DNA of 63,389 bases, counting the filler, from Octopus bimaculoides (taxonomy: Eukaryota), in assembly GCF_001194135.2 (NCBI RefSeq). It is 5 parts of 4 records of this genome, joined end to end, with 100 filler letters (N's around TTAATTAATTAA, not from the genome) between each part and the next. Parts side by side here need not be neighbours in the genome. Positions count along the whole stretch, not along the records: positions 40,188 to 57,232 come from NC_068983.1; 4 more parts are not named here. One strand, written 5' to 3'. This document shows, in pieces, positions 1 to 63,389 of this stretch. The notes below the pieces were generated by a model. That model searched no databases. It had not been told where the DNA came from and was given only the letters and a program-made list of their open reading frames with translations. The position numbers and the translations under genes were made by a program. The first letter of the stretch is position 1; the number at the start of each line of letters is the position of its first letter.

Positions 1-29
1 TGGGAGTTAGTTCTTAAAGCTGATTCGAT

Positions 30-130
30 ACTTGACATTAGAGAAATGAAAACAAACTTGACCTCAGCGAGACTGCAACCCCGAACGTAAACAGGGGCAG
101 ATACACCACAAAGCTTTTTGTCGACGCTTT
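30..130 (-). mobile_element. Highly degenerate SINE family A fragment
   Basis: Weak similarity to the reverse complement of the family A body (TGACCTCAGCGAGACTGCAACCCCGAACGTAAAC vs GACCTCGGCGGAATTTGAACTCAGAACGTAAAG). Confidence 0.4.
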
Positions 131-619
131 AATTCTTTTGTCACTTCAGCCCTGAAAAGCTTAAAAATTACAATAGATGTTCTCCATCCCGAAATGATTT
201 TGCTGTTATTATTTTTTTTTTTTGTTATTCTTGACGTTTTGTTATTTCGTCCCAAGTTAGTGACAATTCAACAAATATTCAAGTCATGAACTGACTGTCT
301 TTTCTGCGAAATCATTTACAATTTATGTTAGATGTTTTGGATTCAAGTACTCCAATAATGTCTGAAAATAATCTATAGCTTTAGTTGTCTCCCCACATTC
401 TTTAAAAATGAGACAAAGGAAATTTGGCGGCTATTTCTAGCAAGCGGTGCAACTGTGTAGAGACTCCTTTAATGTGAAGATATCAGATATGAATCTGACA
501 CCGGTTGATAAGGTTTATTGCAATCTTCAGAAAACACCAGTGTTTAAAGAATTACACTTGGCCGCTGGCCGCCAACTGCAGCATCCAAATAGGCTGCTCC
601 TTTCATAAACTTAACATAC

Positions 620-685
620 CTTCGAATACAGCAAACACACCTACATAAAGTAGCCGTTCTGTCCTTTGCTGCTGCCTTTGCTTGG
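620..685 (-). CDS. Candidate 66-nt internal exon of an unidentified gene
   Basis: Minus-strand acceptor TACTACTTTTCAG| and donor GAAG|GTATGT. Two frames are open (KQRQQQRTERLLYVGVFAVFE or QAKAAAKDRTATLCRCVCCIR). No homology recognised. Confidence 0.25.
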
Positions 686-1736
686 CTGAAAAGTAGTACA
701 TCATTTCTACGAACTGCTTCGATTGTACTTGTGCGATTTAGCAAGATACGTCTTAAGAGATTGGAAAACTGATATTAATGCAGAAGGTGAAAATTTTGAA
801 TACATCCACGTACAACATCGACTTTATGGACATTGATTGTATGGAGCCTCCTATAATCTGCATAAATTTAAATAAACTTCAAATTTAAATAGTGGAGTAG
901 CCAAGATAAAGAGGTACAATTAGCCATTTCCTCCAACCGAAAGCTAGAGTAGTGGTTATATAACCTCGCCTTAGAATTCACTTCAAAATAAACATGTAGC
1001 TCACGCGGTCGCCAGACAAGTTTACGGTCACCTTGCAAGAACTGCTCAGCTTATACTTGTACGATTCAGTAAGATATGTCTTAGGAAAATTGGAAAACTG
1101 GCATTGGTGTAGAAAGTGGAACGTTTTTAATAGATCAGTTTTAACAACTCCGTCAGTAATATATGTGTAGGCTTGAAAATACTCAAGGAACTCCTGTAAC
1201 TGTTTCATTCTTAACCGATGTCATGTCTCCGTCGTAGGAACGAGCAGATTCAGTGGCGTGATTTGAACTATTCGATACTCAATCAGCAATCCATTCGATA
1301 ACTCCTGTATTCAACTGAGTGATTCACGGCAATAATATATGATAAATAAATAAAATATAAAAAAAAACTAACAAAACAACTAGTAACAAACAATTTATTT
1401 TCATTTAAAACACAAGGAAATGTAAAATCACAATCTGTGTGTGTGTGATGCAGTTTCTTTTCACCTTATGTTAGACATTACGATTAACAGAATTTATCGC
1501 GATTTTGTTCCAGTTAGTTTCCGTTTCCTTTGCCCAAGACACTGAAAAGAATAAAAGAAAACAAAAGAATTTAGACTGAAGTTTATTAAACATTGTACTT
1601 CTTGTATTGTTTATCGAATAAGAAATGCCGTCATGTATCGTAACGTTTAGCACAAGATTTATCTTTTACATTGAAATTCTCAAAGTTCATCTAAAAATTA
1701 AAAAAATCAGTCTCCGTTTAATATTTCATTCACAGA

Positions 1737-1800
1737 AAGGCGGCGAGCGGACAGAAACGTTAGCACGCCGTGCGAAATGCTTAGCAGTATTTCGTCTGTG
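1737..1800 (+). mobile_element. SINE family A, 5' head only
   Basis: AAGGCGGCGAGCGGACAGAAACGTTAGCACGCCGTGCGAAATGCTTAGCAGTATTTCGTCTG matches the head of the full copies. Confidence 0.8.
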
Positions 1801-1984
1801 TGAGTTTGGATTTATTGGTAATTATTATGGAAGTGCGTCTGTATAGTAAGTGCAAGTTTCTATTGACTGTTTTTTGTGTTATTTCCTGTTATAATTATTG
1901 TTCTTGTTATAATTATTTGTGTAATGGTCTTCGTTCGAAAACTATCGTGTGTTTTCCCTTGTTGGGGGAAACATTAATTGCTGG

Positions 1985-2600
1985 CAAGATGCCGAAAAGT
2001 GTAACTTGGTCTGGCGAGGAGTCGTCAACCGACAGGGAGGCAAAAAAATTGAAAGTTTAATATTTGGCGATATTTCGGATTCTTCTGAAAGTGAATTTCC
2101 CCAACCATTAAAATAACAAATGTTGTGCGTGCGTGCGTGTGTATACATTGTGTATTGACTTACATTTTACAGGCTGCGCCACACAAGAACGCCCAGAAAT
2201 TTGTCTGATGTGATTAATTACATCGATGACTGTAAGAGAAATTAGAACAAATGTTGAATAATGATGTTTCTAATGTTGGATTTTAACACAAGTAGAAGGA
2301 GTCCACACAGTTTTAGAGAGAGAATGAAGTCGGAGAACGAAAGACAGAATCGAAAGCTGCGGTATTTTATACTGGAAGCCATCAGAACTTAGAAATACAA
2401 CGTAATTTGTCATTCATGTTTAACTGAGTAACTTCGAGAATTTTAATTATAATACAGGGAAAGTCATGATGGTATTTATAATGGAGAAGTGTATGAGATT
2501 GCATGACATTCATGCCATTCTTAACGTCATAAGTTAGGTAGCAAGGAATGTAATCGAATCAGCAATCGATAATATGAAATATTGGCGATTTACAGGGTTT
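1985..2600 (+). mobile_element. Possible decayed CACTA/EnSpm-like transposase remnant
   Basis: Acidic stretch IFGDISDSSESEF, then HDGIYNGEVYE near 2465-2500, which resembles the DIYDGxxY motif. Frames are broken. Confidence 0.25.
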
Positions 2601-2619
2601 TAGCGGTAAGCAGAATAAT

Positions 2620-2765
2620 TATTTCTAATTTCGGTACGAGGCCAGCAAATTGTTGAGGGAAAAAGGAAGTCGATTATGTCAACCTCAGTGCTCAACTAGT
2701 ACTTGTCTTATCGATTCCGAACCGATCAAAAGCAAAATAGCCTCAGCAGAATTTGAACTTAGAAG
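2620..2765 (-). mobile_element. Degenerate SINE family A
   Basis: Contains CCTCAGTGCTCAACTAGTACTT and GCAGAATTTGAACTTAGAA (reverse B box). Confidence 0.65.
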
Positions 2766-3153
2766 AAATTCCGCTGTTGTTGTTGCTGTTGCTGTTGCTG
2801 TTTTTGCAACTCGAGCAAACCTAGCAACAAATTTTCCATACATTTACGATTTTTCGTAAAATTCGAACACCAACTCTCTTCATTTATAATGACTAGGTTA
2901 TTTCATTTGTCCCGTGGATGGGGTGTACCATTATTACTAATTTCCTACAACAAATACAGAAATGCGATCGGTTGGACAGTTGAAGCACGTAATAAAAAAT
3001 ATGATATCGGCGAGTCGTGTTTTGAAGGAGAGCGTGAGTAGTTTGTTAAGAAATATCGTTGTTTGAAATTGTTGAAGAATTGTGGCTGTTATTTTTGTTC
3101 CTGTTTCATTTGAATTATTTTGTTGTTGGAAGTCATTGCTGTAGTTGTTTCAA

Positions 3154-3958
3154 ATGACTACCAGCGACGCAGCTGCTGTTGCCAGCGGCCGGCCATCCAG
3201 CGACATGGGGATGAGAGAAGTTAACGTTAAAATGGAAAACTTGAAGAGACATTTTAAGTATTTGAAGAAGGAAGGAGACTGTTTGCGGGTTAATCCACCC
3301 AAAGAAATAATGGAGGAAGCCGAGAGAAAAATTATTACATATAAAACTTTGAATATTGGCTCCAAGAAAATCGAAATTGCGGAGACAGAAGTGATTGAGA
3401 ATTGTTTGAAAGAAATTATGGAGGAAGTTGTACTATTTATGAGAGGAAGGAAATACGGAACGGTGAAGGTTTATTTCAAGACGGAGGAAAGAGCAAAGAA
3501 GTACTCTACCATGCCTTTGAGAACAGAAGAGCGGGCCCTTTTACCAGTATATTGCGGCAGAAGGGCGGCGAGAATAAGAATTGGTAGAGTACCGCTAGAA
3601 ATAGACATGGAATGGTTGGTAGCAGCGGTGATTTGCAAGTGTAAAGACGAAGTGAAAATAATTAAGGTGGAAAGGTCAAAAGAAATCAAATGGTGGGGTT
3701 TTGGGGTAGAAATTCTAACCCACATTACCCTACCGGACCTACATAATATCGCAGAGGAGTTGGTGCTCCCCGATGACACCCGACTGAGGATCGTGGTGGA
3801 GGGAAGGCCACCCGCATGCTACAAATGCGGAAGTAGAGGACACATGCAGGCGGTGTGTCCTCGCAGAGAGATAATTGTAGAAGAAAACGAAGGAGAAGAA
3901 ACGGGGGTATGTGAAGAGGAATTGGTGGAGACCGAACAGGAGGAGGTAGAAGAAAAGC
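3154..3958 (+). CDS. L1/Tx1-type LINE ORF1 (gag-like) with CCHC zinc knuckle; runs into an N gap
   Basis: ATG at 3154 and an uninterrupted frame. RIVVEGRPPACYKCGSRGHMQAVCP gives C-x2-C-x4-H-x4-C at 3817-3858, followed by a Glu-rich tail, typical of L1/Tx1 ORF1p. Confidence 0.8.
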
Positions 3959-4337
3959 NNNNNNNNNNNNNNNNNNNNNNNNNNNNNNNNNNNNNNNNNN
4001 NNNNNNNNNNNNNNNNNNNNNNNNNNNNNNNNNNNNNNNNNNNNNNNNNNNNNNNNNNNNNNNNNNNNNNNNNNNNNNNNNNNNNNNNNNNNNNNNNNNN
4101 NNNNNNNNNNNNNNNNNNNNNNNNNNNNNNNNNNNNNNNNNNNNNNNNNNNNNNNNNNNNNNNNNNNNNNNNNNNNNNNNNNNNNNNNNNNNNNNNNNNN
4201 NNNNNNNNNNNNNNNNNNNNNNNNNNNNNNNNNNNNNNNNNNNNNNNNNNNNNNNNNNNNNNNNNNNNNNNNNNNNNNNNNNNNNNNNNNNNNNNNNNNN
4301 NNNNGCAATAGTGGTAGAGGAATGTATAGTGAAGAAG

Positions 4338-4564
4338 GCGAGCTGGCAGAAACGTTAGCACGCTGGGCGAAATTCTTAGTGGTATTTCGTCTGCTGCTAC
4401 GTTCTGAGTTCAAATTCCGCCGAGGTCGACTTAGCCTTTCATCCATTCGGGGTCGATTAAATAAGTACCAGTTACGCACTGGGGTCGATGTAATCGACTT
4501 AATCCGTTTGTCTGTTCTTGTTTGTCCCCTCTATGTTTAGCCCCTTGTAGGCAATAAAGAATAT
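4338..4564 (+). mobile_element. Full-length SINE family A (tail X) with 18-bp TSD
   Basis: tRNA-like A box TGGCAGAAACGTTAG and B box GAGTTCAAATTCC. Flanked by GAATGTATAGTGAAGAAG at 4320-4337 and 4565-4582. Confidence 0.92.
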
Positions 4565-4934
4565 GAATGTATAGTGAAGAAGCTGCGAGAAGCGAACAGA
4601 TTTGATTTCCAACGAAGTGGATTGTATGTGGGTTATAAACACCTTACCAAGCGTAGTAACGACGGAGGAATTGAGGCCACAAATAATCATGAATGAACCG
4701 TAGAAGAAAATAAACTGTATAAGAACTGTATAAGAAGACTGTTAAATGAAACTGCGAGCTTTGGAGGACTCGTAAGCCATTCCATCATCATACTGTAAGT
4801 TACTCATTTCATTTTATCATTCGCTTTATGTACCCCACGTTTTGTATTGTAATGTCTGTCCTTGTATGTCCCCCCCTCTTTGTAATGAGACCTTAGTGCC
4901 TATAATAAAGATAAAAACTAGAATAATAATAGTA

Positions 4935-5155
4935 ATAATTCTTTCTACAATTGTCACAAAGCCTGAACTTTTAGGGGAGGTGGGGGCTAGTCCATTACAT
5001 TGAGCCCCGTTCTCAACTGGTACTTCTATTATCAACACCAGCATGATGAAAAGTAAAGTAGAACTCGGCAGAATTTGAACTCGGAATATAAATCCGGAAG
5101 AAATGCCGCTAAGCATTTTGTTTAGCATGCTAACGATTCTGCTAGGCTGCCGCCT
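4935..5155 (-). mobile_element. SINE family A (tail Y)
   Basis: Reverse head GCTAACGATTCTGCTAGGCTGCCGCCTT and reverse B box GAATTTGAACTC. Confidence 0.8.
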
Positions 5156-7234
5156 TAAACATTATTATTGTAAGCGTGGTGGACTAGCAAATTCGAGAAG
5201 ACCATTATTTTGTCACAACTGCAAAAACTTTTGGTAACGGACAAATCTGCCCGACCGGCGTTGACCTAGGGTTAAACAACAACAACAACAATGTCATACT
5301 ATCATAACTGTATCATTCTGATACACAAAATATTTCTATAAGGATTTGCTTTTACTTACCATTAAGTCTTTTGTCGACCTCCTCATCATAGAGGCTGGCA
5401 GAGAAGACGATGGGAAGCAACACTAAAAACAAAAGGACGAGCTTCATGTCTAAAAAATAAAAATAAACGACAGACAGACAGACAAATCGATAGATAGATA
5501 GATAAGGTCTTACTAGAGTATGTCAATTTGAAGTTCTAGGCTAGAAAGAAGAAATAAGGAAAGTCATTGAAATGTACTAAAAACTACAAGCAAAACTCAC
5601 TGAAATGTATGTGGGATACAATTTGTTAAAAAAAGGGAGCAAGGGGTTTTATATAGTAAATTATTTTTGACTAACATCTGTATTTTCTCATATCTCTGTA
5701 AACTTTACGAAATCAGCTGAACCAAGTTAATTAAAGATAAGTTTTGAGAGAAATAGACTCACAGCTGTTTAGTTTCCAGCAATATCGCCGTAAACTATAA
5801 ATATTTGGTTTGCAACTTTAGGGGGTTAATCAGTCGTGTTTGTTTTTGTTTTTTCTGGTGTACAAACTACCACTGGGCATTTTCAAATATAAGTCTAGTT
5901 TTTCAAAACCGAGACAAAGTCAACTGGACTGACATGAAGGTACTTGTGCATAAGGAAATTGTCACCCTCATTGTCCTGTNNNNNNNNNNNNNNNNNNNNN
6001 NNNNNNNNNNNNNNNNNNNNNNNNNNNNNNNNNNNNNNNNNNNNNNNNNNNNNNNNNNNNNNNNNNNNNNNNNNNNNNNNNNNNNNNNNNNNNNNNNNNN
6101 NNNNNNNNNNNNNNNNNNNNNGATCTAAAAGGATTACAGAGGTTCATAACATATCCTGTCCACTTACAAAGTACGCGTTGTGAGATGGCATGGTGGTTGA
6201 CCACTAATTAGCCCGATCACGAAGCCCTGTGATCAAAAGGCGCTCCGACCATGATCACCTCATCTTCTTTGCTTTTCGCATACAACGTGTTTAGTATTTA
6301 CATAAGGCGACCATCAGTCGAAGTTGACCATATTCTGCACAAGTATATGCTGGTCTATTACCATCGAAGAGAAGGTAACTCCGCATACAAATCCTGCATC
6401 TCGATAACTACTGGGTTCGTCACACTATTTCCACCACAACAATACAAGCATGGGGAACGAGAGATTGGATTGGCTCTGCACGAACCAAGCCTACTATAAC
6501 ATTCATCGTGCAGATTGTTCAGAAAACCAAGACACCAGCACAGAGCGCTTTCAAACTTTCTTCATAACTCTCGCGGCGAAGAACTTCGTACAACTGTATC
6601 TTGTTCAATCCTTATTCGTAGGAGCGACGAGAGAATGTAAGATAAAATGAGCTCTGATCAATCAACCCAATAAACGAAAGGCAATTCAACTGTGACCAAC
6701 TTATCATCTTTGCTTTTCACTTACCGTGTGTCTAAGGTTTCTATGGTCGAAGTTGACCGTGCACCTCTGTACATGAATATGCTGACCATGGTAAGCTATC
6801 TTCTATAAGACTGGTAGTTAATTATACATGCGAATCGCTCTTCGCTATGCCAATGGTGGTTATTCAAAGAAAAATCCGCCGCCTTGGGCTGATCTATCAG
6901 TCTCACCGCAGGCATTTATGTCAAACGATGACACAAGACATATTGTCTGATCCTCTCACTGCTCCGCCAACCCGTTGCTTTAATTTGCTTGAAGCCAGTG
7001 CATCTTATCTCAATTCACTTTCGAATTCAAATGGTAACTGAAGAATTTGATGAGGTTTTTTTTTTTTTTATCGGAAAAGAAACGCTTTGTCCTTCTCAAT
7101 TTCGACGTCTTCTTTCATTATTGCTGCAAGATTTAGTAAAATTACCTACTCCTCCATGCTAATAGAAGGGTCTTTATAATGTGAACCGGTTCCTGGAAAC
7201 TGTGGATAGTTGCAGAGGAATTTATTTTTCGTAT

Positions 7235-7720
7235 TCTTTACTCTTTTATTTGTTTCAGTCATTTGACCGCGGCCTTGCTGGAGCACCGCCTTTAGTCGAA
7301 CAAATCGACCCCAGGACTTATTCTTTGTNNNNNNNNNNATTTGTTTCAGTCATTTGACCGCGGCCTTGCTGGAGCACCGCCTTTAGTCGAACAAATCGAC
7401 CCCAGGACTTATTCTTTGTAAGCTTAGTACTTAATCTATCGGTCTCTTTTGCCGTCCTGCTAGGTTGTGGGGGATGTAAACACACTAACATCGGTTGTCA
7501 AACGATGGTGAGGGACACAAACACACACACACACACACACAAAAATATATATATATATATACGACAGGCTTCTTTCAGTTTCCATCTACCAAATCTATTC
7601 ACAAGGCTTTGGTCGGACCGAGGCTATAATAGAAGACACTTGCCCACGGTGCCACGCAGTATGACTGAACCCGGAAACCATTTGGTTGGGAAGCAAGTTT
7701 CTTACCACACAGCCACGCCA
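7235..7720 (-). mobile_element. SINE family B (tRNA head, CORE-like box, internal CA/TA microsatellite)
   Basis: Reverse complement has a head GTGGCTGTGTGGTAAG...CCGGGTTCAGTC, the box GGCACCGTGGGCAAGTGTCTTCT, an internal (TA)n/(TG)n and a conserved 3' half. Confidence 0.85.
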
Positions 7721-8319
7721 AGAATAATACAATTTTTCTTTATTTACTAATACACATTTTAAAAAGACGAAAAATAAAAGAAAGAAAAAAGCGGAAGACG
7801 GAGAGGGAGGGGCGATGGGCCACACGTCCCAGAACAAGTGGGGTGCTCAGCCCCGCCCTGTAATAAAGACCGCGATGGTGTTGCCGCGGAGATTGGTCAG
7901 TGACACTCACTGCAGTAGCCACTCCTCCTCGCGGGGCTCATTTCTCCAACGGGGCGCCGCTATCCCTATTTTGCTGTACGCATTTTTACATATAGTTGCC
8001 GATCGCTCTGCTATATATTAATATATAAAACTTGTCTGGAACTAGCGGTATATCCATACATATCAGTATGGCATTGCCACATCAAAGATTCGAAATTTAA
8101 TCATAATTTTCCACACTGTTTACTTTCCAGGGTCCAAAAGACAATAATGCCAATTGACTGTATTCCGTGGATTGAACAAGCATTGCGAAGAGAAAACAAA
8201 ACTCTCTGAACTGAAATAGAGGAAACCTAGAGGAGGGACGCAGATGAAACGTTTCAAAAACATTCGGAAAGGAAAAATAAAAAAAATAAAAGAAACTAAC
8301 TTTTCTACCAACAGTTTCT

Positions 8320-8489
8320 TTTATCTTTTACTTGTTTCAGTTATTAGACTTCGGCCATGCTGGGGCACCACCTTGAGAAATTTTAATCGAATGAATCGAT
8401 CCCAGTACGAATGCTTTAAAGCCTAGTACTTTTACGGGGGTGTATTCAGCTCAACACCAGTAGTCAAACCGTGGTGACACACACACACA

Positions 8490-8532
<43 letters not shown>

Positions 8533-8686
8533 GACGGGCTTCTTTCAGTTTCCGTCTACTAGATCCACTTACAAAGTTTTCGCCGGCCTGAGGTTATAGT
8601 AGAAGACACTTGGCCAGGGTGCCTCACAGCAGGACTGAACCCGGAACCATGTAGTTGGGAATCAAACTTCTTACCACACAGACACA
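8320..8686 (-). mobile_element. SINE family B
   Basis: Same architecture as 7235-7720, with an internal (TA)n tract. Confidence 0.85.
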
Positions 8687-9059
8687 CGTGGGATGTTAGG
8701 ACATCTTTGAATTATCTCATTTATCAAAAAGTTGACCACTATGAAGGCCTCCTAATCGAAATTATGAAGCCAAGAAGATGAAAAGAATGGGCCCAACTAT
8801 TAACATCTATCTCTCTCTCTCTCTCCTCTGTTTTTCCCTATCCTCTCTCTCCTAGCTTGTTCTGCCCAATCTATAAGAAGATCTCAGTCAATAGTATCTC
8901 ACTTATTAGCAATTTGCGCAAGTATGCCAATAACCGCCTTATCCAGAAGGCTAGCTATCATCCTAGATTTCGAAATTGCTGCGATATTATCTTCTTGTTT
9001 ACGCGCCTATACACCAGCGTCTGTATATATCTACACAAAGCTTGAAATAAATACTTAAG

Positions 9060-9277
9060 ATAAGATAAAGAGGTTTATGAAGGCGGAGCATAATACCTGA
9101 AGATTACGCTGGGAAAAACAACACGCCATTTCAAATGGTACATCGCCTCGTGTAAGTTTTCTGCATCTTTTGTTTATCGTTTCATTATATGTAAACCCGT
9201 ACACTTTATATCAGTCTTAGTATTGCACCCCTTATCCGTAGTCCTGGTATCAAATAAAAGAAACCATCATCATCATT
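9060..9277 (+). mobile_element. 3' end of an L1/Tx1-like LINE
   Basis: TTTATCGTTTCATTATATGTAAACCCGTACACTTT is nearly identical to 10405-10440. AATAAA at 9253, then a (CAT)n tail. Confidence 0.6.
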
Positions 9278-10525
9278 AAGTATGCTGTGGCTCCTAATGC
9301 ACAGACACGCTCTTAGGTGACGCCACCTGCTATGATTTCTGGACGGTGAGCGTGCGTAGGGTCCGTTTGTGGGGCTCGTCTTTCCGCAGCTCGTCTCCTT
9401 GGCGGAGTTGCAGTCCTGGGTGAAGAAAAGACCGAGACTGGGTGCTTGGCGCTTAGAATGTCGTCAGACGCGCTCACAACCCTCTACCAGTCGGACAGCT
9501 AGATCGGTGGATGCTCCACTTTAGAAATTTATAGCTGCTTAGTGGCGNNNNNNNNNNNNNNNNNNNNNNNNNNNNNNNNNNNNNNNNNNNNNNNNNNNNN
9601 NNNNNNNNNNNNNNNNNNNNNNNNNNNNNNNNNNNNNNNNNNNNNNNNNNNNNNNNNNNNNNNNNNNNNNNNNNNNNNNNNNNNNNNNNNNNNNNNNNNN
9701 NNNNNNNNNNNNNNNNNNNNNNNNNNNNNNNNNNNNNNNNNNNNNNNNNNNNNNNNNNNNNNNNNNNNNNNNNNNNNNNNNNNNNNNNNNNNNNNNNNNN
9801 NNNNNNNNNNNNNNNNNNNNNNNNNNNNNNNNNNNNNNNNNNNNNNNNNNNNNNNNNNNNNNNNNNNNNNNNNNNNNNNNNNNNNNNNNNNNNNNNNNNN
9901 NNNNNNNNNNNNNNNNNNNNNNNNNNNNNNNNNNNNNNNNNNNNNNNNNNNNNNNNNNNNNNNNNNNNNNNNNNNNNNNNNNNNNNNNNNNNNNNNNNNN
10001 NNNTGTTTGGTGGACAAGGCTGAAAGGCATGAGGACAGATACATTCCTCTTTGGTAGAGCTCTCATTCACTTCTTCAAGTTTCACTTGAAAAGGAAATTG
10101 AGAGAGGAGAGGGAAGTGCTGCCCTCGAATGAGTTCAATGAATGGTGGGTGAAAGTTGTGGAAATGGCAAGAGTGGATGGTACTTCTCTAAGTGTAGACC
10201 TGTGAGTCGGAGAGAAGGAATTAAAGAGGATGCTTGCTCTTGGGGTTTCAGGAAAATCTCGGACAGTGAGGTTCTTCGGTTATCCCTAGAGGCGTACCTG
10301 TATCAGGAGGGTCACATCTCTATCATTCTCCCTACTTTTTATTTTCACCTTTGCATGCTATGCATATGTTCCTTCCTTTTCAGTGTATACTTACCTTTCT
10401 TTTTTTTATCATTTCATTATATGTAAACCCCTAACACTTTGTCTGTCTTTTTATTGTCCTCCTTGCCCTTCGCCCTTGTGGCGAATAAATGAAATCATTA
10501 TTATTAGTAGTAGTAGTAGTAGTAT
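9278..10525 (+). mobile_element. 5'-truncated L1/Tx1-like LINE: ORF2 C-terminal part, 3' UTR and microsatellite tail
   Basis: Decayed frame LSMLWLLMHRHALR*RHLL*FLDGE...VFPQLVSLAELQSWVKKRPRLGAW. After the gap, VWWTRLKGMRTDTF...EFNEWWVKVVEMARVDGTSLSVDL* (stop 10203-10205). AATAAA at 10484, then (ATT)/(AGT)n. Confidence 0.7.
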
Positions 10526-10529
10526 TCAA

Positions 10530-11720
10530 CGTTTGGTAGTTTCAAGCAAATTCCTACTGCATCACCTGCTACACCTCCGTGTTGCTGGGGGGTGTGAAGC
10601 ATTGTGTATTCTTTTCCGTTGTTGGGTGAGTGCAAACTCTTTGCGGTATTGTATTGCGTCAGTTTCTGTTCATTATTATTGTCGTTGCCGGCGCGTAAAG
10701 GTTTCAGTGACCGGATTAGCGAACTAGTTAGGAGGGCGTTGATGGGAGCAATAATCAGCAATAAATGGTGGTTCGCCCTGAAAAAGGCGATTAGACTAGA
10801 ATCGATAAGGTTTAGCAAAGGACTAACAGTAGAAAGAAGCAGAGTAGAGGCAGAGGTAGTCAAGAAGTTAGACGAGGCTTTTAGAAAAGGCCTCGCAGCG
10901 AGATTGGCACTCGACCAATTCTTCAATGCGAAACACAAAGGTTGCGTTGTCAAAGCTAAATCACAAGAACTTAGACACGAAGGGACGAACACCATTCAAT
11001 GGGCCTGAGTGGCAGAGACACGGCGTAGCAATAAATCCACAATCCGATCCTTGCCGGAGCACGAAGCGAAAATGATAACTGATCCGAGACAGATGAGTGC
11101 GGCCTTTCAGAGGCGGTTCGCTCAACTATTTAGGAGCAGCAGTGATCCGGGTCGCATCATAGATTTCACGTCCTACCTCGACGGACTGCTGTGGCTTTCG
11201 GTGACGGAGGCGGAGTGCTACGAAAGGCCGATAACAGCCTTTGAAATAGCTGTACGAGAGTTAAATCGCCTGGTTTGGATGGTCTACCCAACGAGCTTTA
11301 TGCTTACACGCCAGACTTGTTCGACCTCTTAGCAAACGTTTACTGCAACTGACAACAGAATGGGAGAAATCCCAGTTTTGTGAGTCGAGGAGTAGTGGCC
11401 TTGCCGAGGAAAGACCCGAATGAGGGTATTGTATTATCTTTAGGTCTATAACTCTGCTGAATGCAGAGTTCAAAATTTTGGCCAAGGTGTTAGCTACGAG
11501 GTTGGCGCTTGTCGTCGGGTATCTGGTAGGAGAGACACGAACATGTGCCATCCCGAAAAGAGCCATCCACGACAACCTCCATCTCATACGATAAATCATT
11601 GAGAAAGTGGCTAAAGAACCTGGCATGGGTGGGGCCCTGATCAATGTAGATCAGTTTAAAGCTTTCGATAGGGTCAACTATCTATATCTGGCTTCGGGCT
11701 TGTATTCAGGAGCTGGATGG
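10530..11720 (+). mobile_element. L1/Tx1-like LINE ORF2 fragment (EN-RT linker and N-terminal RT), frameshifted
   Basis: PGLDGLPYELY, SITLLNAEFKILAKVLATRLA, AIPKRAIHDNLHLIR and GALINVDQFKAFDRV are standard non-LTR RT motifs of the L1/Tx1 type. Confidence 0.85.
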
Positions 11721-11733
11721 CTGCAATGCACAG

Positions 11734-11835
11734 AGGGCGGCGAGCTGGCAGAGACGTTAGCGCGTCGGGAGAAATGCTTTGCGGCATTTCGTCTGCCGTT
11801 ACGTTCTGAGTTCAAATTCCGCCGAGGTCGACTTC
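11734..11835 (+). mobile_element. SINE family A, 5' half
   Basis: GGCGGCGAGCTGGCAGAGACGTTAGC...GAGTTCAAATTCCGCCGAGGTCGAC. Confidence 0.85.
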
Positions 11836-11859
11836 ATTACTGAATAACTCTCTATTTAG

Positions 11860-13400
11860 TTATGTCAAAAGAAAAACTATAGTTTTTAAAGAATCTAAAG
11901 CATCCACTGGAAAGTTTTTGCGATATTCTTCACTTTTGCTGAAATCAAAATGTTCTATAAATTTAAGCTCTTCTCAGGGTTGAGTATCACGTTTTTAATT
12001 GGTCAACTATTGTGTCGATAATTTTGTTATAGAGAATTCTATAATGTTGTTGGGGATCAACAGATTTATTCCTGAATCTCTTAATTTCGATTGCTGTATC
12101 GATTCCATATTTTCTTCCTAATATATTATAAAATATTGAAAAATCATCGAGTTTCTTTTCGAGCACGGTTCTAGTTTTATCTCTTTGCTGTTTAAAGTAT
12201 ACTAAGTCATGCCTTTTAGTTTGAAGGATGTTAAATAAGACATCAATGAAAGAAAATATGTCACTAGTACTTCTAATAGAAATCGGGAGCTTTTAAATTA
12301 CGTAAGAATCGAATAGCAGAATTCATTGTGGTCTCATCCCATGCTTCAAAATTTTCAATGATGTCTTCAAAAAGGCTGACTATGAAATTACAACTTTCTT
12401 TTTTTGTAGTAAGAACGAGACGTGAGGAGTATTTTCATCTAGTTCCTATAGCTTTGGAAAATCTTTTTTTAACTATTTCATTTAACGCATTGGCACTTTT
12501 AGATGATTTCGTAAAAAACATCCATTTATTGTAGAAAAAATATCTTGCTTTCTTTTATAGCAGTGCATGCTTGCGAAAGAACTAAACTTTCCACATGAGC
12601 ACAACAATGAACAAAGATCGGATATTCGTATTTTTCTCTTACTTTTGACTGCACCTTATTTAACTGTAGCCGTACCATCGTAGATAAGTATAATTAATTT
12701 TGTTTCCACACTTCCACGTTTCAATGTATTTAAAAGCGTATTCAGATAAAGCATTTGCTGAACGTTCTACACTAACAACAAACTGATAAATCGTTTTTTT
12801 TAATAACACAATCTTTTGTAACATAATGCAAAACAGTTGACAGTGGTGAATAGTTCGATACATCGGATATTTCATCTACAAGAATAGCTCCGAATTTTAC
12901 CTGCTTTAGTTCATTTTCTATTTCATCCAACATAACTTTCTGAACAGCATTGATCAAGTCATTTTGAATTCTGTTCGAGAGATCTGAGAAAACAGATCTG
13001 CTAATTTCTCGTCATATTTTCTGATTAAATATAAAGAATTCTTTATAATTTCCACGTTTATTGGATTCTTTTGAGTTGGTTAAGCATGGAAACAATTGTA
13101 AGTGCAATGGATTTGCTATTGTTCGGAATTGAATATATTTTGATTAATTAATGGTTATATATCAATTTCTCCGTTTTCTTTTTCTCATATATACTTATAT
13201 AAAACTGTCTTTGTGACATTTCTATCGGAAACAATGTTAAAATATTACACTGAAGGGAATGCAACAGCTCATGTTGCTTCCCTTGCACAGATTTTTTTTT
13301 TTTTGGTGTCGTCTGCCACTGCTTGTTATCTCATGCTAATTCCGACAATAAAGGTCTGAAGCCTATAATGTCATGTAGTTTATATTAATTTTGCAGAACA
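11860..13400 (-). mobile_element. Decayed hAT transposase (DUF4371/ZMYM1-like type)
   Basis: RGNYKEF, RIQNDLINAVQKVMLDEIENELKQVKFGAILVDEISDVSN (first catalytic D), YDGT, FVHCCAH (CxxH) and YNKIIDTIVDQL. Many stops and frameshifts. Confidence 0.85.
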
Positions 13401-13949
13401 TTAGAAGAACAATCTTATGAAAAATAATATGGTTTCAAATTTGTTTCTATAATTTTTAAGGTATGCATTGTTTCCTTTACTTCCATGCACTACACGCCTA
13501 TGATATATATGTAATATAAACTGGGTACTTTTGTGTTCTTTGTATCACAACAAAAACAAAAATTATAATGAATTTATTACAGATATCTGTTGAGATGAAA
13601 CATCATTTTCCACTTAAGTTTAAAAAATTACATGTTAACAAAAGAAAAACACAAACCTTCAATATTGAGTGATGTTTAAAAATATAGAGGTCTATGTGTA
13701 TACATAGACCTACTCATAATTATTACATGTATGATTATGGTTATATGTACAATATAATATAGCAAGTAATGATCGTAGCCACTTCAACATGGTTGTTCTC
13801 TTCAAACGGACTTTACCACGATTTTTAACCCCGAGAGGAGTTCAAACAGAACAGTCATGTCGAAGTCGCTACAAACATTACTTGCTAGTACAACTACTGC
13901 GATCATCTCTTAGAGAGATTTGAGAACTAGCTTTTTTTTTTTTGCTTGT

Positions 13950-13965
13950 TACTACATATATACAT

Positions 13966-14000
<35 letters not shown>

Positions 14001-14290
14001 AATGTGTATATATATATATATGTGTATATACACACACACACACACATATATACATATATGTGTATATACACACACACACACACACACATATATATACACA
14101 CACACATATATATATTCAATTAATACATATACATTCATGTCTGTATGTACGTATATAACTATTGCACATTAAGCATACATGTATACACAAATATATATAT
14201 ACATACACAGCACATTCACTGTATGCCTTGCATCAATTCTACAACATTATATATATATATATATATATACACATATATTCATGTGTGTGT
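13950..14290. repeat. Compound (TA)n/(CA)n/(TG)n microsatellite region
   Basis: Direct inspection. Confidence 0.95.
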
Positions 14291-15115
14291 AGGTATGTTT
14301 GCATGTCTCTGTAAGTGTTCATATGAACATTCAAACATCATGAGATAAGTATAAAGGAAAAAGTGGTACAAGATATTGGTCCATACTCATGCAACAATAA
14401 TATGCAGAGATTGCTCAACAAGTTTCTTCACCTACATCATGTTCTGTTGGATTATACCTAAAAAATAGTTCCAAAATTATCTATTGTTCATTTTATTTGT
14501 GCTTGTATTTTTTCAGTTTTTTTTTTTACTTTTTTCTTTTCTTTTTTCTCTCCACACACACTCACATATAGATTAATAGACAGGTAGATAGATAGACGTA
14601 CATATGTATATTACATGGAAAAATGCAAGCAGGAGAAATAATATTCTTAAGGTTGGATTTAAGTATAATTAAATCCATGTTTTTTCCCAGGCTATGCTAA
14701 TTAATAGTGTGTCAATTAGCGGGGTCGTTGATAATTTTTTCTTTACCTCAGTGATGCCGGTGACATATATCAAAAGTCCCCCACAAATATATTACCACCC
14801 ACAAATTTGAGAAACAAACGCTCATAACTTTTCTTTTAAAACTTCATTGCATGAGATTGATACCATGAATTGAGCTCTATCATTTAACCTTAATTAAAAT
14901 ATAGTTTGTTTTTAAAATAAAAAAAGTTAATTATACTTAGATCCAATTTTTTGCCTTATTTTATTTTTTTTTTTTGCATGATATTTTACGTCACAAATTT
15001 TTTGATGTAAATTTTTGTTGCATGGGATCAAAACTATGAAATTCCTCATGCTTCCGTCTATCATTGAAGCTAAGATAAATATTTTTGCTTTTAAAATAAA
15101 AAGCTGTTTACATTT

Positions 15116-15215
15116 NNNNNNNNNNNNNNNNNNNNNNNNNNNNNNNNNNNNNNNNNNNNTTAATTAATTAANNNNNNNNNNNNNNNNNNNNNNNNNNNNN
15201 NNNNNNNNNNNNNNN
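15116..15215. other. Artificial scaffold spacer (44 N + TTAATTAATTAA + 44 N)
   Basis: The same 100-bp structure occurs four times, and the 12-mer places stops in all six frames. Confidence 0.95.
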
Positions 15216-15231
15216 TATATATATATATGAA

Positions 15232-15458
15232 TGTGTATATGTTTGTGTTGTGTCTGTGTTTGCCCCCCCCCACCATCGTTTGACAACCGATACTGGTGTG
15301 TTTACGTCCCCGTAACTTAGCGGTTCAGCAAAAAGAGACCGATAGAATAAGTACTAGGCTTACAAAGAATAAGTCCTGGGGTCGATATTCTCGACCAAAG
15401 GCGGTGCTCCAGCATGGCTGCAGTCAAATGACTGAAACAAGTAAAAGAGTAAGAGAGT
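15232..15458 (+). mobile_element. SINE family B, 3' half
   Basis: CCATCGTTTGACAACCG...GAATAAGTCCTGGGGTCGAT...GGCGGTGCTCCAGCATGGCTGCAGTCAAATGACTGAAACAAG. Confidence 0.88.
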
Positions 15459-15699
15459 ATATATATATATACATATATATATCCTTAGATGAACTAGGAC
15501 TTAAATAACTGTCAACACTAACAGAACGTTTATTTATTTTCCAGCCGTCGCTTGTAGAACTCAAATAGAGCAGTGGGCTTCTCATTTTCACCATTATGCG
15601 TTTTCAAAAACAGCGTTTAGTAACATTGGTAGCTGTATCTCTATCATGAAAGACTGATACATTTGCAAACTACGGAAATGTAACACTACAATATAATGG

Positions 15700-16415
15700 A
15701 TGTGGATTTAAAAAATTATTAAACTAACATCCAAACTACTGTTACCAAATGAAACCAAATTTATGACAGAAACAGTATCTGAGAATCTACTTTCCCTTCA
15801 TTCACAAGGAAATCTAATATTCCTCAAAATTTCCTAAATCTCATCCAGAACATTTTTCACTCAGAGCGCAGCTATAAAATATTTGCAGTCAGTGCATAAC
15901 TAATATGCTGATGATCTCCGCTGTTATTAGTCGACTCGATTCACTCAATAAGAGTACTAGACAATTTAGTAACCCAAAGCATCCACAGATCTACGTTTTA
16001 ACCAGTCAGTCTAAATTCATGCGAAGTCAACAGACAAAATTATAAAAAAAGAAATGGCTATGTTCCTCGGTAAATCTGAGCAAATCTGATACACGCTAGA
16101 TTATTTGGGTGTGACCCAAGAAGAGTTTCAGGGACCATCTTAAGTTTGGTCTCAACTCTTACAACTTTCAGCCGGCACACCTTGTGCACTTTGCTCAGAA
16201 CCGGCAAACCTGGCGCACCCTACGCGAAGGACCTGCACACTTGGAACTAATCCGACGCACTAACAGCATAATGATCAACTTCCCTTGTCATCCGTGTTCA
16301 AGGACATGCTATTCCAGGATCGGACTGTTTACACACGTATGATCTCACACAATGTAGGATAAGAGTCCTGGAGGACAACGTCATCGCCAACATTGACGGA
16401 CAGCTATAAGCAATT
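15700..16415 (+). mobile_element. Degenerate RTE-clade LINE, 3' part
   Basis: YADD at 15904-15915, AQNRQTWRTL, and the C-terminal zinc motif FPCHPCSRTCYSRIGLFTH. Confidence 0.7.
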
Positions 16416-17414
16416 AAGCAAACATCTCTCTTCCGTTGTACATCTAACTCCTTATTTTCATACTCAAGTTACTTCCTCTGTTATCAATATTGCTCGGAAT
16501 AACACCGATTCATAATATTTGAATAGAAAAGTAATCGTATTTATATCCAAATTCTAAGATTCATATGAAATTTCTCATTAGCGAAAATAAACCTGAATGT
16601 TTTGGTAAAAGTATATCACAGCTTAAAGGAAAGTATATCCTAATAAAACTGATCATTGAAATATTTTCGTACTAGCGAGTTGAATGTATTTTTGGAAACC
16701 ATTTGCATAAATCAGATTTCATTATGTAGCAATAAATTGACGGGATTTTAGGAGAACGCTAATAGCTTGTCTCTCTTGATAACTTCTCTAACATTAAGAT
16801 ATGTTCACTGAATTCGTGGGTTTTGATATTATGTTTCTAAATTGAAGTTTTGCTGTCAAACATAATTATTACAGATATCAATAGTCGTGTGGATACTGCC
16901 TTGTTTGATATCATAAAACTACTTTCTTTTTTGTTAGTTTCTAGCATGATATATTCGATAAATTATACTGAGGAATGGCAAATGTTTAGCTAGGTCATGT
17001 CTATTCGTATTCAGACATCGGGAGACGTACTATGCAAATCACTAGGTCATTAAAATTTATAATGATTATTTTCTGGGAACCTAACCTGTTTTTATCTCCA
17101 CGAACTAGATAGTAATTAGTACATTCATCACAACCGTTTCATTCTATAAATAATGTGAACGGTTATTTGGTATATTGCTTTATTTTCTACGCAGAATGGC
17201 GTTTAAAGGATTATGAACACAGAAATATAAGAGGAAATGATGAACGGTAGAACACGATGAAGATAAGGGCAGGAGGAGGGGAGNNNNNNNNNNNNNNNNN
17301 NNNNNNNNNNNNNNNNNNNNNNNNNNNNNNNNNNNNNNNNNNNNNNNNNNNNNNNNNNNNNNNNNNNNNNNNNNNNNNNNNNNNNNNNNNNNNNAGCAGC
17401 AGCAGGGGTGGACT

Positions 17415-17464
<50 letters not shown>

Positions 17465-17534
17465 CATTTCCACATTAGGCACATGATCTGAAATTTAGTG
17501 GCGAGTGCTGGACGATTTCACCGACTGCAGTTCT

Positions 17535-17678
17535 CGACAACTACTTCCTACTCATTTCATGGATTCAGAAAGGGATGTAAGGCTAAGTCGAACTCGGCGG
17601 AATTCGAAACCAGACCTTAAAGATGAGAAAAATGCAGCTGACAAATTTATCCGGCCCGCTAATGAAATTGCCGTCTTG
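17535..17678 (-). mobile_element. Degenerate SINE family A
   Basis: GTCGAACTCGGCGGAATTCGAAACCAG is the reverse B-box region. Confidence 0.6.
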
Positions 17679-17705
17679 GAACAATAACAACAATAACAAA
17701 AATAT

Positions 17706-17764
<59 letters not shown>

Positions 17765-17789
17765 TAATAACAACAACAACACTAATAAT

Positions 17790-18235
17790 ACTTAAGTCGA
17801 AATTAAACGGATGGAATAAGATTGAAGCTATCGAAACCTGGGCAGTTTCACTCCTCAGATATGGAGGAGGGGTAGTCGCATGGATAGTAGACGAAGTAAC
17901 CAGCTTGGACAGAAAGACAAGAAAGTTGCTAACTAGATGTAGGACACTCCACCCAAAAAGTGATACACACAGACTGTATGTACCAAGAAAAAGAGGTGGA
18001 AGAGGGCTTATTGGATGGGAACACAGCATTAGAGCAAAAGAAAACAACATATCATGATATGTAGAAGGTGCCACAGAACCGCTATTATTAGAAGTAAGAA
18101 GGACAGGCTTGTGTAGGATGAAAGACTGCAATAATAAAGCACTGTACAAGAAATTGAAAACGAATGAAACTGAAAATAGGTGAGTAAAAAAAACAGAATG
18201 CATGGACAATTTCATAGGGATATTGATGATAGAGC
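17790..18235 (+). mobile_element. R4/Dong-like non-LTR retrotransposon fragment (post-RT region) directly after (TAA)n
   Basis: KSKLNGWNKIEAIETWAVSLLRYGGG...LDRKTRKLLT...LHPKSDTHRLYVPRKRGGRGLI and MHGQFHRDI. Confidence 0.8.
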
Positions 18236-21099
18236 AAGTCAGATCAGAAAGGTTTAATCATGCTTACTAACGAATTTATCCTAGAATATTTGCAGACAAG
18301 AATGCAATATATTAAATGCGATGTTTATAAGAAATTAAAATATGTTTTTAGGAGAATTTATCTGTTATTTCCACCAGATCACGCAACCACTTCTGATATG
18401 TTAGAATTGTAAAGAAAGATAGTTGTCAGACTGATAGACAACCACAAGTTTCAATATAGATGAGAGATTTCTCGTGAGAAATATGTATGGTGTGCTGAGG
18501 AACGGAACACACGTTTTGAAGCTAATGTATAAAATATATTATCGAGGGTCACTTTATTGGTTATTGTAAGAAATAATGCAAACAAGCATTACGCGTAAGT
18601 AATACTGATGAGAGTGAAGGAGAAAATAATATGATGGAAATTATTTTGTGTTAGTTTGAGCGCCAAACGTGCAGCAAAATCGTTAGGTTTATTTTGGCAA
18701 ACAAATCACTTTATATAAGAGGACTGTAAATTTAGTGGACTCACTTTGAAAGAGACATGGAGATGCATTGCAGATTGAGTGTAAGACAGCGAATAGGCCA
18801 GACTTATACATGGTATATTTATTGTTGTAGATGCATAAAGATGCATGAGATGGTTATGCAGGATAAAGTTCTGATAGATTTCTAGCAGTATTTCTTACTT
18901 AAACATTTCCGACTTGGCTGCACATGAAGTATATGAGTATCTGAGAGTTGTAGGCATAATGTGATAGGAATATTGTCGACCACATAATTATCGGACTTGG
19001 ATTTAGAATGAAATACATTAGTTACTAAAGTCAGTAACCATTGATCACGCGTAGTTAACTTAAAATACAGATAATAATAAGTTGATATTTGTGATAGGGA
19101 ATAATGTCTGGAGAGAAAACGCTTTAACGAGAATAGAGATAGGTGAGGATACTAACTATTGGAGAGCGTTAATAATAACTAGCGAATAGGATTCTCATAC
19201 TGCTATCATGGGGATGGAGTAGAATGAGACCTAAGGATAGTAATGTGCTTTGAAATTATCGAGAGTGACGACTTTTGATAATAAAAGAAAAGGTTGCTTA
19301 CAGGATATTCAATCCTTTTCTGCTGTAATATTAAACCAATTGTGGTAACATCAAAGAATCAATTTACGAACCAAGCGGAAACAAAAATCTCAATAGCCGT
19401 TCACACATCAATGGCGTATCATTGTGAAAGGTATGAGGCGTTTCTTTAAATAAAACAACAACCGAATAAAGTGAGGAGAATAAAAGCGAAGAACACAAGT
19501 ACTAAATGATATAAAAAATACACTACATTCCACGTTAAAATACAACACGGTAAAAAAAAAAATCGACTATAACGTAATAGACTAGAGTCGCAACAATAAA
19601 ACACGAAATAGCTGTTTTAAAAGAAAATTAGGAACCAGAAATATCAAACCTAAAAGTGTCAAGTACGCATAAGAAACACGTCTAATGTTGTCAGCAACAA
19701 ATTAATGTGGTCGTTAACAAATAGGATCAATAATATTGAATTAAGTTTTAATATATTCATTCAGACAAACAGCAAGCACTACAAAACGTGAGGATATCAT
19801 GAAGCAGAATCTAAATCTCATGTGAAAATTTTAGATCACATGGCGAATAAATTATAGAGATTTACCAATTATAATCCGACTAACGCACACCACAGGATGT
19901 GTTCTTTATATTTTAGCGATAGGTCAACAAGAGCAAAATGATGCAATATATGAGGTAATAATAGAAAATAAATTAATATCAATTAAATAAAAACTCCAAA
20001 AAAATAACACTTAACATTGGCGATGAACTAAGACACACTAGTGATGCAGAATCTTAGATTAGTTCAGAACTTTAAAGTTTACAGCTATTACATAACGGCT
20101 GAAACAAAAGAAATAAACTGATGAGATTCCATACTTCTTTTCCTAATGTATCCTGCCACTAGTGAGACCAAATACATATCACTTCTGAAATGCAAACATA
20201 TTTCTATTTGATGTTCAGATGATATTGATATAACTGTAGAATAAATACTCGTAAAAACAAGATTGTTCGGAGATAGTCGACATGAAATCATTAGAAAATT
20301 GTACAATACTCGTGGGTCCATAAGTAAGTATTTAGATCCCCTATATTCTAAATTTTATTGAATATATCTAGTAATTTGTTACAAATATGTGATATTCTCA
20401 CTATAAGTCTGAAAGTACTGATATGGCATGGAGGCCGTTAAAACATATGCAAAACATGCTAACATCAGCAAGTAGTACCATGAAGTACGTAATAGTCGAA
20501 GTACATGGATATCTCAGAATCATACTTCATTTAACGCATATCTAATAGATTATGGTAATGAGAGGAAATATAACTGAATCACAATAGCTAAGACGTAAGC
20601 ACTAAAATCCCCGAAAGAACTAAGGGTTATTCACAATATCAAGTTGATAAAAATATATTTGAGTAATCCTCAAAAACATGAAACCAACCTGCATGCTATA
20701 ATACGGAGAACTTAATACCAGATGTATACAAAATAAAACTAAAAGCAAAAACGAAAACAACAAAAAAATATTTTTGTGCAACAAAAATGAATCGCAATAT
20801 ATCTGGTTTTGAAGCAAGTAAGTAATCATTCATTAACACAAACCTATACTGAATTAAGGTTCGTAGACAATCTCAGCCTGCGCAAGAACTCCACCTTAAA
20901 TTTTCCGTCATTTCTTTCTCCATCAATTGATCCATTTCTACTATCCCTAAGTAGTTATAGCCCGTTTTTTCTATCTGCTTCACAACCTCCTCTGACGGTA
21001 TCGGTAGCCCGTTCATATCTTTGATTTTTGCCTCTATTCAAGACTAACAATAAAAACATTTTCAGTCCGAATTCCATTCTCATATCAGCGTATCAATGA

Positions 21100-22990
21100 G
21101 GGAACTGACTTAGGATTCATTTTTACCTAAACTTTTGAGGTCATCTATCACTATCAAGTGGTTGACTTTTCTTTTGCGGCCCTTCAATACATAGTCAGCA
21201 TCAGCATCAGTGTTAGTCGAATAATGCACAGCACAAAGATTAGTGGGGACAGGCCGTCTCCTTGGAAGATGCTCCTCCTGATTTCTACTGTCCCTAAACT
21301 TCTTCCGTATGCTGTCAGTTCCTTCCTTCAATTCGCCATACTTTTTCGAAGCAATCGCTCAACATTCAATGCGATACCAAATAGGTTCATACATTCCATA
21401 ATCCTAGAATGTGGGATCATATCATATGCCTTACAATAATCGATCCATGACATGGCTAAGTTAATTTTTATCCTCTTGCAGTCGCTAAGTACAGTTTTGT
21501 CTACCAGGACTTGATACTTGGTACCTCTGCACTTACGCCTGCAAAACCTCTGCTCATGTGACAGGATTCCATTTTCTTCCAGATGTCCGTATATTGACTC
21601 AACGACTATTCCAGTCAATAATTTCCACTTAAGTGGCATGCAGGATATCGGCCTGCATTTGGCTAACGTATCACCTTTTTCAACGTTTGTCAAACACAGC
21701 ACTGTCCTACCCATTGTCAACGACTCTGGTGTTACTTGGTCGGCATTTAATAAGGTGTTCAGTTGTGCATGACATTCACAAAATCTTTCGATCCAGTAGC
21801 CTTGAACTCCATCTGGTTCCGGGGCCTTCCAGTTTTTACTGACTTCCTTAACTTCCGTAACTGAAATGACTAGCTCTGCCTGTTTTGAATAGACTACTCT
21901 TTGTTTCAGTTCTTGCAACCATTCAGCATCCTTCTCGTGCTTCTTGTCTTTGTTTCAGATGTCACTCCAAAACCTTTGACTTTCACTGTTATCTGGTATC
22001 AAATTTTCACCTGTGAACTCTTCATGTATTCCTTTGTAGAATCTTTCTGATCTACTCAGAATAAACTATTCTGTTGGTATCCTTTCATGCTTTGGTCGTA
22101 TCTTACCATCTTTGCTTTCTTTGCGACGAGGCGCTGTTTCAGTTTCAGGACCTTTTTTTCAATATCTTACTTCCTGTTCAGTGTGTTTTTGTTCGCTTTT
22201 AAGTTCCTGCTTCTCTTTTCGGTTTAACACAGAAACATCCTTCAAGAGCACGTCTAATCCTGCCTGTATTCTTCTTCTCCACCATGGATCTCTTCTTTTG
22301 TCCCTCGAATTATATTGCTTTTTCTTGATATCAGCAACCACATTTTCTGTTACAACAATACTTGCTGCCTTGATCAAATTATTTGTTTCTGTGATGTTTT
22401 TTGTTCTGATGTATTTCAGAATATCATTCATATTTTTCCTTTCTTGGTTCAGTTTCTACCGATCAACCGTTTCAAGGTTGCAAATAATGTCGCTATCATT
22501 CTCCTGTACCCTTGCCTTTCTTCTGTCGTATATTGTTTTTTGCCCATCTGTCATGTCACCGTTAGTGTTTCTTGTCTTCTTACAAACCAACTATATGTCT
22601 CTCATCGAGCAAGCCATCACTGTTCCTTTCATGTGGTTTATTAGAGATTTCAGCCCTTTGTTCTGCTATGAAATTACTTTGATCAGTAAGAGCTATATTT
22701 TCCTCGTTTCCCCTGCTGCTGTTTTCCAATATTCATCTTTTGAAAGCTTCGAGCTTTGATTCTGTAAACCAACGATTTTTTCTTATTGCTCTAGCTTGAT
22801 CACATAATCTGTGTTCCGTGAGTTGAAGCTGTTATCTTTAACGCCATTGATCATACATACGTTGACATTATCCCCTAATATGAACACCGTTTTCGTCTAC
22901 AGGGTTGCTCAGGTGGTAACACTCCCTGACCACAGTATTGGCATGTTTGTTTCATCTACACCGTGTATGCTGATCCCTTGCTGAATCCCC
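21100..22990 (-). mobile_element. R4/Dong-like non-LTR retrotransposon, N-terminus to RT domain 5, decayed
   Basis: ECYHLSNPVDENGVHIRG, LTEHRLCDQARAIRKN, NWKAPEPDGVQGYW, RPISCMPLKWKLLTGI, WIDYCKAYDMIPH, GIFQGDGLSPL and VNHLIVIDDLK. Confidence 0.85.
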
Positions 22991-23044
22991 AGGCTGTAAT
23001 CGGAGCAGTATCTCTTAGGCTGCAGGAATCATAGCAGCAAAGTT

Positions 23045-23310
23045 ATGATTTATACAGAAGGTGGGACATGTAGAGATACCCATTTTGTGCATGCTGCAGA
23101 ATGCACGAAACACAACTTGATGTATGCTGGTTGTGCAACAGAACAATTAAACAAAAATTTTGATCGGCATACATACGACGTCAGGCAAAATAACAGTAGT
23201 TCGACAGAACTTACTGAGCATTTCGTTTCAAGCGGATGCAATTTTGAGGAAGACGTGAAAGTGCATATTCTGAAAAATATTCTGAATCTGCTTCACTTTC
23301 ACTTCTCAGA
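23045..23310 (+). mobile_element. Penelope-like element GIY-YIG endonuclease fragment
   Basis: TCRDTHFVHAAECTKHNLMYAGCATEQLNKNFDRH...ELTEHF...VHIL matches the PLE GIY-YIG layout (T-C...Y/H...C...Y-x-G...R...H). Confidence 0.7.
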
Positions 23311-23456
23311 ATGCATGAGGAGAGATAGGTTTACAGATTATTAACATGTACACATAACTTTTATTCCAATAAAATAATCAAATGTACCATGAAAAATCTC
23401 AAGTACAAGGCAAAGGTTGAAACTAAACAACATTTAATAATAACTTGTAATAATAA

Positions 23457-23585
<129 letters not shown>

Positions 23586-23989
23586 AATAAAACTTTAATA
23601 TCTACAACTTCTGTGAAAACCTATCCTTTCCTTTCTCTCTGAGTATTCGAAAATGTAAACATCCTTTTTGTTCTAAGACTTTTCTTGCTGTCCGGACATA
23701 TGAAAGACCGTATTTAGTATATCTTAAAACTTTACAATCTACAACTTTCTATGAAAATATTAGCCTCGTTTTCTTTTCTTTTTATCTCTTCCTGAGAATC
23801 ATCCTTTTCATTGCAAAAACGCTATTGTATTCTCCATCGGGACAGTCAAACGAACATCTCAAAAAAACTTTAAAAATTTGATATATTAAATTTTGTATGA
23901 AACTTAACTTACTATTCTCCCTGACTACCCACATGTGTAAACATACATTTTATTGCAAAACAATTGAATTCAGAAATTGAAAACTTCAA

Positions 23990-24094
23990 TGGCACCTTGG
24001 GCAAGTGTCTTCTATTATAGCCTGGGGCCGACCAAAGCCTTGTGAGTGGATTAGGTAGACGGAAACTTAAAGAAACCTGTCGTATATATGTGTG

Positions 24095-24126
<32 letters not shown>

Positions 24127-24127
24127 T
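23990..24127 (+). mobile_element. SINE family B, 5'-truncated, ending in its internal (TA)n at a gap
   Basis: GGCACCTTGGGCAAGTGTCTTCTATTATAGCC...GACGGAAAC. Confidence 0.85.
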
Positions 24128-24460
24128 NNNNNNNNNNNNNNNNNNNNNNNNNNNNNNNNNNNNNNNNNNNNNNNNNNNNNNNNNNNNNNNNNNNNNNNNN
24201 NNNNNNNNNNNNNNNNNNNNNNNNNNNNNNNNNNNNNNNNNNNNNNNNNNNNNNNNNNNNNNNNNNNNNNNNNNNNNNNNNNNNNNNNNNNNNNNNNNNN
24301 NNNNNNNNNNNNNNNNNNNNNNNNNNNNNNNNNNNNNNNNNNNNNNNNNNNNNNNNNNNNNNNNNNNNNNNNNNNNNNNNNNNNNNNNNNNNNNNNNNNT
24401 ATATTACAAATATTACATTTCTAAATCTTTCAGAGAGACTGAAGCAGTAGTGATGCGATA

Positions 24461-24670
24461 AAGTAGTTGTATACTGCCAACTTAACGTGACAGTCCCAAT
24501 AAGGGAATATACTACTGCTATTTAGCTCTAGGAAGCTAAACCGCTTCCTGTCGGCCTTGACACATTTCCTGTCACCTTAACTATGCGAGGGGGAGACAAA
24601 CTCCTCCACCCAGCCTAGCCTGAATGCAGGCTAGTGACTGTCACGTTAAGTTGGCAGTATACAACTACTT
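24461..24670. mobile_element. MITE (about 210 bp) with perfect long TIRs and probable TA TSD
   Basis: 24458-24495 is the exact reverse complement of 24636-24673 (38 bp including the flanking TA). Confidence 0.85.
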
Positions 24671-24704
24671 TATATATATATATATATATATATACAATAT
24701 TATT

Positions 24705-25275
24705 ATTGAGTGAGATTAGAGAGCAGTGCATGCCATCAAAGTGACAATGAGGTAAAATATACGAAGCCCATTATACCCATCATGACTACCCGTCTGATAA
24801 GGGTACACCAGGCACATGCATCACAACCATATGTGCGCGTCATGGTGATCGCATGACCTCGCAGGTGGGGCCCAGTTAGAATTTTCTTCAGGTCGAGTAG
24901 CCCATCCCGCTCAAAAGATTCCTGAATAAAGTTTGTTTAAGCTTGTTGAGCATAACACCCATGTTTCCAAAGGTGAATTATTGAAATCCCAAAGAATTCC
25001 TCTCAACACAGGGCTATGATGCTCCCCACTACTTCTGCTCATGATCATAGATGCATATATTGTCATCCAACAAGGAACATGCTCAACTGGTTAAGGTCAA
25101 ATAACTGCCAATCAAATCTGTGGTATTAAGCAGAATATTTGCTGTAGCCAATCTTTTATACCAAGACAAACAATGTACATGATAACACTTCCAATCGATT
25201 AAGATCAGAAGCCATGAGTGCCACGGCCTGGTACTGCAACCGGGCATAGCCACAGCCTGATACTGCATCCGGGTA
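24705..25275 (-). mobile_element. Unclassified ~570-bp element bracketed by TAA/TTA repeats
   Basis: Non-coding block between TATTATTATTG (24697-24707) and a long (TTA)n at 25275-25365. I recall it as an abundant octopus repeat but cannot verify this here. Confidence 0.45.
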
Positions 25276-25300
25276 TTTACTATTATTATTATTATTGGTG

Positions 25301-25362
<62 letters not shown>

Positions 25363-25537
25363 GTTCAGTAGTTTTATTTTTATAACGTGCTTTCACTTCA
25401 CTACCGAGCACAGCTCTGTGTGCCTTGGGTATATGCTGTGGTTTGCTGTGGTGCTCTTATGTTTACTATATTGAAAGTGTTTTGCGTAGAATGTGTGCAG
25501 TACCCAGTAGTGCAATTTTCTGTATGTTATATATATT

Positions 25538-25637
25538 NNNNNNNNNNNNNNNNNNNNNNNNNNNNNNNNNNNNNNNNNNNNTTAATTAATTAANNNNNNN
25601 NNNNNNNNNNNNNNNNNNNNNNNNNNNNNNNNNNNNN
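25538..25637. other. Artificial scaffold spacer
   Basis: 44 N + TTAATTAATTAA + 44 N. Confidence 0.95.
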
Positions 25638-27044
25638 TATATATATATATATATGCATATACATATGTACAGAACATAGAAGATGGGCAATTTATGTATA
25701 AGCTATGTAAAGCTATATAAACGTCTATATGTTGTAGTAAGCGTCTATACAATCAAACGTACGACTGCTGCTGTCATGTTTATAGCTCCACGTCGATGTT
25801 CACAACTCAGTCTACTTTCTGTATAACCTTTAGTTAACTTAGATAGTGAGTAGTATTACGGGTTATGAGCTACAGATGAAATGTAATAAAGATAAGAATA
25901 AACACATGCTTATATTAAAGGTCCTTCGGCCGTTTCGTCATTACGGTTGTCCAAATGCGTATAGATACTGAACCATAACGGATGCTCAGAGAACACCTTA
26001 TTGTATCAGGTTAAGGATCACTATGTACCAAAGTATCCGTTATTGCTAACCATTTAGATATGCATTTGGAACATCTATCGAATGGCTCCAAACATCCATA
26101 AGGGTGAAATGCACATAGAAACTTATATATACTCTTGTACTTTTATATATATATATAGGTTATGAGCGATAGTGGTGTTAATTAGANNNNNNNNNNATAT
26201 ATATATATATATACATATATATATATCTTTATATATATATATAGGTTATGAGCGATAGTGGTGTTAATTAGACCCAGAGGTTTCAGGGAATGCTGAGTAA
26301 GTGCTATGGATAAACTATAGTTAAGCTCCAGGTTCGATGATTATGCGAATAAGGGGTCCACGTATCAGGGTGTGAATACAAGCCAATCACTCCTTCTTTA
26401 CAGGATGCTAAAAGATACATCCTTTTTCGCCAGGTATATTTGAGATTGGCTCAGACATATTTGAATTGATCCTGAGTATTCAGCAGTATGATTAATTAAT
26501 CACCTTGCTAACTTAATTAACGTGTAAGTGGCTGAATATTCTATTGCTACCTGTACCCTTGGTATAATGCTAAGATGGAATCAGCGTGACACTGTGATGT
26601 GTTTGGGCATTTAAAGCCCAGCTACACTCCATTCCGAGCTTCCATTTAGTTTCCGTTTACTTAGTACCATTCACGCCGAACCGATGCTTTGGAAAATATC
26701 ACTCGCCCAGGATGCCACACAGAGGAATATAAACCGAGATCTCATAATTGTCACGAAATCTTCCTAACCATTCGACCATACTGCACCTACTGGAAACAGT
26801 ATCGCCGAGAAAAGAGATATTAGGTGAGCGTTCTGTATACAAAATACAAATACAAAAATCTTTCAGGAGTCCCTGCATGATTTGACGGAACTGTGACAAG
26901 AACTCACTGCTCGCCTCCTAAGAACCAGAAAGGGGCAAGAAAAGGTGTACCCAAAATTGCTGTTTGACTCCTTCCTGGTCAGCAGACCGTGGCTGCCGGG
27001 ATCCTAATATTGAAGTCTCAATATTAAAACACACCGTATCCCAC

Positions 27045-29040
27045 GGAAATTTGGTGCATGGAATGTACGCACTTTGCTTAAAAAACACAACTAGATAAAC
27101 TTGGAAGAGGACCACGCCTTGTTAGTAGAGAATTATCAAAATACTACAATAACATAGCTGCTCTCAACGAAATTAGATTACCAGAGACTGGGCAGCTCAA
27201 AGAAAATGGACCACTTTACACAATCTACAAGCCAGAGAAAGATAAGGGTGACAGATGTGAAGCTGGTATAGCTTTTACGGTGAAGAATAGCGTAGCAAAA
27301 TATCTCACCGTCCTCCCAAAAATCCATAAGAGATCGGTTTATAATTCTGAGACTACCGATTAAAGGAACTAATAGATTTGGAAACTGCAATTCTAACGGT
27401 GAAGCTTTGCTCCAGTTTTGCACTGAACCAGTTACTCCCGACAGACACCACTTTTAAACTCACTTTAGGGAACTGCGCATCTTGAATGCACCTCCGCTTT
27501 AAACACCGGCACATGACTCACTACATCATTTGTCTGCAGAAGTTTCGGCATGGCATATGTGTTACCCATCCATTTGTGGTGCTGATTGCTGAACTGACCA
27601 TCGCCTATTGATAGCCAAGTGCATACTCAAAATAAGGAAATGCAGAGTTCCTGAAGACAGATCAACGAGATCTACACGGAACCGCAACAAACTCGGGTGC
27701 AAGAATAATAATCCTGAGAGTGAATCTTCGCTAACTCGTTCATTAGATACAATGGGCGACTCACATTTCTCTACAGAGGATGAATGGATCAATTTCCGAG
27801 ACACTATCTATGCATTCTCACTTGAAGTGTTAGGGAAAAAGAACGCAAACATCAAGACTTGTTTGATAAAATAGTTGGATTGTTAAATAGAAAGAATCAG
27901 TTGTATAAAATATTTCTTGTAAAGAGTGCATAAAAAAATGAATCAGTATACAAATTTCGCACTACAGAAAATTGAGTGATTTCAGCAACGAGCTTGAAAA
28001 ATACAGCACCAGAGTGAGATAAAAAGCTTGGATAAAGAGTTCCATATTTTACATGGATCCTAAAATACTGAGAACTGCATCTGCCCGTCCCTACTCAGCT
28101 CTGATGGCATGTCTTTATTGGCAGAGAAATCACTGATACCACAACGATTAGTAGAGTACTTTGACACTGTCTAAAATTGTCCCTCATTTAACTGTAGAGG
28201 CAATAAACTGGCTTCTCCAAAAGTCCCATTAACTAGCAATTGATTGACCCATTGCTGAGGATTATGCTCTGAATGTAACCACTGAAGCATAGACAATTTG
28301 CTTCAGCTTGTGATAATTTCGGTTTCATAGTCAGTCAGTGTTCCCATTGAGGATGAAGTAAACGCAAGAATAGCAAAAACCAGTCTTCATTGCAAAAATA
28401 AAAAAGAAAGAAAACTCATCTATCTAAAAAGCAAAACTCGACATATACAAAACTGGAGATTATATGAAGCCTTGACATTTTACCAAGGACAAGCCAGAAA
28501 ACTTAACTACTCCTACCTAACATGTCTGCGAAACATTCTTAACGTCAGGTGGCAGGGTGAAATTTCCAAAACGACTGTGCTCAAGAGGACTAATATGTCA
28601 TGCATATATGCTTTTCTAAGAAAATTCCATCTTTGGTTTAGTGGACATTTAGTGCGCATGCCCAACTCCAGACTCCCCGAACAGACCTTATTTGGTGAAC
28701 TACTAGTAGGCGCTCGGTCACGTGGTGGTCCAAAATTTTTAAAAACAGGATACAAGGAAGACGTTCAAGATTATCTTAAAAAACGTATAGAATGGAGCAG
28801 TCTACTTGAGAGCATCTTGCTCAGGATTGTTCAATGTGGCATAGTGTTGTGTTCACTGGAGTACAGTGGTATGAATTTGACATGACAAGAGACGCTAAAG
28901 AGTGGACGATTGGACGGAAATCGAGAGTCACACCGGGTTTTGATTTATACGCGAACCATTATAATCATGGATTCCATGCCAAAATGGACCGAAGAAGCTA
29001 CCTGATGACAAACAATGTGTAAAGCTGATAACATGGCCAT
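27045..29040 (+). mobile_element. Degenerate RTE-clade LINE (APE endonuclease and C-terminus, RT core largely deleted)
   Basis: FGAWNVRTLL, ALVSRELSKY, NCNSNGEALLQFC, GADC*TDHRLL, EDEVNARIAK and SGHLVRMPNSRLPEQTLFGELLVGARSRGGPK. Confidence 0.85.
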
Positions 29041-29069
29041 CTTCAGAGACATGACGAACCTCAGTGATG

Positions 29070-29200
29070 TACGACGGGCTACAATACTGTGTCGTCTACT
29101 AAATTCCCTTACAAAGTATTAGCAGGCCCGTAGTTATAGTAAAAGACTGAAGCCAAACGTCATGATTGGAAAGCGAACTGCTTAACCATATAACCGCGCC
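29070..29200 (-). mobile_element. Degenerate SINE family B fragment
   Basis: TACGACGGGCT...GCCCGTAGTTATAGTAAAAGAC...CTTAACCATATAACCGCGCC. Confidence 0.6.
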
Positions 29201-29208
29201 TATGACTT

Positions 29209-29264
<56 letters not shown>

Positions 29265-29479
29265 CAAATAGTTATATTTATCGAAATTGTGTTTTTGCAA
29301 TTCTAAGAATATGAGGTAAAGGAAGGGTGTGCTATTGGAGGAGGATGAGACAAGAGAGGAAAGTTTTATTTGGTTACATGAAAAGAAACAGTTCGATAAA
29401 GGTTAGAAAAACAACATGAAAATGGCGCTTCAACAAAGACAAATGTATTTAAGATAGTACGTATATACACATGCAAACA

Positions 29480-30008
29480 CCAGCCACACACACACACACA
29501 CACAAACAGGCATACATGTGTGTGTGTGTCTGTGCGCGCGCGAGCGCGCGCGTGTGTGTGTGCATATATTTGTGAATATACATGCCATATATTTTACATG
29601 ACCACACGTGTGTACATGCGCGCATGGACGCCTCTCTTTCCCCCCTCTTTCTCACACACATATATATATAAATACGCATATATAAATATATATAGAGAGG
29701 TAAATATAAATATAAATATAAATATAAATATCCACATATGCATAAATATATGCATAAATACATGCAGAAAAAAAAACACACATATATATTCGTATGTATT
29801 TATCAAACACAAACTATATAAAAAATATATAGAGATACTCAAATGCATATTCGCACACGCGCACATACACACATACACACAATTATACTTTCCTACCTAC
29901 CTACAGACATACATACGTGTGCACAGTCTCCCTCTCTATACATGTTTGTGTGTATATAAACATATGAGCATACATATACATACATACATATATATGTGTG
30001 TGTGTCTG

Positions 30009-30062
<54 letters not shown>

Positions 30063-30263
30063 TATATATATGCATATATATATATATGCATATATATGTA
30101 TGCCTTTGTGCCTGTATGTTTTGTGTGGTGCGTCTGCTTGCGTGTATACTTGAAATAACCGGTGGCAATTCTCTGGCGTTCAGTAGTTGAGTGTATGTTG
30201 CGTCACACTGTATTCGTTACATGCGTATGTGTGCGCACGCGTACGTGTGTTTGCGTACGTGAG

Positions 30264-30306
<43 letters not shown>
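29480..30306. repeat. Compound CA/TA/TG/CG microsatellite field
   Basis: Direct inspection. Confidence 0.95.
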
Positions 30307-30308
<2 letters not shown>

Positions 30309-31279
30309 ACTGAGTAAAGAAAAGATGCAGGTGCTACTTCCTTTCTATCCCTTCTAGGCATTTGATCATTGGTACCATATCGTCCCGCTTCAATACTCAA
30401 CAACTATTCCTCGAATCGAAAAGAGTTCGCCTCAAGATGTGCTCCCAGCGACAGGCAGATGATGAATTGNNNNNNNNNNNNNNNNNNNNNNNNNNNNNNN
30501 NNNNNNNNNNNNNNNNNNNNNNNNNNNNNNNNNNNNNNNNNNNNNNNNNNNNNNNNNNNNNNNNNNNNNNNNNNNNNNNNNNNNNNNNNNNNNNNNNNNN
30601 NNNNNNNNNNNNNNNNNNNNNNNNNNNNNNNNNNNNNNNNNNNNNNNNNNNNNNNNNNNNNNNNNNNNNNNNNNNNNNNNNNNNNNNNNNNNNNNNNNNN
30701 NNNNNNNNNNNNNNNNNNNNNNNNNNNNNNNNNNNNNNNNNNNNNNNNNNNNNNNNNNNNNNNNNNNNNNNNNNNNNNNNNNNNNNNNNNNNNNNNNNNN
30801 NNNNNNNNNNNNNNNNNNNNNNNNNNNNNNNNNNNNNNNNNNNNNNNNNNNNNNNNNNNNNNNNNNNNNNNNNNNNNNNNNNNNNNNNNNNNNNNNNNNN
30901 NNNNNNNNNNNNNNNNNNNNNNNNNNNNNNNNNNNNNNNNNNNNNNNNNNNNNNNNNNNNNNNNNNNNNNNNNNNNNNNNNNNNNNNNNNNNNNNNNNNN
31001 NNNNNNNNNNNNNNNNNNNNNNNNNNNNNNNNNNNNNNNNNNNNNNNNNNNNNNNNNNNNNNNNNNNNNNNNNNNNNNNNNNNNNNNNNNNNNNNNNNNN
31101 NNNCTAGTTATGTTACTGTTGGAGTTTGCGATGGACGTGCTGGATTTGTGGTGGTCACGTTGATAATCGCACTGGTTGTTGTGTTGGCGCTGGCATTAGT
31201 GGTTGTGATAAAGATGGTGGTGGTTGTATTGGAGATGGTAGGAATAGTGGTATGAATTTTGGTAACGGTATTAGTTTGA

Positions 31280-31434
31280 GGTAGTAGTGCTTAAAAAGTG
31301 GTAGCTATGATGAGGGTAGCTGCAGTAGTGGTCTGTTAGTGGCAGTGGTTTCAGTAGTAGTAGTAGTAGTAGTAGTAGTAGTTGTAGTAGTAGTAGTAGT
31401 TGTAGTTGTAGTAGTAGTAGTAGTAGTGGTAGTG

Positions 31435-31465
<31 letters not shown>

Positions 31466-31478
31466 TAGTAGTAGAAGT

Positions 31479-31513
<35 letters not shown>

Positions 31514-31523
31514 TAGCAGCAGC

Positions 31524-31554
<31 letters not shown>

Positions 31555-31608
31555 GCAGNNNNNNNNNNCAGCAGCAGCAGCAGTAGTAGTAGTAGTAGTA
31601 GCAGCAGC

Positions 31609-31639
<31 letters not shown>

Positions 31640-31672
31640 GCAGCAGCAGCGGTGGTAGTAGTAGTAGTAGTA

Positions 31673-31720
<48 letters not shown>
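31280..31720. repeat. (TAG)n/(CAG)n trinucleotide field
   Basis: Direct inspection. Confidence 0.95.
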
Positions 31721-32136
31721 AAATGGATGTGGTGGTGGAAAATAAAAGCATCGTTTTATCTTTTAGTCAGCGGGGTAGGTGGTAGTAGTACCCATGACCC
31801 TTACAAGACCTTAGAGACTGGTGGGTATAGAGAGGGAGGAAGGATATCGTCTTCAAATGACCCCCAATGTTTGCATCATAGTGAACTCCGCTAAAGGCGA
31901 CCACGTTGCCAAGTAGTGATGTTAAATCAGAGAACAGACTAAGTAATGCCACCCAAGCAGGCCACAGATGGATTTGAACTCAGAACCCAAAGAGCGGAAG
32001 AAATGCAGTATCCGGTCCAACGTTCTTTTATTTCCGCCAAATCTGCCGCCCTGGGTTATTACTTATTTTTCATTTATCAATCTTGAATGGATGAAAGGAA
32101 AGTTCCCTCGGTGGGATTTTAACTCAGAGTGCTTAT

Positions 32137-32350
32137 AATTCTTTTCTACTCTAGGTGCAAGACCCGAAATTTTGGGGGAGGAGCCAGTCGATTAAATCGA
32201 CCCCAGAACGTAGCTGGTATCTAATTTATCCAATTCAAAAGGATAAAAGGCAAAGTCAACCTCGGCGAAATTTGAACTCAGAACACAAAGACAGATGGAA
32301 TACGGCTAATCATTTCCCCCGACGTGCTAACGTTTCTGCCAGCTCGCCCT
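32137..32350 (-). mobile_element. SINE family A (tail Y), preceded by further degenerate pieces at 31975-32130
   Basis: Reverse head GTGCTAACGTTTCTGCCAGCTCGCC and reverse tail TCTAGGTGCAAGACCCGAAATTTTGGGGGAGG. Confidence 0.88.
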
Positions 32351-32484
32351 GGAGTGGAAGTATTACATATAAACAGCCACGTATTCGTCTATCTCTCTGT
32401 GTGTCTATCTGTCTCTGTCTGTCTATCTGTCTCTGTCTGTCTATCTGTCTGTCTCTGCCCTTCACTCTCTCTTACTCCCTTTCC

Positions 32485-32520
<36 letters not shown>

Positions 32521-32595
32521 TTCTCAGTGTTAATCATATTATTCCTGATTATGACGCCACTCTATTTTACCTGGGTAGAAATTAAAAGCAGCGAT

Positions 32596-32978
32596 GGCGG
32601 CAAGCGCCGGGTGAAATGCTTAGCAGTATTTCTTCTATCTTTACGTTCTGAGTTCAAATTCCACCGAGGTCGATTTTGCCTTTCATCCTTTCGGATCGAT
32701 AAATTAAGTACCAGTTACGCACTGGGGTCGAGGTAATCGACTTAATCCCTTTGTCTGTCCTTGTTTGTCCCCTCTATGTTTAGCCCCTTGTGGGCAATAA
32801 AGAAATAAGAAACGTTAGCACTCCGTCTTTACGTTCTGAGTTGAAATTCCGCCGAGGTCGACTTTGCCTTTCATCCTTTCGAGGTCGATACATTAAGAAC
32901 CAGTTGCGTACTGGGGTCGATCTAATCGACTGGCCTCCTCCCCCAAAATTTCGGGCCTTGTGCCTTGAATAGAAAGGC
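32596..32978 (+). mobile_element. SINE family A dimer (tail X monomer + tail Y monomer)
   Basis: Two bodies joined at AATAAAGAAATAAGAAACGTTAGCA (32796-32820). Confidence 0.9.
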
Positions 32979-34309
32979 AATTGAAGTCGGTAGCACTAGT
33001 TACCAAACTATCAATCTATTTCACAGTGCAGCTAATGCTACGTATAAGCACTACAATATACCATTCTACCGTACCAAATTACAGATAAGTTGACACAGGT
33101 GTATTGCAGTAAATAAGATCTTTCAGAAATATGTCATTGACCGTTACCTGTTTTTCAGCAGAAATCGGGAATCTAAACACTTTTATATATGCAAGAGTAA
33201 AAGAGACAATGAATCGAATTGTAAAGTAATGCGCTGCCGTTTAAAAGTGGTGGCCTGCAGTAGCAAAATTCAGTCCAGTGAAGTTATGAAAATAAGAATT
33301 AAATAACTAAACAAGAATAGCTTAGTATTCCACCACGACAAGTTAACTCTCACGTTCTCTGACTCACCCTTGAAGGACAAAGTTTACTCGTTTCTTCTTG
33401 AAAGAATTCCATTATCTTAACTTCGGTAAGTGTAAACCTAACATTTCTAAGCTAAAATATTAGGTTTACAATTACCTAACATTTCTAAGCCGAAGTTTTC
33501 CAATGTTTGTTGGCATTATGGTTGACCTGTTAATCCCCTGTGTAGTGAGCCAGATGATCTTTTGAACCGAAGATAGTCGTAGTGAATCCCTTAATCTATT
33601 CAGTTGCAGGACTCTTTTTCTTAACATATTGCGTCGTACACGTTAAACCGAATACTTTAATTCTATTGCAGCATGTTGGCACTACCAAAGGCTTCATTTT
33701 TGTGTTGCGTATCGTAGCTCATCACACTTCGTTGAACTCGGTACTGCAAGCTGACAAACGACTTTGACGAATTTACTATGTCCATGTACATAAAAGTCAC
33801 ACATGTTGTCCCTACCACGCGGTATTTTGAGATAGGTGGGGCTGGGGCATCTACGAGTTAACTGATTTCAATTTAGAATCAGTGACCAAATAAGAATTAG
33901 CAATCTAGTTTTGGGTGTTCCATTTAGACTTTAATGGAGACTCTCCTAAAAGAAAAGGACATGAATCAGAACGTTTTGAACAGCAGTTTATGTGTAGTTA
34001 CGTTCAATGAAGAACACACACACACACACACAAAACACACACAAAACACACGCATACACACACTAATCGCATGGCTAGACAACTACTTAGTGATAGTAGT
34101 ATTAGTTGTTGTTCTTCTTGTAATATTTGTAGTAGAAACAACAGCAACTGCAATGGCAGAAACGGCTGCATAAAATGTGCAGCAGGAGTGGTGGTCACAG
34201 TGACGGTAGTAATAGTATAGGTGTAGTAATAACGGTAATATACTCCTCCCCCCACGTCGTCCGCATCCTTTCTCTCTCATCATATTATCGTCAGCAGCAA
34301 TATTAACAG

Positions 34310-34319
34310 CAGCAGCAGC

Positions 34320-34374
<55 letters not shown>

Positions 34375-34570
34375 CCACGGTAATGTTAGTAGCGATAGTG
34401 GTGATAGTTGTATTAACACCAATCGGAGAAGTAGCAGCAGCAGCCACTGNNNNNNNNNNNNNNNNNNNNNNNNNNNNNNNNNNNNNNNNNNNNNNNNNNN
34501 NNNNCCGCCGCCGCCGCCACCACCGCCGCCATCACTGCCGCCGCCACCGCTACAGCAGCAGCAGTAGTGA
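34310..34570. repeat. (CAG)/(TAG)/(CCG) trinucleotide tracts around a gap
   Basis: Direct inspection. Confidence 0.9.
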
Positions 34571-35542
34571 TAGCAGCGATATGTGTTGGTGGTAGTGTCG
34601 GTGATGGCGGTAGCGGTTGGCCAGCAATCACCGTCTGGCTGCTTCAAGATAGGAAACGTTGCTCTAAGGTAAAATGCGAGTGTCGTTCGAGACACCACAC
34701 CATTCACTACTCACCTCCAGCCCCCATCTCTTTCCTTTGCGCCGTCACAACGTTCCCCCCTCCCACCACCACCACCACCACCACCACCTTCAGCACATCA
34801 ACAAAACTTTGCTTGAAGACAATTCTAAATCTGGTCTTTTGTCAAACAGTGCCAACGTCTTTTCTTTTCTTTCTTGCTTTCTTTCCTTTCTCTGTATTCA
34901 TTTCTTTCATTCGTTGATGATTTATTTCTCTCCTCCCTCTCCTTTGTATATTTGTCCATCTGTCGGTCAGTCCGTCTGCCTGTCTGTCTCTTTGTCACAC
35001 TTTTTTCCCTTCCTGCCTGTCTACCTATCTGCTGTTTGTTCGTCTTTCATATTTGTATCTCTCGGTTTGACTTACCTTCTGATGTCTTTACTATTCCGTC
35101 TGTCTTTATAACATCCACTGCATGATGGCCTATCTTTATGGTGTATATTTCGTCTATCTTTCTTATGTACATTATCTCTTTAGTCTATCAATATCCATTC
35201 CGATGTGACTATTGTTTTTAACTCATGTGAATACCGCTCATTCTTTCTATCGTCCTGAACTCCGTTCGGTCTATTATTATGGTTGTCTCAGTCACGTCTC
35301 TCTTTTGGTTCAGTTTTCTCACATAAGCAATAAATGATTGACTATTTTTTCCACGCTTCTTTTATTGTTGGTCTATCTTTTTGACACATGTTCTACCTGT
35401 CGGTCTATATTTCTTGCATGCGTTGTTCACATTAGTTTATCTTTCTGTTACGAGTTCTGACTCTTACTCTATCTCTCCGATAACTGTTCTATCTGTTTGT
35501 CTTCCTTATATATGTTGTGCTGAGTTGCATCAGGCATTATAT

Positions 35543-35812
35543 TTCAATTATTTCAGTTATAGGATTGTGGCCAAGTTGGGGCACCAACTTGAAGGGTTTT
35601 AGTACTCCAGTACTTCTTTTTTGAAGTCTGGTACTTACCTTATCTTTGTAGACAGGCTTCTACACAATTTCCGACAACCAAATTTGCCCACATGAAATTG
35701 GTCGGCTCGGAGTTATTATAGAAAAACACTTGCCCAAAGTGTCGTGCAGTGGAGTTGAATCCGAAATTATGTGATTGTAAATAAGGATTCTTAACCACAT
35801 CCCTATCGCTGC
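35543..35812 (-). mobile_element. Degenerate SINE family B
   Basis: AACACTTGCCCAAAGTGTCGTGCAGTGGAGTTGAATCCG...CTTAACCAC. Confidence 0.7.
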
Positions 35813-36256
35813 GTCGATATCATCTCTACCTTTTCCATATCTTTTTTTCATCTATTCGTATTGCATCTTGACATATGTCCCAGGTTGACCTCAATCTCAG
35901 GTTAATCTTTTTCTAAAACATGTATGACCAAATACCTTGCAATCATCTTCATCATCCTGTTTTTAGGGGGTCTCTTGGCTACATTACCAGCTTTACAAAT
36001 CTAGGCTGTTATTTGAGAGAAATTTTGTTGCTATTTTTAATAGGTCAGGTTACTTCAGAACGTTCACTCACTGACTCGCACTTTTATTTGTTTCAAAATC
36101 ACTTGTGCCGGTTTAGCTATCTCTCTTGCATTCATTCGGCAGATGTTCCTCTCTTTCTGACGTCATTTCTCACTATTCAGCTATTATTCTGAACTTTATT
36201 CCGTTAATTTGTAAGACGTTCGTTTAAATGACCGAACGAATTGAGCAGAAAGCACA

Positions 36257-36881
36257 AACCCATGCCTTTTCATTAGTGATGACAGTCTTCATGAAGTCTG
36301 AATCGTGGTTTGCACAGTCCAGCATGTCCTGAGCGATTTCCATGCGGAGTTGCTTATGCTACTCCGCCAGCATCTTGGGGACGAATTTCACCGACACTCT
36401 CCGTATGCTCAAATCCTCCGCTAAATTGGAATGCACTGATCTTGTGCTTATTCCTATTTCGTGAGCCATTTCTTGGATTGATACACAGTCGGCTCTTCCT
36501 TTCGGCTTGTGGATGGCCTGCCTGAGTGTGCCTTGCTTTCCTCTGAGGTGCGGCGATGTTCGAAGCGGTTGTACCAGGCGTTGATCTGAGATTTGCCCAT
36601 GCCAATATCGCTAAAGGCCTGCTGATTCTTCTGGATGGTTCGAGGTTGAGTATCACCACGCTTTTGGCAAAACTTGATGCAATGTCTGCTCGATGCATTC
36701 GGTGGAATCGAAAATCCGACGAGCGCGCACAAAACGTCTGTACTCTAGGTGTAACAGCCAGGAACTGACGTGGCATACTGGCCCAAAACTTTTCAAACAT
36801 GCGCAGAAAAAGTGGCGTCGCCCGCCAATGCAGCATTAATTTTGGCGTGAAAAAAGTCAGATACTCTTTGAACGCACCTCG
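36257..36881 (-). mobile_element. Mariner transposon, 5' half with TIR
   Basis: Terminus TA|CGAGGTGCGTTCAAAGAGTATC. Protein HCIKFCQKRG...WYNRF...HSGRPSTS...KFVPKML...FMKTVITNEKAWV. Confidence 0.88.
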
Positions 36882-37559
36882 TATATCATTCCGAATCTGA
36901 TCTATTTGTTGGTCTAGCTTTATGATACATGTTGCATCTATTGGTTTATATATATCCTGCTTGTGTTTACTGATCTATATTATCTCGCCTGCTGTGTTTA
37001 TTAACTTTGTTCTCCGTTATTTGTATGTCTATTTTCCTCCATTGTGTCGTGTCTTTTAGTCTATTCTTCTAGCATTTGTCTATCATTTTGGAGCCCATCC
37101 ATTCTTTTTACATTACATGCACCCATTTTCTAGGTATCAAACATTTCTTGTTACCAATCATGCTTGCTTGTTTAGTTTTCTAACAGTTCGTTCTAACTGC
37201 TTGCTTATGATATATTAGAAAGGGTTCAATCGCCATAGTCTGATATTGGTTCTGATAAACTGTTGCCGTAAATCTATAGGTAGCAGTAAAAATTAGAAGA
37301 TAGATGTCTCTTTTATGAATATTTAGTCAGAAAATAAGATGAATTGTCAGGAAGTGTGAAATGTGGAAGGACAAAATACCTTGTGGTTTACAGGCGTCAC
37401 TTGATTTTCTGATCATATATTCTTACGCGGTGGGGATTTTCTCTTTTATTCCTTTGACATCAATGGAATAGATAGATGTCAAATATTTGGTTCGAATAAA
37501 TCTACGATATACCTTCCTAAAATTTAGTGTGTCTCTCAGAAATCTTTATTAATTAGCCG

Positions 37560-37712
37560 ACGGAAGATCAAAGTACCAGTACTTCTTTTATGTATCCCGA
37601 AAGTATGACAAGTAAAGTCGACCTTGGATGAATATTAATTCAGAAAGTGAAGAGCAGAAGGTAATGCGGCAAAGTTTTTTTTTCCAAAGTTCTAACGATT
37701 TTGTCAGGTGCA
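37560..37712 (-). mobile_element. Degenerate SINE family A
   Basis: CCCGAAAGTATGACAAGTAAAGTCGACCTTGG...CTAACGATTTTGTCAG. Confidence 0.6.
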
Positions 37713-37754
37713 GCTACAACTTCTCAATAATAAGAATAATAATGTTAATAATAA

Positions 37755-37755
37755 C

Positions 37756-37808
<53 letters not shown>

Positions 37809-38049
37809 TAGTAGCAGTAGTAGTAATGATGATGGTGGTGGTGGTGATGAAATTTCTTCATTTCAGAATTCAAACGTTCTTGTTCCTTTCTTATTTTCTT
37901 TCTCATTATTATTTTTTCTCATTATTCCCTTTATATATAAAAATATTACCATCATAATGGTATTTAAAATACTACTACTACTGCTGCTGCTACTGCCACT
38001 GCTGCTGCTGCTGTTTCTGCTGCTGCTGTTCCTGCTGTTCCTGCCGCTA

Positions 38050-38084
<35 letters not shown>

Positions 38085-38185
38085 NNNNNNNNNNGGTATT
38101 TAAAATACTACTACTACTGCTGCTGCTACTGCCACTGCTGCTGCTGCTGTTTCTGCTGCTGCTGTTCCTGCTGTTCCTGCCGCTA

Positions 38186-38229
<44 letters not shown>

Positions 38230-38715
38230 ACTACTACTACTACTACTACTGCAATAAATAATAATAATAATAAGTACAACAATAACGATAAAGTAGAATA
38301 TAAATAAAAAAACAACGGAATAAGGAAAAATGTATTTAAAAATGAAACAATGAAAATGAAAATTTAACGTGTAAAATGCAAATATAAGAAAAAATATTAT
38401 GTTAAATACGATACAAACCAAAAAAAAGAAAAACACCAAGCCAGCAATTAAAATACAATGACAACAACAACAAAAAAAAAAAAGAGAAACGAAATTATTG
38501 GAAGGAAAACTGGAATAAATCAGATAGTAGAATACACTGGTACAGGATTGATTTCAGCTTTGCAAGAAGAATATGAAATGTTTGCGGGCAACGTAAATTA
38601 AATTTTAAAAATATTATTCATAACGATAAGAATAACATTTTGAATGCTATAAGAATAAAATGATAATATTAAAAGAATATATAACAACACCAATAATGAT
38701 AATAATAACAACAAA

Positions 38716-38779
<64 letters not shown>

Positions 38780-38781
38780 AA

Positions 38782-38822
<41 letters not shown>
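37755..38822. repeat. (TAG)n, (CTA/CTG)n and (TAA)n low-complexity field
   Basis: Direct inspection. Confidence 0.9.
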
Positions 38823-38824
<2 letters not shown>

Positions 38825-39081
38825 TTATAAGCAATTATGCGACATTCTAACTCGATTAAAACATAATTAAGCGACTACTTAAACTTGTAAAAATATTTTG
38901 TAGTATTGTCATTCATTTAGTTGTAATTTATTGTTTTTTTTGTTATATGTTCATTGTTATTTCTTTGTATGTTTTGTTTTAATATTGCATTTATTTATTA
39001 TCTATTTATTTATTTTATGTATTTTTTTTTTTTTNNNNNNNNNNNNNNNNNNNNNNNNNNNNNNNNNNNNNNNNNNTGAAT

Positions 39082-39141
<60 letters not shown>

Positions 39142-39270
39142 TCTCTCACACACACACACACACACTCACTCACTCACACACACACACATATATATTGATG
39201 TATAAGTGTACATGCATATAAATATGCACATACACATTCATACATGCACACACATATGTGTGTTTGTGTA

Positions 39271-39301
<31 letters not shown>

Positions 39302-39972
39302 TTCTTCGTGTTTCTGTGGTTTTGTTTGTTTACCTTTGTGTGCAACTATGTTGTTTGTAAAAGTGTGTGAATGTTTTGTTTTTTTTTAATGAAAAACAAC
39401 AAAATAAAACACAAGAGAAAAATACAAAAAGGAACTATTAACGACAAATTGTAAACGATAAAAATCTTAATTGACATTAGTAGCTTGTATTTAAATAAAA
39501 TATTTCTTCTAAAATAAATACATTTGCTGTTCTTGTTCTTGTTAATGGTTTGCTTTTTCCAAAAATTTAGACTTCACTAATGATTGTTTTAATTTTTTAA
39601 AACCATTTTTTATAATTTCAGTGTATGTGAATGACAAAACTTTGCTGACGTTTGCTGTTAACATGTGTTGTTACATTTTAATTTCGCATTCATTTTGCCT
39701 TAGTTGTTAATCTAAGCACATGGACATACAGATGCATACGCGCATACAAACATCTCTGTATGTAGAGATTATATTAATATATATATATATATATATGCGC
39801 GTATCTATGTATGTATGTATGTATGTATGTATGTATGTATGTATGTATGTATGTATGTGTGTGTGTATGTATGTATGTATGTATGTATATACATATATAT
39901 ATATGTGATTAATCGCTGACCAAACCATTCAATTTTTTTTCTCCGTGTTTTTCTCCTTGTTTTTCTCCTTAT

Positions 39973-40009
39973 TCTTTCTGTTGAAGAGCGTAGCTCGAAA
40001 CGTTAAAGA
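39973..40009 (+). ncRNA. Minimal type-I hammerhead-like motif (core variant CUGUUGA)
   Basis: Stem I TCTTT/AAAGA, core CTGTTGA, stem II GAGC-gta-GCTC, GAAA, and a palindromic stem III ACGT. Confidence 0.5.
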
Positions 40010-40087
40010 CTTTCTGTATTCCGGAGCGTTAAACTAATACATCCTTTTGTTGTTTACACCACCTGTCCTCGTCTGTTGTTTTTTTTT

Positions 40088-40187
40088 NNNNNNNNNNNNN
40101 NNNNNNNNNNNNNNNNNNNNNNNNNNNNNNNTTAATTAATTAANNNNNNNNNNNNNNNNNNNNNNNNNNNNNNNNNNNNNNNNNNNN
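40088..40187. other. Artificial scaffold spacer
   Basis: 44 N + TTAATTAATTAA + 44 N. Confidence 0.95.
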
Positions 40188-40385
40188 GTGCGGGTGACAC
40201 GTAAAAGCACCCACTACACTCTCTGAGTGGTTGGCGTTAGGAAGGGCATCCAGCTGTAGAAACTCTGCCAAATCAGACTGGAGCCTGGTGTTGCCATCCG
40301 GTTTCACCAGTCCTCAGTCAAATCGTCCAACCCATGCTAGCATGGAAAGCGGACGTTAAACGATGATGATGATGATGATGATGAT
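40188..40385 (+). mobile_element. Young RTE-type 3' tail (RTE 3' end or RTE-dependent SINE) with (GAT)n tail
   Basis: Homologous to the 3' UTR of the RTE at 54250-54450 (TTGGCGTTAGGAAGGGCATCC...CATGGAAAGCGGACGTTAAACGATGATG). Confidence 0.85.
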
Positions 40386-40469
40386 GGCTGCACATGTATG
40401 TGTGAGAAAGATAAAAAGATATTTGAGAAAAGTTGTATAGGTATACTGATCATTCCAATTGACACTCAC

Positions 40470-40541
40470 GAGTTCACTGTCTGTGTAACACTAGCACCAT
40501 CTTCAGGGAGGAACCTTTCTGACTTTGAGGTGGAATCTTTC
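40470..40541 (-). CDS. Candidate 72-nt exon (phase 2-2), probably the same gene as the giant exon
   Basis: Acceptor CTTCCTGTTCATTACTAATAG|, open frame KIPPQSQKGSSPEDGASVTQTVN, donor CTC|GTGAGT. Confidence 0.45.
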
Positions 40542-42039
40542 TATTAGTAATGAACAGGAAGACATATATATATTAAAGATAAACAGGTAGATGTGTAGAT
40601 GAATGATAAACAAATATGTGCTAATGAGTAACAAATAAATCATCTGCCTGTTCATGATGAACTACTAAATAATCCAAATACTATCACTAAATATTAGCAA
40701 GATGAAGTAAAGAAGAAACAGAGTTTCATGTTACATTTTACAATTTACAATTGATTTTTTTTACTCAATGCATACTAAGTTATTTATAAATTACACAGTA
40801 CATTGGTTAATTAAACATTACCTAATATATGAGTAACTAAAATATTTATACATTACATAATGGATATCTGATTTAGTGAAATATCTATACATCTAATATT
40901 TCAGTTAAGGTTATATTGATACAAGACCTAATCCATTTATTAATATATTTTTAAATAACTTATTCTGTGTGATTATGTTATATATATAGATTACATTATA
41001 TATATGTTACAAACTATTTAAAATAGACTAGTGTAATATTGAGAACCAAGACAGGCAGCTCTCACACACAAATATAAATATAAATTGTATTGGATCTGTT
41101 AGTATTGTAGGGATTTGAATCCTATCTGCAAGATACTCAGTTAGGGGTCATGAGTGAGCCACCACGGTTTCACATTATTAATCTATAAATTGACCAATCA
41201 GCATGAAGTTGTGGCATGATTTGGCTCCTCAGATGTTCTAGAATTCACTCCCTTTTCATGCCGCAGAAACCAGATGGTGCCTTACTAATCCAGGCAGCCT
41301 TGCACATTTGTGCAGACAGTCTCAGATATTTGCGTAGACCACCTTGGGTACTCACAGAAGGCAGACTGCTAAGACCAGACCATCTTCGGCACTCAGACAG
41401 ACCACCTTGAGCAAGAAACAACTTTGTACCACAGCTAGCCTTCTACAAGACACAGCTCAGTTCTCTTCTCCCAGTTGGCAGTTATATTGTCAGCATCTTT
41501 CTTTTGTAAACAGCCAACATAGTAAATCACATACAGCAATAAATATCTTAAAAGTCAAAAGTTTGTGAGTTTGCTTCAGACAAAGCAACCTCTTGACAGT
41601 ATCCAATAAAACCCAACCATCACCCTTTCTGTGCAACAAAAAAATTACTCCTTCTCCACAAAGGCACCCATTATTGACGTCCGTCACTACCTCATACCCT
41701 TGCCAATTCTCTCTCTCTCTCTCTCTCTCTCTCACCCATGTAGCAGCTCTGATTTCCATAGCTCAAAGTCCTGACTGTCTCTTCACTGCACTCTCACCCT
41801 AATCCCTATTTCTCCTATCATACTCTCACTCGAGCATTATCTCTCTGCCATTACTCCCTCCTCTAACACCTTTTGACCCCAATCACTGTTTCTCCCATCA
41901 TACCCTCACTCTTTCATGCACATAACCTACTTTTTTCTCTCTCACTTTCTTGTTCACCCTCTTGGTTATATTTTCTTAAATAAGCACACTGTAAAGCAGT
42001 GAGGACTCTTTAGTCTTGTGAAGTACAAGGCAATCTCGC

Positions 42040-42375
42040 TATTGCTAGTGTCATGATAAAATGCACCCAGTACACTCTGTAAAGTGGTTTACAAATGAGC
42101 GTAGATAACATAAGATAAAATCAAGAGATGTCTTTAGTTTGGCTAAAGATCAACCTCTCAAGTGTTAGTGGTACAATGAAATGCATTCAGTATACTTTGT
42201 ACAGTGGTTGGGGTTATAAAGGGCATCCAGACAGAAAACATATCAAAGATGGAATGCTCAAGCAAGTATATCATCCTCCAGCCCATTTAGGAGGGCAGTA
42301 ATTTCAAATAAGAGCTAATTTGGACTGTGACAAGCCATGCAACCTATGCCAGCATGGAAAACTGGCTTAATGATG
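42040..42375 (+). mobile_element. Old, CpG-decayed copies of the RTE-type 3' tail
   Basis: GTGGTTGGGGTTATAAAGGGCATCCAG and CAACCTATGCCAGCATGGAAAAC. Confidence 0.6.
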
Positions 42376-42534
42376 TTGAAGGTGGTGGTGGTAGTGGTGC
42401 TTGTGTTAGTGCTAATGCTGGTGGTGGTGGTGGTGATGATGATGATGACAACATTAGCACCGATGATGATCATGATGAGGATGACAATACATATACATAC
42501 ACTCACAAATGTAAACAGTTACACACAGACACAC

Positions 42535-42563
42535 TTCTATTTCAAACTGTCTACTCAATGCAC
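42535..42563 (-). CDS. Candidate 29-nt microexon (ALSRQFEIE)
   Basis: Branch-like CCTAAC and the acceptor TTTTGTTCTGTTGCAG|G. Possible donor GAA|GTGTGT. In frame with the giant exon through an 81-nt GT-AG intron. Confidence 0.4.
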
Positions 42564-42644
42564 CTGCAACAGAACAAAAGTTAGGACAAATAATATACAA
42601 GCAAAAACATTTAGCTCTAGTCTGTCTTTTTATAAGAGTTTTAC

Positions 42645-44925
42645 TTGCCTTTTCTAAATGTGTATCCTTTGAAGTCTCTGTGAAATTGTTGGGAATGAAA
42701 TTTACTTTGATAGATGAACTTTTTTGAGCATATTTCTCACAGTCTTTAGTCTCTTCACCAATGCAAGCTTGATTTTCAACAACCTGCGAATCCTTTGGTT
42801 TGGGATGAGTCACCTCTGCATCACCCACATATTCCTTAGATTTAAAGTGATTTTTTGTTGGAGAACTTACACCTGGAAAACTCTCTGAAGTAGAATTCAG
42901 ATGACATGTTTGATCTTGGGTCAAAGACAATTTCTCTCTTTTACAGGGTGAAAAAGACGAAGTATGATTGTTGATATTTTCCTTATTTATTTCCAGTTTC
43001 TCAGTAGTCAACCCCAAATCTGACTTTTGATTACAGCTACTCACAGAATTTTCTTTTGAAATTTCTTGTTTATTTGATTTTCTGTTGTTAGAAAATGTCA
43101 CCTGTGACGCCTTTTCAGACCAATGTGAGTTCTTTTTGTTTTGATTAATTATAGGAAAACTTTTGTCTGAAGGCATTTCTAAATTTTTGTTAGTATGATG
43201 ATTCTTATTAACTTTAGAGGCAGAGGTAATTTTAGCTTCATTAGTATTAGAAATTCTCAAAGGATCAATTGTTTTCAGCTCATTAGAAGACTCACTCTCA
43301 GAATGAAGATTACCAACATTTTTGTTTAATATTCCAGATGTAGTTATTTCAGACTCAGTAAACTGAGGTACTTCTCCACTTATCTCTTCTATATGATTGC
43401 TGAAGTGAACTTTGTGGGTTTGATGAGGCTTTAGTGCCACCTCAGATCTAAAATTGGCTGGGTCACTGTTTGTTGTTACTTCTCTCCCTGATCTTGGTTT
43501 ACCAGGGACAGTTTTGTTGACTTTAGCTTTTAATGAGACTTCTATTTTTGGTTCTATCTTAGCAGAATCAATATGATGGGCATTATAATTTGGTATTTCT
43601 TTTCTGTTGGAACCAGATTTAGTTGGGTCAGAACTGTGGTCTTTGCAATCTGGAGTTATTTCTGCTTTTGATATAGGCTTACTGTGGACAGTGTTGTGAA
43701 TCTTATTTTTTGGTATTACTTTTATTTCTAGTTTTGATTCAACAGAATCAATATGGTGGGCATTACAATTTGGCATTACTTCTGTCTCTGAAGTCAATTT
43801 AATAGGGTCAGTGCTGTGATCATTGTCATCTGATGACACCTCGATTTTTGAATCACAGGCTGTATTGTGGGTATCACTGCTTGGCATTACTTCTGTCTCT
43901 GGTTTAGATTTAACAGAATCAGTGTGGGGTATATTATTATTTAGCATTACCTCTGTTTCTGATTTGGGTATAGTGGGATCGATGTTGTGGGTAGAATTAT
44001 TTAGGATGTTTTCCCTCTCTAATAAGAAGTCTTCATGGTCAAAATGGGAAATAGAATTATTATTGACATTAATGACATTAAGAACTTCTGTGTCTTCTTC
44101 CACTTCAAGTTTAACATGATCAGTGTTTTGAATCTCCTTTACTTCTGGGTTGAGTTCAGCCAAGGTTTGGTCAGTCTGATGGTTTAATACTTTCGCTGTA
44201 TTTGGCGTCAGATTTATCTGGTCATTATCCTTACTGGCTGAGATTCCTTCAGTTTCTGGTCTCAATTTAGTCAGGTCTTTCTGATCATCACTGCAGTCCA
44301 GGTCTTTCCTTATATCTAGTTCTTCTCTAGACTGTTCATTCTTATGATAATCATTCTTTGATATTTCCTCCTCCTCTATCCCATCAGTGTGTGAAACATT
44401 TCTACATGAGATTCTCTCTATTTCTGGCCTGAGTTTAGGTAGATCAGAATGAATATCAACTTTGTTCAAGTCATTTTCTACTCCTTGCCTGATGTTGGAC
44501 TGATCAGTAATTTTGTCTTTATTCAAAACTTTCTCTGACCTCCAAAGGAACTGGTCACTAATATTTTCAGTTTTCTCAATCTCTGGTCTAATTTTGGACA
44601 GAGCAGTATGAGAACTACTGTTGTTTTGTATTTTCTCTTCTTCTAGTTTGTGTTTAGTTGGATCAGTGTGTTGGTCACCAATATCCAAGGTTTTCTCCCT
44701 CTCAGGCCAAAGTTTGAAATGGTCAGTGTGGTCACCACTTTTGTTCAAAACTTCCTCTAATTCAGAACTGACTCGAGGTTGGTCAGTGTGATGATACCCA
44801 GTGCTTTCTAATTTACTGTACATACTGCCACTCTGATGGAATACACTTGATACAAATTCTTCCTTTCCTTTTACTTCTTGAACCTCAGGTAAGATAGACT
44901 GCAGTTTGGAGTCTTTCTGTTTAAA
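42645..44925 (-). CDS. Giant internal exon (~760 aa) of an unidentified host gene; repetitive, probably disordered S/E/K/N/D/H/T-rich protein
   Basis: Stop-free frame of about 2.5 kb in AT-rich DNA. Acceptor TTGTTTCTTGTTACTCATCCATTTCAG| at 44926 (phase 0). Donors AAG|GCAAGT (42649/42648) or CAA|GTAAAA (42645/42644). Confidence 0.8.
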
Positions 44926-45351
44926 CTGAAATGGATGAGTAACAAGAAACAATGATTGAGTTTAAATTGAGACAGGTGAGAGGGGTGAAAGGGTGAAGAA
45001 GAAAGGTGGCATGTTTAGAGAGTTACAAACAAAACTTTAAAAAAGGGAAGAGACAGAGAGAGAGGCAGTTAGACATATCAGTTATAAATATATGTATGAA
45101 TGCAGTTGGTGGTGAGGGTGTAGAAGAGTTATAATTAGCTTAAAGCATTGTGGAATATGAAAAATGAGTGTTTTAGGAAGCTGCTACGATGCCACTGGAG
45201 CTATATGTATCAAAGCAACAATGACAATGAGATTATAATGCTACCTGGAAAAAATAATTTGTTCCTTATATTTTTTATGCACAGAAATGTAAAAGACTGG
45301 ATATTTAATTCACTCTCATGTCCTTAAGCACCAGTTCTTCATCCATGATAA

Positions 45352-45409
<58 letters not shown>

Positions 45410-45744
45410 TGTGTGTATGTGTGTGTATGTATGCGTGTATGTTTGATGTTACAACTTTCTCCCATCCTCTGCTACATTATATATACATACATACATACAN
45501 NNNNNNNNNTATATATATATATAATGTAGAAGAAGATGAGAAAAAGTTATCACATCTCCTGTAAGATTTGATTACCACATCTGCTACAAAATATATACGA
45601 GTAGCTGTGTTAACCACTATACCAAAGTAGCATTACAACTTTGATCATTCACATGAAGATACTTTAAGTAGTTTGCAATCTATCAATGAGAATTTCAGTC
45701 CACACAGTATCAAAGTATGATGTTTTATATATATATATATATAT

Positions 45745-45945
45745 ATATAAAACAGAGTTTGTGTGTGTGTGTGTGTGTGCGTGTGTGTGCACATATGCTC
45801 CTTATGGATTCAGAACCTGAGTTGCCGATTTTGACGCATGAGATATCAAAAAATCCAGTAATCTTTTGGCTATCAAATAAAGTATGTTTTTTGCACAACA
45901 ACTCTTTTTTACTACAAAAATAACCTCGGAAACAACGTCGGGTCA
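45745..45945 (+). mobile_element. Non-autonomous Helitron/Helentron-like (DINE/HINE-type) element
   Basis: ATATATAAAACAGAG + (TG)n + GCCGATTTTGACG, and a 3' hairpin-like CCTCGGAAACAACGTCGGGTC. Confidence 0.45.
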
Positions 45946-46139
45946 CACAATTTTGATGTCTTTAGCTAAGGGAGACAACTCTCCCTGAACAATTTTTATA
46001 TCTTACATAGAGCATATTGAGAAAATGTTTAAAATACATGGAGTTTTACCAAGGAATGAAACTTCAAAGATATACCACCAACTTTATTAGTTTTATCTAG
46101 TAAATAATCTTTTAATGTGAAGTATGTTTGTCTGTGTTT

Positions 46140-46310
46140 TGTTTAACCCAGAGTTGCCTCTGATGTAGCAGACCCATCGCATACATTTTTTTTTTCTTTT
46201 CTTCCTGAAATACTGTAAATCTGTGCCTTTCTTTTGATAAAAGGGTGTGTTTTAAGAGAGATTTGACTGCTATTCGTAGTAGCTCAAGTTACCACAGAGA
46301 CACCTCTGTG
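46140..46310 (+). repeat. Unclassified interspersed repeat (family C); related pieces at about 415-470 and 35900-36060
   Basis: Shared motif GAGAGATTTG(G/A)CTGCTATT(T)CTAG in three diverged copies. Confidence 0.45.
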
Positions 46311-46744
46311 TGCATGTATGTGTGTTTTGTTGTGGTGAAAAAAACACTTTTTCTCAGAACATTTTTTGCACAATAATTTTTAAAGAAATCTGAACATCTT
46401 TCTTACTGCTAACTTCAAATTACAATTGTTAATTGTTAGAAGTCAAGTAGACAGAGATGTACATATAGTGTTATGGTATAAACTGGAAGTTCAATACAAA
46501 GTTTTGAACTCATTATCTTGCGGTTAGTAATCCATTACCTTAAATTTGAAGCCATTAAGTCTTCAAATATTATTTTACTGATGGGGTATTGCCTTCAAAA
46601 ATTTAATTGATCATACTGACTTTAGTAAATATTTCAATCTGGTATTTATCTTATAGATCTCTGCTTGATGAACTTTGAGACATAGTGGGACACAATACTC
46701 GATTTAACAACAAATGTAAACACACACACATATTAAGTGCAAGA

Positions 46745-46860
46745 ATGACTGTGTGGTTGAGAAGTTTGCTTCCCAACCACATAGTTCCACAGTGTTTTCT
46801 ATTATAGCCTTAGATCAACCACAGACTTGTGACTGAATTTGGTAGACAGAAACTGCAGTG
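46745..46860 (+). mobile_element. SINE family B, CpG-decayed
   Basis: GACTGTGTGGTTGAGAAGTTTGCTTCCCAACCACATAG...GGTAGACAGAAACTG (GACGG in other copies). Confidence 0.7.
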
Positions 46861-46899
46861 TTGTTCATTAGAGAATGACCAAAAAACATGCTTATAAAG

Positions 46900-47014
46900 A
46901 AGAGTTGTTTGCTTCATAACCCTTGTGTGCCGATTCTACCCATGAGAAAGGAACAAGTAATACAATGTGGCTGTGGGTCATAACACCCAGGCAACACCAG
47001 GGTGCATTGCTAGT
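46900..47014 (+). mobile_element. Helitron-like 3' end
   Basis: Hairpin CCCAGG-CAACA-CCAGGG followed by CTAG|T at 47010-47014. Confidence 0.5.
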
Positions 47015-47482
47015 ACATATATATATATATATATAAATATATATACCAAGCATTCTCAATGAGGGCAAAAATTTAGCTGAGTAGAGGGATAATTTGTGAC
47101 AAACAAATGGATATATATTTTCTAAAAACTTTATATAAATGTAAGCTTTCATAAGTAATTATATTTTATGATGGCAGGTTAAAAACTGGCCATGTATTCA
47201 TACACTTACATATGACTAATGTAATGAAATGAAATTTGAGGAAAATAGTACCATAGGGGAATATTATAAATAATAAGGGTATGACACTTACCTAAAGAGT
47301 ATTTTTTAAAAAATTCCTCCTGCATATGGAGGAACATAAAACAACAAGGTAATCTCCAAGCATCAGTATCTTTATCTTTAAAGGAATTTTAAGTTGCCTT
47401 TTTTTTCCTTTTTCTTTTTTTTATGAAATTGAAAGTAGCAGACTGTATTATTTAGGTCATTTACAATTAGTTGAGATATTTT

Positions 47483-49140
47483 GGATCTTTTCTGTTTGGC
47501 TTTCACTTTTCAATTCCTTTCTGATTCCAATTGATTTCCATTTCTTTCAATTACAATTGATTTCAAATTTGGTGTAGTGATGTAGTTTTGTATGCTAATT
47601 ATGGAAATGAAATTTATTCTGGCCATAAATTAATAAACAAAAAGTTAATAGCTTTTAAACTTTGCAAATGTAATTTTAGCCAATCGAAAGCTAGTGGCAT
47701 ATTGGTGTCTGTTCCCATAGCAACAAACCATCAGTTGCTGTTCTAATAATCTGCTTTCCATCCACGTGAAATTTGCCATCTACATTTTTTTGAGAAACGG
47801 ATGGATATTTTCAGTTGTTTTCCTGTTTTTACTCATCTGTTACTATCCTGATAATCTGTGTATTTCTGAGAAACAAATAGATATTTTTGGTTGTGTTTTC
47901 TTGAATGTTTTGAACCAAAATAGAAGTATGACCACAGCCAACTCATGCAATATTTCATATATGATGGAGAAATTAAAAACTGACAACAATGCTGCTTCTT
48001 ACTTGCAAGAAAAGGGTGTTATCCCTTAAAGGAAATTATGCACACAAAAAGTATGAAGAAAAAGATTCTTGGTGGGAACATTTACAGGCAGTGCTTCCAA
48101 AATGGAAGATACATGGTTGGAAGGTGCCACCCTTCCTCTTAGTACTGTGTTTCCTTTACTCAAGAAATTGACTTCAGTCCAGTTTTATGGAGATGAGCCA
48201 TTGCACAGCTGTTGATAACAACAGCTATGTTAATGAAATATCTGCAAAGGACCTGCTCTGCAATCCAATTCAGATTGGCGGTCCTGAGAAGATTGTTGAT
48301 ATAAACAAAACAGTCTTCTCAAGATGTAATTACAACCAAGGAAGGGTCCTACCTGTGCAGAGTGTATTTGGAGAAATGTACCGTGAGACCAGACATGTTT
48401 TTCTTTATGCAGTGCCATGTCAGAATCGTGACACACTGGAGAAATGCCTACTCTCACATTCCTGAAATGGATGGTTATAATTTTCGATATACAACAGTGA
48501 ACTACAGTGTTGAGTTTATTAACTCAAAAAAAGGTACCCACCTGCAACAAATGGAAAGCACGTGGACCTCTGTAAAATGAAGTAATAAACGACACTGTGA
48601 CACTTACCATTCTATGGTTGACTCATATCTCTGTGAGTTTTTGTGGTGCAGGAGTTACAAAAATTGTAATTTGATAAACTCCTAGAGTGCATTGCAAAAT
48701 TTTGCTTTTGAATTATCACCACAAAATATGTATTGTTTACATAAACTGAACTACAGTTTGTTTTTAGTAATTTAACATTCAATTTGCTTGTTTCTTTTTG
48801 TAAATTTCAGCAAAGAAAAAAATTTCATTGAGAATCTTTCCTTTTTCTTGCTATTTACTTGCCTGTTCCAACAGTTCACATTATTTATTCATTAAAATTT
48901 ATTAAAAATTTCATCGTTGAATGTTTTGTCATTGTAATGTTGTCATCATGCACAAAATGCCAGCTTCCAAATCCTGTTTTCTGATTGTTACCCAAAACTT
49001 TAAGCCCCTGTAGCATTTTTAAAAACAAAATTTCTGGAACAAGTGAATAACATCAGAATCAGCATGAAAGATTGCATTAATTTGAAATTTTTCCCTTAAC
49101 TTTAAAATTTCAACAAGTGAAAGCCAAACAGAAAAGATCT
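47483..49140 (+). mobile_element. Merlin (IS1595/ISXO2-type) DNA transposon with both TIRs and 8-bp TSD; transposase decayed
   Basis: 25-bp perfect TIRs at 47484-47508 and 49115-49139. TSD GATATTTT at 47475-47482 and 49141-49148. Motifs IQIGGPEKIVDINKTVFSRCNYNQGRV, FLYAVP, TVNYSVEF...GTHLQQMESTW and DSYLCEFLW. Confidence 0.9.

Positions 49141-63389: not shown

What the first reader, a model, noticed from the sequence alone, without database searches (positions are those of the whole stretch)
42645..44925. Giant exon built from a degenerate 60-nt minisatellite with a 180-nt higher-order period
The protein repeats a ~20-aa unit (HTDQPRVSSELEEVLNKSGD, HTDHFKLWPEREKTLDIGDQ, HSDLPKLRPEIERISCRNVS, HSTDPIKLTSETEVMPNCNA). 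A 60-aa super-period is visible in the DNA: CAGAATCAATATG(G/A)TGGGCATTA recurs at 43563 and 43743, exactly 180 nt apart. The units are highly diverged yet 760 codons stay stop-free in AT-rich DNA, which suggests selection on the frame. Periodic H-T/I-D motifs in an acidic disordered chain could serve as a spacer, metal-binding or phase-separating region. I recognise no homolog, so it may be a lineage-specific exon added to a conserved gene.
Basis: partly seen in the sequence, partly recalled or inferred. Interest (0 to 1): 0.75.

Follow-up and report, generated by a model that had tools for sequence, protein, structure and literature searches.

The report
Repeat-built disordered exon of octopus orphan gene
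This is a real 2.3-kb protein-coding exon on the minus strand of an octopus gene already annotated as "uncharacterized protein LOC115209948"; more than half of it is an old, decayed array of 20-amino-acid repeats, and selection keeps its reading frame open while barely constraining its amino acids, which is ordinary for a flexible linker region.

Summary
A 759-codon, stop-free exon lies on the minus strand at 44925..42649. It has a clear 60-nt periodicity (lag-60 z=6.7) and a weaker 180-nt super-period.

Four corrections:
- Only the first 58% of the exon (43459-44793) is repetitive.
- The exon ends at a GC donor at 42649, not at 42645.
- The array is ancient and fixed, not a minisatellite. TRF misses it, and three species show no unit-sized copy-number change.
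- The exon is not without homologs. It corresponds to residues 569-1319 of Octopus sinensis XP_036357464.1 (LOC115209948, 90% aa identity). It is also present in O. vulgaris and in one more distant octopod.

Across the three species the exon's DNA diverges as fast as its introns, and nonsynonymous change is near the neutral expectation (ratio about 0.85, P=0.07). Yet none of about 11 expected stop codons occurred, and all 11 indels are multiples of 3. AlphaFold gives pLDDT 31 throughout.

The whole gene has no Pfam domain and no detected relative outside octopods, and its neighbouring large exon evolves the same way. So "new exon in a conserved gene" is not supported. The periodic histidines are not preferentially conserved.

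Best reading: a disordered spacer exon of a fast-evolving, octopus-restricted gene. Interest is low.

The parts
42649..44925 (-). Giant internal coding exon: 2277 nt, 759 codons, phase 0/0. Orthologous to residues 569-1319 of O. sinensis XP_036357464.1 (LOC115209948).
   Evidence: ORF. Orthologs. Junctions FKQKD... and ...THLEK|KDATSK in the annotated proteins. Exon length is divisible by 3 in all three species (2277, 2265, 2256).
43459..44793 (-). Decayed tandem array of about 22 unit lengths of 60 nt / 20 aa (residues 45-489). About 15 units are clearly recognisable, with consensus roughly H-[TS]-D-x-x-K-x-x-P-E-x-E-....
   Evidence: Autocorrelation. Repeat families D1-D4 with spacings in multiples of 60. 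Unit HMM hits fall only in residues 45-488 (the model was built from these same units, so this only bounds the array).
43459..43989 (-). Three higher-order super-units (57-60 aa, 171-180 nt), residues 313-489.
   Evidence: D1: 128-nt copies at 70% identity with spacings of 180 and 171 nt. Units three apart are 65% identical against 54-59% otherwise. Exact 23-mer 180 nt apart.
42649..43458 (-). Non-repetitive S/N/K-rich tail of the exon (270 aa, pI 7.3).
   Evidence: No periodicity. No unit-HMM hits. Composition.
44926..44950 (-). 3' splice site of the upstream intron: pyrimidine-rich tract and AG (…tgtttcttgttactcatccatttcag|TTTAAACAG).
   Evidence: Conserved in L001 and in O. vulgaris L002. 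The annotated protein junction is QIL|FKQ.
42643..42648 (-). 5' splice site of the downstream intron, a GC donor (AAG|GCAAGT).
   Evidence: Window. O. vulgaris has the same GC donor. The more distant octopod has AAG|GTAAGT. The annotated junction THLEK|KDATSK uses this site.
40541..42648 (-). Intron between the giant exon and the next exon (GC-AG).
   Evidence: Colinear with O. vulgaris at 94.3% identity, with many indels not divisible by 3.
40469..40540 (-). Next coding exon of the same gene: 72 nt, phase 0/0, KDSTSKSERFLPEDGASVTQTVNS.
   Evidence: tblastn with P0002 residues 1321-1344. Splice sites ctaatag|AAAGAT…AACTCG|gtgagt.

Best explanation
The region is a constitutive, phase-0/phase-0 internal coding exon on the minus strand (44925..42649). 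It belongs to the window species' ortholog of Octopus sinensis LOC115209948. That gene spans about 124 kb, has multiple exons, has no recognisable domain, and was detected only in octopods.

**Origin (inferred).** The first 58% of the exon arose by tandem duplication of a 60-nt (20-aa) unit, and later of a 180-nt triple unit. Both events happened well before the three compared species split. Unit-to-unit distance is 0.47-0.70 substitutions per site, against 0.13 for the deepest species pair. The array has since decayed without gaining or losing units.

**Product (inferred).** The exon encodes a hydrophilic, mildly acidic chain that is predicted to be disordered. It sits between a Ser-rich N-terminal part and a short, Lys-rich C-terminal part whose sequence looks like a nuclear localisation signal.

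**Selection (shown).** Selection acts on the integrity of the reading frame: no stop codons, and only in-frame indels. It acts hardly at all on which amino acids are encoded.

**Function (inferred).** The exon most likely works as a flexible spacer or bulk disordered region. It must be translated through so that the C-terminal exons are made and the mRNA escapes nonsense-mediated decay.
For: **Real exon of an annotated gene**
- phmmer against 1.84 billion representatives gives one hit, P0002 = XP_036357464.1, with 90% identity over query residues 1-758 = protein residues 569-1319.
- The O. vulgaris locus L002 shows the same exon between a 1-kb upstream exon and seven small downstream exons.
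- The next exon is present in the window at 40469-40540.
- The acceptor and donor sites are conserved in three species.

**Frame under selection**
- Exon lengths are 2277, 2265 and 2256 nt, all divisible by 3, with no stops.
- Placing the observed substitutions at random gives 11.0 new stops on average, with a minimum of 2 in 2000 runs. None is observed.
- All 8 exon indels against O. vulgaris are multiples of 3, compared with 8 of 24 in the introns (Fisher P=0.0012). Across both comparisons the exon has 11 distinct indel events, all in frame.

**Amino acids nearly free**
- Exon nucleotide identity is 95.0%, against 94.3% and 91.8% for the introns. Against L001 it is 88.2%, against 86-91% for the flanks.
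- Substitutions are spread evenly over codon positions (81/89/99). NG86 omega is 0.55, inside the neutral simulation range of 0.51-0.88.
- The three-lineage N/S ratio relative to neutral is 0.85, P=0.07.
- No constraint on hydropathy, hydrophobic residue count or net charge is detectable.

**Disorder**
- AF2 gives pLDDT 31 over all 759 residues and no secondary structure.
- GRAVY is -1.08, and 72% of residues are S/E/N/K/T/D/Q/P/G/H.

**Old, fixed array**
- No indel longer than 15 nt separates the species.
Against: - No transcript or peptide data could be examined here. Inclusion of the exon rests on computational gene models from two related species.
- The neutral simulation is approximate: it uses a majority-rule ancestor and applies the substitution spectrum uniformly. 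With only three species, weak or motif-level constraint could be missed. The two short lineages each show a slightly lower nonsynonymous fraction (0.63-0.64 against 0.72 expected, P=0.07-0.09).
- The AF2 run had only three close sequences, so a low pLDDT is weak evidence for disorder.
- The spacer role and the nuclear location are inferences from composition alone.
- The upstream exon of the gene is not in this piece, so gene continuity in the window species is unverified.
Confidence: 0.8

Rival explanations
1. The repeats form a functional motif array. Periodic His / Asp / Pro-Glu-x-Glu positions would bind metal ions or a partner protein many times over, or drive phase separation through a defined 'sticker' pattern. 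On this view the 20-aa register itself is what selection maintains.
For: - About 15 units still share H-[TS]-D at their start and an acidic P-E-x-E core after long divergence.
- The first position of the unit is invariant in 13 of 15 units and position 12 in 15 of 15.
- No unit has been lost or gained among the three species.
- His makes up 5.1% of residues (39/759), which I believe is about twice the usual frequency (from general knowledge).
Against: - Histidines in the array are invariant in 19 of 25 cases, against a 71% baseline (permutation P=0.38).
- The repeat region and the non-repetitive tail have the same invariant fraction (0.711 against 0.714).
- The overall N/S ratio is close to neutral.
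- There is no detectable constraint on charge or hydropathy.
- Unit similarity is what is expected from shared ancestry plus neutral decay.
Confidence: 0.12
2. The open frame is not functional coding sequence. It would be a recently dead or never-translated ORF (pseudo-exon, gene-model artefact) that has simply not yet picked up stops.
For: - The exon diverges as fast as its introns.
- Amino-acid change is statistically indistinguishable from neutral.
- No domain or distant homolog was found.
- No expression data were available.
Against: - About 11 stops are expected across the three-species tree and none is seen, in 0 of 2000 simulations.
- All 11 indels are in frame, against one third in the introns.
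- The splice sites are conserved, including a compensated consensus GC donor.
- The upstream exon shows the same pattern of in-frame indels only.
- Two independent annotations, RefSeq for O. sinensis and the O. vulgaris annotation, include the exon.
Confidence: 0.04
3. The ORF belongs to a transposable element or other repeated genomic element, or it is an active, copy-number-variable minisatellite.
For: - The piece is rich in mobile-element debris: reverse-transcriptase fragments at 54736-56989 and dispersed repeats at 40193-40386 and 54237-54669.
- The exon has internal tandem structure.
Against: - It sits at a single orthologous position, colinear with its flanks, in three species.
- Only one cluster of relatives turned up among 1.84 billion representatives, and one Logan ORF in the 5.8-billion-cluster search.
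- It has no TE domain in Pfam.
- No other copy exists in the 40-kb O. vulgaris locus or elsewhere in the piece.
- No unit-sized indels separate the species, and TRF is negative.
Confidence: 0.02

Closest known systems
Octopus sinensis LOC115209948 (XP_036357464.1 / XP_029634447.1) and O. vulgaris CAI9720443.1, all annotated 'uncharacterized' or 'hypothetical' protein
   Same: Orthologous exon: 90% aa and 95% nt identity, the same splice junctions, the same repeat units in the same order, and the same following exon.
   Different: Different species, with eight small in-frame indels. In the window piece the upstream 1-kb exon is not found within 12 kb. In O. vulgaris it lies 750 nt away.
Large single exons that encode degenerate tandem repeats in disordered proteins, for example ALMS1 exon 8 (47-aa repeats), MKI67 exon 13 (Ki-67 repeats), the mucin central PTS exons and involucrin (from general knowledge, not tested here)
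   Same: One unusually long exon. It was built by internal tandem duplication, partly with a higher-order period. The repeats are imperfect. The product is hydrophilic and predicted disordered. Sequence turnover is rapid while the frame is preserved.
   Different: No sequence relationship to any of them: Pfam and PDB searches were negative. The unit length (20 aa) and motif are different. Unlike mucins or involucrin, repeat number did not change among the species compared.
Cephalopod histidine-rich structural proteins (histidine-rich beak proteins, suckerins, reflectins; from general knowledge)
   Same: A cephalopod-restricted, repetitive protein with recurring histidines.
   Different: His is only 5% here, and Gly, Ala, Tyr and Met are not enriched. 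By eye, the annotated N-terminus shows no obvious signal peptide and the C-terminus is Lys-rich. No sequence similarity to these proteins was detected. Not a member.

Membership tests
Ortholog of Octopus LOC115209948 (coding exon) | Sequence orthology over the full exon, with colinear flanks | tested here: met
   90% aa identity over residues 1-758 to P0002. Window 45119-40416 is colinear with O. vulgaris L002 4040-9293 at about 91-95% nt identity.
Ortholog of Octopus LOC115209948 (coding exon) | Splice sites that reproduce the annotated protein junctions | tested here: met
   tttcag|TTTAAACAG matches QIL|FKQ. GAAAAG|GCAAGT matches THLEK|KDATSK. The next exon is at 40540-40469.
Ortholog of Octopus LOC115209948 (coding exon) | Intact reading frame maintained by selection | tested here: met
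   0 stops against 11.0 expected. 11 of 11 indels are in frame.
Ortholog of Octopus LOC115209948 (coding exon) | Transcription and inclusion in mRNA in the window species | not testable with these tools
   No RNA-seq or proteomics access. Support comes only from the gene models of related species.
Minisatellite / VNTR | Head-to-tail units of 10-100 bp | tested here: met
   60-nt periodicity with z=6.7 at lag 60. Repeat families have spacings in multiples of 60.
Minisatellite / VNTR | Units similar enough to be recognised as an array by Tandem Repeats Finder and to sustain slippage or unequal exchange | tested here: not met
   TRF at score 30 reports no array of period 60 or 180. Units are 45-73% identical.
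Minisatellite / VNTR | Copy-number variation between relatives | tested here: not met
   The largest exon indel among the three species is 15 nt. None is 60 or 180 nt. Within-population variation was not tested.
Transposable-element ORF | TE protein domain (RT, transposase, integrase, gag) | tested here: not met
   Pfam shows nothing above noise for the exon or the whole protein.
Transposable-element ORF | Multiple dispersed copies | tested here: not met
   One representative cluster in 1.84 billion proteins. No second copy in the piece or in the 40-kb L002 locus. A whole-genome copy count was not possible.
Intrinsically disordered tandem-repeat region | Low-hydrophobicity, polar or charged composition with no predicted fold | tested here: met
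   GRAVY -1.08, 72% polar or charged residues, only 26 aromatics. AF2 gives pLDDT below 50 at all 759 residues and no secondary structure, on a shallow alignment.
Histidine-based metal-binding repeat | Periodic His, with acidic residues, preferentially conserved | tested here: not met
   The periodic His is present, but its conservation (19/25) is no higher than background (P=0.38).
Histidine-based metal-binding repeat | Demonstrated metal binding | not testable with these tools
   This needs a biochemical assay.
Lineage-specific exon inserted in a conserved gene | The rest of the gene has conserved domains or homologs outside the lineage and evolves more slowly than the exon | tested here: not met
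   - No Pfam or PDB hit for any part of P0002.
- The N-terminal query found only an octopod ORF at 71% identity. The C-terminal query found nothing. That index is incomplete, because it missed P0002 itself.
- The upstream exon has 88.5% nt identity, against 88.2% for the giant exon in the same species pair.

The most novel reading that the evidence does not exclude
An octopod-restricted orphan gene keeps more than 1500 codons open across 124 kb while its protein sequence drifts almost neutrally. This would mean the selected property is not the sequence itself. It could be a bulk property of a very long disordered chain, such as length, charge pattern, or nuclear condensate or scaffold formation. 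Alternatively, the regularly spaced H-x-D / P-E-x-E units could act as a weakly constrained multivalent 'sticker' array. Either case would be a clean natural example of frame-only selection on a repeat-born exon in a cephalopod-specific gene.
Probability: 0.12. Interest if true: 0.45.

Novelty: new member of a known kind. Interest (0 to 1): 0.2.

Why it matters
It is a genuine coding exon that is already present in the gene models of related octopuses, and not an unknown kind of element.

Its modest value is as a well-documented example of a known pattern. A long exon was born from tandem duplication and then decayed. Selection now demonstrably protects only the reading frame, and the amino-acid sequence changes at nearly the intronic rate.

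The exon also belongs to a gene with no detectable relatives outside octopods. That makes it one more entry in the catalogue of cephalopod-restricted genes of unknown function. If the gene proved to have a specific tissue role, the repeat array would be a natural place to look for a multivalent interaction surface.

Tried and rejected
- **Tandem Repeats Finder on the piece.** It found no 60- or 180-nt array. Periodicity had to be shown by autocorrelation and seed-extension repeats.
- **Pfam on the exon, on the whole O. sinensis protein and on its three non-exon parts.** Only noise, for example ThiG at E=0.059.
- **PDB sequence search with the exon and with the whole protein.** Nothing significant. 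The best hit was a Rab5 GEF at E=0.29.
- **Rfam on the piece.** No matches.
- **The search for homologous proteins.**
  - The exon query returned only one Logan ORF and the N-terminal query one other; the C-terminal query returned nothing.
  - The index missed P0002 even when queried with P0002's own C-terminus, so negatives from this tool are weak.
- **Literature search for SRR11869391 and LOC115209948.** No papers.
- **Fetching the O. sinensis locus.** P0002 was not on record, and the P0005 gene range, about 124 kb, was too long to return DNA. I used the O. vulgaris locus instead.
- **AF2 of the C-terminal 205 aa of the O. sinensis protein.**
  - Mean pLDDT was 52, with four weak helices.
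  - That is too poor for a meaningful fold search, so I ran no Foldseek job.
- **Test for composition-level constraint and for extra conservation of His.** Both were negative.
- **The 63-codon extension of the ORF past the donor site.** I rejected it as coding. It stays open in the window and in L001, but in O. vulgaris it is broken by 5-nt and 4-nt indels, and the annotated junction lies at the GC donor.
Full report
**1. What is in the sequence**

The piece 40188-57232 has one outstanding open frame. It is on the minus strand, 836 codons long, from 44961 down to 42454. The next longest stop-free run anywhere in the piece is 147 codons. The other five frames of the same stretch carry 34-106 stops, and base shuffles give 55 stops on average with a minimum of 33.

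The frame is bounded by good splice signals.
- At the 5' end there is a pyrimidine tract and AG...catccatttcag|TTTAAACAG, with the exon starting at 44925.
- At the 3' end the sequence is GAAAAG|GCAAGT, with the exon ending at 42649.

- A more distant octopod has the perfect consensus AAG|GTAAGT at the position I propose.
- O. vulgaris has the same GC donor as the window.
- The annotated O. sinensis and O. vulgaris proteins join ...THLEK directly to KDATSK..., which only that site allows.

The exon is therefore 2277 nt, or 759 codons, and starts and ends in phase 0.

**2. The repeats**

In the first 1500 nt of the exon, base matching at lag 60 is 0.428. The background at other lags divisible by 3 is 0.297 ± 0.020, so z=6.7. 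Lag 120 gives z=5.5 and lag 180 gives z=3.7. The last 777 nt show no periodicity.

Seed-extension finds a 35-nt family of seven copies; all but two of the spacings are 60 or 120 nt. It also finds a 128-nt block present three times, at spacings of 180 and 171 nt and 70% identity.

Among the nine most regular units (residues 313-489), units three apart are 65% identical, against 54-59% at other offsets. A profile of the units finds about 15 clear copies and a few decayed ones. All lie in residues 45-488, and none lies in the tail or in any other exon of the full-length protein. That profile was built from these same units, so it only delimits the array.

The 60-nt and 180-nt periods are thus real, but they cover only 43459-44793, which is 58% of the exon. 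The array is also too decayed for Tandem Repeats Finder to detect.

**3. Relatives and the gene**

An exhaustive phmmer search of 1.84 billion representative proteins returned a single hit. P0002 is 1525 aa long and 90% identical to the exon over its residues 569-1319. It is XP_036357464.1, 'uncharacterized protein LOC115209948 isoform X2' of Octopus sinensis. Its cluster also holds isoform X1 and two O. vulgaris 'hypothetical' proteins. Both isoforms contain the exon.

The gene spans about 124 kb in O. sinensis.

In the O. vulgaris locus L002 the exon is 4237-6492. A 1-kb exon lies 750 nt upstream of it, and seven small exons spread over 31 kb lie downstream. The first of these small exons is present in the window at 40540-40469, with its own AG and GT.

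A third, more distant ortholog came from a Logan assembly of SRR11869391 (species unknown). This is L001, at 76-77% aa identity.

The window is colinear with O. vulgaris from 45119 down to 40416. Upstream of 45119 the match stops, and the upstream exon is not found anywhere in the piece.

**4. How it evolves**

Nucleotide identities are as follows.

| Comparison | Giant exon | Introns / flanks |
|---|---|---|
| Window vs O. vulgaris | 95.0% | 94.3% downstream intron, 91.8% upstream intron |
| Window vs L001 | 88.2% | 86-91% |

Differences are spread evenly over the codon positions (81/89/99).

Nei-Gojobori omega for window against L001 is 0.55 (bootstrap 0.43-0.72). Placing the same substitutions at random gives 0.67 (0.51-0.88), so the observed value is not distinguishable from neutrality.

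With the three species and a majority-rule ancestor, 69.6% of changes are nonsynonymous, against 73.0% expected. The ratio to neutral is 0.85, with P=0.07. Hydropathy, hydrophobic residue count and net charge change as expected under random substitution.

The frame, by contrast, is clearly protected.
- The same simulations create 11.0 stop codons on average and never fewer than 2 in 2000 runs. None is observed.
- The exon's 11 distinct indel events have lengths of 3, 6, 9 or 15 nt. All are multiples of 3.
- In the adjacent introns only 8 of 24 indels are multiples of 3 (Fisher P=0.0012).
- No indel approaches 60 nt, so repeat number is fixed.

Unit-to-unit JC distances are 0.47-0.70, against 0.13 for the deepest species pair. 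This puts the duplications several times further back than that split.

The neighbouring 1-kb exon behaves in the same way. It is 88.5% identical between the distant octopod and O. vulgaris, and its only indels are 6 and 3 nt, while its introns carry indels of 1, 2, 5, 7, 22 and 86 nt among others. The 72-nt next exon differs at 7 nt and 6 of 24 residues. The giant exon is therefore not a fast-evolving island in a conserved gene. The parts of the gene that could be compared all evolve this way.

**5. What the product looks like**

The exon product has GRAVY -1.08 and pI 5.7. The repeat part has pI 5.2 and the tail pI 7.3. There are 130 acidic and 98 basic residues, 39 His, and only 26 aromatic residues.

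AlphaFold2, run with the three orthologs as the alignment, gives pLDDT 31 with every residue below 50 and no secondary structure. This is consistent with disorder, though the alignment was shallow.

Nothing in Pfam or PDB matches the exon or any other part of the protein. The C-terminal 205 aa of the O. sinensis protein fold only weakly (pLDDT 52, four helices). They end in a Lys-rich tail, which suggests nuclear targeting. That reading is an inference from composition only.

The periodic histidines are invariant in 19 of 25 cases, against 71% for all residues (P=0.38). The repeat region and the tail have the same invariant fraction.

**6. Interpretation**

These points are shown:
- It is a real internal coding exon of an annotated but uncharacterised octopus gene.
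- It was partly built by ancient tandem duplication.
- Its frame is maintained by selection.
- Its amino-acid sequence is almost unconstrained.

These points are inferred:
- It acts as a disordered spacer or bulk region.
- The main fitness cost of a stop or frameshift is loss of the downstream exons, or of the mRNA through nonsense-mediated decay.

Rivals:
- A motif or metal-binding array is not excluded, but the conservation data do not support it.
- A non-functional ORF is rejected by the stop and indel tests.
- A TE-derived ORF or an active minisatellite is rejected by the single orthologous copy, the absence of a TE domain and the fixed copy number.

**7. Novelty**

The kind of feature is familiar: a long exon of degenerate tandem repeats encoding a disordered region. 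The exon itself is already in public gene models. What is new is only the description of its repeat architecture and its frame-only mode of selection. Interest is low.

**8. Limits**

- No expression data were available.
- Only three species could be compared.
- The word-indexed protein search is evidently incomplete for these proteins (one search missed P0002 itself). 'No relatives outside octopods' therefore rests mainly on the exhaustive search with the exon and on the Pfam and PDB negatives for the rest of the protein.

Noticed in passing
window 42643-42648 (- strand); L002 6493-6498; L001 2463-2468: The intron after the giant exon is a GC-AG intron (AAG|GCAAGT) in the window species and in O. 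vulgaris. The more distant octopod has the canonical AAG|GTAAGT. This is a T/C difference at the +2 donor position within the genus-level clade.
   Followed up: partly
window 45119-57232, with a 10-N gap at 45500-45509: Colinearity with the O. vulgaris locus stops at 45119. The roughly 1-kb upstream exon lies 750 nt upstream in O. vulgaris but is absent from the 12 kb upstream here. The cause could be an assembly gap or misjoin, or a large insertion in this species.
   Followed up: partly
window 54736-56989 (- strand): A string of broken ORFs looks like a decayed non-LTR retrotransposon. Fragment 55707-55916 matches RVT_1 weakly (E=7e-4, below Pfam's cut-off). Window 54736-55174 also matches two other places in the O. 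vulgaris locus at 76-85%.
   Followed up: partly
window 40193-40386 and 54237-54669: A dispersed repeat of about 190 nt (SINE-like) has six or more copies in the 40-kb O. vulgaris locus at 70-91% identity, on both strands.
   Followed up: no
window 52833-53657: This stretch matches O. vulgaris L002 161-968 in inverted orientation at 81%, lower than the 91-95% of orthologous DNA. It is probably another dispersed element. By eye, the ORF at 52911-53204 (-) resembles a mariner-type transposase fragment, but Pfam gave no hit.
   Followed up: partly
window 42454-42648 (- strand): The reading frame continues 65 codons past the donor site into the intron. It is also open in the distant octopod, where this stretch is 90.6% identical with no indels. 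In O. vulgaris it is broken by 5-nt and 4-nt indels, so it is most likely a chance read-through and not coding.
   Followed up: yes
L002 2515-3486; L003 376-1449: The upstream 1-kb exon of the same gene shows the same evolutionary pattern as the giant exon. It has 88.5% nt and 71% aa identity between the distant octopod and O. vulgaris/O. sinensis, and its only indels are in frame (6 and 3 nt).
   Followed up: partly
window 40469-40540 (- strand): The next 72-nt exon differs from O. vulgaris at 7 nt (9.7%, above the intron's 5.7%), and 6 of its 24 residues are changed. The sample is too small to call positive selection.
   Followed up: no
window 42381-42484: Impure triplet runs (GGT/GAT/TGA) lie in the intron just downstream of the exon. 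This is the site of 27-nt length differences against O. vulgaris and a 12-nt difference against the distant octopod.
   Followed up: no
tool behaviour: The word-indexed protein search did not return XP_036357464.1. This held both for a query 90% identical to half of that protein and for its own C-terminal 185 residues. The cluster look-up nevertheless shows it is a representative in that collection. Negatives from that tool are unreliable for these eukaryotic proteins.
   Followed up: partly
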